Both the position numbers and the translations under genes were made by a program. This document shows positions 1 through 64,000 of a stretch of 64,000 nucleotides of DNA, one piece after another. Each line of letters starts with the position of its first letter. The first letter of the stretch is position 1. The stretch comes from Candidatus Caldarchaeales archaeon (GTDB lineage: Archaea; Thermoproteota; Nitrososphaeria_A; Caldarchaeales; Calditenuaceae): assembly GCA_039630085.1 (NCBI GenBank), contig JBCNVM010000005.1:14122-78121 (forward strand), read 5' to 3'. The notes beneath the pieces are model-generated. The model was not told the origin of the DNA. It ran no database searches and saw only the letters and a list, made by a program, of their open reading frames with translations.

Positions 1-10
1 GTCGGAAGCG

Positions 11-1360
11 GTGCCCAGGCTTTTAACTCCCCGAGGACGGGGGAATGGTGTGAAGAGGACGCACGAGATCGCCGAGATCCCCGAGGAGCCCGGGAAAATC
101 GTCAAGATCGCGGGGTTCGTCGAGAACGTGAAGGAGGTCGGGAGGCTGGTCTTCGTCTGGGTGAGGGATAGGAGCGGGATCGCCCAGCTCACCCTGAGGA
201 AAGCGGAGGCGCCCGAGGACCTCCTGAAGGTCGCGAGGTCCCTGAACACCCACGACGTGGTCTCGGTCGTCGGCGTCGTCCCGGAGCGGAGGGAGGCGAA
301 GGTCGGGATGGAGCTGATCCCGAAGGAGATCGAGGTCCTCTCGAGGGCGGAGAGGCTTCCGATAGACGTGACGGGGGCCGTTGCGACCCAGCTCGACACG
401 AGGCTCGACTGGAGGCCCGTCGACCTCAGGAACCCGAAAAGCCTCGCGGTCTTCAGGATCCAGCAGTCCTTGGTCAAGGGGATGACCGAGTGGCTCGAGT
501 CCCACGGGTTCGTCCAGGTCTTCACACCCTGCATCATCGGCGCTCCCTCGGAGAGCGGTGCGGACATGTTCGAGATCGACTACTTCGGGAGAAAGGCGTT
601 CCTCAGGCAGGACCCGCAGCTCCACAGGCAGCTCCTGATGGTCGCGGGCTTCGAGAGGATCTACGAAGTCGGTCCCAGCTGGAGGGCCGAGCCCAGCCAC
701 ACGCCCAGGCACCTCTGCGAGCACAGGGGCTGCGCCGTCGAGCTGTCCTACATCTCTGACGAGCTCGATGTCATGAGGGTCGAGGAGGAACTCTTCGTCG
801 CGGGGCTGAAGAGGGTCCTCGAGGAGAGGACGAGGGAGCTCGAGGCGCTCGGCGTCGAGTTGGAGGTCCCGAGGACGCCGCTCCCGGAGCTCAGGTTCCC
901 GGAGATCTACGAGATCCTCAGCTCGATGGGCAAGGAGGTCAGGTACGGCGAGGACCTCGACAGGGAGTCCGAGAGGCTCCTCAGCCAGTACGTCCTCGAG
1001 AAGCACAATTCGGAGGCCCTCTTCATCAACAGGTTCCCGTTCGCGGTGAAGCCCTTCTACGTCATGAGGGTCGACGAGGACCCGACCTGGGCGAGGAGCA
1101 TCGACCTGGTCTACAGGGGGCTCGAGATGAGCTCCGGCGGGCAGAGGGAGCACAGGTACGAGAAGATCACGGAGCAGGTGAGGCTCAAGGGGATGAACCC
1201 TGAGAGCGTAAAGTGGTTCACCGAGTTCTTCAGGTACGGCGCTCCTCCCCACGGAGGCTTCAACATCGGGATCGAGAGGCTGACGATGGCCGTCGTCGGG
1301 GCGTCCAACATCAGGGAGGTCACGCTCTTCCCGAGAACGCCTGAGAGGTTCCTGCCTTGA
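11..1360 (+). CDS. aspS: aspartyl-tRNA synthetase (archaeal class II, non-discriminating type)
   Basis: Class II aaRS motifs (FEIDYFGRKAFLRQDPQLHRQ, GPSWRAEPSHTPRHL, SSGGQREHR, GAPPHGGFNIGIERL) and an N-terminal OB anticodon-binding domain. By alignment to archaeal AspRS (…YRTHY…) the true start is probably the GTG at 50 (VKRTHEIAEI). Confidence 0.9.
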   Translation: MPRLLTPRGRGNGVKRTHEIAEIPEEPGKIVKIAGFVENVKEVGRLVFVWVRDRSGIAQLTLRKAEAPEDLLKVARSLNTHDVVSVVGVVPERREAKVGMELIPKEIEVLSRAERLPIDVTGAVATQLDTRLDWRPVDLRNPKSLAVFRIQQSLVKGMTEWLESHGFVQVFTPCIIGAPSESGADMFEIDYFGRKAFLRQDPQLHRQLLMVAGFERIYEVGPSWRAEPSHTPRHLCEHRGCAVELSYISDELDVMRVEEELFVAGLKRVLEERTRELEALGVELEVPRTPLPELRFPEIYEILSSMGKEVRYGEDLDRESERLLSQYVLEKHNSEALFINRFPFAVKPFYVMRVDEDPTWARSIDLVYRGLEMSSGGQREHRYEKITEQVRLKGMNPESVKWFTEFFRYGAPPHGGFNIGIERLTMAVVGASNIREVTLFPRTPERFLP

Positions 1361-1578
1361 GCCGCGCCGAGAGGTTCGGGAGGCTGGCGAGGCGAGCCCT
1401 CGAGCCCGGCATCTCCGAGGAGGAGCTGTGGAGGGTCGCGGAGGAGATGGTCGAGCTGAAGCGCGAGCTGAGGTCCGAGCACGGCCTCAGTGAGGGGAGG
1501 GCCCCGTTCGCGGAGGAGGTCAGGCTCCAGTTCTCCAGGCTCAAGTCCCTTAGGGCGAACTTGGGCATCGACAGCTGA
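1357..1578 (+). CDS. small hypothetical protein (73 aa, TTG start overlapping aspS stop)
   Basis: Open frame with charged helical composition and the same codon bias. No recognisable domain. Confidence 0.25.
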   Translation: MSRAERFGRLARRALEPGISEEELWRVAEEMVELKRELRSEHGLSEGRAPFAEEVRLQFSRLKSLRANLGIDS

Positions 1579-1698
1579 AACGTAGCTCAGTCCATCGGCC
1601 GTCTCAACCGGTCCATCCCGCCCGTTCGTCTAAATGGGGAATGGTGGATCCGCTGCCTCCTGAGATTCAGTTTTATCTCGGGGCCGACGGATCGAGCC

Positions 1699-2445
1699 GT
1701 GCGGAGCGTGAGGCTCCCGGAGCGGCCCGAGGACCTTCTGCCGTCGGTGAGGGCGGCCCTCTGCAAAGAGCTGCTCGAGAGGTACGGGCTCCGTAAAGTG
1801 CAGGTCGCCTCGGTCCTCGGAGTCAGGCCCGCGACGGTCACCCACTACCTCAGCGGGAAGAGGGGCGCCCTCTGGCTCGAGGTCATCGGGTCGGACGAGG
1901 AGGCCCGTAGGATGATATCGGAGGCGGCGGAGTCGATGGCGAGGAGGCACAGGTTAGGCGTGGCCGTCGACGCCTCGAGGGAGGTGTCCGAGCTCGCGAA
2001 CAGGCTCTACTCGGTCATCGCTGGCGGACGCGCTGCCGGAGGCGCCGGAGGCCTGAGCGAGGAGGCGCTGAGCTCCATCGCGGAGAGGATCAGGTTCGAG
2101 GAGGCGGTCGCGAGGAGGGTGCTCGAGGTGATGAACAGGGTGAGGAACGTAGCAGTCCAGCAGGTCCTGAGGCAGATAGCCGTCGACAGCCTAAGGCACG
2201 CCGAGATCCTCACGCTCGTCTCTAGGGGCGTGGGGGCCGACGATGAGTCCCTGAAGTCGGACCTGGTTCTGCTGGAGGAGCTGATGAAGTACGAGTCGGA
2301 GGCCGAGGAGAAGGATCTCTCTGAGCTCGCCAGGACTGTGGGCAACCCGGCGCTCGCGGCCCTGCTCATCTCGATCGACCACGACGAGCGGAAGCACGTC
2401 GCGATGCTCGAGGTCATCCTCGGATCGGGGCGCGACGAAGTTTGA
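1699..2445 (+). CDS. HTH-domain transcriptional regulator with C-terminal helical (ferritin-like?) domain
   Basis: N-terminal winged-HTH-like segment (LRKVQVASVLGVRPATVTHYLSGKRG) and a C-terminal helical region with an H/E-rich motif (IDHDERKHVAMLEVI). GTG start about 55 nt after a TATA-like tctaaatg. Confidence 0.5.
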   Translation: MRSVRLPERPEDLLPSVRAALCKELLERYGLRKVQVASVLGVRPATVTHYLSGKRGALWLEVIGSDEEARRMISEAAESMARRHRLGVAVDASREVSELANRLYSVIAGGRAAGGAGGLSEEALSSIAERIRFEEAVARRVLEVMNRVRNVAVQQVLRQIAVDSLRHAEILTLVSRGVGADDESLKSDLVLLEELMKYESEAEEKDLSELARTVGNPALAALLISIDHDERKHVAMLEVILGSGRDEV

Positions 2446-2459
2446 GGGCGTTGATTTAA

Positions 2460-2494
2460 CGTCGTGAATTCCAGCCTAACGCGACGGAGTTTTG
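2460..2494 (+). terminator. hairpin (CGTCG-17 nt-CGACG) followed by a T4 run, 15 nt after the stop of the 1699-2445 gene
   Basis: Inverted repeat 2460-2464/2482-2486 followed by TTTT 2491-2494. Archaeal terminators are T-rich. Confidence 0.3.
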
Positions 2495-2550
2495 GGGATC
2501 TGCAGGAATTCCGGATCCCCTCCTCCAAACGATGAATTGTCTTCGTGAAA

Positions 2551-2573
2551 GGTTAATTATAACGACGTTATAA
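2551..2573 (+). promoter_or_regulatory. phnD promoter: TATA-like ttaattat overlapped by the perfect palindrome TTATAACG-A-CGTTATAA (candidate RbkR-type operator)
   Basis: The palindrome at 2557-2573 lies 11 nt upstream of the GTG start at 2584. The same core ATAACG-N-CGTTAT recurs at 45332-45344. Confidence 0.55.
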
Positions 2574-2583
2574 TCGAGCAGGC

Positions 2584-3513
2584 GTGAAACGCTGGCACCT
2601 CTTCGGGATCCTCGCGATAGGTGCGCTCGCGTTCGTCGCATTCTGGACTCTCTGGGACACGCAGACAAGAGAGGAGCCGATCGTGATCGCGATCCAGCCG
2701 ACCCAGAACCCTGCCGCAATTCTCGAGAGGGCGCAGCAGCTGAAGGAGTACCTGGCAGGAAAGCTCGGCAGACCGGTCGAGGTCTACGTCCCGACCAGCT
2801 ACTCGGCGGTGATCGAGGGGCTGAGGTACGGCAACGTCCACGCGGCTATGATGGGTTCCTGGCCCTCTGCGATCGCGGTGAGGGTCGCGGACGCGGAGGT
2901 CTACCTCGCGGAGGTGAGGACGGTGGCGATCGACGGCAGGAGGGTCGAGGGCACGTTCTACTTCTCCTACTGGATCGTTAGGCAGGACTCGCCTTACGCC
3001 GGGCTCGGGGACCTCAGGGGGGAGAGGGTCTGCTTCCCTAGCCCCATCTCATCCTCGGGTTACCTAGCTCCGCTGGCGAGGATGGTCGAGCTCGGTCTCC
3101 TCACGCGGAGGGACGACAAGCCTGTTGACCCGAAGGAGTTCTTCTCCGAGGTCTACTTCGGCGGCGGTTACCAGCAGTGCTACGAGGCCCTTATGGCGGG
3201 GAACGTGGACGTCACCGTGACTGCGGGCGACGTCGCCTACGACCTCTACCAGAAGGTAATGGCGACGACCAAGGTGATCGAGCAGCAGGGACCGCTGCCG
3301 TCCCACACGCTTGTCGTCTCGAGGAGGCTGGACCCGCGGACTAGGGAGCTCTTAGTCTCGGCCTTCGAGGAGCTCGGTAGGGAGGAGCACAGGGACCTCA
3401 TGAGGAGGCTGGTCTCCGGGCTCTTCGTCGGGTGGGAGAGGAAGGGCTCGGCGGATCACCTCGCATCCCTGCAAAGGTTTATCGAGCTGACGGGGCTCGG
3501 GTACGACGCCTGA
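2584..3513 (+). CDS. phnD: ABC transporter substrate-binding protein, PhnD/SsuA (phosphonate/phosphite) family
   Basis: N-terminal signal/TM anchor. PhnD-like motifs (IAIQPTQNP, TSYSAVIEGLRYGNVHAAMMGSW, PSPISSSGYLAP). Followed by the cognate ATPase and permease. Confidence 0.8.
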   Translation: MKRWHLFGILAIGALAFVAFWTLWDTQTREEPIVIAIQPTQNPAAILERAQQLKEYLAGKLGRPVEVYVPTSYSAVIEGLRYGNVHAAMMGSWPSAIAVRVADAEVYLAEVRTVAIDGRRVEGTFYFSYWIVRQDSPYAGLGDLRGERVCFPSPISSSGYLAPLARMVELGLLTRRDDKPVDPKEFFSEVYFGGGYQQCYEALMAGNVDVTVTAGDVAYDLYQKVMATTKVIEQQGPLPSHTLVVSRRLDPRTRELLVSAFEELGREEHRDLMRRLVSGLFVGWERKGSADHLASLQRFIELTGLGYDA

Positions 3514-3523
3514 GGGACCCCCG

Positions 3524-4231
3524 TTGAGGATATCGCTGCGGGACGTGAGCTTCGCCTACAGGCGCGGGAGACCGGTCCTCAGCTCCGTGAGCCTCGACAT
3601 CGAGTCGGGAGAGGTCCTGATGGTTCTGGGGAGGAGCGGCGTCGGGAAGACCACGCTCCTCAAGCTCGCGGCAGGGCTCCTGAGGCCCCAGTCCGGTTCG
3701 GTCGTGTACGAGGGCCTCCAGGCCGACGGGAAGGGGAGCCGGGCGGTGGCCTACGTCCCGCAGGCGATCGGGATCGTCGAGAACATCACGGTCCTCGAGA
3801 ACGCGCTCCTCGGGGCCCTCGGCAGGCTCTCGTTCTTCTCGCAGGTCGTCGGGTCGTTCCCCGAGGAAACGGTCTCACGGGCGAGGGAGGTCTGCGAGCT
3901 GTTGGGCCTAGGGGATCACGTCCACGTCAAGGCGAAGGAGCTGAGCGGCGGGCAGAAGCAGAGGGTCGCGATCGCGAGGGCGCTGGTGCAGGGCGCGAGG
4001 ATCGTCCTCGCCGACGAGTTCGTCTCCCAGCTCGACCCCCTGACGGCGCTGGAGGTGCTGGAGCTGACCAGGGACCTTAGGAAGGAAGGGATCGGGTTCG
4101 CGATCACCACGCACGACGTGCACCTCGTCCCGAAGTTCGGCGACAAGGTCGCGGTGATCAGGGACGGCCGGATCGTCCTTCATAGGGACGCCTCGAGCGC
4201 GTCCGTCGAGGAGGTCCTGAGCGTGTTTTGA
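3524..4231 (+). CDS. phnC: ABC transporter ATP-binding protein (PhnC-like)
   Basis: Walker A GRSGVGKTT, signature LSGGQKQRVAIARAL, Walker B IVLADEF, H-loop ITTHD. Confidence 0.85.
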   Translation: MRISLRDVSFAYRRGRPVLSSVSLDIESGEVLMVLGRSGVGKTTLLKLAAGLLRPQSGSVVYEGLQADGKGSRAVAYVPQAIGIVENITVLENALLGALGRLSFFSQVVGSFPEETVSRAREVCELLGLGDHVHVKAKELSGGQKQRVAIARALVQGARIVLADEFVSQLDPLTALEVLELTRDLRKEGIGFAITTHDVHLVPKFGDKVAVIRDGRIVLHRDASSASVEEVLSVF

Positions 4232-4995
4232 GGACCGGTTGGCGGACGGGCCCCAACACGGACCTGCTGATCCTCTTGGGGGTCACGCTGGTCCTGCTCT
4301 GGCACTTCGGGGCCTTCAGCCCTAGGACGATCTCCAAGCTCCCGAACCTCGGCCTCTTCCTCGCGAACGCGTTCCCTCCCGACCCGGAGCCCCTCCCGGT
4401 CCTCTTGGTCAGCATGCTCGAGACCGTCCTGATTGCGCTCGCAGGGACGGCCCTCGCGGTCATGGTCTCTGTGCCGCTGGCGTCGCTGAGCAGCAGGTCC
4501 CTCTTCTCACCGCCGGTCACCGGCGTCTTCAGGTTCGTTCTCTCGGTGATCAGGACGATACCCGCGATCCTCTGGGCGCTCCTCTTCGTCATAACGGTCG
4601 GGTTCGGGCCGCTAGCGGGCGTCCTTGGAACCGCGATGTACTCCATCGGGTATCTGGGGAAGCTCCTCTACGAGGCCTTCGACGCCGTCGACAGGGACGT
4701 GCTGGACTCGGTCAGGATCTCGGGCGCGGGCAAGCTGGCGTTAATGAGGTACGTCGTGATCCCCGAGTCCGCGAACTACATCATCAGCCAAGCGATCTTC
4801 ATGTTCGAGTACAACGTGAGGGCCTCGACGATCCTCGGCCTGGTCGGTGCCGGAGGCATCGGCTTCTACATCCTCTCGTACGTCCAGGTCCTAGACTACA
4901 GGTCCCTCACGACGGCACTGATCGTGGTCCTGGCCTTCGTAGTGGCGATAGACGTCGCGAGCGGCAGACTGAGGTCGAGGTTCCTGCCCTCCTGA
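4228..4995 (+). CDS. phnE: ABC transporter permease (PhnE-like)
   Basis: Six predicted TM segments and the PhnE-type EAA-loop region. ATGA overlap with phnC. Confidence 0.8.
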   Translation: MRTGWRTGPNTDLLILLGVTLVLLWHFGAFSPRTISKLPNLGLFLANAFPPDPEPLPVLLVSMLETVLIALAGTALAVMVSVPLASLSSRSLFSPPVTGVFRFVLSVIRTIPAILWALLFVITVGFGPLAGVLGTAMYSIGYLGKLLYEAFDAVDRDVLDSVRISGAGKLALMRYVVIPESANYIISQAIFMFEYNVRASTILGLVGAGGIGFYILSYVQVLDYRSLTTALIVVLAFVVAIDVASGRLRSRFLPS

Positions 4996-5015
4996 AGGTG
5001 ACTTGACCCCGGGTC

Positions 5016-5642
5016 TTAGAACCCCTTCGGCCTGATCGGCCTCCTCCTAGAGTGGAAGCCTCCCGCGTCCTTGAACCTCTCCTCGGCCCAGACGTTGCCC
5101 CGCTCGTGGTAGCCCCCGTTCTCCGGCCTCTCCCAGAACCCGTCCTCGTACTCCTCGATGAACTCGATCTCGTTCAGCCACTTCGCGCTCTTCCAGAGGT
5201 AGAGGTGGGGGATGAAGGGCCTCGCGGGGAACCCGTTCTCGAGGGGGATGGGCCTCCCGTCGATCCTAAGGGCCACGATCGCGTCCTCGTCGAGCGCGTC
5301 CTCTATCGGCACGGGCGCGGAGTAACCGTCGAGGCACCTGAACATCACCCACCTGGCATCGGGCTTGACGCCCGCGAGCTCCGCGAGGTGCCTGATCTGT
5401 ATTCCCTCCCACTCGACGTCCTTCACCGACCACTTGGTTACGCAGTGGGCGTCCCTGACGTACCTCCTCATCGGCATCCTGAGCAGCTCTTCGTAGGTGA
5501 AGGAGAGCGGCCTCTCGACGAGCCCGGTCACAGAGAGCCTGTAGCTGTTCAGGTCTACCCTCGGTATGCCGAGCGCCGCATAGACGATGAAGTCCCTGAC
5601 GTACCTCTGGCCCGGGGGGAGCCTCCCTTGGACCTGCTCCAT
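5016..5642 (-). CDS. molybdopterin-dependent oxidoreductase, sulfite-oxidase family (YedY/MsrP-like catalytic domain)
   Basis: SO-family Mo-binding motifs ([40 protein letters not shown]). Only the C-terminal 208 codons of the 734-aa track ORF are real; the start is the ATG at 5642-5640. Confidence 0.7.
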
Positions 5643-5744
5643 GCTCCCCTTCGCCGCGTGCCCCGAGAGATATCGGTTTGTCCTGGCCGCATATCCGATG
5701 CCATCGCCCCTCAAATAAATTAACACCGGCGACGCCCTATTGGC

Positions 5745-7529
5745 ATGGATGCGCAGTACATCAGGGGGCTGGTGGAGGCCGCGCAGGGCAAGCGGAGGCT
5801 CACGCTCCTCCTGAAGGGTGCACAGGTCCTCAACGTCTACTCGGGCGAGGTGGAGGAGGCCGACGTCGGGATTTACGGCGACAGGGTCGTCTACGTGGGG
5901 AGGGACGCGCCGAGCGCGGAGACCGTGCTGAACGTCGAGGGCGTGATCGTGCCGGGCTTCATCGACACCCACCTTCACATCGAGAGCAGCATGGTCACCC
6001 CCGCCAGGTTCGCGGAGGCCGTCCTCCCGCACGGGACGACGACGGTCTGCGCGGATCCTCACGAGATCGCGAACGTCCTCGGGATCGAGGGCGTCAGGAT
6101 GATGCTCGAGAACTCGAGGGGCCTGCCCATGAGGATCACGTACTTCGTGCCGACCTGCGTCCCCGAGTCCGACGCGGTCACGGCCGGGGCCGAAATCACC
6201 CCGGAGGACGTCGAGAGGGCCCTCGACTGGGAGGGGATAGTCGGGCTGGGCGAGGTGATGGACTTCGAGTCGGTCCTCGCGGGCCGCGAGAAGTTCATGC
6301 GGATCCTCGAGATAGGCTGGAGGAGGAGGTGCGTGATAGACGGCCACTGCGTCCTCCTTTCGGGCGCGAGGCTGAACGCGTACGTCGCGACGGGCCCCGA
6401 GGCGGACCACGAGAACTTCACCGTCGAGTCCGCGGTCGAGAAGCTCAGGAGGGGGATGTACGTCAAGCTCAGGGGACCCTACATCCTTGACCCGTCGAGG
6501 TTCGTGAGGGCGATCGGTTCGCTTCCGAGCCCCTGGGACCGGGTGATCCTGGTGACGGACGACGTGATGCCTGACACGCTCGCGGAGAGGGGCCATCTGG
6601 ACTTCGTTGTGAGGTCGATGATCGAAGCCGGCATGGACGAGGTCGAGGCGGTGCGGAGCGTCACGCTGAGGCCCGCGACCCACATGAGGATGTTCGAGCT
6701 GGGAGCGGTCTCGCCGGGCAAGGTCGCCGACTTGGTCGTCCTCGGGAGCCTGAGGAGGGTCGACGCGAGGATGGTGCTCTTCGGGGGCAGGGTCGTCGCG
6801 AGGGACGGGAGGCTCGTCGTGGACCTCCCCGAGAGGAAGTTCGACAGGAGGGCCCTCGGGACCGTCAAGGTGGGGGAACTGAGGCCCGAGGACTTCGAGT
6901 TCAGGCCGCCGGTGAGCGACGGCAGGCTGGTCCTGAACGTGATCGAGTTCAGGAGGCCCGACCCCTCGGTCGGGGACGTCTCGAGGGCGTTCCTCGAGAT
7001 GATCGTGACGAAGAGGTCGACGGCGGAGGTCGAGGTGAGGGGAGGCAGGGCGATGCTCGGAGACGTGGCGCTGATGGTCGTCGTGGAAAGGCACAGGCGC
7101 ACCGGGAAGAGGGGCTACGGGTTCGTGAAGGGCTTCATGGAGAGGGGCGCGATCGCGACGACCGTCGCCCACGACTCCCACAACCTCGCGGTCATAGGGA
7201 CCGACCCGAGGGACATGCACCTCGCGGCGACCGAGGTCGTCAAGTCCGAGGGGGGACTGGTCGCGGTCCTCAACGGCGAGGTCCTATCGAGGATAGAGCT
7301 CCCCATCGCGGGGCTGATGTCAGAGGAGCCGGTGCGGGTCATGGCTGAGAAGATGAAGGGGTTCAGGAAGGCGCTGGAGAGGCTCGGAGCCATCGACCAC
7401 CCCTACATGCCGATCGTCTCGCTCCTCACGCTGTCCGTCATCCCCGAGGCCCGCGTCACCGACAAGGGGCTCTTCGACGTCAACGCGCAGAGGTTCGTGG
7501 ACCCGGTAGCGGCCGTCGTCCCCGCGTGA
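5745..7529 (+). CDS. ade: adenine deaminase
   Basis: Amidohydrolase metal ligands and Ade-family motifs ([32 protein letters not shown]). Length about 590 aa. TATA aaataaattaa about 30 nt upstream. Confidence 0.85.
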
Positions 7530-7539
7530 ACCTGCGGCG

Positions 7540-8940
7540 GTGCGCAATTTGGAGCTGGACCTACTCCTGAGGGACTGCAGGGTAGCAGACCCGTTCGGGA
7601 CCTTCGAGTGCGACGTCGGTGTGGAGGGCGGGAAAATCGCGGTCATCGCGAAGTCCGTCGAGGCCCGGGCCGAGAAAGTGATCGACGCTTCCGGGAAGTT
7701 AGTCGTCCCGGGTGCGATAGACGGGCACGTGCACTTTGAGATGCAGTACGGAGGAGGGATCGCGACGGCCGACGACTTCGACTCCGGGAGCGCGGCGGCC
7801 TCGTGCGGCGGTGTCACGACCTTCATCGACTTCGTGACGCCGGAGAGAGGAGGCTCGGTCGTCGGGGCCTTCGAGGAGAGGCTTGCGGCCGCATCCGCGA
7901 GGTCGAGGATCGACTTCGGGCTCCACGTCTGCGTCCTCGAGTGGGGTCCGCGGGTCGAGGCCGAGCTGAACGAGCTCGTGGGCAGGAGGGGCGTCTCCTC
8001 GGTCAAGGTCTTCACGGCCTACAGCAGGAGGGGCCTGATGATCGACGACGGGTCCCTCCTCCGGGCGCTCAGATGGGCCGCGGGAGCCGGAGTGCTGGTC
8101 CTCTGCCACTGCGAGAACGAGTGGATCGTGCTCAGGGAGACCGAGAGGCTCGCGGAGGAGGCGAACGCGGACGTCTCGAGGTACGAGGAGAGCAGGCCGG
8201 CGGTCTCGGAGGCAGAGGCGGTCCTCAGGCTGGGCTACCTCTCGTCCGTGACAGGAGCCGAGGTCCTGGTCGTCCACCTCACGTCGGGGGCGGGGCTCAA
8301 GGCCGCGGAGGCCGCGAGGAGGATTGGAGCGAGGATGCTGGTCGAGACCTGTCCCCACTACCTCGTATTGTCCAAGGATGTCTACTCGAGGCCCGACGGC
8401 GGACTCTTCGTCATGGCGCCGCCCCTCAGGGCGAAGGAGGACGCTGAGGCCCTCTGGTCAGGGCTCGCCTCGGGCCAGATAGACGTCGTGGGGAGCGACC
8501 ACGCTCCCTACGCGTCGGCCATCAAGCTGAGGTCGAGGGACTTCCGGGAGATACCGGGAGGCGTACAGGGGACCGAGTCGATCGTCCCGATACTCTTCTC
8601 GGAGGGCGTGAGGAAGGGCAGGATAACTCTCGAGGAGTTCGTCCGCCTGACCTCCTATAACCCCGCGAGGGCCTACGGCCTCTATCCGAGGAAGGGGAGG
8701 ATTGCGGTGGGCGCCGACGCGGACATCGTCCTGATCGATCCGGAGAGGAGGGTGAGGCTCGGGAGGGACGTCCTCCACAGCAGGCTCGACTTCTCGATCT
8801 ACGAGGGGATGGAGGTGACCGGGTATCCGGTGATGACGGTCTCGAGGGGCGAGGTGGTCGCGGAGGACGGAGAGGTAACCTCGAGGCCCGGGAGGGGAGT
8901 TTACGTCCACAGGGCGACCAAGGCTCAGGGGCCCAAGTAG
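7540..8940 (+). CDS. cyclic amidohydrolase: dihydropyrimidinase/D-hydantoinase (HyuA-like)
   Basis: DHPase/hydantoinase motifs (VPGAIDGHVHFEM, SVKVFTAY, carboxylated-Lys region, VGSDHAPY). Confidence 0.8.
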   Translation: MRNLELDLLLRDCRVADPFGTFECDVGVEGGKIAVIAKSVEARAEKVIDASGKLVVPGAIDGHVHFEMQYGGGIATADDFDSGSAAASCGGVTTFIDFVTPERGGSVVGAFEERLAAASARSRIDFGLHVCVLEWGPRVEAELNELVGRRGVSSVKVFTAYSRRGLMIDDGSLLRALRWAAGAGVLVLCHCENEWIVLRETERLAEEANADVSRYEESRPAVSEAEAVLRLGYLSSVTGAEVLVVHLTSGAGLKAAEAARRIGARMLVETCPHYLVLSKDVYSRPDGGLFVMAPPLRAKEDAEALWSGLASGQIDVVGSDHAPYASAIKLRSRDFREIPGGVQGTESIVPILFSEGVRKGRITLEEFVRLTSYNPARAYGLYPRKGRIAVGADADIVLIDPERRVRLGRDVLHSRLDFSIYEGMEVTGYPVMTVSRGEVVAEDGEVTSRPGRGVYVHRATKAQGPK

Positions 8941-10190
8941 TGCCTCAGCTGCTTGACGTCCGGCGTTATCAGCGGTATCTCCCCGACCGTTGGGACGAGC
9001 TTCTCGACCTCCTTCAGGCCCGAGCCCGTGACCAGCACGACCGCTTCGTCGGACTCGTCGAGTTGGCCTTCGTCCCTCAATCTTATCGCGGCCGCGACAC
9101 CGACCGCGCCCGAGGGCTCCGCGAAGACGCCAGCCTTACTGGCGAGCAGCCTCACGGCCTCAAGGATCTCCTGGTCGCTTACCGCGACCGCTGTCCCTCC
9201 GGTCCTCCGGATTCCCTCCAACGCCGCGTCGCCGTCCCAAGGATACGGGTCCAGGAGCCCGGAGGCGATCGACTTGGGCGACCTCTCGGGTTCGACCTCG
9301 CTGAAGGAGAGCCCCCTCCTGACGGCCCTCACGAGGGGTTGGTTGCCCTCTGGCTGGACCGCGATCAGCCTCGGCATCTCGCCCTCCACGAGCCCGAGCT
9401 CGACGAGGTCCCTCACGCCCTTCCAGATCCCCGCGAGGAGGCAGCCCGAACCCGTCGGGACGATCACCGCGTCCGGGAACCTCCAGCCCAGCTGCTCCGC
9501 GACCTCGTAGAGGATGGTCTTGGGGCCCTCGACCTGATAGGGGTTGAAGGGTCCGAAGCTCGGGCAGGGGTACCAGCCGAACTCGTCGACCGCCATAAGC
9601 ATCGCCTGGACCGTCGGGTCCTTCCCCTCCTCGACCGCCCTGACCCTGAAAAGCCTCGCACCGTAGGAGAGCAGCTGCGCGGCCTTCCCCAGCGAGACGC
9701 TCTCGGGGACGAACGCGACGCACCTCAGCCCCAAGCTCGCGGCGTAGGCGGCGAGCGCGGATGCCGCGTTCCCGCTGGACGCGGTCACGACCGTCTCCAC
9801 CCCCCACTCGGCGGCCTTCGCGGCTCCCACGGCCATCGCCCTGTCCTTGAACGAGCCCGTCGGATTCCTGGTCTCGTCCTTCAGCCTCATCCTCCTCAGG
9901 CCGAGGTGGTCGTTGAGCCTCCTGGCGCAGAAGAGCGGTGTCAGGCCCTCGTCGAGGGGCGTGCCGAACTCCCTCGCGGCAGGGAGCAGCTCCCAGTACC
10001 TCCAGACCCCTCCGGTCCATGGCCTCTTTGAGACCGTCTCCCGTCTCAGGAACTCCTTCAGCTCCTCGTAGTCGTAGACGACGTCGAGCCTCCCCAGGTC
10101 CCTCGAGCCGCAGAGGACCGGCCTCTCGGCCGGCAGGTAGCTCCTCCCGCACTTGGAGCAGACCAGCTCGCTGACGAAGGACAAGCTCAT
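8925..10190 (-). CDS. thrC: threonine synthase
   Basis: N-terminal zinc-ribbon (CSKCGRSY…C) and the PLP site PTGSFKDR. ThrC-type length and motifs. Confidence 0.85.
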   Translation of the reverse strand: MSLSFVSELVCSKCGRSYLPAERPVLCGSRDLGRLDVVYDYEELKEFLRRETVSKRPWTGGVWRYWELLPAAREFGTPLDEGLTPLFCARRLNDHLGLRRMRLKDETRNPTGSFKDRAMAVGAAKAAEWGVETVVTASSGNAASALAAYAASLGLRCVAFVPESVSLGKAAQLLSYGARLFRVRAVEEGKDPTVQAMLMAVDEFGWYPCPSFGPFNPYQVEGPKTILYEVAEQLGWRFPDAVIVPTGSGCLLAGIWKGVRDLVELGLVEGEMPRLIAVQPEGNQPLVRAVRRGLSFSEVEPERSPKSIASGLLDPYPWDGDAALEGIRRTGGTAVAVSDQEILEAVRLLASKAGVFAEPSGAVGVAAAIRLRDEGQLDESDEAVVLVTGSGLKEVEKLVPTVGEIPLITPDVKQLRHYLGP

Positions 10191-11563
10191 GCACCTCCGC
10201 GCAGCGGCTCCACGGCCCTGTGCGGCCCCCCGCCGAGCCTCTCCCAGAGCCTCTCGACCGACCTGAGGACCTTCTCCTCCGCCTCCCTCTGGTCGACCCT
10301 CAGAAGCCTCCCGTCCCTTGCGACGACCTCGCCCCCGACCATCACGAGCCTTACGTCAGAGCCCCTCACGCCGTTGACGACGTAGGAGTACGGGTCTCCG
10401 GTCAGCGGCGCGGCCATTACCGTCGGCCTCACGACGATGAGGTCCGCGAGCTTCCCGGGCTTCAGGGACCCGAGGTCCCTCAGTCCGTAAGCCATAGCGG
10501 CCCTGACGGTCACCATCTCTAAGACCTCCTTCGCGGAGAGCGCGGTCGGGTCCCTCCTGTGGACCCTGTGGACCAAGAACGCGGCCCTGGCGTTCTCGAA
10601 GGCGTCGAAGACGTAGCCGTCGTTGCCGAGGCAGACGTTCACGCCCTCCCTGAGCATCTCGGGGACCGGTGAGACCCCGACCGCGTTCAGCATGTTGCTC
10701 ATCGGGTTGTGAGCCACGTTGGTTCCCGTCCTCGCGAGGACCGAGATCTCCTTAGGGGAGAGGTGAACGCAGTGGGCCAAGACGGCCTTCGGCGAGAGCA
10801 GCCCGAGCCCCTCGAGCCTCTCGACGGTCCTCACCCCGTACCTCTCGATGTTGTGGTAGACGTCGTTCGGCCCCTCGGAGACGTGGACCGTGATCGGGCA
10901 ATCGAACCGCTCCGAGAGCTCGACGGCCCTCCTGATCAGGTCGTCGGTGACCGTGAAGGACGCGTGGACGCTAACCATCCCCTTCGCCCTCCTCGAAGCG
11001 GAGCTCGAGAGGAACCGCTCGTTCTCCCTGAGCCCCCTCAGGCCCTCCTCGCCGCTCCTCCTCTCTGTGGCCTCGAAGGAGACCAGGCCCCTGATCCCGA
11101 CCTCGTCGACAGCCCTAGCTATCGCGTCGAGGGAGCCCTCTATCCCGTTGGGCGCCGAGTAAGTGTCGGCGAAGCAGGTGGTCCCGGTGAGGGCCATCTC
11201 CATGCACGCCGCGAGGGCCGTCGCGTAGGCCGCCTCGTTGTCGAGCCTCTCGTCCAGCGGCCACCAGACCCTCTGGAGGATCTGGAGGAAGTCGGAGGGC
11301 GGTTCGACCTTGAGGTTCGAGCCCCGCAGCGCGATCCCGTAGAGGTGGGTGTGGCCGCAGATCAGCCCGGGAAGCACGAAGCAGCCCCTCGCGTCGATGA
11401 CCTCGTCGGCCTTCGCCCCCCTCGTCACCTCCTCGACCTTTCCGACCGCGGCTATCCTCTCGTCCTCAACCAGTACGGCCCCTTCCCTGATCACCCCGAG
11501 ACCCTCGTCCATCGTGACGACCACGCCGCCCCTCACCAGCTTCCTCTCGTGCCCCATCTTCAC
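10187..11563 (-). CDS. ssnA: SsnA-like aminohydrolase (chlorohydrolase/MtaD-SsnA family amidohydrolase)
   Basis: Close motif-level match to E. coli SsnA (PGLICGHTHLYGIALRG vs PGIVCSHNHFYSGLSRG; DFLQILQRVWWPLDERLDNE vs DFISTLKNLWWRLDRALDEE). Metal ligands HxH…H…D are present. Confidence 0.8.
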   Translation of the reverse strand: MKMGHERKLVRGGVVVTMDEGLGVIREGAVLVEDERIAAVGKVEEVTRGAKADEVIDARGCFVLPGLICGHTHLYGIALRGSNLKVEPPSDFLQILQRVWWPLDERLDNEAAYATALAACMEMALTGTTCFADTYSAPNGIEGSLDAIARAVDEVGIRGLVSFEATERRSGEEGLRGLRENERFLSSSASRRAKGMVSVHASFTVTDDLIRRAVELSERFDCPITVHVSEGPNDVYHNIERYGVRTVERLEGLGLLSPKAVLAHCVHLSPKEISVLARTGTNVAHNPMSNMLNAVGVSPVPEMLREGVNVCLGNDGYVFDAFENARAAFLVHRVHRRDPTALSAKEVLEMVTVRAAMAYGLRDLGSLKPGKLADLIVVRPTVMAAPLTGDPYSYVVNGVRGSDVRLVMVGGEVVARDGRLLRVDQREAEEKVLRSVERLWERLGGGPHRAVEPLRGGA

Positions 11564-11566
11564 ACC

Positions 11567-12574
11567 TCAGAGCGCTGCGAGGGCCCTAACCGCGTACTCC
11601 ACGTCCCCGCTCAGCGGCAGGATGAGGGGCGCGGTGCAGCCGTGGGCCATGTACTCCTCGATCTTCCTCTTAACCTCCGAAGGCGTCCCCGATGCGGTGA
11701 TGAGCCTCACGACGTCGTCCGGCACGATCTCCATCGCCCTCTCGATCCCGCCCGGCTTCGCAGGCCAACCTCCCATCGCCCTCTGGACTTCCTCGATCAG
11801 GTCCTCGCTCACGCCGCTCGCCTTCATGATGTGGGGCTGCTGGCCGAGGGTCATCGTCACGTGCTTCTTCGCGAGCCTGATCGCGTGGTCGCCGTCCTCG
11901 TGGATCGAGCAGGCTATCAGCTGGGGCCTGTCGATCTCCTCGAGCCTCCTCCCGGCCTTCGCGGCCCCGGCCTTGATGTGCTCGATGGCTCTGTCGTTGT
12001 AGAGGGGCGAGACTAGGTAGTTGAGGAGGACGCCGTCAGCGATCTCGCCGGAGAGCTCCATCATCTTGAACCCGGTCGCGCCGATGTAGATAGGGATGTT
12101 CCTCGGGACAGGGCCCTTGCCGTGCAGGACGTCGAGCCTGACGCCCCTGAGCTTCACGAACTCGCCCTCGTAGGTCACCTCCTCCATCCTGAAGAGCCTC
12201 CTGATCGCCTCGACGTACTCCCTCATACACGTGAGGGGCTCTTTCCTCTCGATCCCGACCTTCCACGCGAGCGGGTCCCACCACGCCCCGAGCCCCAGCA
12301 GTATCCTGTCGTCGGCGAGCTCGTCCAGCGTCGCGAAGGTCTGCGCGATCAGGGCCGCGTTCCTGGTCCACGTGTTGATGACGCCCGCTCCCACCTTGAT
12401 CCTCCTAGTAACGGCGGCTATCGCGGTCATCGGGACGATCGCGTCCCTCGAGAGCCTGGACTCCGCGATCCAGACTGACTCGAACCCGTGCTCCTCCGCG
12501 ACCTGCGCGTACCTCATCATGTCCCTGACGTGCATGTCCTGGAGGTAAAGCCCGAGACGGGGTATCGAGCCCAC
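11567..12574 (-). CDS. F420-dependent luciferase-like oxidoreductase, Mer (methylene-H4MPT reductase)-like
   Basis: LLM fold. Strong similarity to Mer ([27 protein letters not shown]). Confidence 0.7.
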
Positions 12575-12603
12575 GCGTTAAGTCCCTCGCCGCGAGTAAT
12601 AAG

Positions 12604-13155
12604 ATGGATACCGGTAAGGGCGAGTTAAGCTTTTCACGGTCCGGGAGCAGTGGGGATTCGGTGTGGGTCATAGCGGTCTTCGGGTTCAAGATGGCCGGTA
12701 AGACGAGGCTCGCCTCGATGATCGTCTCGGCGCTCAGGTCCATGGGGTACAGGGTCGCGGCCGTGAAGCACGTCCACCACGCCGACTTCACGATTGAAAG
12801 GGAGGGGTCCGACAGCTGGAGGCTCTACCAGTCCGGCGCCGACCCCGTCATCGTCTCCTCGCCGAGGGAGACAGCGGTGATCCATAGGTCCCTGTCTATC
12901 AGGGGGATTGAGGACCTGAAGGGGCTCGCCGGCGACGTCGACTTCGTCGTCGTCGAGGGGTTCCAGTCGGTGATGCCCCAGGACTCCGAGGGCGTCGTCA
13001 GGATTAGGGTGCTCAGCAGGGAGGGCGAGGAGGCGGGGCCCAGCGACATCCCGGTCTCCTTCGCGTCCAACCCTGCGGCGAGGTACGTCCTGCCCGACGA
13101 GTTCGGGGAGCTCCTGTCGGAGGTCCTGAGGGCGGTCCGCGGGGGCAGCCGGTGA
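12604..13155 (+). CDS. mobB: molybdopterin-guanine dinucleotide biosynthesis adapter protein MobB
   Basis: P-loop VIAVFGFKMAGKTRL and the KHxHH motif (AVKHVHHADF). The start is probably internal, near 12630. Confidence 0.75.
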   Translation: MDTGKGELSFSRSGSSGDSVWVIAVFGFKMAGKTRLASMIVSALRSMGYRVAAVKHVHHADFTIEREGSDSWRLYQSGADPVIVSSPRETAVIHRSLSIRGIEDLKGLAGDVDFVVVEGFQSVMPQDSEGVVRIRVLSREGEEAGPSDIPVSFASNPAARYVLPDEFGELLSEVLRAVRGGSR

Positions 13156-13162
13156 GGCCGCG

Positions 13163-14359
13163 TTGAAGTCACTGAGGCTCGTGACCCTCGAAGAGGCCAG
13201 AAGGGCCGCGGAGGCCGCGGGGTCCCGGAAGACCCTGGATCGGGTCGAGCTGCCGATAGAGGAGGCGGTGGGCCGTATAGTCGCGGAGCCGGTGTTCTCG
13301 AGCACAGACGTCCCGGGGGTCGACAGGGCGGCCCTTGACGGTTTCGCGACCAAGTTCGACTTCTTGGAGAGGAGGGAGGGTGACGGTGCCGTCAGGCTCA
13401 GGCTCTCGGAGGCTCCCGTTGACGGGCCTTGGGCGGTGAGCGTCTTCACCGGGCAGCCGACCCCTCCGGGCTCCGACGTCGTGATCAGGGCGGAACACGC
13501 GAGGCTCGAGGGCCAGACGCTGTACTTCAGGGGAACGGCCGAGAGGTGGGAGAACGTCGAGAGGAGGGGCTCGTTCTTCGGGGCCGGCGATCCGGTCGTC
13601 GAGCGCGGCGATGTCATCAGGCCTCCGCACGTCGCCGTCCTCTCGGAGCTCGGGGTGAGGAGGGTCTCGGTGTACAGGAGGCCGAGGTGCGCGGTGATCT
13701 CGATCGGCGGCGAGCTCCTCGGCGACTCGGGGAGGGCCATCCCGAACGACTACGCCCACGTCGTCGCTTCGTACCTCTCGCAGATGGGCTGCGGGATCAC
13801 CTCGATCGAGGCGGTCGGGGACGGAGTCGAGGAGGTGGCGGGCGCGGTGGAGGAGGCTGCGGGCAGAAACGACCTAGTCGTCACCGTCGGAAGGGCCTCC
13901 AGCGGCAGCAACGACGTCGTCCAGAGGGCCTACTCGGGCATGGAGGGCGCGGAGGTCCTCTTCCACGGCGTGAGGCTCCACCCCGGCAAGCCTACTGGTC
14001 TGGTGATGCTGGGGGAGAAGTGCTGGCTGATACTCCCCGCCTCTCTCACCGCCGCGATCGCCGGCCTCCACCTGATCGGGGTGCCATACCTGAGGTCCCT
14101 TATCGGCCTCAGGACGCCTCCGCCTGAGCTCACGGCCAGGCTGGACGGCGACGCGCCCGGAAGGCCGGGGGTCAGCAGCGTCTACTTCGTCTCCATCGGG
14201 CCCTCAGGAGACGGGGTCGGGGCGAAAGTTCTCCCGAAGGGCGTCAACAACCTCTACACCGCGTCCAAGGCGAACGGATTCCTCGTCGTCCCGCCCGGCG
14301 CCCACATGGCTTCCGGCGAGGCCGCGAGGCTGACCCTCCTCGGGAGGCTGACTTACTGA
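13163..14359 (+). CDS. moeA: molybdopterin molybdenumtransferase MoeA
   Basis: MoeA domain architecture including GSDVVIR, SGGVSVG-like TVGRASSGSNDVV, HGVRLHPGKP. Confidence 0.85.
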   Translation: MKSLRLVTLEEARRAAEAAGSRKTLDRVELPIEEAVGRIVAEPVFSSTDVPGVDRAALDGFATKFDFLERREGDGAVRLRLSEAPVDGPWAVSVFTGQPTPPGSDVVIRAEHARLEGQTLYFRGTAERWENVERRGSFFGAGDPVVERGDVIRPPHVAVLSELGVRRVSVYRRPRCAVISIGGELLGDSGRAIPNDYAHVVASYLSQMGCGITSIEAVGDGVEEVAGAVEEAAGRNDLVVTVGRASSGSNDVVQRAYSGMEGAEVLFHGVRLHPGKPTGLVMLGEKCWLILPASLTAAIAGLHLIGVPYLRSLIGLRTPPPELTARLDGDAPGRPGVSSVYFVSIGPSGDGVGAKVLPKGVNNLYTASKANGFLVVPPGAHMASGEAARLTLLGRLTY

Positions 14360-14401
14360 CCGCGTAAGGCTTATCCAGACCGAGGGGGTTGGTGCGGTGA
14401 G

Positions 14402-14632
14402 ATGCCCGTCCAAGCGTACGTCCTCATACGGACCAGGCCCGGTTACGCGAAGAGGGTCGCCCAGGAGCTCACGAAGGTCCAAGGATGCCGCGCGGTCTGC
14501 AGCGTCACGGGGAGGTACGACGTGATAGCCTTCGTCGAGGCGGCCGACCTGCAGGCGCTCGGGTCCCTGATCGTCGAGCGCGTCCACGCCGTCGAGGGGG
14601 TCGAGAGGACGGAGACCGCGGTCGTCGTTTGA
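14402..14632 (+). CDS. stand-alone Lrp/AsnC C-terminal (RAM/ACT-like) domain protein
   Basis: 76 aa with the βαββαβ signature (AYVLIRTRPG…VCSVTGRYDVIAFVEA…). Confidence 0.6.
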   Translation: MPVQAYVLIRTRPGYAKRVAQELTKVQGCRAVCSVTGRYDVIAFVEAADLQALGSLIVERVHAVEGVERTETAVVV

Positions 14633-14736
14633 CGGCTGGGCGTCAAGACGGCAGGGCACCATACATCACTCTTTTATTGTTGATCGGCTCTCACTATAAC
14701 GAGTTGACGGCCCCCCAGCAGGTCCCTCTGGTCGAG

Positions 14737-16245
14737 ATGAGGGGGATAACGAAGAGGTTCCCGGGAGGGGTCGTAGCCAACGACGGTGTCGACTTCACCC
14801 TTTACGCGGGGGAGGTCCACGCGCTGCTGGGCGAGAACGGCGCTGGCAAGACGACGCTGATGAACATACTCTACGGTCTCTACGGAAAGGACTCGGGCGA
14901 GATCCTGATCGAGGGCAAGAGGGTCAACGTGAGGTCGCCCAAGGACGCGATAAGGCACGGACTCGGGATGGTCCACCAGCAGTTCAAGCTGATCCCCAAG
15001 CACACGGTCCTCGAGAACGTCGTCCTGGGGCTGAAGGAGGCCGGGATCGTGCTGGACTACGGCAGGCTGAGGTCGATGCTATCGGAGCTGGTCGCGAGGT
15101 ACGGTTGGAACGTCAGCCCCGACGACTACGTCTGGCAGCTCACGGCCTCCCAGAAGCAGCAGGTCGAGATCCTCAAGATGCTCGTGAGGAGGGCGAAGGT
15201 CCTGATACTCGACGAGCCGACGTCGATCCTCACGCCGCAGGAGACAGCCCAGTTCTTCGAGAGCGTCAGGGCGATGGCGAACTCGGGGATGGGCGTCGTG
15301 CTAGTGACGCACAAGCTCGAGGAGGTGATGAGGGTGAGCGACAGGGTCACGGTGATGAGGAAGGGGAAGGTCGTCGCGGTCAGGAGGACCTGCGAGGTCT
15401 CCATGGGCGAGCTCGTCTCCCTGATGATAGGGAGGGAGGTGGGACTCTCCTACCCGCACGCGTCCCAGCCCTCGCAGGAGCAGGTCCTGGTGGTGGAGGA
15501 CCTCCACGTGAGGGACGACAGGGGCCACCTAGCGGTGAAGGGGGTCTCGTTCAGCGTCAGGAGGGGCGAGATCTTCGGGATCGCGGGAGTTGCGGGGAAC
15601 GGCCAGGACGAGCTCCTCGAGGCGATCTACGGCCTCAGGAGGGTCTCGAAGGGGAGGGTGCTCCTCGCGGGGAAGGACGCGACGAACAGGCACACGTACG
15701 ACCTGGTCCTCGAGGGCGTCTCGATGATCGTCCCGGAGCCCCAGAAGGGCGTCGGTCTGGGCCTGGAGGTCGCCGAGAACCTCCTGCTGAAGTGCTACAG
15801 GAGGCCTCCCTACTCGAGGACCGGAGTGCTGAACAGGGACCTGATGAGGAGGAGGGCCGAGGAGCTGATAAGGAGCCTCTCGATCGTGACGAGGTCCCCG
15901 ACCGCGAAGGCCCAGACGCTCTCCGGCGGCAACCTCCAGAGGTTGGTGATCGCGAGGGAGCTCTTCGCGTGTCCCGCCGGCGAGCTGCCGCAGCTCGTCC
16001 TCGCGGCTTATCCGACGAAGGGCCTCGACGTCGGTGCGACGGACTTCGTCAGGAGGCTCCTCCTCGACCTGAAGTCCAAGGGCGTCGCGATCGTCCTCCT
16101 CTCCGACGACCTCGAGGAGCTACTCGCGATGAGCGACAGGATAGGCGTGATGTACAAGGGCGAGATGGTCGGAATACTGGAGAGAGGTTCGGCGAGCCTG
16201 GAGCGGGTGGGCGTCATGATGCTGGGAGCCCGGGGCGCGGGTTAG
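14737..16245 (+). CDS. ABC transporter ATP-binding protein with tandem ATPase domains (sugar/nucleoside CUT2-type, RbsA/MglA-like)
   Basis: Two ABC cassettes (GENGAGKTTL…LTASQKQQVEILKML…LDEPTS; GVAGNGQDEL…LSGGNLQRLVIAREL). Real start is the ATG at 14737; the track ORF begins upstream in a shadow frame. No permease or SBP is adjacent. Confidence 0.8.
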   Translation: MRGITKRFPGGVVANDGVDFTLYAGEVHALLGENGAGKTTLMNILYGLYGKDSGEILIEGKRVNVRSPKDAIRHGLGMVHQQFKLIPKHTVLENVVLGLKEAGIVLDYGRLRSMLSELVARYGWNVSPDDYVWQLTASQKQQVEILKMLVRRAKVLILDEPTSILTPQETAQFFESVRAMANSGMGVVLVTHKLEEVMRVSDRVTVMRKGKVVAVRRTCEVSMGELVSLMIGREVGLSYPHASQPSQEQVLVVEDLHVRDDRGHLAVKGVSFSVRRGEIFGIAGVAGNGQDELLEAIYGLRRVSKGRVLLAGKDATNRHTYDLVLEGVSMIVPEPQKGVGLGLEVAENLLLKCYRRPPYSRTGVLNRDLMRRRAEELIRSLSIVTRSPTAKAQTLSGGNLQRLVIARELFACPAGELPQLVLAAYPTKGLDVGATDFVRRLLLDLKSKGVAIVLLSDDLEELLAMSDRIGVMYKGEMVGILERGSASLERVGVMMLGARGAG

Positions 16246-17294
16246 CCCATCACCATGCACATCACCGCCTTCTGGACGTGCAGCCTGTTCTCGGCCTGCT
16301 CGAAGTAGAGCGAGTACTCCGGCTTGTCGATCACGTCGTCCGTGACCTCTTGGCCCCTGTCGGCGGGGCCGCAGTGCATGTACCTCCCCCTCCTCGTCAG
16401 GTCCATCAGCTCCTGGGTGCAGATCCAGTCCTTGAACCTGTTCTGGTACTCCACCGCGCCCTCCTTGTCGACCCTGCCGTTGTAGGGCGGGAAGAAGCCC
16501 CTCGGCGACCAGGCCTTCGGGTAGACGAAGTCAGCGCCCTCGAAGGCCTCCTTCATGTCGTGGACGACCGTGAAGCTCCCGCCGTACCTGTCGGCGTTCT
16601 CCCTGCAGACCTTGATCACTCCATCCTCCAGCTCGAAGCCCTTCGGGTGGGCGAGGACCACGTCCATTCCGAACATCGTCCCTATCAGCACGCAGCTCTG
16701 TGGGACTGCGAGCGGCTTCAGTCCGCCCGAGTATGCGTAGGAGACGACGAACTTCTTCCCCCTCGGGTTCGGGGCGACGTCGGTGATGGCCATGATGTCC
16801 GCGAGGGCCTGGAACGGGTGATAGAGGTCGTCCTCCATGTTCAGCACCGGTATCGAGCTCCACCTCGCGAACTCCCTAACGACCCTGTGGCCCCTCCCGA
16901 TGTGCCACTTCGCGGCGTCGCCGTAGATCCTGATCGCGATCGCGTCGCCGTACCTGCTCAGCACCCTCGCGACATCGGCGATCGACTCGGTCTGATAGGG
17001 CACCATGTCCTCGGGGAGGGTCGGGGTGTAGACGTCCTGCGGGCTGAGGAAGTGCGCGTGGCCCCCGAGCTGAAATATGCCCGCCTCGAAGGAGTTCCTG
17101 GTCCTTAAGCTCCTGTTGTAGAAGAGCATGAATAGCGTCCTCCCAGGCAGGTAGGGCGTCGGAACCCGGGACCTGAACTTCTCCCTGAGGTCCCTCGCGG
17201 CCCTCAGTACCTCATCGATCTCCTCTTTCGTGAAGTCGTTCGTGTTCAGGAAGGACCTGCCCCTCATGGAGCCCACGTAGCCCGGAACGCCCAT
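16242..17294 (-). CDS. ygeW: YgeW-like (knotted) carbamoyltransferase
   Basis: Transcarbamylase motifs (NRSLRTR, HPFQALAD, HCGP) plus extended identity to E. coli YgeW (LKPLAVPQSCVLIGTMFGMDVVLAHPKGF…GGSFTVVHDMKEAFEGADFVYPKAWSP). Confidence 0.8.
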   Translation of the reverse strand: MGVPGYVGSMRGRSFLNTNDFTKEEIDEVLRAARDLREKFRSRVPTPYLPGRTLFMLFYNRSLRTRNSFEAGIFQLGGHAHFLSPQDVYTPTLPEDMVPYQTESIADVARVLSRYGDAIAIRIYGDAAKWHIGRGHRVVREFARWSSIPVLNMEDDLYHPFQALADIMAITDVAPNPRGKKFVVSYAYSGGLKPLAVPQSCVLIGTMFGMDVVLAHPKGFELEDGVIKVCRENADRYGGSFTVVHDMKEAFEGADFVYPKAWSPRGFFPPYNGRVDKEGAVEYQNRFKDWICTQELMDLTRRGRYMHCGPADRGQEVTDDVIDKPEYSLYFEQAENRLHVQKAVMCMVMG

Positions 17295-17380
17295 AGCGGC
17301 CCGAGTGGTGACCGCCCTCTGATAGAGGTTACCGGGGGCGGCGCGCGTCTCCCGCCGGGGTGAAGGGTTATTAGCGCTCG

Positions 17381-18055
17381 ATGGGGGGTAATTGCGTGGC
17401 TTTCATAGGACGCCAGAAGCTCGAGGACGTCAGAAGGGTCGTCCTGATGGCCTCCAAGGACCACACCAGGAAGTCGATCCAGATCCTGAGGGCTTTGGGG
17501 GCGATGGTGGAGGGGCTCGTCGAGGGGAGCGCAGATAAGGCCTTCCTCCAGCAGAAGTTCAACGAGATCCTCAAGCTCGACGAGGAGTGCAAGGCCCTGA
17601 GGACGGAGGCCGAGGAGAAGATCCTCGAGGCGGGGGCCCTGCTGGCCGAGAGGGGTGACTTCATCAGGCTGCTCGGCTGCCTGGACAAGGTCCCAGACAG
17701 GCTCGAGGGAGTCGCTTACAGGACCCTGAGCCTCGTGGAGCTCGGGAAGCCCGACGACGAGGCCCTCAGGATGGTCGTCGACCTCCTCGAGGAGGTTGGG
17801 GTCTGCCTCGAGTCGCTGAACAGGGCGATCACCGCCCTCGAGATGGACTCGACGCAGGGCTACCAGAGGCTCAAGGAGGTCATGGCGCACGAGAAGAGGA
17901 TCGACGACCTCTACAGGAAGACGGGGATCGAGATCCTGAGGAGGGGCCAGCTGACCGCGCACACGCTGCTGCTGAGGGAGATCGTGGACCTCCTCGAGTC
18001 GGTCTCGGACATCTCGGAGGAGGCGGCGGAGGTCCTCAGCATCCTCTACAGGTAG
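17381..18055 (+). CDS. DUF47/PhoU-like family protein (TIGR00153)
   Basis: Two PhoU-like helical repeats and the characteristic C-terminal motif (E…AHT). Not associated with a PiT transporter here. Confidence 0.6.
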   Translation: MGGNCVAFIGRQKLEDVRRVVLMASKDHTRKSIQILRALGAMVEGLVEGSADKAFLQQKFNEILKLDEECKALRTEAEEKILEAGALLAERGDFIRLLGCLDKVPDRLEGVAYRTLSLVELGKPDDEALRMVVDLLEEVGVCLESLNRAITALEMDSTQGYQRLKEVMAHEKRIDDLYRKTGIEILRRGQLTAHTLLLREIVDLLESVSDISEEAAEVLSILYR

Positions 18056-18060
18056 CGGGG

Positions 18061-18624
18061 ATGGCCGCGGAGGCGAGGCCTCCCTTCAGAGGCGACTACG
18101 TCGAGGGCAGCGTCGTGGTCTTCGACAGGGCTCAGGCGAGGGCCGTCTACTCTCTCGGGTACTTCGGCAAGCCGCTCGGTGTGCCCAAGCCCAAGGGCGC
18201 GGACTTCGACGAGCCCCTCGTGCTCGACCTGATAGAAGCCCGGTACCTGATCGAGGAGGGGTACCTGGAGGTCTACAGGGAGGGGAGGAGGATGACCGCC
18301 GAGGAGGTCGCGGAGGCCGGGAGGGCGAACTACTCAAAGTACGACGACCTCTACTCGGTCTACAGGGACCTGAGGAAAAGGGGATACTACGTCAGCACCG
18401 GCATCAAGTTCGGGAGCGACTTCGCGGTCTACGTTTACGGGCCGGGCATAGACCACGCGCCGTTCATCGTGCTGGTGAGGTCCGAGGACGAGCAGCTCTG
18501 GGCGACGGACATCGTCAGGGCCGGGAGGCTCTCGACGACGGTGAAGAAGAACTTCCTGATCGCGACCGTCGACCGGGAGCGGGGACACGTGAGGTACCTC
18601 TCGATATCATGGGCGAGGATGTGA
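18061..18624 (+). CDS. endA: tRNA-splicing endonuclease (catalytic subunit)
   Basis: Catalytic C-terminal domain motifs (YSVYRDLRKRGYYVSTGIKFGSDFAVY… H… K). Confidence 0.8.
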   Translation: MAAEARPPFRGDYVEGSVVVFDRAQARAVYSLGYFGKPLGVPKPKGADFDEPLVLDLIEARYLIEEGYLEVYREGRRMTAEEVAEAGRANYSKYDDLYSVYRDLRKRGYYVSTGIKFGSDFAVYVYGPGIDHAPFIVLVRSEDEQLWATDIVRAGRLSTTVKKNFLIATVDRERGHVRYLSISWARM

Positions 18625-18626
18625 GG

Positions 18627-19160
18627 TTAGCCGCCCGTTCTGCCGATCACCATCTCGAGCAGCGTGCCGAGGACGAGCCAGGCCGTGTTCTTGTCTATCG
18701 CGACGCACGGAAGCACGGGTATCGAGGGAGGCACTCCGAGCACGAACCTCACGTCCTCGGGCCTAAGGGCGTGAGGCAGGTCCTGTTTGTTCGCCGCGAC
18801 GACTATCGGCAGCCTCGCGAACTGGGACCGGGCCCTCTTGAACTCCTCGACCGCTGAAGCGATCGACTCCGAGTCGCTCGAGTCAACCATGAAGATGACC
18901 CCGTTCGCCCCGACCGAGAGAACCCTCCACATGAAGGAGAACCTGGGCTGTCCGGGGCTCCCGAAGATCCTCACCACGTAGCCGTCCCCTATGTCGACCA
19001 TCCCGAAGTCCATCCCCACGGTCGTCTTCTCCTTCTTCCTCCTCTCCTCTGGAGAGGTCACCTCGACGTCCGTCGTCATGCTTATCCCAGCCAAAGTCTT
19101 GATGAAGGTGGTCTTCCCCGCGTTGAAAGGTCCCACGACGAGGACCTTGACGCTCCTCAT
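18627..19160 (-). CDS. small Ras-like GTPase (MglA/Arf-Rag-like, archaeal)
   Basis: G1 GPFNAGKTT, G3 DSPGQ-like (FGSPGQ), G4 NKQD. Confidence 0.8.
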   Translation of the reverse strand: MRSVKVLVVGPFNAGKTTFIKTLAGISMTTDVEVTSPEERRKKEKTTVGMDFGMVDIGDGYVVRIFGSPGQPRFSFMWRVLSVGANGVIFMVDSSDSESIASAVEEFKRARSQFARLPIVVAANKQDLPHALRPEDVRFVLGVPPSIPVLPCVAIDKNTAWLVLGTLLEMVIGRTGG

Positions 19161-19164
19161 GACC

Positions 19165-19530
19165 TCATTCCTTGAAGTACACCGAGAGCAGCATGTTGAT
19201 GAAGCCGAGGTTCGGGTTCGACTTCGTTATCGCGACGACCACGTCCCCCCTGTAGGGCATCGCGAAGACGTACCTCCGGTCGGTCAGCTCGACGTAGATC
19301 CTCTTGTAGTCCCCGAGCTCGAGCATCTCCAGCACCGACCTGATCACCCCCGACACCGCTGATATCGCTGCGGCGAGGTAGTCGGGGCTGAGCGAGATCG
19401 AGTTGGCGTGCGCGACCGGCGTTCCGTCCGGCTTAGCGACCAGTAGTACCTCTATCGCGCCCCTGCTGACCCTCAGGACCTCCTCCAGGTAAACCCTGAG
19501 GTAGTCCGGGTCGTAGCGGAACCCGCACAA
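19165..19530 (-). CDS. Roadblock/LC7 domain protein (MglB-like)
   Basis: 121 aa with Roadblock fold signatures. ATGA-type coupling to the GTPase gene downstream. Confidence 0.7.
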   Translation of the reverse strand: MCGFRYDPDYLRVYLEEVLRVSRGAIEVLLVAKPDGTPVAHANSISLSPDYLAAAISAVSGVIRSVLEMLELGDYKRIYVELTDRRYVFAMPYRGDVVVAITKSNPNLGFINMLLSVYFKE

Positions 19531-19533
19531 CGC

Positions 19534-20172
19534 TCACCTGACCTCCAGCATCCGCGCCAGCACGACCCTGAGTCGCTCCGTGATCTTCCGCAGTTCCTCC
19601 GCGCCGACGGGTCGGCTCGTCCTGAAGTGGGCGTAGATCTCCCGCTCGTCGATGGTCGCGACCCTCACCACACTCTCGACGCCCCCGTTGAAGACCGCGA
19701 AGGACCTGGCCCGGTCGTTGGCCATCATGACGACGGAGAAGGCCTCGGCCAGCAGCGCAGCCAGCTTCTCCGGGTCCTCCTCGCCCTCGTGGTCGATGAC
19801 GTGCCCTGCCGAGTCGAAGAGCAGGACCGACCCGAGGTCGAAGGCCTTGAGGAGGTCCTTCAGGTCCGAAATCTCGCCGACCTCGACCTCCTCCGGCTGC
19901 TCGGGGGGAGGCGGCGGGGGCGTGACCATGACGGCTTGGGCCGCCTGTTGCGGCGGCGCGGGCTCCGCGGGAACCTCGGGCTGGGGCCGTGCCGTTGACC
20001 TCTCCTCCTCGGGCTGAACGGGTTTGACGGTGATCTGGAGCGCCTCCCTCATGAGCTTCAACTCAGCGGTGATCCTCTTCAGGCCGGAGATCACGGTAAG
20101 CAGCACGACTATCACGGCGACCGCGATCACGACCGGCCAGACCAGTCCCAGCACCTCGGCGACCCCCTGCAA
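19534..20172 (-). CDS. membrane-anchored Roadblock/LC7 domain protein with Pro-rich linker
   Basis: N-terminal TM helix, PPPPPPEQPEE linker and a C-terminal Roadblock-like domain (LLFDSAGHVIDHEGE…). Confidence 0.65.
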   Translation of the reverse strand: MQGVAEVLGLVWPVVIAVAVIVVLLTVISGLKRITAELKLMREALQITVKPVQPEEERSTARPQPEVPAEPAPPQQAAQAVMVTPPPPPPEQPEEVEVGEISDLKDLLKAFDLGSVLLFDSAGHVIDHEGEEDPEKLAALLAEAFSVVMMANDRARSFAVFNGGVESVVRVATIDEREIYAHFRTSRPVGAEELRKITERLRVVLARMLEVR

Positions 20173-20261
20173 CGCTCGCCCTCCACCGTGACTCCCCGCA
20201 ACTCCCCCTCAAAAAACGTTCTTATACGCAGGGCGGGGGACGGCGCGACGCCCTCTGCGGG

Positions 20262-20519
20262 TCAGACTCCGGCCAGCCCACGGCCCGGTGCGGGACCCTG
20301 TATCCCCGTGGCCACTAGGACGATCGCCCTCTCGGGGAGGACACGCCGCATGTAACAGACCTTGCAGACGGTCCTCGAGCCGGTGAAGACTGCGCACCTG
20401 CTGCAGACCATCCGGGAGCAGATGCCGCACCTCCTGACCGCGAAGTGATCCGGGTGGTAATAACACCTGTAAGCGATCGCAAGGGCCTCGGCGGCGCCGG
20501 TCCCTCTCGCCTCCGGCAC
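20262..20519 (-). CDS. small cysteine-rich zinc-ribbon protein (hypothetical)
   Basis: CxxC…CxxC…CxxC pattern (CGICSRMVCSRC…CKVC) in 85 aa. Lies in the gap between two operons. Confidence 0.35.
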   Translation of the reverse strand: MPEARGTGAAEALAIAYRCYYHPDHFAVRRCGICSRMVCSRCAVFTGSRTVCKVCYMRRVLPERAIVLVATGIQGPAPGRGLAGV

Positions 20520-20606
20520 GGCTCGTCAACTCCTTCAGGGGATATTTCACGGTGCCCGCGGAACGGACGAAGGTAGTCTGGGTGTAATGCCCGTATGATC
20601 TCCCCG

Positions 20607-21755
20607 TCATCGCCTCTGGACTATCCTGACGATCCTGTCGTCGCCTGGCCTCGGCCTGCCGCGACCGTCCCTGTTGCTGGTCAGGAGGTAGACGGAGCCG
20701 TCGGGTCCTTGGGCCACGTCCCTGAGCCTGCCCAGAGCTCCCCGCAGAAGGACCTCGTGCGAGACGACCATCCGCTCTTCGACGTCCAGCGCGACGGCGT
20801 GCAGCGCCTCTCCCCTCAGGGCCGCGAAGAGCAGCCTGCCCTCCAAGGACTCGAGGTCCGACCCGGAGCAGAACGCGCAGCCGGAGGGCGCCCAGGTCGC
20901 GTCGCCGCTTTCGAGCACCGGGTCGAGGAACCTCGGGTCGCGTCCCACTCCGATCACGTGGGGCCACCCGTAGTTGCCTCCGGGGACGATGAGGTTGAGC
21001 TCGTCGTGCGCGAACCTCCCGAACTCGCCGGTCGGTCCGTGCTCGGTCGCGAAGAGCCTCCCGTGCCTCGGGCTCCAGGCGATCCCCTGAGGGTTCCTGT
21101 GGCCGTAGCTGTAGACGACCGACCCTCGGAACGGGTTGTCGGCGGGCGCCGAGCCGTCGGGCCTGAACCTCAGGACCTTCCCCGCCAGCGAGTCGAGCCT
21201 CTGGGAGAGCTCCGGCCTCGCTGCGTCCCCCGTCGTCGCGTAGACGTTCCCGTCCGGGCCGACCTTCACCCTGCCGCCGTTGTGGACCGATGCAGCCTCG
21301 ATGCCCGTCACCAGCGTGACGCGGTCCCTGAGCGAGAGGTCGTCGAAGAGCAGGACCGAGTTCCCGAGCCTCTGGCCGGCGTATGAGGTCCTGTAGACCA
21401 GTAGCTTTGAGCCTCTTCCGATCAGGTCGCACCCTAGGAGCCCTCCCTCGCCGACGTGGGCCACCTCCACGGTCCCCAGGAGCTCCGCCTTGCCCGAGCT
21501 CAGGTCGACCAGCCTCACCCTCCCCGGCCTCTCGGTGACAACAGCCTCGTCCTCGCCCAAGAAGGCGATCGACCAGGGTATCTCGAGGCCCTCGGCGACC
21601 GTCTCTACGGTTAAGTCCGCACGCCCTCGCCCCTCGGGGGCCGCGACGGGGGTCGTCAGGGCCCTGAACCCGAAGTAGGCGGCTCCGGCCAGAAGTGCGA
21701 CGCCTGCGCCGACCAGAAGCCTCCTCCTGCTCAGATTAACTAACGCGCCGCTCAC
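20607..21755 (-). CDS. PQQ-dependent soluble sugar (glucose/sorbosone) dehydrogenase, Tat-secreted
   Basis: Twin-arginine signal (SRRRLLVGAGVALLAG) and beta-propeller sGDH motifs (GGLLG, YSYGHRNPQGIAW, GGNYGWP). Confidence 0.8.
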   Translation of the reverse strand: MSGALVNLSRRRLLVGAGVALLAGAAYFGFRALTTPVAAPEGRGRADLTVETVAEGLEIPWSIAFLGEDEAVVTERPGRVRLVDLSSGKAELLGTVEVAHVGEGGLLGCDLIGRGSKLLVYRTSYAGQRLGNSVLLFDDLSLRDRVTLVTGIEAASVHNGGRVKVGPDGNVYATTGDAARPELSQRLDSLAGKVLRFRPDGSAPADNPFRGSVVYSYGHRNPQGIAWSPRHGRLFATEHGPTGEFGRFAHDELNLIVPGGNYGWPHVIGVGRDPRFLDPVLESGDATWAPSGCAFCSGSDLESLEGRLLFAALRGEALHAVALDVEERMVVSHEVLLRGALGRLRDVAQGPDGSVYLLTSNRDGRGRPRPGDDRIVRIVQRR

Positions 21756-21816
21756 CTCCCTCCTCCCTCGGGTCCTCGGGGTCGAATATGGGCGATTCTT
21801 CAGGACGCGGAACCGG

Positions 21817-22422
21817 TCACTGGACGCCGAACATCGATTTCACGACCCGTTCGAGCTCCGCGGCCCGTTCCTCGTCCGAGGCGGCCACGGCGTACCGCCT
21901 CCTCTCACCTCCGCGCCTCAACGTGAACTCGAGATGCACGCCGCGCCTCCTCACCGTCTCGCACTCGACCGTCCCGAGCTCTGAGGTCCACGAGATCCTC
22001 GTCCACTTGACGCCAAACCGGGGCCCCAGGACCTCGTTCAAGAACCTGATCGCCCGGGAGAGGGTGATGCCTGCGATTGAGCCTAGCGTCGCCTCGGTCT
22101 CCGCCTGCTCGTCCCTCCTTCGGCTCTCGGAGAAGAGCCACCAGACGCCCGTCTGGAAGAGTTGATCGAGGAGGTGTTCAGCGACCGAGCCATTAAGACG
22201 GCTGACGGGCCTTGTGTCGGGCGGGACGTTAGCGACGTGCGAGGTCTCGACCTCGACGACCCTGCCCTCCGTGACGATCAGGAAGCACCTGACCACACCG
22301 CCTCCCAACGTCCTCCAGGAGAACGTCCTCCTCCAGCAGTCGATGACCGCGACCACCTTCTCGTCTCCGGCCTCGGCCACGCCGGTTCCTCGCCGACCTG
22401 GGATAAGAGTTGCGGGATGCAA
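21817..22422 (-). CDS. hypothetical protein
   Basis: 201-aa ORF with native codon usage and no recognisable domain. May start internally. Confidence 0.35.
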   Translation of the reverse strand: MHPATLIPGRRGTGVAEAGDEKVVAVIDCWRRTFSWRTLGGGVVRCFLIVTEGRVVEVETSHVANVPPDTRPVSRLNGSVAEHLLDQLFQTGVWWLFSESRRRDEQAETEATLGSIAGITLSRAIRFLNEVLGPRFGVKWTRISWTSELGTVECETVRRRGVHLEFTLRRGGERRRYAVAASDEERAAELERVVKSMFGVQ

Positions 22423-22428
22423 CCGGAG

Positions 22429-22503
22429 TGCCCCGGCCGGGATTTGAACCCGGGTCCCCGGCTCGAAAGGCCGGTATACTTGACCTGGCTATACGACCGG
22501 GGC
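22429..22503 (-). tRNA. tRNA-Glu (anticodon UUC)
   Basis: Manual fold: acceptor GCCCCGG/CCGGGGC plus A, D-arm GTAT/ATAC, anticodon arm CCGGC-CTTTCGA-GCCGG (UUC), T-arm CCGGG-TTCAAAT-CCCGG. CCA is not encoded. TATA about 30 nt upstream. Confidence 0.85.
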
Positions 22504-22566
22504 CTCGGCCGCAAATCCGTGCGCGTTCTAATAAAGGATTTTAACCGCGTCGACGAATTATGCTCG
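22504..22566. promoter_or_regulatory. AT-rich divergent promoter region (ctaataaaggattttaacc) serving tRNA-Glu (-) and the aldehyde dehydrogenase gene (+)
   Basis: Local AT enrichment and TATA-like elements in both orientations. Confidence 0.45.
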
Positions 22567-24144
22567 ATGTCCGGTCAGCAGAAGATCACGTACGTGACCC
22601 TGTTCGCGGATCCGACGATCCACCCGAACTTCGAGAGCGCGCTGAAGGAGGTCGAGAGGAAGTACCTAGGGAAGAGCTACCCGCTGTACATCGGCGAGCA
22701 GGAGGTCTGGACCGGCGACGAGTTCGAGGACCGGAGCCCGATAGACACGAGCGTGCTGGTCGCGAGGTTCCAGAGGGCGAGGAGGGAGCACATCGCGAGG
22801 GCGATCGAGGTCGCGGACAGGGCCTTCGAGGGTTGGTCGGAGCTGGACTGGAGGGAGAGGGTCAAGGTGATGGAGAGGGCGGCGCAGCTGATCGACGAGA
22901 GGAAGTTCGAGATAGCCGCGGTGATCACCTACGAGGTCGGGAAGAACAGGCTCGAGGCGCTGGCGGAGTGCTGGGAGGCGATCGACGCGATCAGGTACTA
23001 CTGCAGGGTGATGGAGGAGAACGACGGCTACCAGAGGGACCTAGGGCCCGGCGCTCCGGGTGAGATCTGCAAGATGGTCGCGAGGCCCTACGGAGCCTGG
23101 GTCGTGATATCGCCGTTCAACTTCCCGTTCATGCTCGCGAACGGGATGATCCTCGGTGCCCTCATCACGGGGAACACGGTCGTCTTCAAGCCGACCAGCG
23201 AGGCCCCGCTAGCAGGACTGCTGCTCTACAGGGTCTTCAGGGACGCGGGAGTTCCGCCCGGAGCGATCAACTTCCTGACGGGGCCCGGCGACGTCTTCGA
23301 GGAGGAGGTGACGACGAACCCGAAGGTCGCGGGGATAGCCTTCACCGGGTCTAAGGACGTCGGCATGAGGCTCTACAGGAGGTTCCTAACCAGCCAGCCG
23401 TACCCGAAGCCGATCGTCCTCGAGATGGGGAGCAAGAACCCGACGATCGTGACCGACAAGGCCGACATCGGTAAGGCCGTGACCGGAGTGATAAGGGCCG
23501 CGTTCGGGTACGGGGGCCAGAAGTGCTCCGCGACCTCGAGGCTCTACGTCCACGAGCGGATCTACGACCGGTTCGTCGAGGAGCTGGTCAGGGAGACCTC
23601 GAGGCTGAGGGTAGGGGACCCGAGGGAAAGGGAGACCTTCATGGGTCCGGTGATCAACAGGAGGGCCGTCGAGAACTTCAGGGCATACGTCGACGAGGCG
23701 AGGAGGGCCGGAGGTCAGGTGCTCTACGGGGGCGAGGTGCTTGGCGGGGAGCCCTACGACCGGGGCTTCTACGTCCAGCCAACGATCATCGCAGACGTCC
23801 CGCACGGTCACAGGCTCTGGAAGGAGGAGCTCTTCCTCCCGATCCTGCTGGTTGCGAAGTTCAGGGCCCTCGACGAGGCGATAAGCGCCGCGAACGACAC
23901 CGAGTACGGCCTCACCGCCGGCGTCTTCTCCGAGGACAAGGCCGAGGTCGAGAGGTTCTTCTCGAGGATCCAGTTCGGCGTCTGCTACGCGAACAGGAGG
24001 GGCGGGTCGACTACCGGCGCGTGGCCCGGAGCCCAGACGTTCGTCGGGTGGAAGGCGAGCGGCGCGACCGGGAAGGGCGTCGGAGGGCCCCACTACCTGC
24101 TGACCTTCCTGAGGGAGCAGTCCAGGACGGTCGTCGTCGAGTGA
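22567..24144 (+). CDS. aldehyde dehydrogenase family, L-glutamate-gamma-semialdehyde (1-pyrroline-5-carboxylate) dehydrogenase-like
   Basis: ALDH motifs (VVISPFNFP, FTGS, catalytic GQKCSA, ELGGKNP-like EMGSKNP). RocA-type length of 525 aa. Real start is the ATG at 22567. Confidence 0.8.
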   Translation: MSGQQKITYVTLFADPTIHPNFESALKEVERKYLGKSYPLYIGEQEVWTGDEFEDRSPIDTSVLVARFQRARREHIARAIEVADRAFEGWSELDWRERVKVMERAAQLIDERKFEIAAVITYEVGKNRLEALAECWEAIDAIRYYCRVMEENDGYQRDLGPGAPGEICKMVARPYGAWVVISPFNFPFMLANGMILGALITGNTVVFKPTSEAPLAGLLLYRVFRDAGVPPGAINFLTGPGDVFEEEVTTNPKVAGIAFTGSKDVGMRLYRRFLTSQPYPKPIVLEMGSKNPTIVTDKADIGKAVTGVIRAAFGYGGQKCSATSRLYVHERIYDRFVEELVRETSRLRVGDPRERETFMGPVINRRAVENFRAYVDEARRAGGQVLYGGEVLGGEPYDRGFYVQPTIIADVPHGHRLWKEELFLPILLVAKFRALDEAISAANDTEYGLTAGVFSEDKAEVERFFSRIQFGVCYANRRGGSTTGAWPGAQTFVGWKASGATGKGVGGPHYLLTFLREQSRTVVVE

Positions 24145-24205
24145 CCGGGGCAGACAGCAAACGTAGTCCTACCGACGCGGCGATCGGAGTCCCCCGCTCA
24201 CGCTT

Positions 24206-24619
24206 ATGTGGTTTGATCCCTCTAGTTTTGCGGTGGCGGTCTGGGAGAGGTGGCTCGCAAAGGCGAGGCTCTTCGCTAGGTACGCTGAGGACAACTTCAG
24301 GGAGGCGAGGTACGACGCGGCGGCGTTCTACGCTCAGCAGGCCGCCGAGGTGCTTTTGATAGGGATACTCCTTAAGAGGACGGGCGCGAGGCCCTACACC
24401 CATTCTCTGACCGAGATGTTGGGCGCGTTGGGCCGGATACACGGTAGAGAGGTCCCGAGAGGCGTGCTGATCTCGGCCGCGAAGCTCGAGAGGCACTATC
24501 TGGCTTCGAGGTATCCCGACGCGGGGGCCGTCGAGTACAGCGAGTGGGAGGCCGAGGAGGCCCTGAGGTGCATGAGGGAGGTGCTGGAGTTTGTCCGAAG
24601 CTTGGGTGAAGATTTCTAG
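24206..24619 (+). CDS. HEPN domain protein (toxin component of a HEPN-MNT pair)
   Basis: HEPN helical core with an Rx4-6H-like motif (ERHYLASRYPD). Confidence 0.7.
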   Translation: MWFDPSSFAVAVWERWLAKARLFARYAEDNFREARYDAAAFYAQQAAEVLLIGILLKRTGARPYTHSLTEMLGALGRIHGREVPRGVLISAAKLERHYLASRYPDAGAVEYSEWEAEEALRCMREVLEFVRSLGEDF

Positions 24620-24998
24620 GGAGCTCGCGCGGGAGAAGGAGGAGAGGTTTAGGAGGATACTCGAGGGCCTCTGTCGTGACTCGCTGTTGGTCGTCCTCTT
24701 CGGGTCTAGGGCCCGTGGCGAGGAGACGCCCCTCAGCGACTACGACCTGCTGGTCGTCAAACGCGAACGCGAAGGGGATCGGTTCTCGATCGAGTGGTCC
24801 GCGCAGCTCTTCGTCTTCGGCCTGTCAGAGATGCGGGAGGAGATCGCGAACCTGAACGCGGTCGTCCTCGACGCGTTGACGGAGGGCAAGCTCCTGTGCG
24901 GCGACATCGAGGTCTTCGAGGCGCTCCGACGCGAGGCTCTCGAGACGATCGAACGGAGGAGGATCAGAAAGACGGCGTCCGGCTGGTTCCCTGTGTAA
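24591..24998 (+). CDS. minimal nucleotidyltransferase (MNT) domain protein
   Basis: GS-x9-10-DxD motif (LFGSRARGEETPLSDYDLLVV). Overlaps the HEPN gene by 29 nt. Confidence 0.75.
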   Translation: MSEAWVKISRELAREKEERFRRILEGLCRDSLLVVLFGSRARGEETPLSDYDLLVVKREREGDRFSIEWSAQLFVFGLSEMREEIANLNAVVLDALTEGKLLCGDIEVFEALRREALETIERRRIRKTASGWFPV

Positions 24999-25070
24999 GT
25001 GGCCGCGTGGCGCGCCGCGGTCTCGCAAATCACTCGCGAATGAGCGCAGGTCGGAGCTGTAGCGTGATAA

Positions 25071-25763
25071 GTGCCTCCGATCCGGTGCTCCGTCGAGTTT
25101 TTACACTCGCTGCCGCAGCGGATCGAGGAGTTGCCGGGGAAGCGCGAGCTCGAGAGGGCGGCCCTCAGGAGGGCCTCGGGGTGGCTCGTCGACGCGATGG
25201 TCAGGAGGAGGGTCTCGCCGTTCGCGCTGACCTACTCGGCGTTCGGGCTCGCGGCCATCGCTGCATCGATGTTCGCGCTCCACCGGACGTGGGCCTGGCT
25301 CGTCCCCCTTGGTGGGCTCGTGTACCTGGCATCGGGGCTATTGGACGCGCTGGACGGCGAGGTCGCGAGGAGAGTCGGGAGGGCCACCTCGAGGGGCGCC
25401 TTCGAGGACTCGGTGCTCGACAAGTTCGGGGAGGCCGCGGTCTCCGTCGGGCTGTTGCTGGGGCCTGCGGGAGGGCTGGAAGCACTGCTCTTCGCGACCG
25501 GGTCGCTGCTGGTGAGCTACGCGAGGGCTCGTGCGGAGTCCCTGGGGGTGGAGCTGGCGGGCGTCGGGGTCGCAGAGAGGGCGGAGCGGACGGTCGGCCT
25601 GTTCGTGGGGACGCTGATCTACCCCTTCTGGGACATCGGGTTGAGCCTCGCCCTCGCGTTCGTCGGCGTCGCGGCGTACGCTACGGCAGCCCACAGGTTC
25701 GTCGTCGCGTCGAGGGCCCTCGCGGTGCGGGACGCTCAGTCACTCGGCGCCGGGCGTAGATAG
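25071..25763 (+). CDS. CDP-alcohol phosphatidyltransferase (archaetidylinositol-phosphate/archaetidylserine synthase-like)
   Basis: Motif D-G-x2-AR-x8-G-x3-D-x3-D (LDALDGEVARRVGRATSRGAFEDSVLDKFGE) and multiple TM helices. A likely internal start is the ATG at 25197. Confidence 0.75.
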   Translation: MPPIRCSVEFLHSLPQRIEELPGKRELERAALRRASGWLVDAMVRRRVSPFALTYSAFGLAAIAASMFALHRTWAWLVPLGGLVYLASGLLDALDGEVARRVGRATSRGAFEDSVLDKFGEAAVSVGLLLGPAGGLEALLFATGSLLVSYARARAESLGVELAGVGVAERAERTVGLFVGTLIYPFWDIGLSLALAFVGVAAYATAAHRFVVASRALAVRDAQSLGAGRR

Positions 25764-26840
25764 GGCCTCCCTGAACTCGCGGAGGAACCGGTCGTTATCG
25801 CGCCTCGAGCAGACCGTGACCCTGATGCAGCCCCTCAGGTAAGGGTTCCCCTCGAAGCTCCTCACGACGATGCCCCTCCGAAGGAGCGAGCGCTTCACCT
25901 CTGAGGCGTCGCGGTCGTGGAGCCTGACCAAAAGGAAGTTCGCGGAGGACGGATAGACGCGGACCCCTCCGAGCCCAGAGAGCTCCGACCTGAGCCTCTC
26001 CCTCTCCCCCACGATCCTCTCGACGTCCCTCCTCACGTAGCCGTGGTTCCTGAGCGCGATCGCCCCGCACCTCGCGTTGACCGAGCCGATGCTGTTGGGA
26101 GGCCTGGCCTTGTTCAGCTCCCTCACGACCGACTCGTTCGCGACAAGGTAGCCTATCCTGATCCCCGCGAGCCCGAAGGCCTTCGAGAGGGTCCTTATCA
26201 CGCAGAGGTTCTCGTACCTCGAGAGGAGCCTCACCGCTGTCCTCCCGGAGAACTCGTGGTAGGCCTCGTCGACGACGACCAGCGCCTCCGTCTCGCCGCA
26301 GACCCTCTCTATCGTCCCCTCCTCGAGCCCGTTCCCGGTGGGGTTGTTGGGGTCGCAGAGCCAGACCACGGATGTGCTCCTGTCGCAGGCCCTCAGCAGG
26401 GAGTCGACGTCCTCCCGGAAGTCCTCGAGCCTCGGCACGCCCCTGAACTCGGCCCCCTGCAGCTCTGTCGCGACCCTGAAGTACGAGTAGGTCGGGACCG
26501 GAGAGGTCGCGCTCCTCCCCCTCGTGAGGAAGGCCCTCGAGACGATGTCGATCGCCTCGTCGGCGCCGTTGGTCGGCACGATCTGCTCAGAATCCCAGTT
26601 CACGTACTCGGCCATCGCCTCCCTCAACTCCCTGTAGCTCGTGTCGGGGTACTGGTTGACTTCGATCCCGTCCAGCTCCGACCTCAGCCTCCTCATCACC
26701 GCCGACGGTCTGTACGGCGAGACGTTGGTGTCCATCCTCACGACGTCCTCGGGCCTCAGGCCGTAGGTCCTCGCGATCTCCTCGGTCGAGGGCTCCCACG
26801 CGTACGGCTCGAACTCCGCCAGGTCCTCCCGCGGCCTCAC
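25740..26840 (-). CDS. hisC: histidinol-phosphate aminotransferase
   Basis: Class I/II aminotransferase with the PLP-Lys context (RTLSKAFGLAGIRIGY) and HisC-type N-terminus. Confidence 0.8.
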   Translation of the reverse strand: MRPREDLAEFEPYAWEPSTEEIARTYGLRPEDVVRMDTNVSPYRPSAVMRRLRSELDGIEVNQYPDTSYRELREAMAEYVNWDSEQIVPTNGADEAIDIVSRAFLTRGRSATSPVPTYSYFRVATELQGAEFRGVPRLEDFREDVDSLLRACDRSTSVVWLCDPNNPTGNGLEEGTIERVCGETEALVVVDEAYHEFSGRTAVRLLSRYENLCVIRTLSKAFGLAGIRIGYLVANESVVRELNKARPPNSIGSVNARCGAIALRNHGYVRRDVERIVGERERLRSELSGLGGVRVYPSSANFLLVRLHDRDASEVKRSLLRRGIVVRSFEGNPYLRGCIRVTVCSRRDNDRFLREFREALSTPGAE

Positions 26841-26909
26841 GCGGCTCGAGGGGCACTGGGACGTGATAAGCCCAACCGCCGACGTCTGGCCGGCTCCCGT
26901 TTTTCAACA

Positions 26910-26919
26910 CTTAAATACA
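26910..26919 (+). promoter_or_regulatory. TATA box (cttaaataca) for the rpl21e-rpoF operon
   Basis: About 25-30 nt upstream of the conserved L21e N-terminal coding sequence. Confidence 0.45.
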
Positions 26920-27019
26920 CTGAGGGGACGGGTTCTGGATCGGGTGGAAAGGTCTGGCGCGGCATCACGGTTACAGGTACCGGACGAGGACGCTCCTCAC
27001 GAGGCCCGTCGGGTCGAGG

Positions 27020-27247
27020 ATGGGGCCTAGGCCCGAGGTCTACCTGTTCGACTACCCCGTGGGCAGCAAGGTCGTGATCGCCTCCGACCCCATGGTCCAC
27101 AAGTCGCTCCCCCACAAGAGGTTCCACGGCAAGGTGGGGACCGTCGTGGGGCGGAGGGGCAGGGGCTACGAGGTCGAGGTCTACTTCGGTTCCAAGAGGA
27201 AGCTGCTCTACGTCCTGCCGGACCACCTTATGCCCCACGCGGGCTAG
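27020..27247 (+). CDS. rpl21e: 50S ribosomal protein L21e (N-terminus probably extends upstream to about 26942, see findings)
   Basis: KRFHGKVGTVVGRRGRGYEVEV motif. The upstream in-frame codons encode the conserved HHGYRYRTRTLL L21e N-terminus but have no in-frame start codon. Confidence 0.85.
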   Translation: MGPRPEVYLFDYPVGSKVVIASDPMVHKSLPHKRFHGKVGTVVGRRGRGYEVEVYFGSKRKLLYVLPDHLMPHAG

Positions 27248-27257
27248 GTGAACTCGC

Positions 27258-27623
27258 TTGCCGAGGCGCGTGCTATCGATGAAGCCGCTCTCGATACCCG
27301 AGGTGAAGGAGCTGCTGGAGGGGAGCCCGAGGAGCAGGTCGCCGATGGTCCAGAGGGTCTACGGCTACGTCTCGAGCTACTCGAAGCTCAGCCCAGGGGC
27401 CGCGAGGGCCCTGAAGGAGGAGCTGATGCGGGACCACGGCCTCGACGAGCTGGAGGCGACTCAGGTCGTGAACGTCTGCCCGACGACCGTCGAGGAGCTC
27501 AGGTCTGTCCTCTCCGGACACAAGAGGCTGCTACTGACGGTCCTCGCTGACGAGGAGAAGCTCAGGAGGATCGTCGAGGCGGTCAGGGGGCACGCGGGCT
27601 CCGACCGAAGGTCCGAGGACTGA
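27258..27623 (+). CDS. rpoF: DNA-directed RNA polymerase subunit F (Rpo4/RpoF)
   Basis: Conserved position after rpl21e. Rpb4/RpoF-like helical domain (KELLEG…KEELMRDHGL…). Confidence 0.65.
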   Translation: MPRRVLSMKPLSIPEVKELLEGSPRSRSPMVQRVYGYVSSYSKLSPGAARALKEELMRDHGLDELEATQVVNVCPTTVEELRSVLSGHKRLLLTVLADEEKLRRIVEAVRGHAGSDRRSED

Positions 27624-27624
27624 C

Positions 27625-28206
27625 ATGCGGGAGTTCGAGCGCTGGAGGCCGAAGGTCTACGAGGACGAGGCGATAGTCCTCGGGACCGAGCAGTCGAGGA
27701 GGGGCGGGAGGTACGGACACGCGAACGTCTTCTACCTCCTCGGGACCGAGCACTTCACGCTCCTCGAGGCGGCGGTCTCCCCCGAGCTGAGGCTCATCCC
27801 CGGAAACCTCCTCTACATCGGCAAGGACGCGCCCAGGGACATGGTCAGGATCATCAGGAGGGTCGGGTACCAGGACCTCCCCGAGATGGCGAGGCTCGAG
27901 CTCGAGAGGGCGGTCGAGAGGATAGTGGGCGAGAAGGAGGAGAAGTTCGTGAAGTTCTTCAACACCTGCGGCCCCCTCACGCCGAGGCTCCACGCCCTCG
28001 AGGTGATCCCCGGGATCGGGAAGAAGACGATGCTTAAGGTCCTCGAGGAGAGGGAGAGGAAGCCCTTCGAGTCCTTCGAGGATATCGAGGCGAGGACGGG
28101 CCTGCAGGACGTCAAGGGGAGCGTCGTGAAGAGGATACTGCAGGAGCTCTCCGACCCAAACAACAGGTACTGGCTCTTCGCGAGGCCGCCGCACGTCGAG
28201 GCCTGA
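27625..28206 (+). CDS. DUF655 family predicted RNA-binding protein (COG1491, HhH)
   Basis: Conserved archaeal neighbour of rpoF. HhH motif (IPGIGKKTMLKVLE). Confidence 0.7.
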   Translation: MREFERWRPKVYEDEAIVLGTEQSRRGGRYGHANVFYLLGTEHFTLLEAAVSPELRLIPGNLLYIGKDAPRDMVRIIRRVGYQDLPEMARLELERAVERIVGEKEEKFVKFFNTCGPLTPRLHALEVIPGIGKKTMLKVLEERERKPFESFEDIEARTGLQDVKGSVVKRILQELSDPNNRYWLFARPPHVEA

Positions 28207-28274
28207 CCCCGAGGAGCTAGATGCCTGGGGTTCGGGTCTCACGTAAATATTGCCCGGATCGGGAGCGGTTCGGG

Positions 28275-29027
28275 ATGAACGAGCTCGTGAGGATGGAGGA
28301 CGTCTCCTTCGCCTACGCGAACTCCCGGAGCCCGGTCCTCCAGGGGATCAACGTCCACGTTAACTACGCCGAGTTCGTGGGCATAGTCGGGCCGAGCGGG
28401 TGCGGCAAGTCGACGCTCCTCAGGCTCATGTCGGGCCTCCTCAAGCCCACGAGGGGCAGGGTGCTCTTCAGGGGCGAGCCTCTAGACGGCCCCAATCCCA
28501 GGATCTCGATGATGTTCCAGTCCCCGACGCTCCTGCCTTGGCTCACGGTGATCGACAACGTCACGCTCCCCCTCAGGGCTAGGAAGGACCTGACCGAGGA
28601 GGAGAAGGAGGAGCTTGGGATGAGGTTCCTCGACCTCACGGGGCTCTCAGGTTACGAGAGGGCCTATCCCAGGGAGCTCAGCGGAGGGATGCAGCAGCGC
28701 GTGGCCCTCGCGAGGGCCCTCGTCAGCCTACCGGACCTCCTCCTCCTCGACGAGCCGTTCAGCAACCTGGACCCGCTCACAGCGCTGGCCCTGATCAGGG
28801 AGATAGAGCACATGTGGTACGACTCCAGCCTGCCCCCGGCCTCGGTCGTGCTGGTCTCCCACAACGTCGACGAGATAGTCCAGCTCTCTGACAGGATCCT
28901 CGTCCTCAAGGGAAGACCCGCGACCGTCGTCGCAGAGGTCAAGGTCGAGCTCGAGAGGCCGAGAGTCAGGAGGAGCCCGGAGTTCCTCAACATCGTCGAC
29001 GAGGTTATTGTGCTTCTGGGGAACTAG
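28275..29027 (+). CDS. ABC transporter ATP-binding protein (nitrate/sulfonate/taurine NitT-TauT family, SsuB/TauB-like)
   Basis: Walker A GPSGCGKST, signature LSGGMQQRVALARAL, Walker B LLLDEPFS, H-loop VSHN. No permease in cis. Confidence 0.8.
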   Translation: MNELVRMEDVSFAYANSRSPVLQGINVHVNYAEFVGIVGPSGCGKSTLLRLMSGLLKPTRGRVLFRGEPLDGPNPRISMMFQSPTLLPWLTVIDNVTLPLRARKDLTEEEKEELGMRFLDLTGLSGYERAYPRELSGGMQQRVALARALVSLPDLLLLDEPFSNLDPLTALALIREIEHMWYDSSLPPASVVLVSHNVDEIVQLSDRILVLKGRPATVVAEVKVELERPRVRRSPEFLNIVDEVIVLLGN

Positions 29028-29530
29028 GCCCTCGATCTTCTCGCCCTCCTGATCTTGAAGGAGGAGGACTCTCCGTCGTACTCGAGTATGCCGGTAGCGA
29101 CAAGCCAGTCGATGATGAAGGAGTTCAGCCTCCTCAGCTGCTCCTCCTCGACCGAGCAGAGCCCGAGCCTCTCGTTGATCTCCTCGACCGAGAGCGGCGA
29201 CTGGACCGAGGACAGAAGCGCGATGATCGACCTGAAGGGCTCGAGCCCCTGCACCAGCTCCCTCAGCATCCCCAGCTTCCCAGACATCCCCTTCCTGCTG
29301 AAGGCTTGGCCCTCCTTCGTGAGGATCAGGTCGCCGTTCGCGACCTCGACGAACCTCAGCGCCCTCGCGACGTCCGCGACCCTCAGGAGGTGCCCGGTCT
29401 CCATCCCGGTCTCCCTCGCTAGCCGATGCAGGTCTATCCGGCCTCCCCAGAGCACCAGGACCTCGACCAGCCCCGCGATCATCGAGGGCGTCACGTCTAT
29501 GGGGCAGCTCGGTTGCTCCTCTTCCGACAA
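29024..29530 (-). CDS. hypothetical protein (possibly AAA-associated / winged-helix like)
   Basis: 168-aa ORF convergent with the SsuB-like ATPase. No confident domain assignment. Confidence 0.35.
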   Translation of the reverse strand: MSEEEQPSCPIDVTPSMIAGLVEVLVLWGGRIDLHRLARETGMETGHLLRVADVARALRFVEVANGDLILTKEGQAFSRKGMSGKLGMLRELVQGLEPFRSIIALLSSVQSPLSVEEINERLGLCSVEEEQLRRLNSFIIDWLVATGILEYDGESSSFKIRRARRSRA

Positions 29531-29581
29531 CCCCTCAGGAGCCTTCCCGGCGTCCGCATAAAAACCCTGACCCGGTTCTCA

Positions 29582-29590
29582 TTTAAATAC
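29582..29590 (+). promoter_or_regulatory. TATA box (tttaaatac) for leaderless rps9
   Basis: 24-30 nt upstream of the ATG at 29614. Confidence 0.5.
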
Positions 29591-29613
29591 AGACCGAGCT
29601 CGGTGACCGGAGG

Positions 29614-30030
29614 ATGGCGCAGGCTGCGAGGGCGGAGGCGCTCAGGACGGTCTTCGTGGGCAAGAGAAAGGAGGCGGTGGCGAGGCTGAAGGTCGAGCGG
29701 GGCTCGGGGAAGGTGATGGTGAACGGCACGCCGATCGAGCTCTGGGGGAACTGGATCGCGAGGGAGAAGGCGATGGCGCCGGTCAGAATCGCCGGCGAGG
29801 CCGCGGGCTCCTACGACTTCCACCTGAACGTCCAGGGAGGCGGGATTCTGGGCCAGGCCGACGCGATCGCGATCGCGATCTCGAGGGCTCTGGCGGCGCT
29901 GAACCCGGAGCTGAGGAAGTCGGTCGAGTCCTACGACTACCACATGATCTCGGGTGACCCGAGGAGGACCGAGCCCAAGAAGCCCAACAGGAGGTCCGCG
30001 AGGAGGTTCAAGCAGAAGTCCTACAGGTGA
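29614..30030 (+). CDS. rps9: 30S ribosomal protein S9 (uS9)
   Basis: GGG…GQA…AI…AISRAL and the C-terminal RRSARRFKQKSYR. Confidence 0.9.
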   Translation: MAQAARAEALRTVFVGKRKEAVARLKVERGSGKVMVNGTPIELWGNWIAREKAMAPVRIAGEAAGSYDFHLNVQGGGILGQADAIAIAISRALAALNPELRKSVESYDYHMISGDPRRTEPKKPNRRSARRFKQKSYR

Positions 30031-30072
30031 AGCCCCGAGGCCTGAAGCGACCGAGCCGGAGCGGGCCGGAGC

Positions 30073-30756
30073 TTGACGAGGGTCGATCTTGTGATAGCTG
30101 AGGCCGCGATCGAGCTTGTGCCGAGGGAGCTCTGGAGGGAGCCCGACGTCGTCTCCTACTGCAGGAGGAGGAAGAAGGACGTCAGGTGGACGCTCCTCGA
30201 CTCCTCCTACCACCACAGGGCGATGAGGGGGCTCAGCGACGGCCACAGGCGCGGTAGGCCTGACATCGTCCACTTCGCGCTCCTCGAGGCCCTCGGCTCG
30301 CCGCTCAACCTCTCGGGGATGCTGGGCGTACACGTTCACACCTGGGACAACAGGTGGATCAGGGTGAACCCGGCGACGAGGCTCCCGAGGGTCTACGACC
30401 GGTTCAAGGGCCTGATCGAGCAGCTCTACAAGGAGGGAAGGGTCGCCTCCGGTGACGGGGCCGTCCTCCTCGAGATGGAGGAGTCGGACCTGAGGGGCGT
30501 GCTCGAAAGGCTCGGTCCGGGCACGAGGGTCCTCCTCCACGAGTCCGGGGACGACATGGAGGCTGCGATCGGAGCTGGGTCGGTTGGGGTAGACGACATG
30601 AAGCTGATCGTCGGCGGCTTCCCGCACGGCGACTTCAGCCGGGAGGTCCTCGAAGCGGCCGACATTCGGCTAAGGGTCTCGAGCCACAGGCTCGACGCGT
30701 GGGTCGCAGTATCGAGGGCCCTCTGCCTCTTGGAGAGGCGCCTGCTGGGCCGCTGA
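30073..30756 (+). CDS. nep1: ribosomal RNA small subunit pseudouridine-N1 methyltransferase Nep1 (Emg1)
   Basis: SPOUT/Nep1 motifs (RPDIVHFALLEALGSPLN, VHVHTWDNRWIRVNPATRLPR). Confidence 0.85.
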   Translation: MTRVDLVIAEAAIELVPRELWREPDVVSYCRRRKKDVRWTLLDSSYHHRAMRGLSDGHRRGRPDIVHFALLEALGSPLNLSGMLGVHVHTWDNRWIRVNPATRLPRVYDRFKGLIEQLYKEGRVASGDGAVLLEMEESDLRGVLERLGPGTRVLLHESGDDMEAAIGAGSVGVDDMKLIVGGFPHGDFSREVLEAADIRLRVSSHRLDAWVAVSRALCLLERRLLGR

Positions 30757-30768
30757 GGAGGAGAGGGT

Positions 30769-32469
30769 TCAGCCGTACCTGAAGGCGACCCCGTGCCCCC
30801 GCCTCTCGTGTCCGAAGTCCACGACGCCCTTCGGGCCTATCACGCCACAGGTCCCGCAGGCGACGCAGGCCACGTAGTCGAACCTCAGCCTCGCCCTCGC
30901 CACGTCCTCGAACGTCTCCCGTAGGGCCCTTGCCCTCGCGGCCTCCTCCGAGAGCCCCTCGGACCTGGCCCTGTTGAGGTTGAAGAGGTATAGGTCCCTG
31001 TAGGACGCGAAGACGCCCTTGTCGAGCAGGAGCGTGTAGCAGTTGACCGGGCAGGCCGGCACCCACTGCTTCAGGGAGAAGGAGGACGCGGCGTCGATGT
31101 CGACCTTGATGTGGCTGTAGTGGTGGTCCTCGTCGTACTGGAGCATGCCCGTGAGCTCCTGGACCCTCTTGATCGCGTCCCTCGACCCGACCTGCGGGGC
31201 GTTGCTCGAAGCAGAGCTTACCCATTCGCCTCCGGTCGCGAGGAGCAGCCTCGGGCCGAGACCGTACCCGATCCGGCCCTCGCTTATCGCGGAGTTCGTG
31301 GCGGACCTCCTGATGTCCCTCTGGATCGGCCTGAGGAGCTCCCGGTAGTGGGAGAGCGCCTCCTCGTCGAACCTGTTGGCCGAGAGGCACCTCAGCGCGA
31401 CCTCGGCCGCCATTATCCCGGTCGCGATCGCCCTCCTCATGCCGTCGATGAGGCCCCCGATCTTGACGAAGGCTCCCAGCGCGTCGCCGGTCACGAGGAA
31501 CCCTGCCCTGTAGGGCCTCTCGAGGAACGTCTTGTGGCCCTTCGGTATGTTGTGGGCCGAGTACTCGACGAGTTCCGCTCCCTCGAGGTACTTGGAGACC
31601 GCGGGGTGGGCCTCGAACTCCTCCAGCAGGTCCATCGGCTTCCCGACGTTGACGGGGTCCTCCGCCGCTCGCTTCAGGTACGCTTCCAGCGAGACGACGA
31701 TCCCGACGCTGAGGGTGTCCCTGTTGGTGTAGAGGAAGGCGCCCCCGCTGACGCCCCTCATGAAGGGCCCGATGAAGTAGATCGCCTTGCCCTCGCCCTG
31801 TCCGACCCCGAACCTCTCCTCGATCAGCTCGGGCTTGAGCTTGAAGACGTGCTTGACGCCGTGGTAGACCTGGTGCGGCTCGAGCTTCGGCCGGAGCCCC
31901 GCCTCGACCACGAGGTTCGAAGTGACGCCGGTCGCGTCGATCACCAGCTTCGACCTTAGTTCCTCGTCGCCGGTACTGACCCCGACGACCCTTCCGTCCT
32001 CGAAGATGAGGTGCTCCACGGTGGTGCAGGTGTTCACGACTCCCCCCGCCTCCTGGACCTTCGTCGCCATCCACCGGTCAATCCTCGCCCTCAGGACCGA
32101 GTAGGCCCTCTCGCCGGTGTAGTTGAAGCCCGTGATCCCGAGCTTCGTCAAGAAGGAGCGCTCGTCGACCCTCCTCACCTTGTACGACGCGGCGCCGTCG
32201 GTGCGCGTGGGCTCCGTGACGAAGAGGACCTCGTGCGAGACGATCCGCCTCTCAACCGGCCCTTTCTCGACGAAGTCCGGGAAGACGTCGAGCACGGTGT
32301 AGCCCGGGATGTAGTCGAGGTAGAGGACCCCGCCCGAGACGTTCTTGCTCCCAGCGAGGGGGCCGCGCTCCAAGAGAGCGACGTCGACCCCGTTCTGGAC
32401 CAGCTTCATCGCGGCTGCACATCCGGCGGGCCCTGCACCTACCACTATGACGTCGAAGTCGTAGCCCAC
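30769..32469 (-). CDS. fixCX: electron-transfer flavoprotein:quinone oxidoreductase FixC fused to ferredoxin-like FixX
   Basis: FAD-binding Rossmann region (VIVVGAGPAGCAAA), ETF-QO core, and C-terminal 4Fe-4S-like cysteines (CVACGTCGVIGP). Confidence 0.8.
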   Translation of the reverse strand: MGYDFDVIVVGAGPAGCAAAMKLVQNGVDVALLERGPLAGSKNVSGGVLYLDYIPGYTVLDVFPDFVEKGPVERRIVSHEVLFVTEPTRTDGAASYKVRRVDERSFLTKLGITGFNYTGERAYSVLRARIDRWMATKVQEAGGVVNTCTTVEHLIFEDGRVVGVSTGDEELRSKLVIDATGVTSNLVVEAGLRPKLEPHQVYHGVKHVFKLKPELIEERFGVGQGEGKAIYFIGPFMRGVSGGAFLYTNRDTLSVGIVVSLEAYLKRAAEDPVNVGKPMDLLEEFEAHPAVSKYLEGAELVEYSAHNIPKGHKTFLERPYRAGFLVTGDALGAFVKIGGLIDGMRRAIATGIMAAEVALRCLSANRFDEEALSHYRELLRPIQRDIRRSATNSAISEGRIGYGLGPRLLLATGGEWVSSASSNAPQVGSRDAIKRVQELTGMLQYDEDHHYSHIKVDIDAASSFSLKQWVPACPVNCYTLLLDKGVFASYRDLYLFNLNRARSEGLSEEAARARALRETFEDVARARLRFDYVACVACGTCGVIGPKGVVDFGHERRGHGVAFRYG

Positions 32470-33588
32470 TTAGATCGACCTCAGCCCCTCGATCAGCTTT
32501 GGGAGGAACTCGTAGAGGTCCCCGACGACGCAGTAGTGCGCGATCTGGAAAATGGGGGCGTTGGGGTCCGTGTTGACCGCTACGATCTTCTTCGCCCTCT
32601 GCATGCCGACCCTGTGCTGGAGAGCTCCGCTTATCCCCAGGGCGATGTAGACGTCCGGCGCGACGGTCTTCCCTGTCTGTCCGACCTGCCTCTCCTTAGT
32701 TATCAGACCCTCGAGCTCCTTCAGCTGGGCGTAGATCAGGGCCCTGCTCGAGCCGATCTCGGCCTTAAGGCCCAGCTTCTCCCGTATCAGCGCCTTCAGC
32801 TCCTCCGCCATCCTGTACGCCTCCCTCGGGTCCCTCGGGTTCCCTGCGGCGTCCCTCAGTATCCCGAGCCCCAGGCTGATGACGACGTTCGCCTCCTCGA
32901 GCTTCACCTCGCTCTTGGGGAGGCGCTTTGTCTCGAGGACCTCGACCTGGAAGTCGTCCTCGTTGAACCGGGGCTCCCACCTGATCACCTCGCCGTCCCT
33001 GCCCTCGTCCCTCGGGAGGGGCGTGAAGTTCCCGGGCCTCACGCTGCTGATCTGGGGCCTGTGCTTCGGCGTGAAGATCTTCGCGACCCTCGTGGCGAAG
33101 TCGGGCCTCACCTGCGCGATGCAGTCCTTGTAGATGTACCGGCCAGTGGGTAGGTTCATGACGAAGTCCTCGACTATGAGGTCGATCACGTCCGCGGCGA
33201 GGCCCGTCCTCGTCCTGTAAGCTACCCTAGGTCCGAGGTCCTTCCCGATCTCGCTGGTGACGAAGAGCAGCGCCCACGGCTTCAGCTTCAGGACCATGTC
33301 GGAGAGCACGGTCGTGTACGGCAGGACCTGGTAGTCCTTGAGGCGGGGGTCGTCGCAGTAGATCACCTTGTCTGCCCCGTAGTAAATCGGCTCCCTCACC
33401 AGGTCCCCGAGGTTGTAACCCATCAGGACGCAGACGACCTTCATCCCAACCTTCTCGGCGATCTTCCTCGCACCGGCTATGACCTCGGTCGTCGCCCTGG
33501 TGAGCTGGCCGTCCTCGTGCTCGCAGTAGACCCAGACGTCGGTGTACCCCTCTATCCTGATCTCAAAGCTTGGCAGCTGCGAGGACAC
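32470..33588 (-). CDS. etfA: electron transfer flavoprotein alpha subunit (EtfA/FixB)
   Basis: ETF alpha FAD-binding C-terminal domain (ALGISGALQHRVGMQRAKKIVAVNTDPNAPIF). Confidence 0.85.
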   Translation of the reverse strand: MSSQLPSFEIRIEGYTDVWVYCEHEDGQLTRATTEVIAGARKIAEKVGMKVVCVLMGYNLGDLVREPIYYGADKVIYCDDPRLKDYQVLPYTTVLSDMVLKLKPWALLFVTSEIGKDLGPRVAYRTRTGLAADVIDLIVEDFVMNLPTGRYIYKDCIAQVRPDFATRVAKIFTPKHRPQISSVRPGNFTPLPRDEGRDGEVIRWEPRFNEDDFQVEVLETKRLPKSEVKLEEANVVISLGLGILRDAAGNPRDPREAYRMAEELKALIREKLGLKAEIGSSRALIYAQLKELEGLITKERQVGQTGKTVAPDVYIALGISGALQHRVGMQRAKKIVAVNTDPNAPIFQIAHYCVVGDLYEFLPKLIEGLRSI

Positions 33589-34765
33589 CGCCGAACACCT
33601 CCGCTATCAGGTCCTTCAGTTCGAACGTCTTCACTAGGCCCTTAGCCTCGAGCTCCCTCACCAGCTCCTCGGGCAACCCCTCGACCTTCTGGAACCTCTC
33701 GAAAGGCCCGTAGGCCTTGCCGTTGAACTCGAGCCTCTCGACCCTCGCGGAGAAGACCTTCGTCACGCCCAGGAACTTCTGCACGGGAATGCCGCCTATG
33801 TCGATCCCAGGACCGACGATGGTCGGGGACCCTGCCAGCCCTATCTGCGAGGGGTCGGCGCCGATCGCGTCGGCGTTCCAGACGACCACCTCCGGCGACT
33901 TTTCCCTGTAGGAGAAGGACCTCGCCCTCTTCCTCCTCGAGACCGGCGGGACGTCGGGCCTGTACTCGGGCGAGATCGTGATCACGCACGGCAGCGGCGA
34001 CCTGACCCTCTGGACGTAGGAGCCGAGCTTCCGCTCAGCGATCAGCGTACCGCTCTCCGCGTCGACCTCGAACCAAGAGACGTACGTGATGTCAGGTATC
34101 CTCTTGCCCAGCAGGTCCGAGAGCGCCTCTGCGGTCTGGGGTCCCGTGCTTCCAGTCTCGCCGTCGGAGGTCTTCAGACCCGCGACGATCAGGAACCTCT
34201 CCAGCTCGACCTTTACCCTCTCGAGCGCCTCGAGCGCCTCCTCCCTCGTCGCCTGACCCCTGGCGTAGCGCTGGATGACACCGAGCGGGACGCCCGGCTT
34301 GTCGGTGTAGAGGAGGTTCGGGATTAGGTTCTTCTCGTAAAGCTCCTTGGCCCTCTCGAGGACCCTCTCCGGGCTCTCGCCGGACTCGACCATCGACCTG
34401 AGCTCGTCGACCGCGCCCCTGTTCAGGTCAAGCACCCTCTTGATCCCCAGGGCCAGCGTGTAGGCGGTCGCCCATGTGTCGGCACCGGCCATCCTCCTGT
34501 CGCTCAGGATGACGCCCTCGTCGACTCCCTCGATCGGCTGCGCGTAAAGCTCCGAGACCAGCGGCTTCACCTTGAAGTCGGGGCCCATGCTGACCGCGAC
34601 GAGCTTTCCCCCGTTGTACCTCTTCGCGTAGTCGGCGGCTTGGAGCGCCTTGAAGTCGAGCGGGTTGATCACCAGGTCCATCTCTTCCCTCCTCAGGACG
34701 CCGCCGACCGTGATGACTCTGGTCGTCCTGGCCGGCACCGCCTTGGTCATCAATATCACGATCAC
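33563..34765 (-). CDS. etfB: electron transfer flavoprotein beta subunit (EtfB/FixA), long form with insertion/C-terminal extension
   Basis: ETF beta N-terminal AMP-binding fold (KAVPARTT…VAVSMG…). The 400-aa length exceeds the canonical roughly 260 aa. Confidence 0.7.
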   Translation of the reverse strand: MIVILMTKAVPARTTRVITVGGVLRREEMDLVINPLDFKALQAADYAKRYNGGKLVAVSMGPDFKVKPLVSELYAQPIEGVDEGVILSDRRMAGADTWATAYTLALGIKRVLDLNRGAVDELRSMVESGESPERVLERAKELYEKNLIPNLLYTDKPGVPLGVIQRYARGQATREEALEALERVKVELERFLIVAGLKTSDGETGSTGPQTAEALSDLLGKRIPDITYVSWFEVDAESGTLIAERKLGSYVQRVRSPLPCVITISPEYRPDVPPVSRRKRARSFSYREKSPEVVVWNADAIGADPSQIGLAGSPTIVGPGIDIGGIPVQKFLGVTKVFSARVERLEFNGKAYGPFERFQKVEGLPEELVRELEAKGLVKTFELKDLIAEVFGGVLAAAKL

Positions 34766-34861
34766 GATCTCTCCCGGGGAGTCTTCAACGACGCTCTTAA
34801 TTTATACCCTCCGAGAATAAACGGAACTCGAAGACGGTCCGACGTCAAGAGGTCGCGTCCG

Positions 34862-36028
34862 TCACCCTACCAGCGACTGGAGCCTCCTAAGGGCCTCGAG
34901 CTTCTCCCGGTCTCCTAGCCTCGCGGACTGAACCGCCTCTCGGAGGACCTCCGCGTTCCTGAGCATCGCCCTCCTGTCGACCCAGTAGGGCCTTCCGCTC
35001 TTCGTCCCGTGGGCGTACGCAAACTTGACCGGGTCACGCCACGAGAGCTTAGTGCCGTAGACGAGCGCCGAGACGTACGCGAGCCCCCTGACCGTCGCGG
35101 GCCCCACTCCCTTCACCGTGAGGAGCTCTTCGAAGCTCTCGACGCCCTTCGCCCTCCTGATCGCGTCTTCGTCGAGCGACCTCGGCGGGAGGAGGTGCTT
35201 GGGGACCTCGGCTCCGGAGAAGGGTCCGGCCTCCCTGTCGAGGAGCCTCTGGCCCTTGAGGAGGGCCCTAGCCTGCGCGAGGTCCTCGTTGAGCCTCGTC
35301 ACGGGGGTGTCCTTCAGCATCTCGACCACCGCGTCCCTCGTCTCCCTCGACTCGGGGCTGGTCATGTCGAGCACCGCGGCCTCGCACCTCTCGGCGACGA
35401 TCGAGGTGTGCGGCCTCTCGGCTGAGGCTCCCCTCTCCGAGGACCAGTGGTACCGCCTCGCGAGCCCGGCCTCGACGTTCATCCCCTGGTTGATCGCCGC
35501 CCAGCTTCCCTCCTCAGAGACTACCATCGCGTGGAAGTAGACGGCGTAGGAGTCCTGGAGGGCGGAGTCGTCGACGCTGCACGTCAGCCTCGAGACGACG
35601 GCCAGCTCGTCCCTGTCCCTGAGGCCCATCTCGCGGCCCAGCCTCTCGAGCTCGTAAGGAACCCACCTCATCTCCTCGCCCTTCCCGCCGACCACCTTCA
35701 CCGGCACGTCAGCGCCCCTGAGTCCCTCCTTGAGCGCCTTCAGCGTGACCGTCGTCTGGCCGCTGGTGTCCCACTCGAAACCCAAAACGCACGCGAGGGC
35801 GGTCAGCCACGCGGGGTCCGAGAACCTCCTCACCGTCTCCTCGGGCCCGTGCACCTCGACGAGGGCCCTGACTATCCCCCTCCCCAGCTCGACCATCTCC
35901 CTGAAGTGAGGCACCGGCCCCGAGACCAGCCAGAGCCTCGCCTCCCCTACCCTCCTCACCGGCACTAATTCCGCCGCTCCGGATTTAGGATTTACCGGCC
36001 GGCTGAGCTGAAGGGCGTCCGTTCCCAT
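34862..36028 (-). CDS. conserved archaeal hypothetical protein with helix-hairpin-helix motif (DUF763-like)
   Basis: 388 aa with the HhH motif GVGPATVRGLAYVSALVYG. No catalytic signature recognised. Confidence 0.4.
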   Translation of the reverse strand: MGTDALQLSRPVNPKSGAAELVPVRRVGEARLWLVSGPVPHFREMVELGRGIVRALVEVHGPEETVRRFSDPAWLTALACVLGFEWDTSGQTTVTLKALKEGLRGADVPVKVVGGKGEEMRWVPYELERLGREMGLRDRDELAVVSRLTCSVDDSALQDSYAVYFHAMVVSEEGSWAAINQGMNVEAGLARRYHWSSERGASAERPHTSIVAERCEAAVLDMTSPESRETRDAVVEMLKDTPVTRLNEDLAQARALLKGQRLLDREAGPFSGAEVPKHLLPPRSLDEDAIRRAKGVESFEELLTVKGVGPATVRGLAYVSALVYGTKLSWRDPVKFAYAHGTKSGRPYWVDRRAMLRNAEVLREAVQSARLGDREKLEALRRLQSLVG

Positions 36029-36068
36029 TGCGAAAAACGTTCAAATCCTCTGGCCGGTCTGTGGCAAC

Positions 36069-36395
36069 GTGGCCGAACCGAGGGGGCCCAGGCTCGTGGC
36101 CTTAGAGCTGCAGTCGCCCGAGGACCTCTTCAGGCTGGCCTCCCTCCTGCCGGCGCCGTTCGTCAACTACTCGGCCGACGAGGGTGTCGTCTTCATACCC
36201 CTGGGCGGGCTGAGCAGGGCCGGGACCGTCTACTTCGCGAGGGTCGGCGGCGAGCTGAGGTCGAGGTTCGCGCACGTCAACAGGCTCAGGGGAACGGTGA
36301 GCTTCGGGGACGAGGCCTCCCTCGAGCCGAACGTGGTCAACGTCGAGATAATCAGGGTCAAGTCCCACAACGTCCCCATTCCGAGGTCAAAGTAG
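36069..36395 (+). CDS. hypothetical protein
   Basis: 108-aa ORF with native composition and no domain call. Confidence 0.35.
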   Translation: MAEPRGPRLVALELQSPEDLFRLASLLPAPFVNYSADEGVVFIPLGGLSRAGTVYFARVGGELRSRFAHVNRLRGTVSFGDEASLEPNVVNVEIIRVKSHNVPIPRSK

Positions 36396-36959
36396 GCCGC
36401 GCCTGCTGAACTTCCTCCTCTGGGCGTACTGGTCGAGGTACCTGTAGACCGCGCTGTGCGGAGACCCCTGGACCAGCATCGTCACTGCCCTCACCGCGGC
36501 CTCGACGTCCTCCGGATGCCCCATTATCGCGACCCTGTCGCCCTGGATCGCGACGTCCACGTGCGCCGTCTCCTCGATGATCCTCTTCGTCTTCCCCTGC
36601 GCGCCTATCACCCTGCCCATCACCCTCCTGACGTCCCCGGGGTCCTTCCCGACGAACTCGGAGACGTCCACCACCGCGAGGGCCACGTTGTCGCTGGCGA
36701 GCTTCATCGCGGCCTCGGGTTTGAAGCCGCTGGCTATCGCGGTCACCATGTCCCTCGCCTTGAACAGAGCCACCGGGTCTCCTCCCTCGGACGGAGGCCT
36801 CGCGAGCCTGATCTCGACCCTGCCGTTGGGGCTGTCGACGTTCAGCAGCACGCCCAGCAGCTCCTCGATCTCCCTCTTCGTGGATCCCCCGGGCCCCATC
36901 AGGACGGCGACCCTCTCCGGGGGCACCGTGACGTAGAAGACCTGCTCGTGCCCCGCCAT
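36387..36959 (-). CDS. RNA-binding protein with two KH domains (aDim2/Pno1-like)
   Basis: Two GxxG KH signatures (MGPGGSTKREIEE; IGAQGKTKRIIEETA). Confidence 0.7.
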   Translation of the reverse strand: MAGHEQVFYVTVPPERVAVLMGPGGSTKREIEELLGVLLNVDSPNGRVEIRLARPPSEGGDPVALFKARDMVTAIASGFKPEAAMKLASDNVALAVVDVSEFVGKDPGDVRRVMGRVIGAQGKTKRIIEETAHVDVAIQGDRVAIMGHPEDVEAAVRAVTMLVQGSPHSAVYRYLDQYAQRRKFSRRGLL

Positions 36960-37053
36960 GGCTCCACCGAATCCCCGCCGCCTCGGTATTCAAGCATTAG
37001 ATCCGTGATCGCTCAGGCTGGCTGGAAAGGGAAAATACGCCCCAGGCGGTCCA

Positions 37054-37872
37054 GTGGAGGGGTCGGGCTTGCTCCCGCCGCTCGAGGGGTTCATGCTGAG
37101 GGCCTACGTCGCGGGCCTCATAGTCGCGGTGATCCTCCCGACGGTCGGGAACTTCGTGGTCCCAAAGAGGCTCTCGATGATCGGCGACACCGCGGCCCAC
37201 GTGACGTTCGGAGCTCTGGCGGCCGCGGCCCTCCTCGAGGTCGCTTCCGTGGACGCCCTGCTCTACGGCGTCACCGCGCTCTCGGTGCTCGGAGTCCTCT
37301 GGATGGTAAGGTCCCTCGGCTACTCGGGCGACACGGCCGCGGCGATTTTCTTGGCCCTTGGGGCCGCGACCGCCTCGATCGCCTACAGCCTCGGGTCGAG
37401 GCTCAGCGTTCAAGGCATCCTCTTTGGCTCGATCCTGCTGGTCGGGTGGGAGGAGATCGCGTCCGCGGCCGTCGTCCTCGGGGTGATCCTAGGAACCCTC
37501 GCGGTCCGTTACAGGGCTCTCCAACTCTACGTCCTCAGCGGCGAACTCGTCAGGCTGAGGGGGCACAGGCCGGAGTACGTCGAGGCGCTGCTCGCGGTGT
37601 TAACCTCCATGGCCGTGGTGAGCTCGATCAGGCTCCTGGGAGTCCTAATGGTCACCGCGCTCACGATCATCCCCGTCGCCGCTGCCTCGAGCGTCGCCAC
37701 GTCGATGAAGAGGTGCATCGCGCTATCGGTCGCGATCGCCCAGGCGTCCGTCTTCTCCGGGGTCACGCTCTCCTACTATGTCGGCTTCCCGCCGGGCGCG
37801 ATGACTGTCCTCGCGGCGCTCGCGGCTCTGGTCGTGACCTCCTCCCTCTCGAGGGCCGGGGTGAGGGCCTGA
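37054..37872 (+). CDS. metal ABC transporter permease (ZnuB/MntB/TroC, ABC-3 family)
   Basis: Eight TM helices and an ABC-3 family layout. No cognate ATPase or SBP adjacent. Confidence 0.65.
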   Translation: MEGSGLLPPLEGFMLRAYVAGLIVAVILPTVGNFVVPKRLSMIGDTAAHVTFGALAAAALLEVASVDALLYGVTALSVLGVLWMVRSLGYSGDTAAAIFLALGAATASIAYSLGSRLSVQGILFGSILLVGWEEIASAAVVLGVILGTLAVRYRALQLYVLSGELVRLRGHRPEYVEALLAVLTSMAVVSSIRLLGVLMVTALTIIPVAAASSVATSMKRCIALSVAIAQASVFSGVTLSYYVGFPPGAMTVLAALAALVVTSSLSRAGVRA

Positions 37873-37873
37873 G

Positions 37874-39085
37874 TTGACCCGCTTCCCGATCGCCGCAGCC
37901 CTCGCGTTAGCGGCCGCCCTCCTCTCGCCGCACCTCCAGCCCGCCCTCTCGTCCCCGTCTCTGGTCGTCTTGGTCCTGAACGCCGAGCACGTCGTTCACG
38001 AGCTCAGGGTAGTGATAGAGGGGCCGATGGGGACGCTCGCCTACGAGGGGAGGACATCGGTCACGCTCTCGGGGGTCATCAGGGGCGTCTACAGGATCTC
38101 GGTGTACTGGAGGTCCCACCTGATCGCCTCGAGGGCGGTCGCGGTAAACGTCGAGAACGTCGTCGAGACGATCGAGCTGCCGTTCTTCGACTTCGCGCTG
38201 AGGGTCGTAGACCTGAACGGCGCGGAGCTGCCTGGCCCCTTTGCGGTCAAAGTCGAACCTCCGGACGCGCTCGGGGAGGTCAGGGTCGTCGGCGGCTCGA
38301 TCCTCTTCAGGAACGCGCTGAGGACGCTCCACTACTCGGTGTCTGTCGAGTGGGAGAGCAGGGTCTACAACAGGAAGGCCCTCGGAGTAGGAGCGGGGTC
38401 GGGCGAGGACCTGAGCAGGAGGGGCGTCGTCGTTCTCCCCGTCGGCGACGTTAGGGTCACGGTGATAGACCGGGGAGGCAAAGGGATCGGCGGGGCTGTC
38501 GTCAGGGCGATGGGCGTAAGCTCCGCGACCGACGATGGCGGCGCGGTTGTCCTCAGGAGGGTGCCGCTTGAGGGGCCGGAGGGGCCGAACAGCCTCCCGG
38601 TGACCGTGACCTACGAGGGCTACGAGGTCGCCAGCGAGGTCCTCCTGCTCAGGAGGGAGGTCAGGTCGTTCACCGTGACCGCGTCGGTCTACGAGTTGAC
38701 CGTCTCCGTGCTCGGCGCGAACGGCCAACCGCTTCCGGGTGCTAAGGCATCGCTCGTCAGGGAAGGGTCCGAGGTCGGTACGGCTTTCGCGGACCTTGGA
38801 GGCGTCGCGAGGCTCAGCAGGGTCATTCCGGTCAAGCACTTCCTAAGGGTCGATTACAAGGGCCTCTCCGCGGTCAAGGAGCTCTCGCCAGAGGCGGTGA
38901 GGCGCGGGTCGGCCGAGGTGAGGCTCCCGGTGTACGTCGAGATCGGTGGCGTCCCGTTCACGTTCGAGCAGCTCGTCGGCCTCATCGTCGGCACGGCGGG
39001 CGCCGTCGCCTCGATCGTTATCGGGATAACCCTCCTCGTCAAGTCCAAGACCAGGAAGCTGCGGGTCGCGGGGCCTATCTGCTGA
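37874..39085 (+). CDS. secreted, C-terminally membrane-anchored protein with repeated Ig-like/CarboxypepD_reg-like beta domains
   Basis: Signal peptide, repeated roughly 80-aa beta-rich modules, a C-terminal TM helix plus basic tail (LVKSKTRKLR). Confidence 0.55.
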   Translation: MTRFPIAAALALAAALLSPHLQPALSSPSLVVLVLNAEHVVHELRVVIEGPMGTLAYEGRTSVTLSGVIRGVYRISVYWRSHLIASRAVAVNVENVVETIELPFFDFALRVVDLNGAELPGPFAVKVEPPDALGEVRVVGGSILFRNALRTLHYSVSVEWESRVYNRKALGVGAGSGEDLSRRGVVVLPVGDVRVTVIDRGGKGIGGAVVRAMGVSSATDDGGAVVLRRVPLEGPEGPNSLPVTVTYEGYEVASEVLLLRREVRSFTVTASVYELTVSVLGANGQPLPGAKASLVREGSEVGTAFADLGGVARLSRVIPVKHFLRVDYKGLSAVKELSPEAVRRGSAEVRLPVYVEIGGVPFTFEQLVGLIVGTAGAVASIVIGITLLVKSKTRKLRVAGPIC

Positions 39086-39944
39086 CCGGGTGCCACTGCC
39101 TCGGGTAGCGCCAGTCGGAGCCGTGGGACCTGAACCCGACCCTGAAGACCTCGGGCATCATCCGCTTGTGCTGGCTCGACCTGACCATCCTCTCGACCCT
39201 CTCCACCAGCGAAACGTCCACCCCCAGCTCCTCCGCCACCTTCTGTGATTCCTTCCACATGTCGAACCTGAGGTAGAGGATGCTGTCGAGGAGCTCGTAG
39301 CTCATCCCGATCTCGTCGGCCGCGAGGTGGTCCTTCCAGAGCCTAGGAGAGGGCGGCTTCGTCAGGACCCTCTCCGGTATTCCCATGTGCCTCCCGAGCT
39401 GCCTCACCTGCGTCTTGTAGAGGTCCGCGATGGGCATCACGTCGACCCCGGCGTCGCCGTACTTGGTGAAGTAACCGATCGTCAGCTCGGACTTGTCGCT
39501 GGTCCCGATGACGAGGCTGTCCGTGCTCGCGGCGACCGCGTGGAGGAAGACCATCCTCACCCTCGCGGCGACGTTGCCCTTGATGACCTTGTCAGCAACT
39601 CCCGCCCTCGCGGATATCTCCTCCACGACCGAGTCCACGTCGATGACCCTGTAGTTGGACTCTGGGATCGAGAGCTCCCTCACGACCGTCAGGGCGTCCT
39701 CCAGGTCCTCCTCCGGTGTGACCGAGGTCGGCAGTATTAGGCACCTCACCCTCTCCGGACCGAGCGCCCTCACCGCGAGGTACGCGGTCACCGTCGAGTC
39801 CAGTCCCCCGCTCAGCCCGATCACACCCCCGGACTTCCCGGCGTGGTCGAGGACGTACTGCCTCAGCCGCCTCGTGAGGTAGTCAGCGACGAACTCCGCG
39901 TCGATCTCGAGCTCCCTTATCGGGATCTGCCGCAAATCCCGCAC
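39075..39944 (-). CDS. nadE: NH3-dependent NAD+ synthetase
   Basis: PP-loop SGGLDS and NadE motifs (GTSDKSELTIGYFTKYGD). Confidence 0.85.
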   Translation of the reverse strand: MRDLRQIPIRELEIDAEFVADYLTRRLRQYVLDHAGKSGGVIGLSGGLDSTVTAYLAVRALGPERVRCLILPTSVTPEEDLEDALTVVRELSIPESNYRVIDVDSVVEEISARAGVADKVIKGNVAARVRMVFLHAVAASTDSLVIGTSDKSELTIGYFTKYGDAGVDVMPIADLYKTQVRQLGRHMGIPERVLTKPPSPRLWKDHLAADEIGMSYELLDSILYLRFDMWKESQKVAEELGVDVSLVERVERMVRSSQHKRMMPEVFRVGFRSHGSDWRYPRQWHPVSR

Positions 39945-39995
39945 GCTAAGGCCGGGCCCATCCTAAAAATCTAACCCGAGAGGCACTAGGGCACG

Positions 39996-41564
39996 GTGAC
40001 GCAGGAGGTCGGGAGGTCAATACCGAAGGCGATGGCCTCGCAGCACCCAGACCACGTCTCGGCGCCTCCTTGGTCCAACGACCCGATGATCGCGGGGGAG
40101 GACGAGGTCGTCGAGGTCTACTGGGCGTACGCGGAGTACGGCGCGGACGAGGTGATGTGGGACGCGGAGGGGAAGGACATAGACCCACACGTCCTGAGGA
40201 AGCTCATCGCCTCGTACCCGGACTACTTCAGGTCGAGGAGGCTCGGGAGGGATGTCTACCTCACCTTCAGGCTCCCGAACCCATCGATCGAGGTCGTCGA
40301 GCGCAAGGTCTTCCTCGAGACGCTCCAGTCTATCCCGAGACACAACGATGTCGCCAGGGCCTTCTACGGCGACGACGGGCCTCCAGCGGTCTTCGAGGTG
40401 ATCCTGCCCTTCACGACCAGCCACGTCGAGCTCCTCAGGGTCGGGGAGAGCTACAGGAAGGCCGTCGCCGTGCCCCTGAGGGAGCGGATCGACTTCCAGG
40501 GAACTAGGCTCGCGGACTGGGTCGGCGAGATCGAGCCGGAGTCGGTGGAGGTCATACCCCTGGTCGAGGACATAGGGACGGTATCGATGCTCGAGCAGCT
40601 TCTGGTGAAGTACGCGGAGCTCGTGGGCCCGAGGTACCTCAGGGTGTTCCTGGCCAGGTCTGACCCCGCGATGAACTACGGGTTCGTAACCGCAGTCCTC
40701 CTGGCGAAGTACGGCCTCTGGGCCTGCAGGAGGGCCTCCGAGCAGCTCGGGATACCGGTCTTCCCCATCATAGGCGCCGGCTCGCTCCCGTTCAGGGGCC
40801 ACAACTCCCCGGAGAACGTCGAGGGCTTCGCGGAGGAGTACAGGGGCGTGCACACGGTAACGGTCCAGTCGGCGTTCAGGTACGACTACCCGATCGATCA
40901 GGCGAGGTCGGCGGTCTCGAGGCTGAAGTCTGCGCTCCCCGGCGGAGAGGCGAGAGAGGTCGATAGGGAGTTGATGATGAGGGTCGCCGCCAAGCTGGTC
41001 CCGGCGTTCCAGAGCAGCGTCGAGGCGGCCGCGAGGGCGATAAACCTCGTCGCTTCTTATGTCCCGCCGAGGAGGGCGAGGAGGCAGCACGTCGGGCTCT
41101 TCGGTTACAGCAGGAGGGTGGGATCGATCGCGCTGCCAAGGGCGATCCCGTTCACCGCGGCGCTCTACTCGATCGGGCTGCCGCCGGAGTTCATCGGCCT
41201 CAGAGCGCTGAGCTCTCTCAGCGAGGAGGAGTTCGACTTTCTCATGGAGACGCACGTCAACATCAGGGAGGACCTCGAGGCCGCCGCGAGGCGGGTCAGC
41301 TGGGAGAGCGTCTCCCTCTTCAGCGAGAACAGGGAGGAGGCGAGGAGCGCGTTCGGCCCCGAGTTCGTCGAGCGGTTCGTCCCGAGCTACGTCGAGGACC
41401 TCAGCACAGCCGAGGAGACGCTCGGCGTGAAGGCCGGCCCGCGATCCCTCTCCGACAGGGTCTACCTCAACGCCGTCGAGAGCGTCGCGGTCTCCCTCCT
41501 CACCGGGCTCGACCCGAGGCAGGAGCTCATCAGGGCCGCATCGCTGCGCCGCTCCCTCGGGTGA
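39996..41564 (+). CDS. ppcA: phosphoenolpyruvate carboxylase, archaeal type
   Basis: Archaeal-PEPC N-terminus (MASQHPD). The probable start is the ATG at 40032. Length about 510 aa. Confidence 0.8.
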   Translation: MTQEVGRSIPKAMASQHPDHVSAPPWSNDPMIAGEDEVVEVYWAYAEYGADEVMWDAEGKDIDPHVLRKLIASYPDYFRSRRLGRDVYLTFRLPNPSIEVVERKVFLETLQSIPRHNDVARAFYGDDGPPAVFEVILPFTTSHVELLRVGESYRKAVAVPLRERIDFQGTRLADWVGEIEPESVEVIPLVEDIGTVSMLEQLLVKYAELVGPRYLRVFLARSDPAMNYGFVTAVLLAKYGLWACRRASEQLGIPVFPIIGAGSLPFRGHNSPENVEGFAEEYRGVHTVTVQSAFRYDYPIDQARSAVSRLKSALPGGEAREVDRELMMRVAAKLVPAFQSSVEAAARAINLVASYVPPRRARRQHVGLFGYSRRVGSIALPRAIPFTAALYSIGLPPEFIGLRALSSLSEEEFDFLMETHVNIREDLEAAARRVSWESVSLFSENREEARSAFGPEFVERFVPSYVEDLSTAEETLGVKAGPRSLSDRVYLNAVESVAVSLLTGLDPRQELIRAASLRRSLG

Positions 41565-41608
41565 GCTCCGGTCCCGTCGGGTCCTGACAACGCTAAAGCC
41601 TGCGACGC

Positions 41609-41914
41609 GTGCCGGGTGCCGTGGCCTCTCAGCAGGGTGCGAAGAGGTACGTCGCGAGGCTCGAGGTCGAGAGTGGGGTCGCGGCGGACGTCGTCTCCGA
41701 GGTCCTGAGGAGGTTCGGGCGCTCGGTGACCGGGGTCTTCGTCGGCGGGGAAGCGGGAGGCTCCAGGGAGGTCTACGTGGAGCTGGAGTGCGAAGAGGTT
41801 GTCCTCGCGGAGTTCGTCGAGATTCTGAGGAGGAGGGGCGGGGTGAGCGCCCTCACGGTGAGGGGCCTTGAGGGGCTGATGGACTTCGCTTCGCCCTGGA
41901 GGAGGGCCCTCTGA
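41609..41914 (+). CDS. hypothetical protein
   Basis: 101-aa ORF with no domain call. Confidence 0.3.
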   Translation: MPGAVASQQGAKRYVARLEVESGVAADVVSEVLRRFGRSVTGVFVGGEAGGSREVYVELECEEVVLAEFVEILRRRGGVSALTVRGLEGLMDFASPWRRAL

Positions 41915-41918
41915 CGCC

Positions 41919-42872
41919 TCAGGGCAGCTTCCTCCTGAGCCAGCCCATTATCGCGTCGATCGGGTTTACCGAGGGCGGGTTCGTGGAGATCTTCGGACCC
42001 GCGAGGGCCAGCGGGTGGTAGACCAGTCCGGTCCTCGAGGTCGAAGAGAGCTCGAAGTCCGGGGTCATCTCGAGGGCGTAGAACGGGCACGCGTCGACGC
42101 AGAACCCGCAGAAGACGCACCTGCCGTAGTCGACTGAGGGGAAGTAGGACTTCTTGTTGACAGGTATGTTCATGTTCCTCTTCTCGACCCGCAGGGTCAC
42201 GGTGGCACCGTCCTTCGAGAGCTCGTAGACGGACCTGTCCGGAGACTCGTCCTTCACCAGCCTCACCTCGTAGCCCTCCGAGATCAGCGCCCTGAAGGGG
42301 TCCTCGAGGTAGTTCGTGACCAGCTGGTCGAGGCCGTGCGCCCAGACCGCGTCGGCGTTGAGCCTCATCGAGTACCCTGACTGGCCCTTCGTCACGGCCT
42401 TGAGGTCCGTCAGGACCGGCGCGATCGGGTGCGAGAACCCTCCCCTGTATTCGTCCGAGATGTACCTGGTGAACCCCTCCGCGATCAGGTCGACGGCCCT
42501 AGTCACCGGAGAGCCCCTCTTCCCCAGCTCCGCGTAGGCCGGCTCGGCCATCTCGAGGTAGACGTCGTAGGCGTAGACCATCGTTATCGCCTCGGCGATG
42601 TTCTGGCAAGCGATGTCGCAGAGGCTGCACCCAGTGCACTTGTCGATCCTCAGCAGGTGCCTGCCCTTCGACCCCGGATAAGCGACCCCGGCCTTCGGGT
42701 CGTACCTGTAGTTCTCCTGGAGCGCGCTCGGAATCCGCTCGTAAGGGTACTTGAACGTGTAGGGCTTCGCGAAGACGTGCTTGGCCGCGGTCCAGAGGGG
42801 CCCCAGCACCTCCTTCAGCGTGACCATTCGGGACTCGCTCACACTCGCCGATAATAAATTGAACTGATGCAC
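41919..42872 (-). CDS. NuoI/FpoI-like 2x[4Fe-4S] ferredoxin-domain protein with a large insertion
   Basis: First cluster motif CTGCSLCDIAC and second CVFCGFCVDACP (NuoI-type) are separated by about 170 residues. Confidence 0.6.
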   Translation of the reverse strand: MHQFNLLSASVSESRMVTLKEVLGPLWTAAKHVFAKPYTFKYPYERIPSALQENYRYDPKAGVAYPGSKGRHLLRIDKCTGCSLCDIACQNIAEAITMVYAYDVYLEMAEPAYAELGKRGSPVTRAVDLIAEGFTRYISDEYRGGFSHPIAPVLTDLKAVTKGQSGYSMRLNADAVWAHGLDQLVTNYLEDPFRALISEGYEVRLVKDESPDRSVYELSKDGATVTLRVEKRNMNIPVNKKSYFPSVDYGRCVFCGFCVDACPFYALEMTPDFELSSTSRTGLVYHPLALAGPKISTNPPSVNPIDAIMGWLRRKLP

Positions 42873-42930
42873 GTGCGTCCGGTCTGAGGCCGACGTTCAG
42901 GTTTTTATCAAGCGCGAGCGGGACGGCGAC

Positions 42931-43371
42931 GTGAAGTTCGAGGGCTCCTTCGAGCTCGACGCTCCACCCGAGAAGTTCTTCAGGGTCGCGAGCGACCCGA
43001 AGCAGTTCAGCAAGGCGATCCCCGACGTCAGGAGGGTCACGGTGATCGACGAGAGGCAGTTTGCCGTCGAGTTCGTGGTCTCCCTGGGTCCGATTAGGGG
43101 GAACATGAAGGTCGACTTCAGGTACGAGGACCTCACGCCCTACAGCAGGGTCGCGGTCGTGGGGAAGGGCGGCGGGCTCCAGTCGACGGTCAACGTGAGG
43201 ATCGACGCACAGGTGGAGCCGACTGAGAGGGGTTCGAGGGTCAGGTGGGCCGCGGACCTTACGGTCGGCGGGCTGGTGGCCAGTGTGGGCGGGAGGTTGA
43301 TCGAGAGCGTGACGAAGGAGAAGGTGACCGAGATCATAGAGAACCTGAGGAAGATGGTCGAGAAGGGTTGA
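42931..43371 (+). CDS. SRPBCC-superfamily protein, CoxG-like
   Basis: 146 aa with CoxG/polyketide-cyclase-like beta-grip pattern. Confidence 0.55.
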   Translation: MKFEGSFELDAPPEKFFRVASDPKQFSKAIPDVRRVTVIDERQFAVEFVVSLGPIRGNMKVDFRYEDLTPYSRVAVVGKGGGLQSTVNVRIDAQVEPTERGSRVRWAADLTVGGLVASVGGRLIESVTKEKVTEIIENLRKMVEKG

Positions 43372-43385
43372 TGCCCTGACCCGCG

Positions 43386-44540
43386 TCAGCCCGTGATGCT
43401 GTGGTACCACCTCAGTATGTACTCCGGCAGCTTGAGTCCCCTCTCCTGCAGCCTCTCGACCAGCAGGATCGGCACGGGGCTGGTCGCGAACGCGGCCTTG
43501 ATGTAGAAGTCGTTCGGCGCACCGGGCTCGGCGTCCGTCTCGATCCTGAAGGTGTGATCTGAGAGCGACTCGAGCGTCGTGTTGCTCTTCCCGACTATCG
43601 AGAGGACCGTTCCCCCGAGCTTCCTGAAGTTCCTGCACCACGAGACAACGACCTCGGTCTCACCGCTGTAGGATATCACGAGGAGGACGTCCCCGGCCCG
43701 AGGAGGCGGCGTGCTCGACTCCCCCGCGACGTAGACCTGGTCGCCGATCGCCCTCTTCACGTGCCCGAGCCTCACGGCTATCATCCTGCCCACCTCCCTC
43801 CCGCTCCCGAGACCCGCGAAGAAGGCGAGGTTCCTCCTCTCCAGGAGCTCGACGAGCGTCTTGGTGAAGTCGCTGCCGACGAAGGACTCCGCGATGCCGT
43901 TGGTCTCGTTCATCAGCCTCTGTACCCTCTCCCTGATCTCGTAGGGCCTGCCGGTGTAGAGGGACTCCGCTATTGCCTGGAGGACGAGGCTAGCGCCGAG
44001 GATGAAGACGTCCTCGAGGATCCCGACGGACTTGAAGGCCGAAGTGTCGACCGCGTCCTCGTCGATCTCGCGGCCCCTCACGGTCAGGCAGGTCCCGAAG
44101 TCCCTCCCCAGCCTGCCGAGCGGCGAGTTCGGGTCGCTCGTGACGACGTCCACGCTGAACTCCCTCCTCCTTCCGGTCTTGGTGATGTATAGCGCGAGCT
44201 TCTGGGCGTCCACCAGCGGCACCAGAGACCTCCCGCTCCCCGAGAGGACAAGCAGCGAGAGCTTGCCGTAGCGCTCCCAGAGGATGGGCGCAGCGCCGTC
44301 CATGTCCCGGTCGGGGAAGCCGACGTCGGCCCTGTCCATCACGACCTTCCCTCCCCTCATCTTCGCGATCTCGGAGCAGACGATGCTCAGGGCGCCCTTG
44401 CTCCTCCCCTCGCCGTTGAGCACCACCACGCCGGCTCCCTTCAGCGACGCGTAGAGCGCTGCGGCCTCGTCCCAGTCGACCTGCGAGACGTTCTCGAATA
44501 CCTGGTTCATGTAACCGATGGAGCTCTTCGGGATCAGCAT
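43386..44540 (-). CDS. double SIS-domain sugar-phosphate isomerase/aminotransferase-like protein (AgaS/GlmS C-terminal-like)
   Basis: Two SIS modules (VVVLNGEGRSKGALS; VLLVISYSGETE). Confidence 0.55.
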   Translation of the reverse strand: MLIPKSSIGYMNQVFENVSQVDWDEAAALYASLKGAGVVVLNGEGRSKGALSIVCSEIAKMRGGKVVMDRADVGFPDRDMDGAAPILWERYGKLSLLVLSGSGRSLVPLVDAQKLALYITKTGRRREFSVDVVTSDPNSPLGRLGRDFGTCLTVRGREIDEDAVDTSAFKSVGILEDVFILGASLVLQAIAESLYTGRPYEIRERVQRLMNETNGIAESFVGSDFTKTLVELLERRNLAFFAGLGSGREVGRMIAVRLGHVKRAIGDQVYVAGESSTPPPRAGDVLLVISYSGETEVVVSWCRNFRKLGGTVLSIVGKSNTTLESLSDHTFRIETDAEPGAPNDFYIKAAFATSPVPILLVERLQERGLKLPEYILRWYHSITG

Positions 44541-44667
44541 CCCTCGGCCCTACCGGATCTCGCCGTGATTTAAGCATGGGAGCTCCGCAAGTGGATCGAG
44601 CGCGGCCTCGGGCTTCCGTATGGGTAACGTACCTTAATATAACGAGCGGAGCTGTAGTGCCCGGGAC

Positions 44668-45276
44668 ATGGCGTTTCAGTACCCGTTCCCCGGAGCGACG
44701 ACGCTCGGCATCAGGGGCAGGGACGCGGTGGTGCTGGCCTCGGAGAAGCGGCTGACCTACGGCTACTTCGTCGTCTCTAAGAACGTCCGGAAGGTCTTCC
44801 AGGTAACCCCGAAGGTCGGAGCGGCCTGCGCGGGCCTAGTCTCGGACATGCAGAACCTCGTCAGGGACGTGAGGTTCCTCGTGAACCTGTACGTCATCGA
44901 GGAGAAGAGGCAGCCCTCGGTCAACTCGATCGCGAAGGTGATGTCGAACCTCCTCTTCGGGAGCAGGTACTTCCCGTACCTGACCGAGGCAATCGTGGGC
45001 GGCTTCGACGACAAGGGGCCGCACGTGATAGTGCTCGACGCGATGGGCTCGATGATCGAGGACGACTACGCGGTCGTCGGATCGGGCGCGGAGATCGCGG
45101 TCGGCGTGCTCGAGGGCGAGTACAGGCCCGAGATGGGCTCCCAGGAGATCTACTCGCTCGCGATCAAGGCCCTCAGGGCGTCCATGGCCAGGGACAGCGG
45201 CAGCGGGAACGGCATAGACATCCTCCTCATCGGAAGCGGCGGTATCCTCAAGGACGAGACCGTCCCCGTGAGCTGA
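44668..45276 (+). CDS. psmB: proteasome beta subunit (with propeptide; catalytic Thr after G-TTLGI)
   Basis: Ntn-hydrolase motifs (GATTLGIRG, GSGA). TATA (cttaatataacg) about 28 nt upstream. Confidence 0.9.
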   Translation: MAFQYPFPGATTLGIRGRDAVVLASEKRLTYGYFVVSKNVRKVFQVTPKVGAACAGLVSDMQNLVRDVRFLVNLYVIEEKRQPSVNSIAKVMSNLLFGSRYFPYLTEAIVGGFDDKGPHVIVLDAMGSMIEDDYAVVGSGAEIAVGVLEGEYRPEMGSQEIYSLAIKALRASMARDSGSGNGIDILLIGSGGILKDETVPVS

Positions 45277-45310
45277 GCCCCCCTGGTCTGGGCTGCACAG
45301 ACTTTACGCG

Positions 45311-45344
45311 GTTTAAACTATATCAGATGGTATAACGCCGTTAT
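45311..45344 (+). promoter_or_regulatory. rbkR promoter: TATA gtttaaactatat followed by the palindrome ATAACG-C-CGTTAT between TATA and the start codon
   Basis: Palindrome at 45332-45344. The ATG at 45351 implies a leaderless transcript with the operator over the TSS. Confidence 0.55.
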
Positions 45345-45350
45345 GGATGC

Positions 45351-46079
45351 ATGGCCCTGAACCTAGTGGCCATCAAGGCCCTCCTGAACCTCTACGCCCA
45401 GAACGGGTTCTCCAGCAGCGTCAAGGTCTCAACTCCCGCGCTCGCGAAGGCGCTCGGGACCTCGCAGCAGTCGGCCTCAAGGATCCTAATCAGGCTCGAG
45501 AAGGAGGGGCTGATCGAGAGGCGGTCCGTGGGCAGGATGACGTACGTGAGGGTGACGGAGCTCGGCCTCAACAGGCTGCTGGACCTATATACTGACCTGA
45601 GGGTCGTGATCGAAAGGCCGATGGACTTCGTGCTCGAGGGCAGGGTCTTCACGGGCTTCGGCGAGGGCGGTTATTACGTCTCGCTGCCGCAATACAGGCA
45701 GCAGTTCAGGGAGAAGCTGGGGTTCGACCCCTACCCGGGGACGCTGAACGTCAGGCTCCTCTCGGTCGACTCGATACACAACAGGAGGCTCCTCAGTAGG
45801 ATCGCCGACGTCAGGATCGAGGGCTTCAGGAACGGCAACAGGACCTACGGCGGCCTCAAGGCGATCAGCGGGACCTTCAACGACTCCGAGCTATGCGCGG
45901 TGCTGTTCATCGAGCGGACTCACTACGGCGACGACGTCGTGGAGATCATCTCGCCGGTCTACCTCAGGGGGAGGTTCGGCCTGAAGGACGGCGACAAGGT
46001 CAGGGTCCGGGTCACGATACCCAAGGAGAAGGTCGAGCGCGAGCAGGTCGGCGGCGAGCTCGTGAGCGTCGGTCCCTGA
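45351..46079 (+). CDS. rbkR: bifunctional winged-helix transcription regulator / CTP-dependent riboflavin kinase (RbkR-type)
   Basis: N-terminal wHTH (LAKALGTSQQSASRILIRLEKEGLI) fused to an archaeal RibK (MJ0056/DUF120) domain (FTGFGEGGYYVSLPQYRQQFREKLGFDPYPGTLNVRL…). Confidence 0.8.
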   Translation: MALNLVAIKALLNLYAQNGFSSSVKVSTPALAKALGTSQQSASRILIRLEKEGLIERRSVGRMTYVRVTELGLNRLLDLYTDLRVVIERPMDFVLEGRVFTGFGEGGYYVSLPQYRQQFREKLGFDPYPGTLNVRLLSVDSIHNRRLLSRIADVRIEGFRNGNRTYGGLKAISGTFNDSELCAVLFIERTHYGDDVVEIISPVYLRGRFGLKDGDKVRVRVTIPKEKVEREQVGGELVSVGP

Positions 46080-46141
46080 GCGGCCCGAGAGGAGCGGCTT
46101 AAATCGAGGGCTTTGAGCTCAACGGCGGAGGTGCGTCGGAT

Positions 46142-46888
46142 TTGGATCTGGTCGAGGACCACGCGGAGTTCGTGAGGGGCAAGAAGGTCCTGCTGGACCT
46201 CTCTCCCGGCCCCGGAGCGGTCGGCATGATCTTCGCGAACGTCCTCCTGGAGCAGAAAGGATTCAGGAGGGTGAAGTCCCTCTTCTCGCCGCACTTCCCA
46301 CAGGTCTGCCTGATCGACAGCGAGGGGGTCTCCAGCCTCCCCAAGGTCGAGGTCTATCAGTACGCGGACTCGGTCAACGCGGTAGTCCTCGTGAGGAACT
46401 TCGTCGTCGATTCAACGGAGGCCGGCGAGTCGGTCTCGGAGAAGCTCGTGAGGGAATTGGACGTCTCTCAGGACGACCTACTCATCGTGGTCTCGAGCAG
46501 CAGATTGACGGGTACCGGTGACCTTTACGTCGCCTCCACCGACCAGGAGCTCCTCAGGAGGGCCGTGGCCCTAGGCGCCAAGATGGCGCCCTTCATGGAC
46601 GCGCTGCCGATGGACAGGCTCTCGTCGGCGTTGCTGAGGAGGTGCGTGATCTCAGGCGCGAAGACGATGTTCATCGTGGCCGACACTGAGGCCTTCATGC
46701 CCGACTTCAGGGCCTCGAAGAGGCTCGCGCAGCTGATCTCGTCCCTTTTCGGGATCCAGATCGACACCGCGAGGTTTGACGAAGAGATCGCGAAGCAGCA
46801 GAAGTTCATCCAGCAGATGGAGAGGGCCGTTAGGGGAATGCTAGAGCACGGGGAGGAAGAGGAGAGGAGGCCTTCCTACATCGGGTGA
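46142..46888 (+). CDS. proteasome assembly chaperone, PAC2 family (COG1938)
   Basis: PAC2-like alpha/beta composition and length, adjacent to psmB. Sequence-motif support is weak. Confidence 0.45.
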   Translation: MDLVEDHAEFVRGKKVLLDLSPGPGAVGMIFANVLLEQKGFRRVKSLFSPHFPQVCLIDSEGVSSLPKVEVYQYADSVNAVVLVRNFVVDSTEAGESVSEKLVRELDVSQDDLLIVVSSSRLTGTGDLYVASTDQELLRRAVALGAKMAPFMDALPMDRLSSALLRRCVISGAKTMFIVADTEAFMPDFRASKRLAQLISSLFGIQIDTARFDEEIAKQQKFIQQMERAVRGMLEHGEEEERRPSYIG

Positions 46889-46889
46889 C

Positions 46890-49022
46890 TCAGTCCACGA
46901 TCTCGTAGATGTAGACGTACGCGTAGGTGTTCGGGCTGTAGGGCGGACTGGAGGAGTAGACCAGCCTGAAGCCCTCGATCTGGGGCGGGGCATACGTGTA
47001 GTAGGTCTGTGCTCCGAGCCTGACGGGCTTGTAAGGTATCATCAGCCCGAGCGTCGTCTCACTCCAGAACTTCTCGGTCGCGGTGGTCGGAGATCCCTCT
47101 GGGCCGAGAAGGCTCGCCTCGTCGATCTTCGGATAGCCTATGTTTTCCGCTTCTTGATTCGCTATCTTCAACATCCAATACCATTTGCTCTCGTCTCCGT
47201 AAAACAAGAGCTGGCCTCCCTGCTGGCCTCCGACGAAGGGCGCGAAGGTCACGAAGATCAGGACGTGCGTCGCACCGAGCTCCTTGAAGATCCTCTTGCT
47301 CGCGTTGGGGGGCGAGAGGAACGCGTAAGCGATCTTCGCGATTCTGATGCTGTCGATGGTCGTGTTGTCGATGATGCTGGTCCTGTTGCCGAGCCTCGAG
47401 ATCCAGTTGCCGTAGTCCCACCAGGATGCCACGACCGCGCCCTGTGGCAGGTTGTTCCTCATCCACTCGAGGGCCCTCGGCCAGTCGTGGAGGGGTTGCT
47501 TGACGGGCAGGCTGCTGGCCAGCACGGTCGGCGGGACGTCGGCGTAGTCGATGCTGGAGTACTGGGAGAGCCCTCCGGCCCTAGCGGGGACGTAGTAAAG
47601 CGTGAGCGCGAGCAGGACCGCCAGAGGGACCGCGATCGCGACCCTGCTCTCAAACGGAGTCCTCCTCTTCGCCCTCGGGGCTGGAGCGGCTAGGGCCCTG
47701 AAGGTCGACTCGAGGACGTGGGAGACCGTCGTCCCTGCGAGCACGGCCACGACCGGAGAGGTCGGGAGTGCCAGCCTCACCATCGAGGAGGCGAAGTAGA
47801 ACGCTAGGACCGCGTATACCGTGAGGAAGACCGCCTCGTTGGTTCCCCTCTTAACCAGCAGGAAGAGCGCGAAGGGCGCGAGGAGGAGCGTCGGGCCGAA
47901 GTCGAGGAAGAGCGATCCCCAGGTCGCCAGCTGGTTCTCGGCCACCGATTGGACGATAGGGAGGGTTCCCCTCAGCTGCGGCAGGAGCACAGAGAAGAAC
48001 TTCAGGCCGGGAATGTCTAGGGCGCCGAGCGCGAGGGAGGCCAGCCCTAGGACCCCGATGGCGAGCACGATGCCCCTCGTCACGAGGAGGGACCTGACCT
48101 CGTCGAGGCGCTCCTTCGCCAACCACGCGGCCACCAGATAAGGGATGACGAGCCAGCCCGCCGCCATGCTGACCTCGGTTAGGTAGCCGACGCCGAGCTT
48201 GGGGACGTTGACCGCGATCGATGCGTAGGTCGCAAAGGCCGCGAGGTAAGCCACCAGGACTCTCCTGTCCATCCTGCCTAGAAACGCCAGCACCGCCGTG
48301 TAGAGAGGTATCAGCGCGATCACGAGCCTGTGCGCTCCCCAAGTGGCCGTGACGTATCCGACCAACAGCCCCGCCAAGAGCCCGAAGAGCAGTGAACCTC
48401 TCAGGGTCCTCTTCTCGTTGATGGCGATCAGGTAGAAGAGAAAGGCCGCGTGCATCAGAGGTATCGAGAGGGCCTCGTCGTCGAACCAGCCGTAGTGGGT
48501 CCTCGAGATGTGAGCCGCGCTGACCGCGAGGAGGAGCGCCGAGGCGAGGGCCGCGCCCCTACCGACGACGTACCTCGCGAAGAAGTAAACGACCACAACG
48601 GTTACCATCCCGTAGAAGACGGGAAGCGCCGAGGCTAGCGCGACGGGGTCAACCGTTGCGCCCATCGAGGAGAGGGTCAGGTAGAGGAAGGCCATCGTGA
48701 AGGCCACGCCGGGGTAGAAGGTCGTCCCCACGTTCAGGCCCGTTGGGTGCCACGAGAGCGTGTCGACCATCCCCCTGAACTCCCAGAACCCCGCCCAGCC
48801 CCTCTCGATGATCATCCTCGCGACCGTGTAGTGCCACCAGGGGTCGAACTCGCTCAGGACTGGGCCCCACTTGGCGGGGAGGGACCTCACCATGAATGCC
48901 GCCGAGATTGCCAGCAGCAATACCGCGGCCTCGAGGGGCGTCAGCCTCCCGCCGAGCCTCCTGTCGAGCCACCGCAGGACACCGGAGAGCCTTCCCAGCA
49001 GCCTGCGCGCTCCGCGCCGCAT
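46890..49022 (-). CDS. aglB: dolichyl-phosphooligosaccharide-protein glycosyltransferase AglB (STT3 homologue)
   Basis: 13 TM N-terminal domain and the WWDYG motif in the C-terminal domain. Confidence 0.9.
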   Translation of the reverse strand: MRRGARRLLGRLSGVLRWLDRRLGGRLTPLEAAVLLLAISAAFMVRSLPAKWGPVLSEFDPWWHYTVARMIIERGWAGFWEFRGMVDTLSWHPTGLNVGTTFYPGVAFTMAFLYLTLSSMGATVDPVALASALPVFYGMVTVVVVYFFARYVVGRGAALASALLLAVSAAHISRTHYGWFDDEALSIPLMHAAFLFYLIAINEKRTLRGSLLFGLLAGLLVGYVTATWGAHRLVIALIPLYTAVLAFLGRMDRRVLVAYLAAFATYASIAVNVPKLGVGYLTEVSMAAGWLVIPYLVAAWLAKERLDEVRSLLVTRGIVLAIGVLGLASLALGALDIPGLKFFSVLLPQLRGTLPIVQSVAENQLATWGSLFLDFGPTLLLAPFALFLLVKRGTNEAVFLTVYAVLAFYFASSMVRLALPTSPVVAVLAGTTVSHVLESTFRALAAPAPRAKRRTPFESRVAIAVPLAVLLALTLYYVPARAGGLSQYSSIDYADVPPTVLASSLPVKQPLHDWPRALEWMRNNLPQGAVVASWWDYGNWISRLGNRTSIIDNTTIDSIRIAKIAYAFLSPPNASKRIFKELGATHVLIFVTFAPFVGGQQGGQLLFYGDESKWYWMLKIANQEAENIGYPKIDEASLLGPEGSPTTATEKFWSETTLGLMIPYKPVRLGAQTYYTYAPPQIEGFRLVYSSSPPYSPNTYAYVYIYEIVD

Positions 49023-49071
49023 CGCCGGTTACCGCGTGGCCTCACCTAATAACGTAACCCCACGGATTTGC

Positions 49072-49365
49072 TCACTTGGCGAGCCCGAAGGCCAGTCCGA
49101 CTAGGAACCCGACGAAGAACAGCGGATAGCTCAGAAGCGGTCCGAGCGCGCTCCTCGCCGAATCCACTACCGGTCTCAGGGCCACGAGGATGGTCCGAAT
49201 TGGTGGCGCGTCGGCGAGGGCGAGGCCGAGGAGATGCGCGACGATGATGACCGTCAGCACCAACGCGAGTCCCCTGAGAGCCCGCGCCGTCCCGTATCCA
49301 ATCAGCATTCCAGCCATTAGGGTGAGTCCGTGGACCACGTACTGCTGGGTCAGGGCGTCCAGCAA
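49072..49365 (-). CDS. small integral membrane protein (3 TM), hypothetical
   Basis: 97 aa, hydrophobic, with its own TATA-like element upstream. Confidence 0.4.
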   Translation of the reverse strand: MLDALTQQYVVHGLTLMAGMLIGYGTARALRGLALVLTVIIVAHLLGLALADAPPIRTILVALRPVVDSARSALGPLLSYPLFFVGFLVGLAFGLAK

Positions 49366-49420
49366 CGCAGCCCTCTAGTGTCAGTTTGAGCAGACGCCTA
49401 TAATTTTTTCCGTCACACCG

Positions 49421-50350
49421 TCAGACCCATTTCCACCTGCCGTATACGAGGTAGAGTAGCGCGGCCCCGGTGTGCATCCTGTTCTCGGCCTGGTCGATCA
49501 TCACGGAGCTGGGGCCGTCGGCGACCTCGGCCTCGACCTCCTCGCCCCTCTTCACCGGCATGCAGTGCATGAACCTCGCTCCGGGCTTGGCACCAGCCAT
49601 GAGCTCCCTCGTGACCCTGTAGCGTGGTATGAAGGCCTTCAGCCTCCGCTCCCTCTCGGCCTCGAAGCCCATCGAGATGAAGACGTCGGTGTAGACGAAG
49701 TCCGCGCCCTTCACGGCCTCGGCTGGGTCGTCGGTGAACGTGAGCTCCGAGCCGGAAGCCCTGGCAGCCTCGAGGGCCCTTCTCCTCTCCTCCTCCGGCA
49801 CCCAGTAACCCTCAGGGGAGGCGATCGCGAAGTCGACGCCAGTCAGGGCGCAGGCCTGCATCAGGGAGGTGGCTACGTTGTTCCCGTCGCCGACGAAGGC
49901 CACCTTGACCCCCTTGAAGGTCCCCTTCAGCTCGAAGACCGTCATCAGGTCGGCGAGGGCCTGGCAGGGGTGATGCCTGTCGGAGAGGGCGTTGATCACC
50001 GGGACCCTCGAGCTCGCGGCCAGCTCCCTCAGAGTGGCGTGGCTGTAGACCCTGCAGACGAGCCCGTCGACGTACCTCGAGAGGACCCTGCCGACGTCGC
50101 TGACCGGCTCGCCCCTCGCGAGCTGCAGCTCCGCGGAGGAGATGTAGTCGAACCTCCCCCCCAGCCTGCTGATGGCCGACGTGAAAGAGACCCGCGTCCT
50201 CGTCGAGGGCTTCTCGAAGATCAGGCCGATCGTCCTCCCCTTGAGCCCAGCGCTCGGGTACCCCTCCGACTTGAAACGCACAGCGGTCCTGACCGCCTCG
50301 ACGAATTCATCCCTCGAGAGGTCCAGGACCTCGAGGAAGTGCCTCGTCAT
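49421..50350 (-). CDS. argF: ornithine carbamoyltransferase
   Basis: STRTR, HPCQALAD and HCMPxxRGEEV motifs. OTCase-type N-terminus (LKGRTIGLIFEKPSTRTRVSF). Confidence 0.85.
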   Translation of the reverse strand: MTRHFLEVLDLSRDEFVEAVRTAVRFKSEGYPSAGLKGRTIGLIFEKPSTRTRVSFTSAISRLGGRFDYISSAELQLARGEPVSDVGRVLSRYVDGLVCRVYSHATLRELAASSRVPVINALSDRHHPCQALADLMTVFELKGTFKGVKVAFVGDGNNVATSLMQACALTGVDFAIASPEGYWVPEEERRRALEAARASGSELTFTDDPAEAVKGADFVYTDVFISMGFEAERERRLKAFIPRYRVTRELMAGAKPGARFMHCMPVKRGEEVEAEVADGPSSVMIDQAENRMHTGAALLYLVYGRWKWV

Positions 50351-50466
50351 CTCGGCAACGGACTCCGACCGTGAAATAATAGCGTATCCGGCTCAGCGCG
50401 CACTTCCACCTTCATACGAGTCCCGCTCTCTCCGCTTAAATCGGATACAGGCACCGGCGCTCCGGG

Positions 50467-50655
50467 TTGGCGGTCCAGCTCAGGGCCAGGAGCGGGCTGA
50501 GGCCCCTTACCGTGAGGCTGCCGGAGGCGTACCTCGACGCGCTGGAGGAGCTGGTCGACTCGGGGGTGTACGCGAGCGTCGCCGAGGCCGTCCGCATGGC
50601 GATAAGGGACCTGATCTCGAGGGAGGGTTTCCTGATCAGGTCGGAGCGGAGATGA
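50467..50655 (+). CDS. ribbon-helix-helix (CopG/Arc-family) DNA-binding protein
   Basis: Beta-strand (LTVRLPEAYLD) followed by two helices in about 60 aa. TATA gcttaaatcgg upstream. Confidence 0.6.
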   Translation: MAVQLRARSGLRPLTVRLPEAYLDALEELVDSGVYASVAEAVRMAIRDLISREGFLIRSERR

Positions 50656-51074
50656 GCCGGAGCCTGATGGTCGAGGAGGTCGAGGACGCGCTGCTCGGGA
50701 TCGCGGAGAGGCTGAAGGGTGAGGGCCTGATCGCGGCCGTGGCGAGGGATCTCACGCCGCCCGTCTACCCGAGGGTCTACGTCCTCCTGAGGGAGGTGCA
50801 CCTCGCGAGAACCACCGTCGCCGGGAGCGGGCTCAACGTCGACCAGGAGTACGAGGTCGTCGTGGAGAGCTCAGGGCCCGACGCAGCGCTCCAGGCTTCA
50901 GAGGCCGTCAGGGCGGCGGTAAGGTTCGCGGAGCTCGTCCTTTCCGAGGGGCCGAGGGAGGTCGGCGGCCTCCCCCTCGAGCTATTCCCCTACGAGCTGA
51001 GGGTGGTCGATGTCCTCGAGTCGGGGAGGAGGTCGACGGTCGTCTCGGTGCGCGTGAGGGCCCGCGTTGGCTGA
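50652..51074 (+). CDS. hypothetical protein translationally coupled (ATGA) to the RHH gene
   Basis: 140-aa ORF starting at the ATG at 50652. No domain recognised. Its 3' end overlaps a minus-strand ORF. Confidence 0.45.
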   Translation: MSRSLMVEEVEDALLGIAERLKGEGLIAAVARDLTPPVYPRVYVLLREVHLARTTVAGSGLNVDQEYEVVVESSGPDAALQASEAVRAAVRFAELVLSEGPREVGGLPLELFPYELRVVDVLESGRRSTVVSVRVRARVG

Positions 51075-51519
51075 CCCCTTCCTCGGGCCTACCTCCCAGT
51101 AGCCTCATCAGCGCCAGAGAGAGCGCCGTCACGGCGACGCCCAAAGGAAGGAGGATCGGAGAGGCCGTCCTGAAGTCCCTCCTCGTGGCGACCAGCATCG
51201 CGACGCCGACGCCGTAGGCCGTGCCGAGCGCTGCGACCGCCCTCCTGAAGATGATGGACCTCTCGGTATAGGCGAGTCCTGCAGCGGCCGCGAGGGCCAT
51301 CGAGCCCGCTGCCAGAAGGGCCAGCGACTCCGCGGACCTCCCCCTCACTCTGATCTCGTACTCCTCGAAGTGGACCGGCAGGTCGCCGAAGAGAGGGACG
51401 TGGAGCTCCCTCACGACGGTCCTCCTGACGAGCTCCGACTCGGGCGAAGAGAGCATGAGCCCCCCTGCCAGCAGAACTAGGGCGGCGAACGCGAGCCCGA
51501 CAATCAGCGCGGCCCTCAT
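50908..51519 (-). CDS. membrane protein (4 TM) with an R/P-rich low-complexity tail; doubtful 3' extent
   Basis: Hydrophobic N-terminal 140 aa. The last roughly 55 codons run antisense to the 50652-51074 gene and look like shadow sequence. Confidence 0.35.
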   Translation of the reverse strand: MRAALIVGLAFAALVLLAGGLMLSSPESELVRRTVVRELHVPLFGDLPVHFEEYEIRVRGRSAESLALLAAGSMALAAAAGLAYTERSIIFRRAVAALGTAYGVGVAMLVATRRDFRTASPILLPLGVAVTALSLALMRLLGGRPEEGVSQRGPSRAPRRPSTSSPTRGHRPPSARRGIARGGGRRPPSAPRKGRAPRTLPPP

Positions 51520-51806
51520 CTCCCCGAGCCCCTCCGGGAAGCGACGAGGGCGCCCAGCAGGTCGTTCAGCAGCGTCACTGTCCCGCCTGTGAGGAGCATC
51601 TGCTCGAGGCGGAGGTCGTCGAGCTCCAGTCCCAAGTGCGCTGAAATCAGGCCGACCAGCGCTCCGAGGGCGACCGTCCTGAGGAACTTCCTCGGGGAGA
51701 ACTCCTCCCGCCTCCTGGACTTGAGGTAGCCCGCGCCGGCGAAGACCGCTCCGTAGAGCGCGCCCAGCAGCGCAGAGGAGAGGCCCAGCTGGACCTCATG
51801 CTCCAA
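51516..51806 (-). CDS. small membrane protein (2-3 TM; holin-like topology)
   Basis: 96 aa with ATGA overlap to the downstream membrane ORF. Confidence 0.4.
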   Translation of the reverse strand: MEHEVQLGLSSALLGALYGAVFAGAGYLKSRRREEFSPRKFLRTVALGALVGLISAHLGLELDDLRLEQMLLTGGTVTLLNDLLGALVASRRGSGR

Positions 51807-52002
51807 CGGCGTACCACCTCTTGGTCCTCGGAGAAAGCCTGACGGAGCTCCCGCAGCATGGGCACCTGAGCGAGCCCCTCCTGTCCTCGCAGCACCTCAG
51901 GGGGAGCGCGACGTCGCAGACCGCACACCACGCGTACCCGAGCCCGTACCTCACCCTCCTCGACGTGCCGTCGATCGAGACGCAGGCCGACCTGCACCTC
52001 AC
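51796..52002 (-). CDS. small Cys-rich zinc-ribbon protein
   Basis: 68 aa with the pattern CAVCD…CC…CPCCG. Confidence 0.35.
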   Translation of the reverse strand: MRCRSACVSIDGTSRRVRYGLGYAWCAVCDVALPLRCCEDRRGSLRCPCCGSSVRLSPRTKRWYAVGA

Positions 52003-52235
52003 CTTCCACCCGACCTCCTCTCAGCCCTCCTGACCATCTCGCTCAGCGAGAGGCCGCCGCCGAAGCTCCCGACGAGCGTCGCCTCTATCGCCCTGCCGGC
52101 CCAGAGGAGCGCCACGAAGGCCACGGCAAGGAAGATCGCCAAGGCCCCGAGCCAGTCCTCGACGCCGAAGCTGACCGTGACTCCTTTCTGGCTCCTCCTC
52201 ACCGTCAGCCTCGCCTCCCTCCTCATCTCACTCAC
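51999..52235 (-). CDS. small membrane protein (1 TM)
   Basis: 78 aa. Overlaps its neighbours by 4-8 nt, typical of a tight operon. Confidence 0.35.
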   Translation of the reverse strand: MSEMRREARLTVRRSQKGVTVSFGVEDWLGALAIFLAVAFVALLWAGRAIEATLVGSFGGGLSLSEMVRRAERRSGGR

Positions 52236-52554
52236 CCGTCAGGAGCACCGTGCCCCTCGACCGGACGTCCTCCGAGAGGGCCGCGAGCTCCTCCCTCACG
52301 GCTCTCAGCAGGGCCGCGGCCTCCTCCCTCCTCGTCGACCTCCACGCGAGAAAGAGGAGCGCGGCGATGGTGCTGGAGAGCTTCCTGATCCTCATCGGCG
52401 GGTCTGCGAGCGGGACCCGGTGACCGTGGGACTGGAGGGTCGCGTCGATCAGGGACTCAGCCTCTTCTAAGAACACCGCCAGCAGCTGATCGAGTGACGC
52501 GTCGTCCTCTTGAAGTCCGACCTTGACCCTCACGTCCCGGATCGAGCCGTACAT
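52228..52554 (-). CDS. phage gp6-like head-tail connector / DNA-packaging protein family candidate
   Basis: 108 aa. Resembles Phage_connect_1-type proteins (an N-terminal L..DD..D..L..A.E.I segment and a central hydrophobic helix LSSTIAALLFLAWRSTRREEAA). The assignment is from memory of the family, not a search. Confidence 0.4.
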   Translation of the reverse strand: MYGSIRDVRVKVGLQEDDASLDQLLAVFLEEAESLIDATLQSHGHRVPLADPPMRIRKLSSTIAALLFLAWRSTRREEAAALLRAVREELAALSEDVRSRGTVLLTGE

Positions 52555-52677
52555 CGAACTTCGGGAACTCAGGTAACGGATTAGCCCTCGCTATGTTGAA
52601 AGATTGTTTTCAAAACTCAACCTCACCAAAATTCAAAAAACAGCTAGCCAGTAAACCGGGGCTTATCTGAAGGGGCC
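52555..52677. promoter_or_regulatory. AT-rich divergent intergenic/promoter region (markedly lower GC than surroundings)
   Basis: tatgttgaaagattgttttcaaaactcaacctcaccaaaattcaaaaaacagc lies between a minus-strand small-ORF operon and a plus-strand operon. Confidence 0.5.
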
Positions 52678-53022
52678 GTGGCCAGCAGGAGGGTGAGGGA
52701 GCTCCTGAAGGGAGTGAGGGAGGGGGAGCTGGTTGTGGTGAAGTGGTGGGACGCGTGCACTTGGAGGGACGTCCCGAACTCGGTCAGGAACCCGGAGAAG
52801 GTCGACAGCCCCATCTACTCGATCGGTGCGTTCGGAGGACTGGTCAGGGGAGAGAGGATCGAGTACCTGCGGCTGGTGGTGGAGAGGAAGCCCGAGACGA
52901 GCGACATCACGTACATCCCCGTCCAGCTGGTCGAGAGCGTCGGGAGGGAGAGGTTCAGTGCACCGAAGAAGGGCGTGAGGAACTACCTCGACAACGTGAG
53001 GTACTACGGTGACGGGCGTTGA
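52678..53022 (+). CDS. hypothetical protein (first gene of the terminase operon)
   Basis: 114-aa ORF with no domain call. Confidence 0.4.
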   Translation: MASRRVRELLKGVREGELVVVKWWDACTWRDVPNSVRNPEKVDSPIYSIGAFGGLVRGERIEYLRLVVERKPETSDITYIPVQLVESVGRERFSAPKKGVRNYLDNVRYYGDGR

Positions 53023-53333
53023 GAGGCTCCCTGAGCCGGAGGGTCACGAGGGTCGAGAGGGGGCTCGCGAGGATCGCGAGGGCCGTTGAGAGGAGGTCGC
53101 AGGAGGGGCAGGCGCCGTCGGACTGGAGGCGGCTCGAGGAGGAGGTCTGGTCGCTGGTCCAGGAGGCCTGCTCGCTTTCACAGGCCGCGAAGTCCAAGGG
53201 CGACATCAGGACTTCCCAGGCCTGCGTTGGAATGGCACTGAGGGGGCTGGCGCTGCTGGGGAGGCTGAGGAGGGAACGGGAGCTGGAGGAGATCAGGGCC
53301 CTTGTCGAGCGGATGGAGGGCGGGTCGGGGTGA
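53019..53333 (+). CDS. small helical protein, candidate terminase small subunit / DNA-binding partner
   Basis: 104 aa, predicted alpha-helical and basic. ATGA-coupled immediately upstream of the large terminase. Confidence 0.35.
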   Translation: MRGSLSRRVTRVERGLARIARAVERRSQEGQAPSDWRRLEEEVWSLVQEACSLSQAAKSKGDIRTSQACVGMALRGLALLGRLRRERELEEIRALVERMEGGSG

Positions 53334-54643
53334 GTCCCGCGGTCCCGAGGGAGCTGAGGAGGCGGGTCGAGGCTCTGAGGAGATTGAGGGAGTCGGGGCG
53401 AGTCCGCGTCCCAGAGGACCCGCTCGAGTTCGCGGTCGGGTTCCTCTCTTGGAGGCCCTTCCCCTATCAGGCCGACCTCCTCACGGACGCGAGCCCGAGG
53501 ATCTGCGTCTGTGCCGCGAGGCAGGTGGGGAAGTCGACGACTGCGGCCGCGAAGGTCCTCCACCTCTGCCTGACCAAGCCGGGCTCGAGGGCGCTGGTGG
53601 TCGCGCCGACGTTGAGGCAGAGCGCGCTCTTCCTCGAGAGGGTCGAGGATCACCTGAGGTCCTCCAGGGCAGGGCCCTCGCTGGTCGCGGGACGGGACAG
53701 GACCTCGGTCAGGTTCGTCAACGGCAGCAGGGTCGTCGCGCTTCCCTCGGGGAGGTTCGGCCACACGATAAGGGGCTTCACCGCGGACCTCGTCGTTGTC
53801 GACGAAGCGGCCTTCGTCCCGGAGGAGGTGATAACGCAGGCCTTGATGCCTCAGGTCGCGACGACCGGCGGGAGCTTCCTGATGATCAGCACGCCCTGGG
53901 ACAAGAACCACGTCTTCTACAGGTGCTTCACCAGCGGCGACTGGAGCGTGAAGAGGTGGCCCGTGAGCGTCTGCCCCCTGATCCCCAGCGGGTTCATCGA
54001 GGAGCAGAGGAGGTTGATCGGCGACGAGGCGTTCAGGAGGGAGTACCTCGCGGAGTTCGTCGAGGACGCCGCGTCTTTCTTCTCGGCGGACCTGATCAGG
54101 AGGTGCGTGGACGACTACGAGGCCCGGCCCAGCGGCGACACTGAGCTGACCGCGGGCTTCGACTGGGGAGGCAGGTCGGACCCAAACGCGCTGGTCGTCG
54201 TCGAGCGGAGGGCCGAAGTCCTCAGGGTTGTCCACGTCGAGTCCTGGATGAGCGACAGCTACACCTACTCGGCCTCGAGGGTCGCGAGGCTCCAGAGGGA
54301 GATGGGGTTCAGGGTCGTGCTGGAGGAGATCGGCGCGGGTCTCCTGATCAGGGAGCAGCTGGAGTCCCACGGAGTCGAGGTGATCGGAGTGGGTCCAGCG
54401 GATATCGAGAGGACGATGCTGCTGCTGAGGGTCCTGATGGAGTCGGGGAGGCTGAGGACGTACCTCGACAACAGGCTGATCGACTCGCTGCGGGCTGTCA
54501 AGCACGAGAGGACGAAGGGAGGAAGGGTGAGGTTCTACCACGAGCCGGGGACCCACGACGACCTCGCCAGGGCGCTCGCGCTGGCCGCGTGGGGAGCGAC
54601 AGTCTCGGGCTCCGGAGCGACCGCCTCGCTCTTGGAGGCATGA
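53330..54643 (+). CDS. terL: phage terminase large subunit-like protein (ATPase + RNase-H-like nuclease)
   Basis: Terminase ATPase motifs: Q-motif FPYQADLL, Walker A CAARQVGKST, VVAPTLRQS, Walker B LVVVDEAAFV, C-motif LMISTPWD. Nuclease-domain acidic residues: GFDWGGRSD, EEIGAG, HDDLARALALA. Confidence 0.75.
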   Translation: MSPAVPRELRRRVEALRRLRESGRVRVPEDPLEFAVGFLSWRPFPYQADLLTDASPRICVCAARQVGKSTTAAAKVLHLCLTKPGSRALVVAPTLRQSALFLERVEDHLRSSRAGPSLVAGRDRTSVRFVNGSRVVALPSGRFGHTIRGFTADLVVVDEAAFVPEEVITQALMPQVATTGGSFLMISTPWDKNHVFYRCFTSGDWSVKRWPVSVCPLIPSGFIEEQRRLIGDEAFRREYLAEFVEDAASFFSADLIRRCVDDYEARPSGDTELTAGFDWGGRSDPNALVVVERRAEVLRVVHVESWMSDSYTYSASRVARLQREMGFRVVLEEIGAGLLIREQLESHGVEVIGVGPADIERTMLLLRVLMESGRLRTYLDNRLIDSLRAVKHERTKGGRVRFYHEPGTHDDLARALALAAWGATVSGSGATASLLEA

Positions 54644-63831: not shown

Positions 63832-64000
63832 CGAGGGCGAGGCGAGGGTCGTCGTGGAGGCGATCCTCTTCGCGGCGAACAGGCCTGTCGACCTGAGGGC
63901 CCTGATGAGGGCCACCGGGTGGAGGAGCCCGAAGGAGGTGGTCAGGCTGCTAAAGGAGCTCAAGAGGGAGTACGACGAGCAGGGGAGGGCCTTCACGCTC
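63811..64000 (+). CDS. scpB: segregation and condensation protein B (ScpB), N-terminal fragment (runs off window)
   Basis: ATG at 63811. N-terminal wH motif (EAILFAANRPVDLRAL). Truncated by the window end. Confidence 0.6.

What the first reader, a model, noticed from the sequence alone, without database searches (positions are those of the whole stretch)
53330..54643. Complete-looking large terminase (ATPase + nuclease) that appears intact
All diagnostic TerL motifs are present and in order: Q-motif, Walker A with the RQ-GKS arrangement, Walker B hhhhDE, the ATPase coupling S-T-P motif, then an RNase-H-like nuclease with three conserved acidic positions (GFDWGG-D, EEIG, HDD). An intact packaging motor in a locus lacking capsid genes suggests either recent decay or active use, for example satellite packaging, DNA-translocating defence, or gene-transfer-agent-like function.
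Basis: partly seen in the sequence, partly recalled or inferred. Interest (0 to 1): 0.7.

Follow-up and report, generated by a model that had tools for sequence, protein, structure and literature searches.

The report
Orphan terminase kept by hot-spring archaea
The gene for a virus DNA-packaging motor is real and intact, and it sits in a small virus-derived cassette that a group of hot-spring archaea has inherited with its chromosome and kept under selection, although no capsid genes lie nearby.

Summary
The ORF at 53330-54643 (+) is a genuine large terminase (TerL). It passes the Pfam thresholds for Terminase_6N and Terminase_6C, matches PHROG_2 at 4e-44, and is most similar among solved structures to the TerL of Thermus phages P74-26 and G20c. 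All ATPase and nuclease catalytic residues are invariant across 36 homologues. It is not a decaying relic. It is the third gene of a translationally coupled operon: a 114-aa protein, a 104-aa protein, TerL, and an ABC-ATPase/GNAT fusion. That operon lies in a roughly 5.8-kb cassette that also encodes a Mu gp36-like head-tail adaptor, a tail-terminator-like protein, three small membrane proteins, a zinc ribbon and two RHH regulators. The cassette sits beside argF in seven Calditenuaceae (Caldarchaeales) genomes. Its synonymous divergence equals that of the housekeeping neighbours, and TerL has dN/dS 0.11. There is no integrase, att site or tRNA. Profile searches found no portal, capsid or tail-tube gene anywhere in the 64 kb. 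The ABC/GNAT partner is also linked to terminase genes in Bathyarchaeia proviruses and in bacterial phages (nickie, SSU5-like). My best reading is a domesticated packaging-plus-neck module that serves particles encoded elsewhere (GTA-like). That last step is inferred, not shown.

The parts
50467..50655 (+). RHH (ribbon-helix-helix) DNA-binding protein, 62 aa; likely regulator of the cassette
   Evidence: The orthologue in L001 carries a Pfam RHH_1 hit. NCBIfam gives CdrS 1.5e-7 and ParD-like 5e-5, both below their cutoffs. dN/dS is 0.08 against L010.
50652..51074 (+). 140-aa tail-terminator / neck-like protein (g141p)
   Evidence: The AF2 model has pLDDT 67.8 and pTM 0.63. Almost all top Foldseek PDB hits are phage neck or tail-terminator proteins: NF5 neck 8e-5, diffocin collar, SaPI1 neck, T5 p142, RcGTA 6TBA and lambda gpU. 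In L024/L026 the homologue lies two genes from a Phage_tube_2 tail-tube gene, with a 176-aa membrane-protein gene between them. dN/dS is 0.29.
50908..51519 (-). 203-aa membrane protein with an R/P/S-rich tail; last gene of the minus-strand operon; converges on g141p and overlaps it by about 167 nt
   Evidence: The sequence shows hydrophobic helices. Orthologues occur in all seven genomes, with dN/dS 0.46. An analogous 176-aa membrane protein holds the same position in L024.
51516..51806 (-). 96-aa membrane protein
   Evidence: Sequence. It is conserved with dN/dS 0.24.
51796..52002 (-). 68-aa Cys-rich zinc-ribbon protein
   Evidence: CxxC and CPCC motifs are visible. It is conserved in seven genomes, with dN/dS 0.22.
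51999..52235 (-). 78-aa single-pass membrane protein
   Evidence: Sequence. dN/dS is 0.17. A similar 78-aa TM protein occurs in the L024 cassette.
52228..52554 (-). 108-aa head-tail adaptor-like protein (Mu gp36 / HK97 gp6 type); first gene of the minus-strand operon
   Evidence: All 9 family members hit Pfam Phage_Mu_Gp36 (best 2.3e-5), and 2 also hit Phage_connect_1. PHROG_195 'head-tail adaptor' scores 0.019. The weak top PDB hit is Mu gene product J. dN/dS is 0.18. The score of the window protein itself (22.1 bits) is just below the Pfam cutoff of 24.7.
52555..52677 (.). AT-rich divergent intergenic region between the two operons; presumed promoters
   Evidence: Read directly from the sequence. 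The promoter function is inferred.
52678..53022 (+). 114-aa beta-rich protein of unknown role (g114p); first gene of the packaging operon
   Evidence: A family HMM finds homologues upstream of TerL in Bathyarchaeia (pro)viruses and in Terraquivivens-type loci. There are no Pfam, PHROG or PDB matches. dN/dS is 0.09.
53019..53333 (+). 104-aa all-helical protein; small-terminase candidate by position only
   Evidence: Its start and stop overlap the neighbouring genes by 4 nt (TTGA and GTGA). dN/dS is 0.15. No family match was found.
53330..54643 (+). Large terminase TerL: N-terminal ASCE ATPase (about res 37-260) plus C-terminal RNase H-like nuclease (about res 270-420)
   Evidence: dN/dS is 0.11.
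54640..56109 (+). ABC-type ATPase fused to a GNAT acetyltransferase plus a C-terminal domain (489 aa from the ATG at 54640); conserved partner of TerL
   Evidence: Pfam ABC_tran and Acetyltransf_1 pass their cutoffs; PHROG_293, PHROG_11143 and PHROG_886 also match. An ATGA overlaps the TerL stop. Walker A, LSxGQ, the Walker B DE pair, the H-loop and GNAT RxxGxG are invariant in 8 homologues. It lies next to TerL in Bathyarchaeia and IMG/VR loci and next to the terminase genes in phages nickie and PhiR41_1.
56069..56275 (-). 68-aa RHH-like protein, very highly conserved; marks the right edge of the conserved block
   Evidence: It is 100% identical in protein to L010 at dS 0.28. The RHH assignment comes from the sequence pattern only.

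Best explanation
The ORF encodes a catalytically intact large terminase of the Terminase_6 (T4 gp17 / Mu gp28 / Thermus phage P74-26) type. Its N-terminal ATPase translocates double-stranded DNA, and its C-terminal RNase H-like nuclease cuts that DNA. It is not part of an active or recently decayed provirus. It is the third gene of a four-gene, translationally coupled packaging operon: a 114-aa protein, a 104-aa small-terminase candidate, TerL, and an ABC-ATPase/GNAT enzyme. The operon sits in a roughly 5.8-kb virus-derived cassette (50467-56275). The cassette also holds a divergent operon with a Mu gp36-like head-tail adaptor, three small membrane proteins and a zinc ribbon, plus a tail-terminator-like protein and two RHH regulators. 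This cassette is fixed beside argF in the Calditenuis-related archaea (Caldarchaeales), has diverged together with the chromosome, and is under purifying selection. All of the above is shown. What follows is inferred. Adaptor and tail-terminator proteins only make sense on a portal-capped head and a tail. The cassette is therefore most likely the packaging-and-neck arm of a host-retained (GTA-like, domesticated) head-tail particle system. Its capsid, portal and tail genes would lie elsewhere in the genome. TerL would then cut DNA and pump it into those heads, assisted by the upstream small proteins and the ABC/GNAT enzyme.
For: TerL identity and integrity are supported by several results. Both Pfam domains score above their gathering thresholds, and PHROG_2 matches at 4e-44. 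PDB TerL hits are 4ZNI 6.6e-14, gp17 5.7e-8 and 5TGE/5M1F about 2e-7, with residue-by-residue correspondence of Walker A, the arginine finger, Walker B, STP and the three nuclease acidic residues. R64, G67, K68, R148, G149, D158, E159, P189, D278, D410 and D411 are invariant in 36 homologues at 28-92% identity.

Fixation and selection are supported by synteny and divergence. The same gene order sits next to the OTCase gene in L001-L005 and L010-L015, which are seven species-level Calditenuaceae genomes. Against L010, dS is 0.24-0.58 for cassette genes and 0.34-0.42 for the flanking STT3, OTC, ArgC and SMC genes. dN/dS is 0.11 for TerL, against 0.12 for OTC and 0.13 for ArgC; the other cassette genes range from 0.00 to 0.46. 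GC content does not deviate from the flanks. No tRNA, att-like repeat or integrase is present.

Operon structure is read from the sequence: 4-nt start/stop overlaps TTGA, GTGA and ATGA.

Viral ancestry and virion-specific partners are supported as follows. The g141p model matches phage neck and tail-terminator proteins, including that of RcGTA. All 9 members of the g108m family hit Mu gp36. Homologues of g114p, g108m and g141p accompany TerL and a tail-tube gene in L024/L026. ABC/GNAT accompanies TerL next to tail genes, or near a portal and a protease-MCP fusion, in Bathyarchaeia and IMG/VR loci. In bacterial phages the split ABC and GNAT genes lie just upstream of TerS-like, TerL, portal and MCP genes.

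There is also a hint that head-tail genes are dispersed in this lineage. In Ca. Calditenuis fumarioli, TMP-like, tail-fibre and Mu gpP-like genes are reported on a different contig, interspersed with host genes. In Pelearchaeum, TerL sits between hisC and a TMP-like gene (PMC10547907 Table S6).
Against: No major capsid protein, portal or tail-tube gene was found anywhere in the 64-kb window with profiles built from related loci, nor in the 10-kb flanks of the orthologous loci. I could not search whole Calditenuaceae genomes, so the existence of a head module elsewhere is unproven. The adaptor assignment rests on sub-threshold to marginal HMM scores, and the single-sequence structure model was unusable. 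The tail-terminator call rests on a medium-confidence model with TM-scores of 0.4-0.58. The roles of g114p, g104p and ABC/GNAT in packaging are inferred from gene order alone. Purifying selection shows that the genes are used, not what they are used for.
Confidence: 0.5

Rival explanations
1. Exaptation for a capsid-independent cellular job. TerL and the ABC/GNAT enzyme, perhaps with the membrane proteins, would act directly on cellular or invading DNA as an ATP-driven translocase/nuclease. The job could be defence, repair, or DNA export or import, with no virion involved.
For: No capsid, portal or tube gene lies in 64 kb. The cassette is chromosomally fixed and under selection. Three conserved small membrane proteins are co-transcribed with the adaptor-like gene. 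Orphan TerL genes recur in this part of the archaeal tree, for example L006 and NitKor-E1 in PMC6563490.
Against: Two retained proteins, the adaptor-like g108m and the tail-terminator-like g141p, have no known role outside a virion neck, yet both are under purifying selection. The TerL-ABC/GNAT linkage is a feature of bona fide viral packaging modules. PADLOC gives only weak generic P-loop hits, mad3 and mad8.
Confidence: 0.2
2. Helper-dependent element or packaging interference. The cassette has no capsid of its own. When a related tailed virus infects, its terminase and neck proteins would engage that virus's procapsids. This would either spread host DNA or sabotage viral packaging, as PICI-like satellites do, but from a fixed chromosomal site.
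For: The gene content (terminase, candidate TerS, adaptor and terminator, but no capsid) is the kind of set that could redirect another virus's heads. Related tailed viruses with the same TerL-ABC/GNAT module exist in other Thermoproteota. RHH regulators flank the cassette.
Against: There is no integrase, att site, replication gene or excision signature. The chromosomal position is identical and dS equals that of the flanks in seven genomes, so it is not mobile. No virus of Calditenuaceae with matching genes was recovered: the best IMG/VR TerL hits are only 35-36% identical.
Confidence: 0.12
3. An inert relic of an old provirus whose remaining ORFs happen still to be open.
For: Most of a head-tail genome is missing, and the cassette is only about 5.8 kb.
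Against: All 12 ORFs are intact in seven genomes separated by dS of about 1 or more. dN/dS is 0.00-0.46, and the TerL value equals that of the housekeeping neighbours. Catalytic residues are invariant. Translational coupling is preserved.
Confidence: 0.05
4. Not a terminase but another P-loop enzyme, for example a TmcA/NAT10-type helicase working with the neighbouring GNAT as an ATP-dependent acetyltransferase.
For: Pfam NAT10_TcmA_helicase scores 29.2 bits, above its cutoff of 22.7, on residues 60-172. NCBIfam TmcA scores 1.9e-6. A GNAT domain is encoded by the next gene.
Against: The terminase models score far higher and cover both domains: PHROG_2 152 bits over residues 37-423, and Terminase_6N plus Terminase_6C. 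The NCBIfam TmcA score of 26 bits falls far short of its 700-bit cutoff. The C-terminal half aligns to TerL nuclease structures with the acidic triad. The nearest phage relatives are annotated and solved TerLs.
Confidence: 0.03

Closest known systems
TerL of Thermus phages P74-26 / P23-45 / G20c (PDB 4ZNI, 5TGE, 5M1F), within the Pfam Terminase_6 (T4 gp17, Mu gp28) family
   Same: The two-domain architecture is the same. Walker A has the P-loop arginine (RQxGKS). The arginine finger (xxRGxTxD), Walker B DE, STP coupling motif and nuclease acidic triad are all present. Identity is 26-34% over about 87% of the length to Thermus and Meiothermus phage TerLs and 29.5% to haloarchaeal virus HGTV-1.
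   Different: The gene is encoded in a cellular chromosome without an adjacent portal or capsid gene. The second nuclease acidic residue is Glu (E332) instead of Asp in the Calditenuaceae clade. T4 gp17 also has Glu here, but that is from my own knowledge and was not tested. There is a lineage-specific N-terminal extension of about 36 residues.
Gene transfer agents (RcGTA type)
   Same: Both consist of head-tail virus genes that include a TerL, are vertically inherited and under purifying selection, and lack integration and replication genes. g141p structurally resembles the RcGTA neck protein 6TBA_4A, among others.
   Different: RcGTA keeps TerL together with portal, protease, capsid and tail genes in one cluster of about 15 kb. 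Here only packaging and neck genes are present, and no capsid gene was found in 64 kb. No particle production is known. No GTA has been described in Thermoproteota or Nitrososphaerota, to my knowledge.
NitKor-E1 of Nitrosopumilus koreensis (Krupovic et al. 2019, PMC6563490): a TerS + TerL-only integrated element
   Same: It is an archaeal (Nitrososphaerota) chromosome carrying terminase genes without other recognisable Caudoviricetes genes. The authors call it 'enigmatic'.
   Different: NitKor-E1 has an integrase, a toxin-antitoxin pair and a restriction endonuclease, is confined to one genome, and is interpreted as a relic. The present cassette has no mobility genes, is syntenic across seven genomes, is under selection, and keeps neck proteins and the ABC/GNAT partner.
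Packaging modules of Pseudomonas phage nickie and SSU5-like phage-plasmids (e.g. Escherichia phage PhiR41_1), and Bathyarchaeia proviruses / IMG/VR contigs L018, L090, L092
   Same: The ABC ATPase (41% identity, 6e-52) and the GNAT plus C-terminal part (24% identity, about 1e-18) are encoded next to the terminase genes. In Bathyarchaeia they form the same fused protein of about 490 aa, at 37-42% identity, and a g114p-like gene is also present.
   Different: Those are complete or near-complete viruses with portal, capsid and/or tail genes. In the bacterial phages the ABC and GNAT parts are separate genes, preceded by ParB-like and methyltransferase genes.

Membership tests
Large terminase subunit (TerL; Pfam Terminase_6N + Terminase_6C) | Profile scores above the curated thresholds for both domains | tested here: met
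   Terminase_6N scores 57.3 bits against a cutoff of 22, and Terminase_6C 33.7 against 22.6. PHROG_2 scores 152.5 bits over residues 37-423.
Large terminase subunit (TerL; Pfam Terminase_6N + Terminase_6C) | ASCE ATPase with Walker A, Walker B (hhhhDE), trans-acting arginine finger and coupling motif | tested here: met
   R64, G67, K68, R148, G149, D158, E159 and P189 are invariant in 36 homologues. They align to the corresponding motifs of P74-26 TerL.
Large terminase subunit (TerL; Pfam Terminase_6N + Terminase_6C) | C-terminal RNase H-like nuclease with three metal-binding acidic residues | tested here: met
   D278, E332 and D410/D411 align with the GADFG, VVAD and HDD motifs of the P74-26/G20c nuclease domains. 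D278, D410 and D411 are invariant. Position 332 is E in this clade and D elsewhere.
Large terminase subunit (TerL; Pfam Terminase_6N + Terminase_6C) | Three-dimensional fold superposable on solved TerL structures | not tested
The similarity to solved TerLs is by sequence only.
Large terminase subunit (TerL; Pfam Terminase_6N + Terminase_6C) | Works on a portal-capped procapsid (portal and major capsid genes in the same element) | tested here: not met
   No portal, HK97 MCP or tail-tube match was found in the 64-kb window or in the flanks of the orthologous loci. Whole genomes could not be searched.
Large terminase subunit (TerL; Pfam Terminase_6N + Terminase_6C) | ATP-driven DNA packaging and DNA cleavage activity | not testable with these tools
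   This needs biochemistry.
Gene transfer agent (domesticated head-tail particle system) | Vertical inheritance with the host and purifying selection; no integration or replication genes | tested here: met
   The cassette is syntenic beside argF in seven genomes. Its dS equals that of the flanks. dN/dS is 0.00-0.46. There is no integrase, att site or tRNA.
Gene transfer agent (domesticated head-tail particle system) | Complete set of head (MCP, portal, protease) and tail genes in the genome | tested here: inconclusive
   These genes are absent from the window. Literature hints at dispersed TMP, tail-fibre and gpP-like genes on another contig of C. fumarioli. No genome-wide search was possible.
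Gene transfer agent (domesticated head-tail particle system) | Particles that package host DNA | not testable with these tools
   This needs particle purification and sequencing.
Phage satellite / cryptic integrated element (PICI-, P4- or NitKor-E1-like) | Integrase with att sites, often at a tRNA; patchy, variable location | tested here: not met
   Searches find none. The location is the same in all seven genomes.
Intact Caudoviricetes provirus | Contiguous head, tail, lysis and replication modules | tested here: not met
   The cassette is about 5.8 kb and bounded by argF and, in different genera, different housekeeping genes. No ORF in it scores as MCP or portal.
Known anti-phage defence systems (PADLOC-DB) | Significant match of the component proteins to a defence-system model set | tested here: not met
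   Only weak P-loop-level hits were found: mad8 1e-4 for TerL, and mad3 3e-11 on the ABC signature region.
TmcA/NAT10 RNA cytidine acetyltransferase | Helicase domain fused to GNAT and tRNA-binding domains; NCBIfam equivalog score | tested here: not met
   NCBIfam TmcA scores 26 bits against a cutoff of 700. Only the P-loop core (residues 60-172) matches PF05127. The C-terminal half is a TerL nuclease.

The most novel reading that the evidence does not exclude
The cassette is the packaging-and-neck arm of a dispersed, host-controlled gene-transfer-agent-like system in thermophilic Caldarchaeales. To my knowledge this would be the first such system in Thermoproteota/Nitrososphaerota. In the same reading, the ABC-ATPase/GNAT protein is a previously unrecognised enzymatic component of the terminase machinery, shared by a lineage of archaeal and bacterial tailed viruses. 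About 780 sequence clusters of this protein family exist, and I found no description of a function for it.
Probability: 0.25. Interest if true: 0.8.

Novelty: new variant of a known kind. Interest (0 to 1): 0.55.

Why it matters
Terminases are treated as hallmarks of active or decaying tailed viruses. Published Caldarchaeales/Aigarchaeota genome papers read gp28-like genes as 'Mu-like prophages' (PMC6053391, PMC10547907). Here a terminase, with its operon partners and two neck proteins, behaves like a host gene set. It holds a fixed position, has co-diverged with the chromosome, and is as constrained as argF. If particles are made, horizontal gene transfer by GTA-like agents would extend to thermophilic TACK archaea. 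If they are not made, this is a case of a packaging motor exapted for a cellular function. Either way the locus gives a concrete and testable candidate. It also flags the ABC-ATPase/GNAT enzyme as a conserved but unstudied neighbour of terminase genes in viruses of both bacteria and archaea.

Tried and rejected
1. I concatenated four small cassette proteins into one query for the search for homologous proteins. Nothing scored, probably because low-complexity word matches swamped the candidates. This wasted one capped search.

The word-indexed search found only two close homologues of g141p. That model therefore rests on a two-row alignment, the window protein plus one homologue (P0096).

3. 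The single-sequence AF2 model of g108m had pLDDT 54, and its fold search was meaningless.

5. Profile searches of PDB sequences with the g141p and g114p families found nothing. The g108m family gave only a non-significant top hit to Mu gpJ.

6. PHROGs run on 16 members of the g114p family found nothing.

7. PADLOC gave no defence-system assignment.

8. Rfam found nothing relevant in 49-59 kb.

9. The search for flanking att repeats and tRNA genes found none.

10. Portal, MCP and tail-tube profile HMMs run on all six frames of the window found nothing.

11. Literature searches for COG2401 (a COG number recalled from memory) and for an ABC-ATPase/acetyltransferase link with terminase found no description.

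12. I considered and rejected the 300-aa ORF 50172-51074 and the 121-aa ORF 50436-50801 as genes. The orthologous loci and dN/dS (0.81 for the 121-aa frame) indicate that the real genes there are the RHH62 and g141p ORFs.
Full report
**Observation.** The ORF at 53330..54643 (+) exists exactly as described and encodes 437 aa. In this 65% GC window long ORFs arise by chance; an antisense ORF of 533 aa overlaps it. The plus frame has the genome's coding signature, with GC at codon positions 1/2/3 of 0.60/0.50/0.91. The antisense frame does not (0.83/0.53/0.64). The terminase assignment is strong. Pfam Terminase_6N scores 57.3 bits and Terminase_6C 33.7 bits, both above their gathering thresholds. 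PHROG_2 'terminase large subunit' scores 4e-44 over residues 37-423. Among solved structures the best sequence matches are the TerL ATPase domain of Thermus phage P74-26 (4ZNI, 6.6e-14), T4 gp17 (5.7e-8), and the TerL nuclease domains of P74-26 and G20c (5TGE/5M1F, about 2e-7). Those alignments pair Walker A (RQVGKS with RQSGKS), the arginine finger (TIRGFTAD with NLRGATLD), Walker B (VVVDEAA with VILDEAA) and ISTP. They also pair the nuclease acidic residues D278 (GFDWG/GADFG), E332 (VVLEE/VVADT) and D410-D411 (HDD/HDD). In an alignment of 36 homologues at 28-92% identity these residues are invariant. The one exception is position 332, which is Glu in the closest clade and Asp elsewhere. A weaker hit to the NAT10/TmcA helicase domain covers only the P-loop core and fails the NCBIfam test (26 bits against a cutoff of 700).

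**Organism and distribution.** The closest homologues come from Calditenuaceae (order Caldarchaeales, formerly Aigarchaeota). They are 91% identical in a 'Nitrososphaerota archaeon' MAG, 72-74% in two Calditenuaceae MAGs, and 62-63% in Calditenuis species including Ca. C. fumarioli. One cassette protein is 100% identical to an NCBI protein from a 'Candidatus Caldarchaeales archaeon' MAG. More distant relatives (30-46%) occur in Bathyarchaeia, other Nitrososphaeria, IMG/VR contigs and many Armatimonadota. Among cultured viruses the nearest are Meiothermus and Thermus phages and the haloarchaeal virus HGTV-1.

**Context in the window.** On the left lie AglB/STT3 (46890-49022) and ornithine carbamoyltransferase (49421-50350). 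On the right lie N-acetyl-gamma-glutamyl-phosphate reductase-like ArgC (58535-59674) and SMC (59745-63197). Between them, the block conserved across genomes is 50467-56275.

It has three parts:
- A short plus-strand pair: an RHH protein and a 140-aa protein, g141p.
- A minus-strand operon of five genes with overlapping start and stop codons. In order they are the 108-aa g108m, a 78-aa membrane protein, a 68-aa zinc ribbon, a 96-aa membrane protein and a 203-aa membrane protein.
- A plus-strand operon, across an AT-rich 123-bp divergent region, of g114p, g104p, TerL and an ABC-ATPase/GNAT fusion. These genes are joined by TTGA, GTGA and ATGA overlaps.

A very highly conserved 68-aa RHH-like gene converges on the end of the plus-strand operon.

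**Not recent decay.** The whole cassette is present in the same order, next to the OTCase gene, in seven species-level genomes (loci L001-L005 and L010-L015). The right flank differs between genera. Against the closest genome (L010), synonymous divergence of cassette genes (0.24-0.58) matches that of the flanking housekeeping genes (0.34-0.42). This indicates co-divergence with the chromosome. dN/dS is 0.11 for TerL, compared with OTC 0.12, ArgC 0.13 and SMC 0.22. The other cassette genes give:
- 0.09 for g114p and 0.15 for g104p
- 0.29 for ABC/GNAT
- 0.18 for g108m and 0.29 for g141p
- 0.17-0.46 for the membrane proteins
- 0.22 for the zinc ribbon
- 0.08 and 0.00 for the two RHH proteins

All values come and use Nei-Gojobori estimates, which are saturated in the deeper comparisons. 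GC content does not differ from the surroundings. There is no tRNA gene nearby, no flanking direct repeat and no integrase. The cassette is not family-wide, however. In Pelearchaeum maunauluense the reported TerL lies between hisC and a TMP-like gene (PMC10547907 Table S6).

**What the partners are.**
- *g108m.* All nine family members hit Pfam Phage_Mu_Gp36 (best 2.3e-5), and two also hit the gp6-like head-tail connector family. The top, non-significant PDB sequence hit is Mu gene product J. It is therefore probably a head-tail adaptor. The evidence is consistent but marginal in score.
- *g141p.* AlphaFold gave a medium-confidence model (pLDDT 67.8, pTM 0.63) with an alpha-beta-beta-alpha-beta-beta topology. 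Its Foldseek hits in the PDB are almost exclusively phage neck and tail-terminator proteins: NF5 neck 8e-5, diffocin collar, SaPI1 neck, T5 p142, RcGTA and lambda gpU.
- *g114p.* It has no known family. A family HMM shows it is the same small gene that precedes the terminase region in Bathyarchaeia (pro)viruses and Terraquivivens-type loci.
- *g104p.* It is a small helical protein and is a small-terminase candidate by position only.
- *ABC/GNAT.* It has an intact ABC ATPase (Walker A, LSDGQ, Walker B DE, H-loop) and an intact GNAT (RGIGLG). All these motifs are invariant in eight homologues.

**Viral ancestry of the module.** In Bathyarchaeia genomes and IMG/VR contigs the fused ABC/GNAT (37-42% identity) lies within one or two genes of TerL, in either order. 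It sits next to tail genes (PHROG_290 minor tail 4e-23, PHROG_400). In L022 it lies within 6 kb of a portal and a protease-MCP fusion. In Pseudomonas phage nickie and an SSU5-like phage-plasmid, the ABC part (41% identity, 6e-52) and the GNAT part (24%, about 1e-18) are separate genes. They lie immediately upstream of a DNA-binding (TerS-like) gene, TerL, portal and capsid genes. The GNAT-plus-C-terminal half has 776 representatives at E <= 1e-10 in a 50%-clustered library, in fused and stand-alone forms. I found no published function for it. In Terraquivivens-type loci (L024/L026), homologues of g141p, g108m, g114p and the small membrane proteins accompany TerL and a Phage_tube_2 tail-tube gene, again followed by host genes.

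**What is missing.** Profile HMMs for two kinds of portal, HK97-type capsid protein and tail tube, built from the related loci, find nothing in any frame of the 64-kb window. The 10-kb flanks of the orthologous loci are housekeeping genes. I could not search whole genomes. The only genome-level hint comes from the literature. In Ca. C. fumarioli a 'prophage region' on a different contig holds TMP-like, tail-fibre and Mu gpP-like genes interspersed with MCM, GINS and CopA. The TerL studied here was not reported for that genome.

**Interpretation.** Four things are shown:
- TerL is intact.
- It belongs to a coupled operon with a conserved ABC/GNAT partner.
- The cassette is of head-tail virus origin.
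- The cassette is chromosomally fixed, vertically inherited and under purifying selection.

The rest is inferred. Adaptor- and terminator-like proteins are retained under selection, and they have no known role away from a virion neck. The most economical model is therefore a domesticated, GTA-like particle system whose packaging-and-neck arm is this cassette and whose head and tail genes lie elsewhere. I give this about 0.5. The rivals are:
- a capsid-independent exaptation of the motor, about 0.2
- a fixed helper-dependent or packaging-interference role, about 0.12
- an inert relic, about 0.05, contradicted by the selection data
- a non-terminase enzyme, about 0.03, contradicted by the profiles

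**Comparison with known systems.** As a protein, this is a new member of the Terminase_6 family. As a locus, it resembles GTAs in inheritance and selection but lacks their structural cluster. It resembles the 'enigmatic' TerS+TerL-only element NitKor-E1 (PMC6563490), but it is not mobile, is conserved across genera, and retains neck genes. It differs from satellites by lacking every mobility feature. I rate it a new variant of a known kind and of moderate interest.

Noticed in passing
L009 3901-6251 and about 28 further loci (L030-L088): In Armatimonadota (Fimbriimonadaceae, Chthonomonas and relatives) a TerL 28-36% identical to this one is always directly followed by a Mu-type portal (PHROG_113 8e-71 in L009). 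The flanks are not syntenic between genomes. In L009 the pair sits between hisD and Vsr/peptidase S66 with no capsid gene in view. This may be a second, bacterial case of retained terminase-plus-portal genes, or simply prophage edges.
   Followed up: partly
window 56069-56275 (-): A 68-aa RHH-like protein (MPKHVLVTLTDEQYRCLSYLKGKMG...) is far more conserved than its neighbours. It is 100% identical to L010 at dS 0.28 and 85-90% identical to Calditenuis. It overlaps the 3' end of the ABC/GNAT gene by 41 nt on the opposite strand.
   Followed up: partly
window 56619-58489 (+): A 294-aa protein without any family match is followed by a beta-CASP metallo-beta-lactamase protein. The latter resembles the ligase-associated DNA-damage-response exonuclease (NCBIfam 2e-41, below its cutoff). 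The pair occurs only in the high-GC subclade and is not part of the conserved cassette.
   Followed up: no
L024 1985-7575 and L026 5777-11302: Terraquivivens-type Caldarchaeales carry a different mini-cassette. It holds a Phage_tube_2 tail tube, a 176-aa membrane protein, a g141p-like gene, a g108m-like gene, a g114p-like gene, a 78-aa TM protein, a 212-aa helical protein and TerL. Host genes follow directly, there is no ABC/GNAT, and no capsid or portal was recognised.
   Followed up: partly
L022 7531-18947: In a Bathyarchaeia contig the ABC/GNAT-TerL module is followed by NurA and HerA genes, a tRNA-guanine-transglycosylase-like gene, a portal and a protease-MCP fusion. Upstream lie DHDPS-Fae fusion genes. 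Virus and host-like genes are interleaved.
   Followed up: partly
L006 9688-11293: On a 168-kb contig, a TerL 42% identical to the window TerL is preceded only by a 108-aa protein and flanked by MOSC, tRNA_SAD, MFS and acylphosphatase genes. This is another orphan terminase.
   Followed up: no
window 50908-51074: The convergent genes g141p (+) and the 203-aa membrane protein (-) overlap by about 167 nt. The overlapped part of the membrane protein is an R/P/S-rich, poorly conserved tail.
   Followed up: no
window 52955-54556 (-): A 533-aa antisense ORF spans most of TerL. Its codon-position GC profile (0.83/0.53/0.64) marks it as a high-GC artefact, not a gene.
   Followed up: yes
Literature: PMC6053391, PMC10547907: Reports of 'Mu-like prophages' in Aigarchaeota/Caldarchaeales cite homology to Mu proteins: gp28-like terminases and one gpP-like tail protein in PMC10547907; PMC6053391 gives no basis in its text. 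In the listed regions these genes are often single virus-like genes among host genes. The Ca. C. fumarioli TerL described here (contig NODE_2) is absent from that paper's prophage table.
   Followed up: partly
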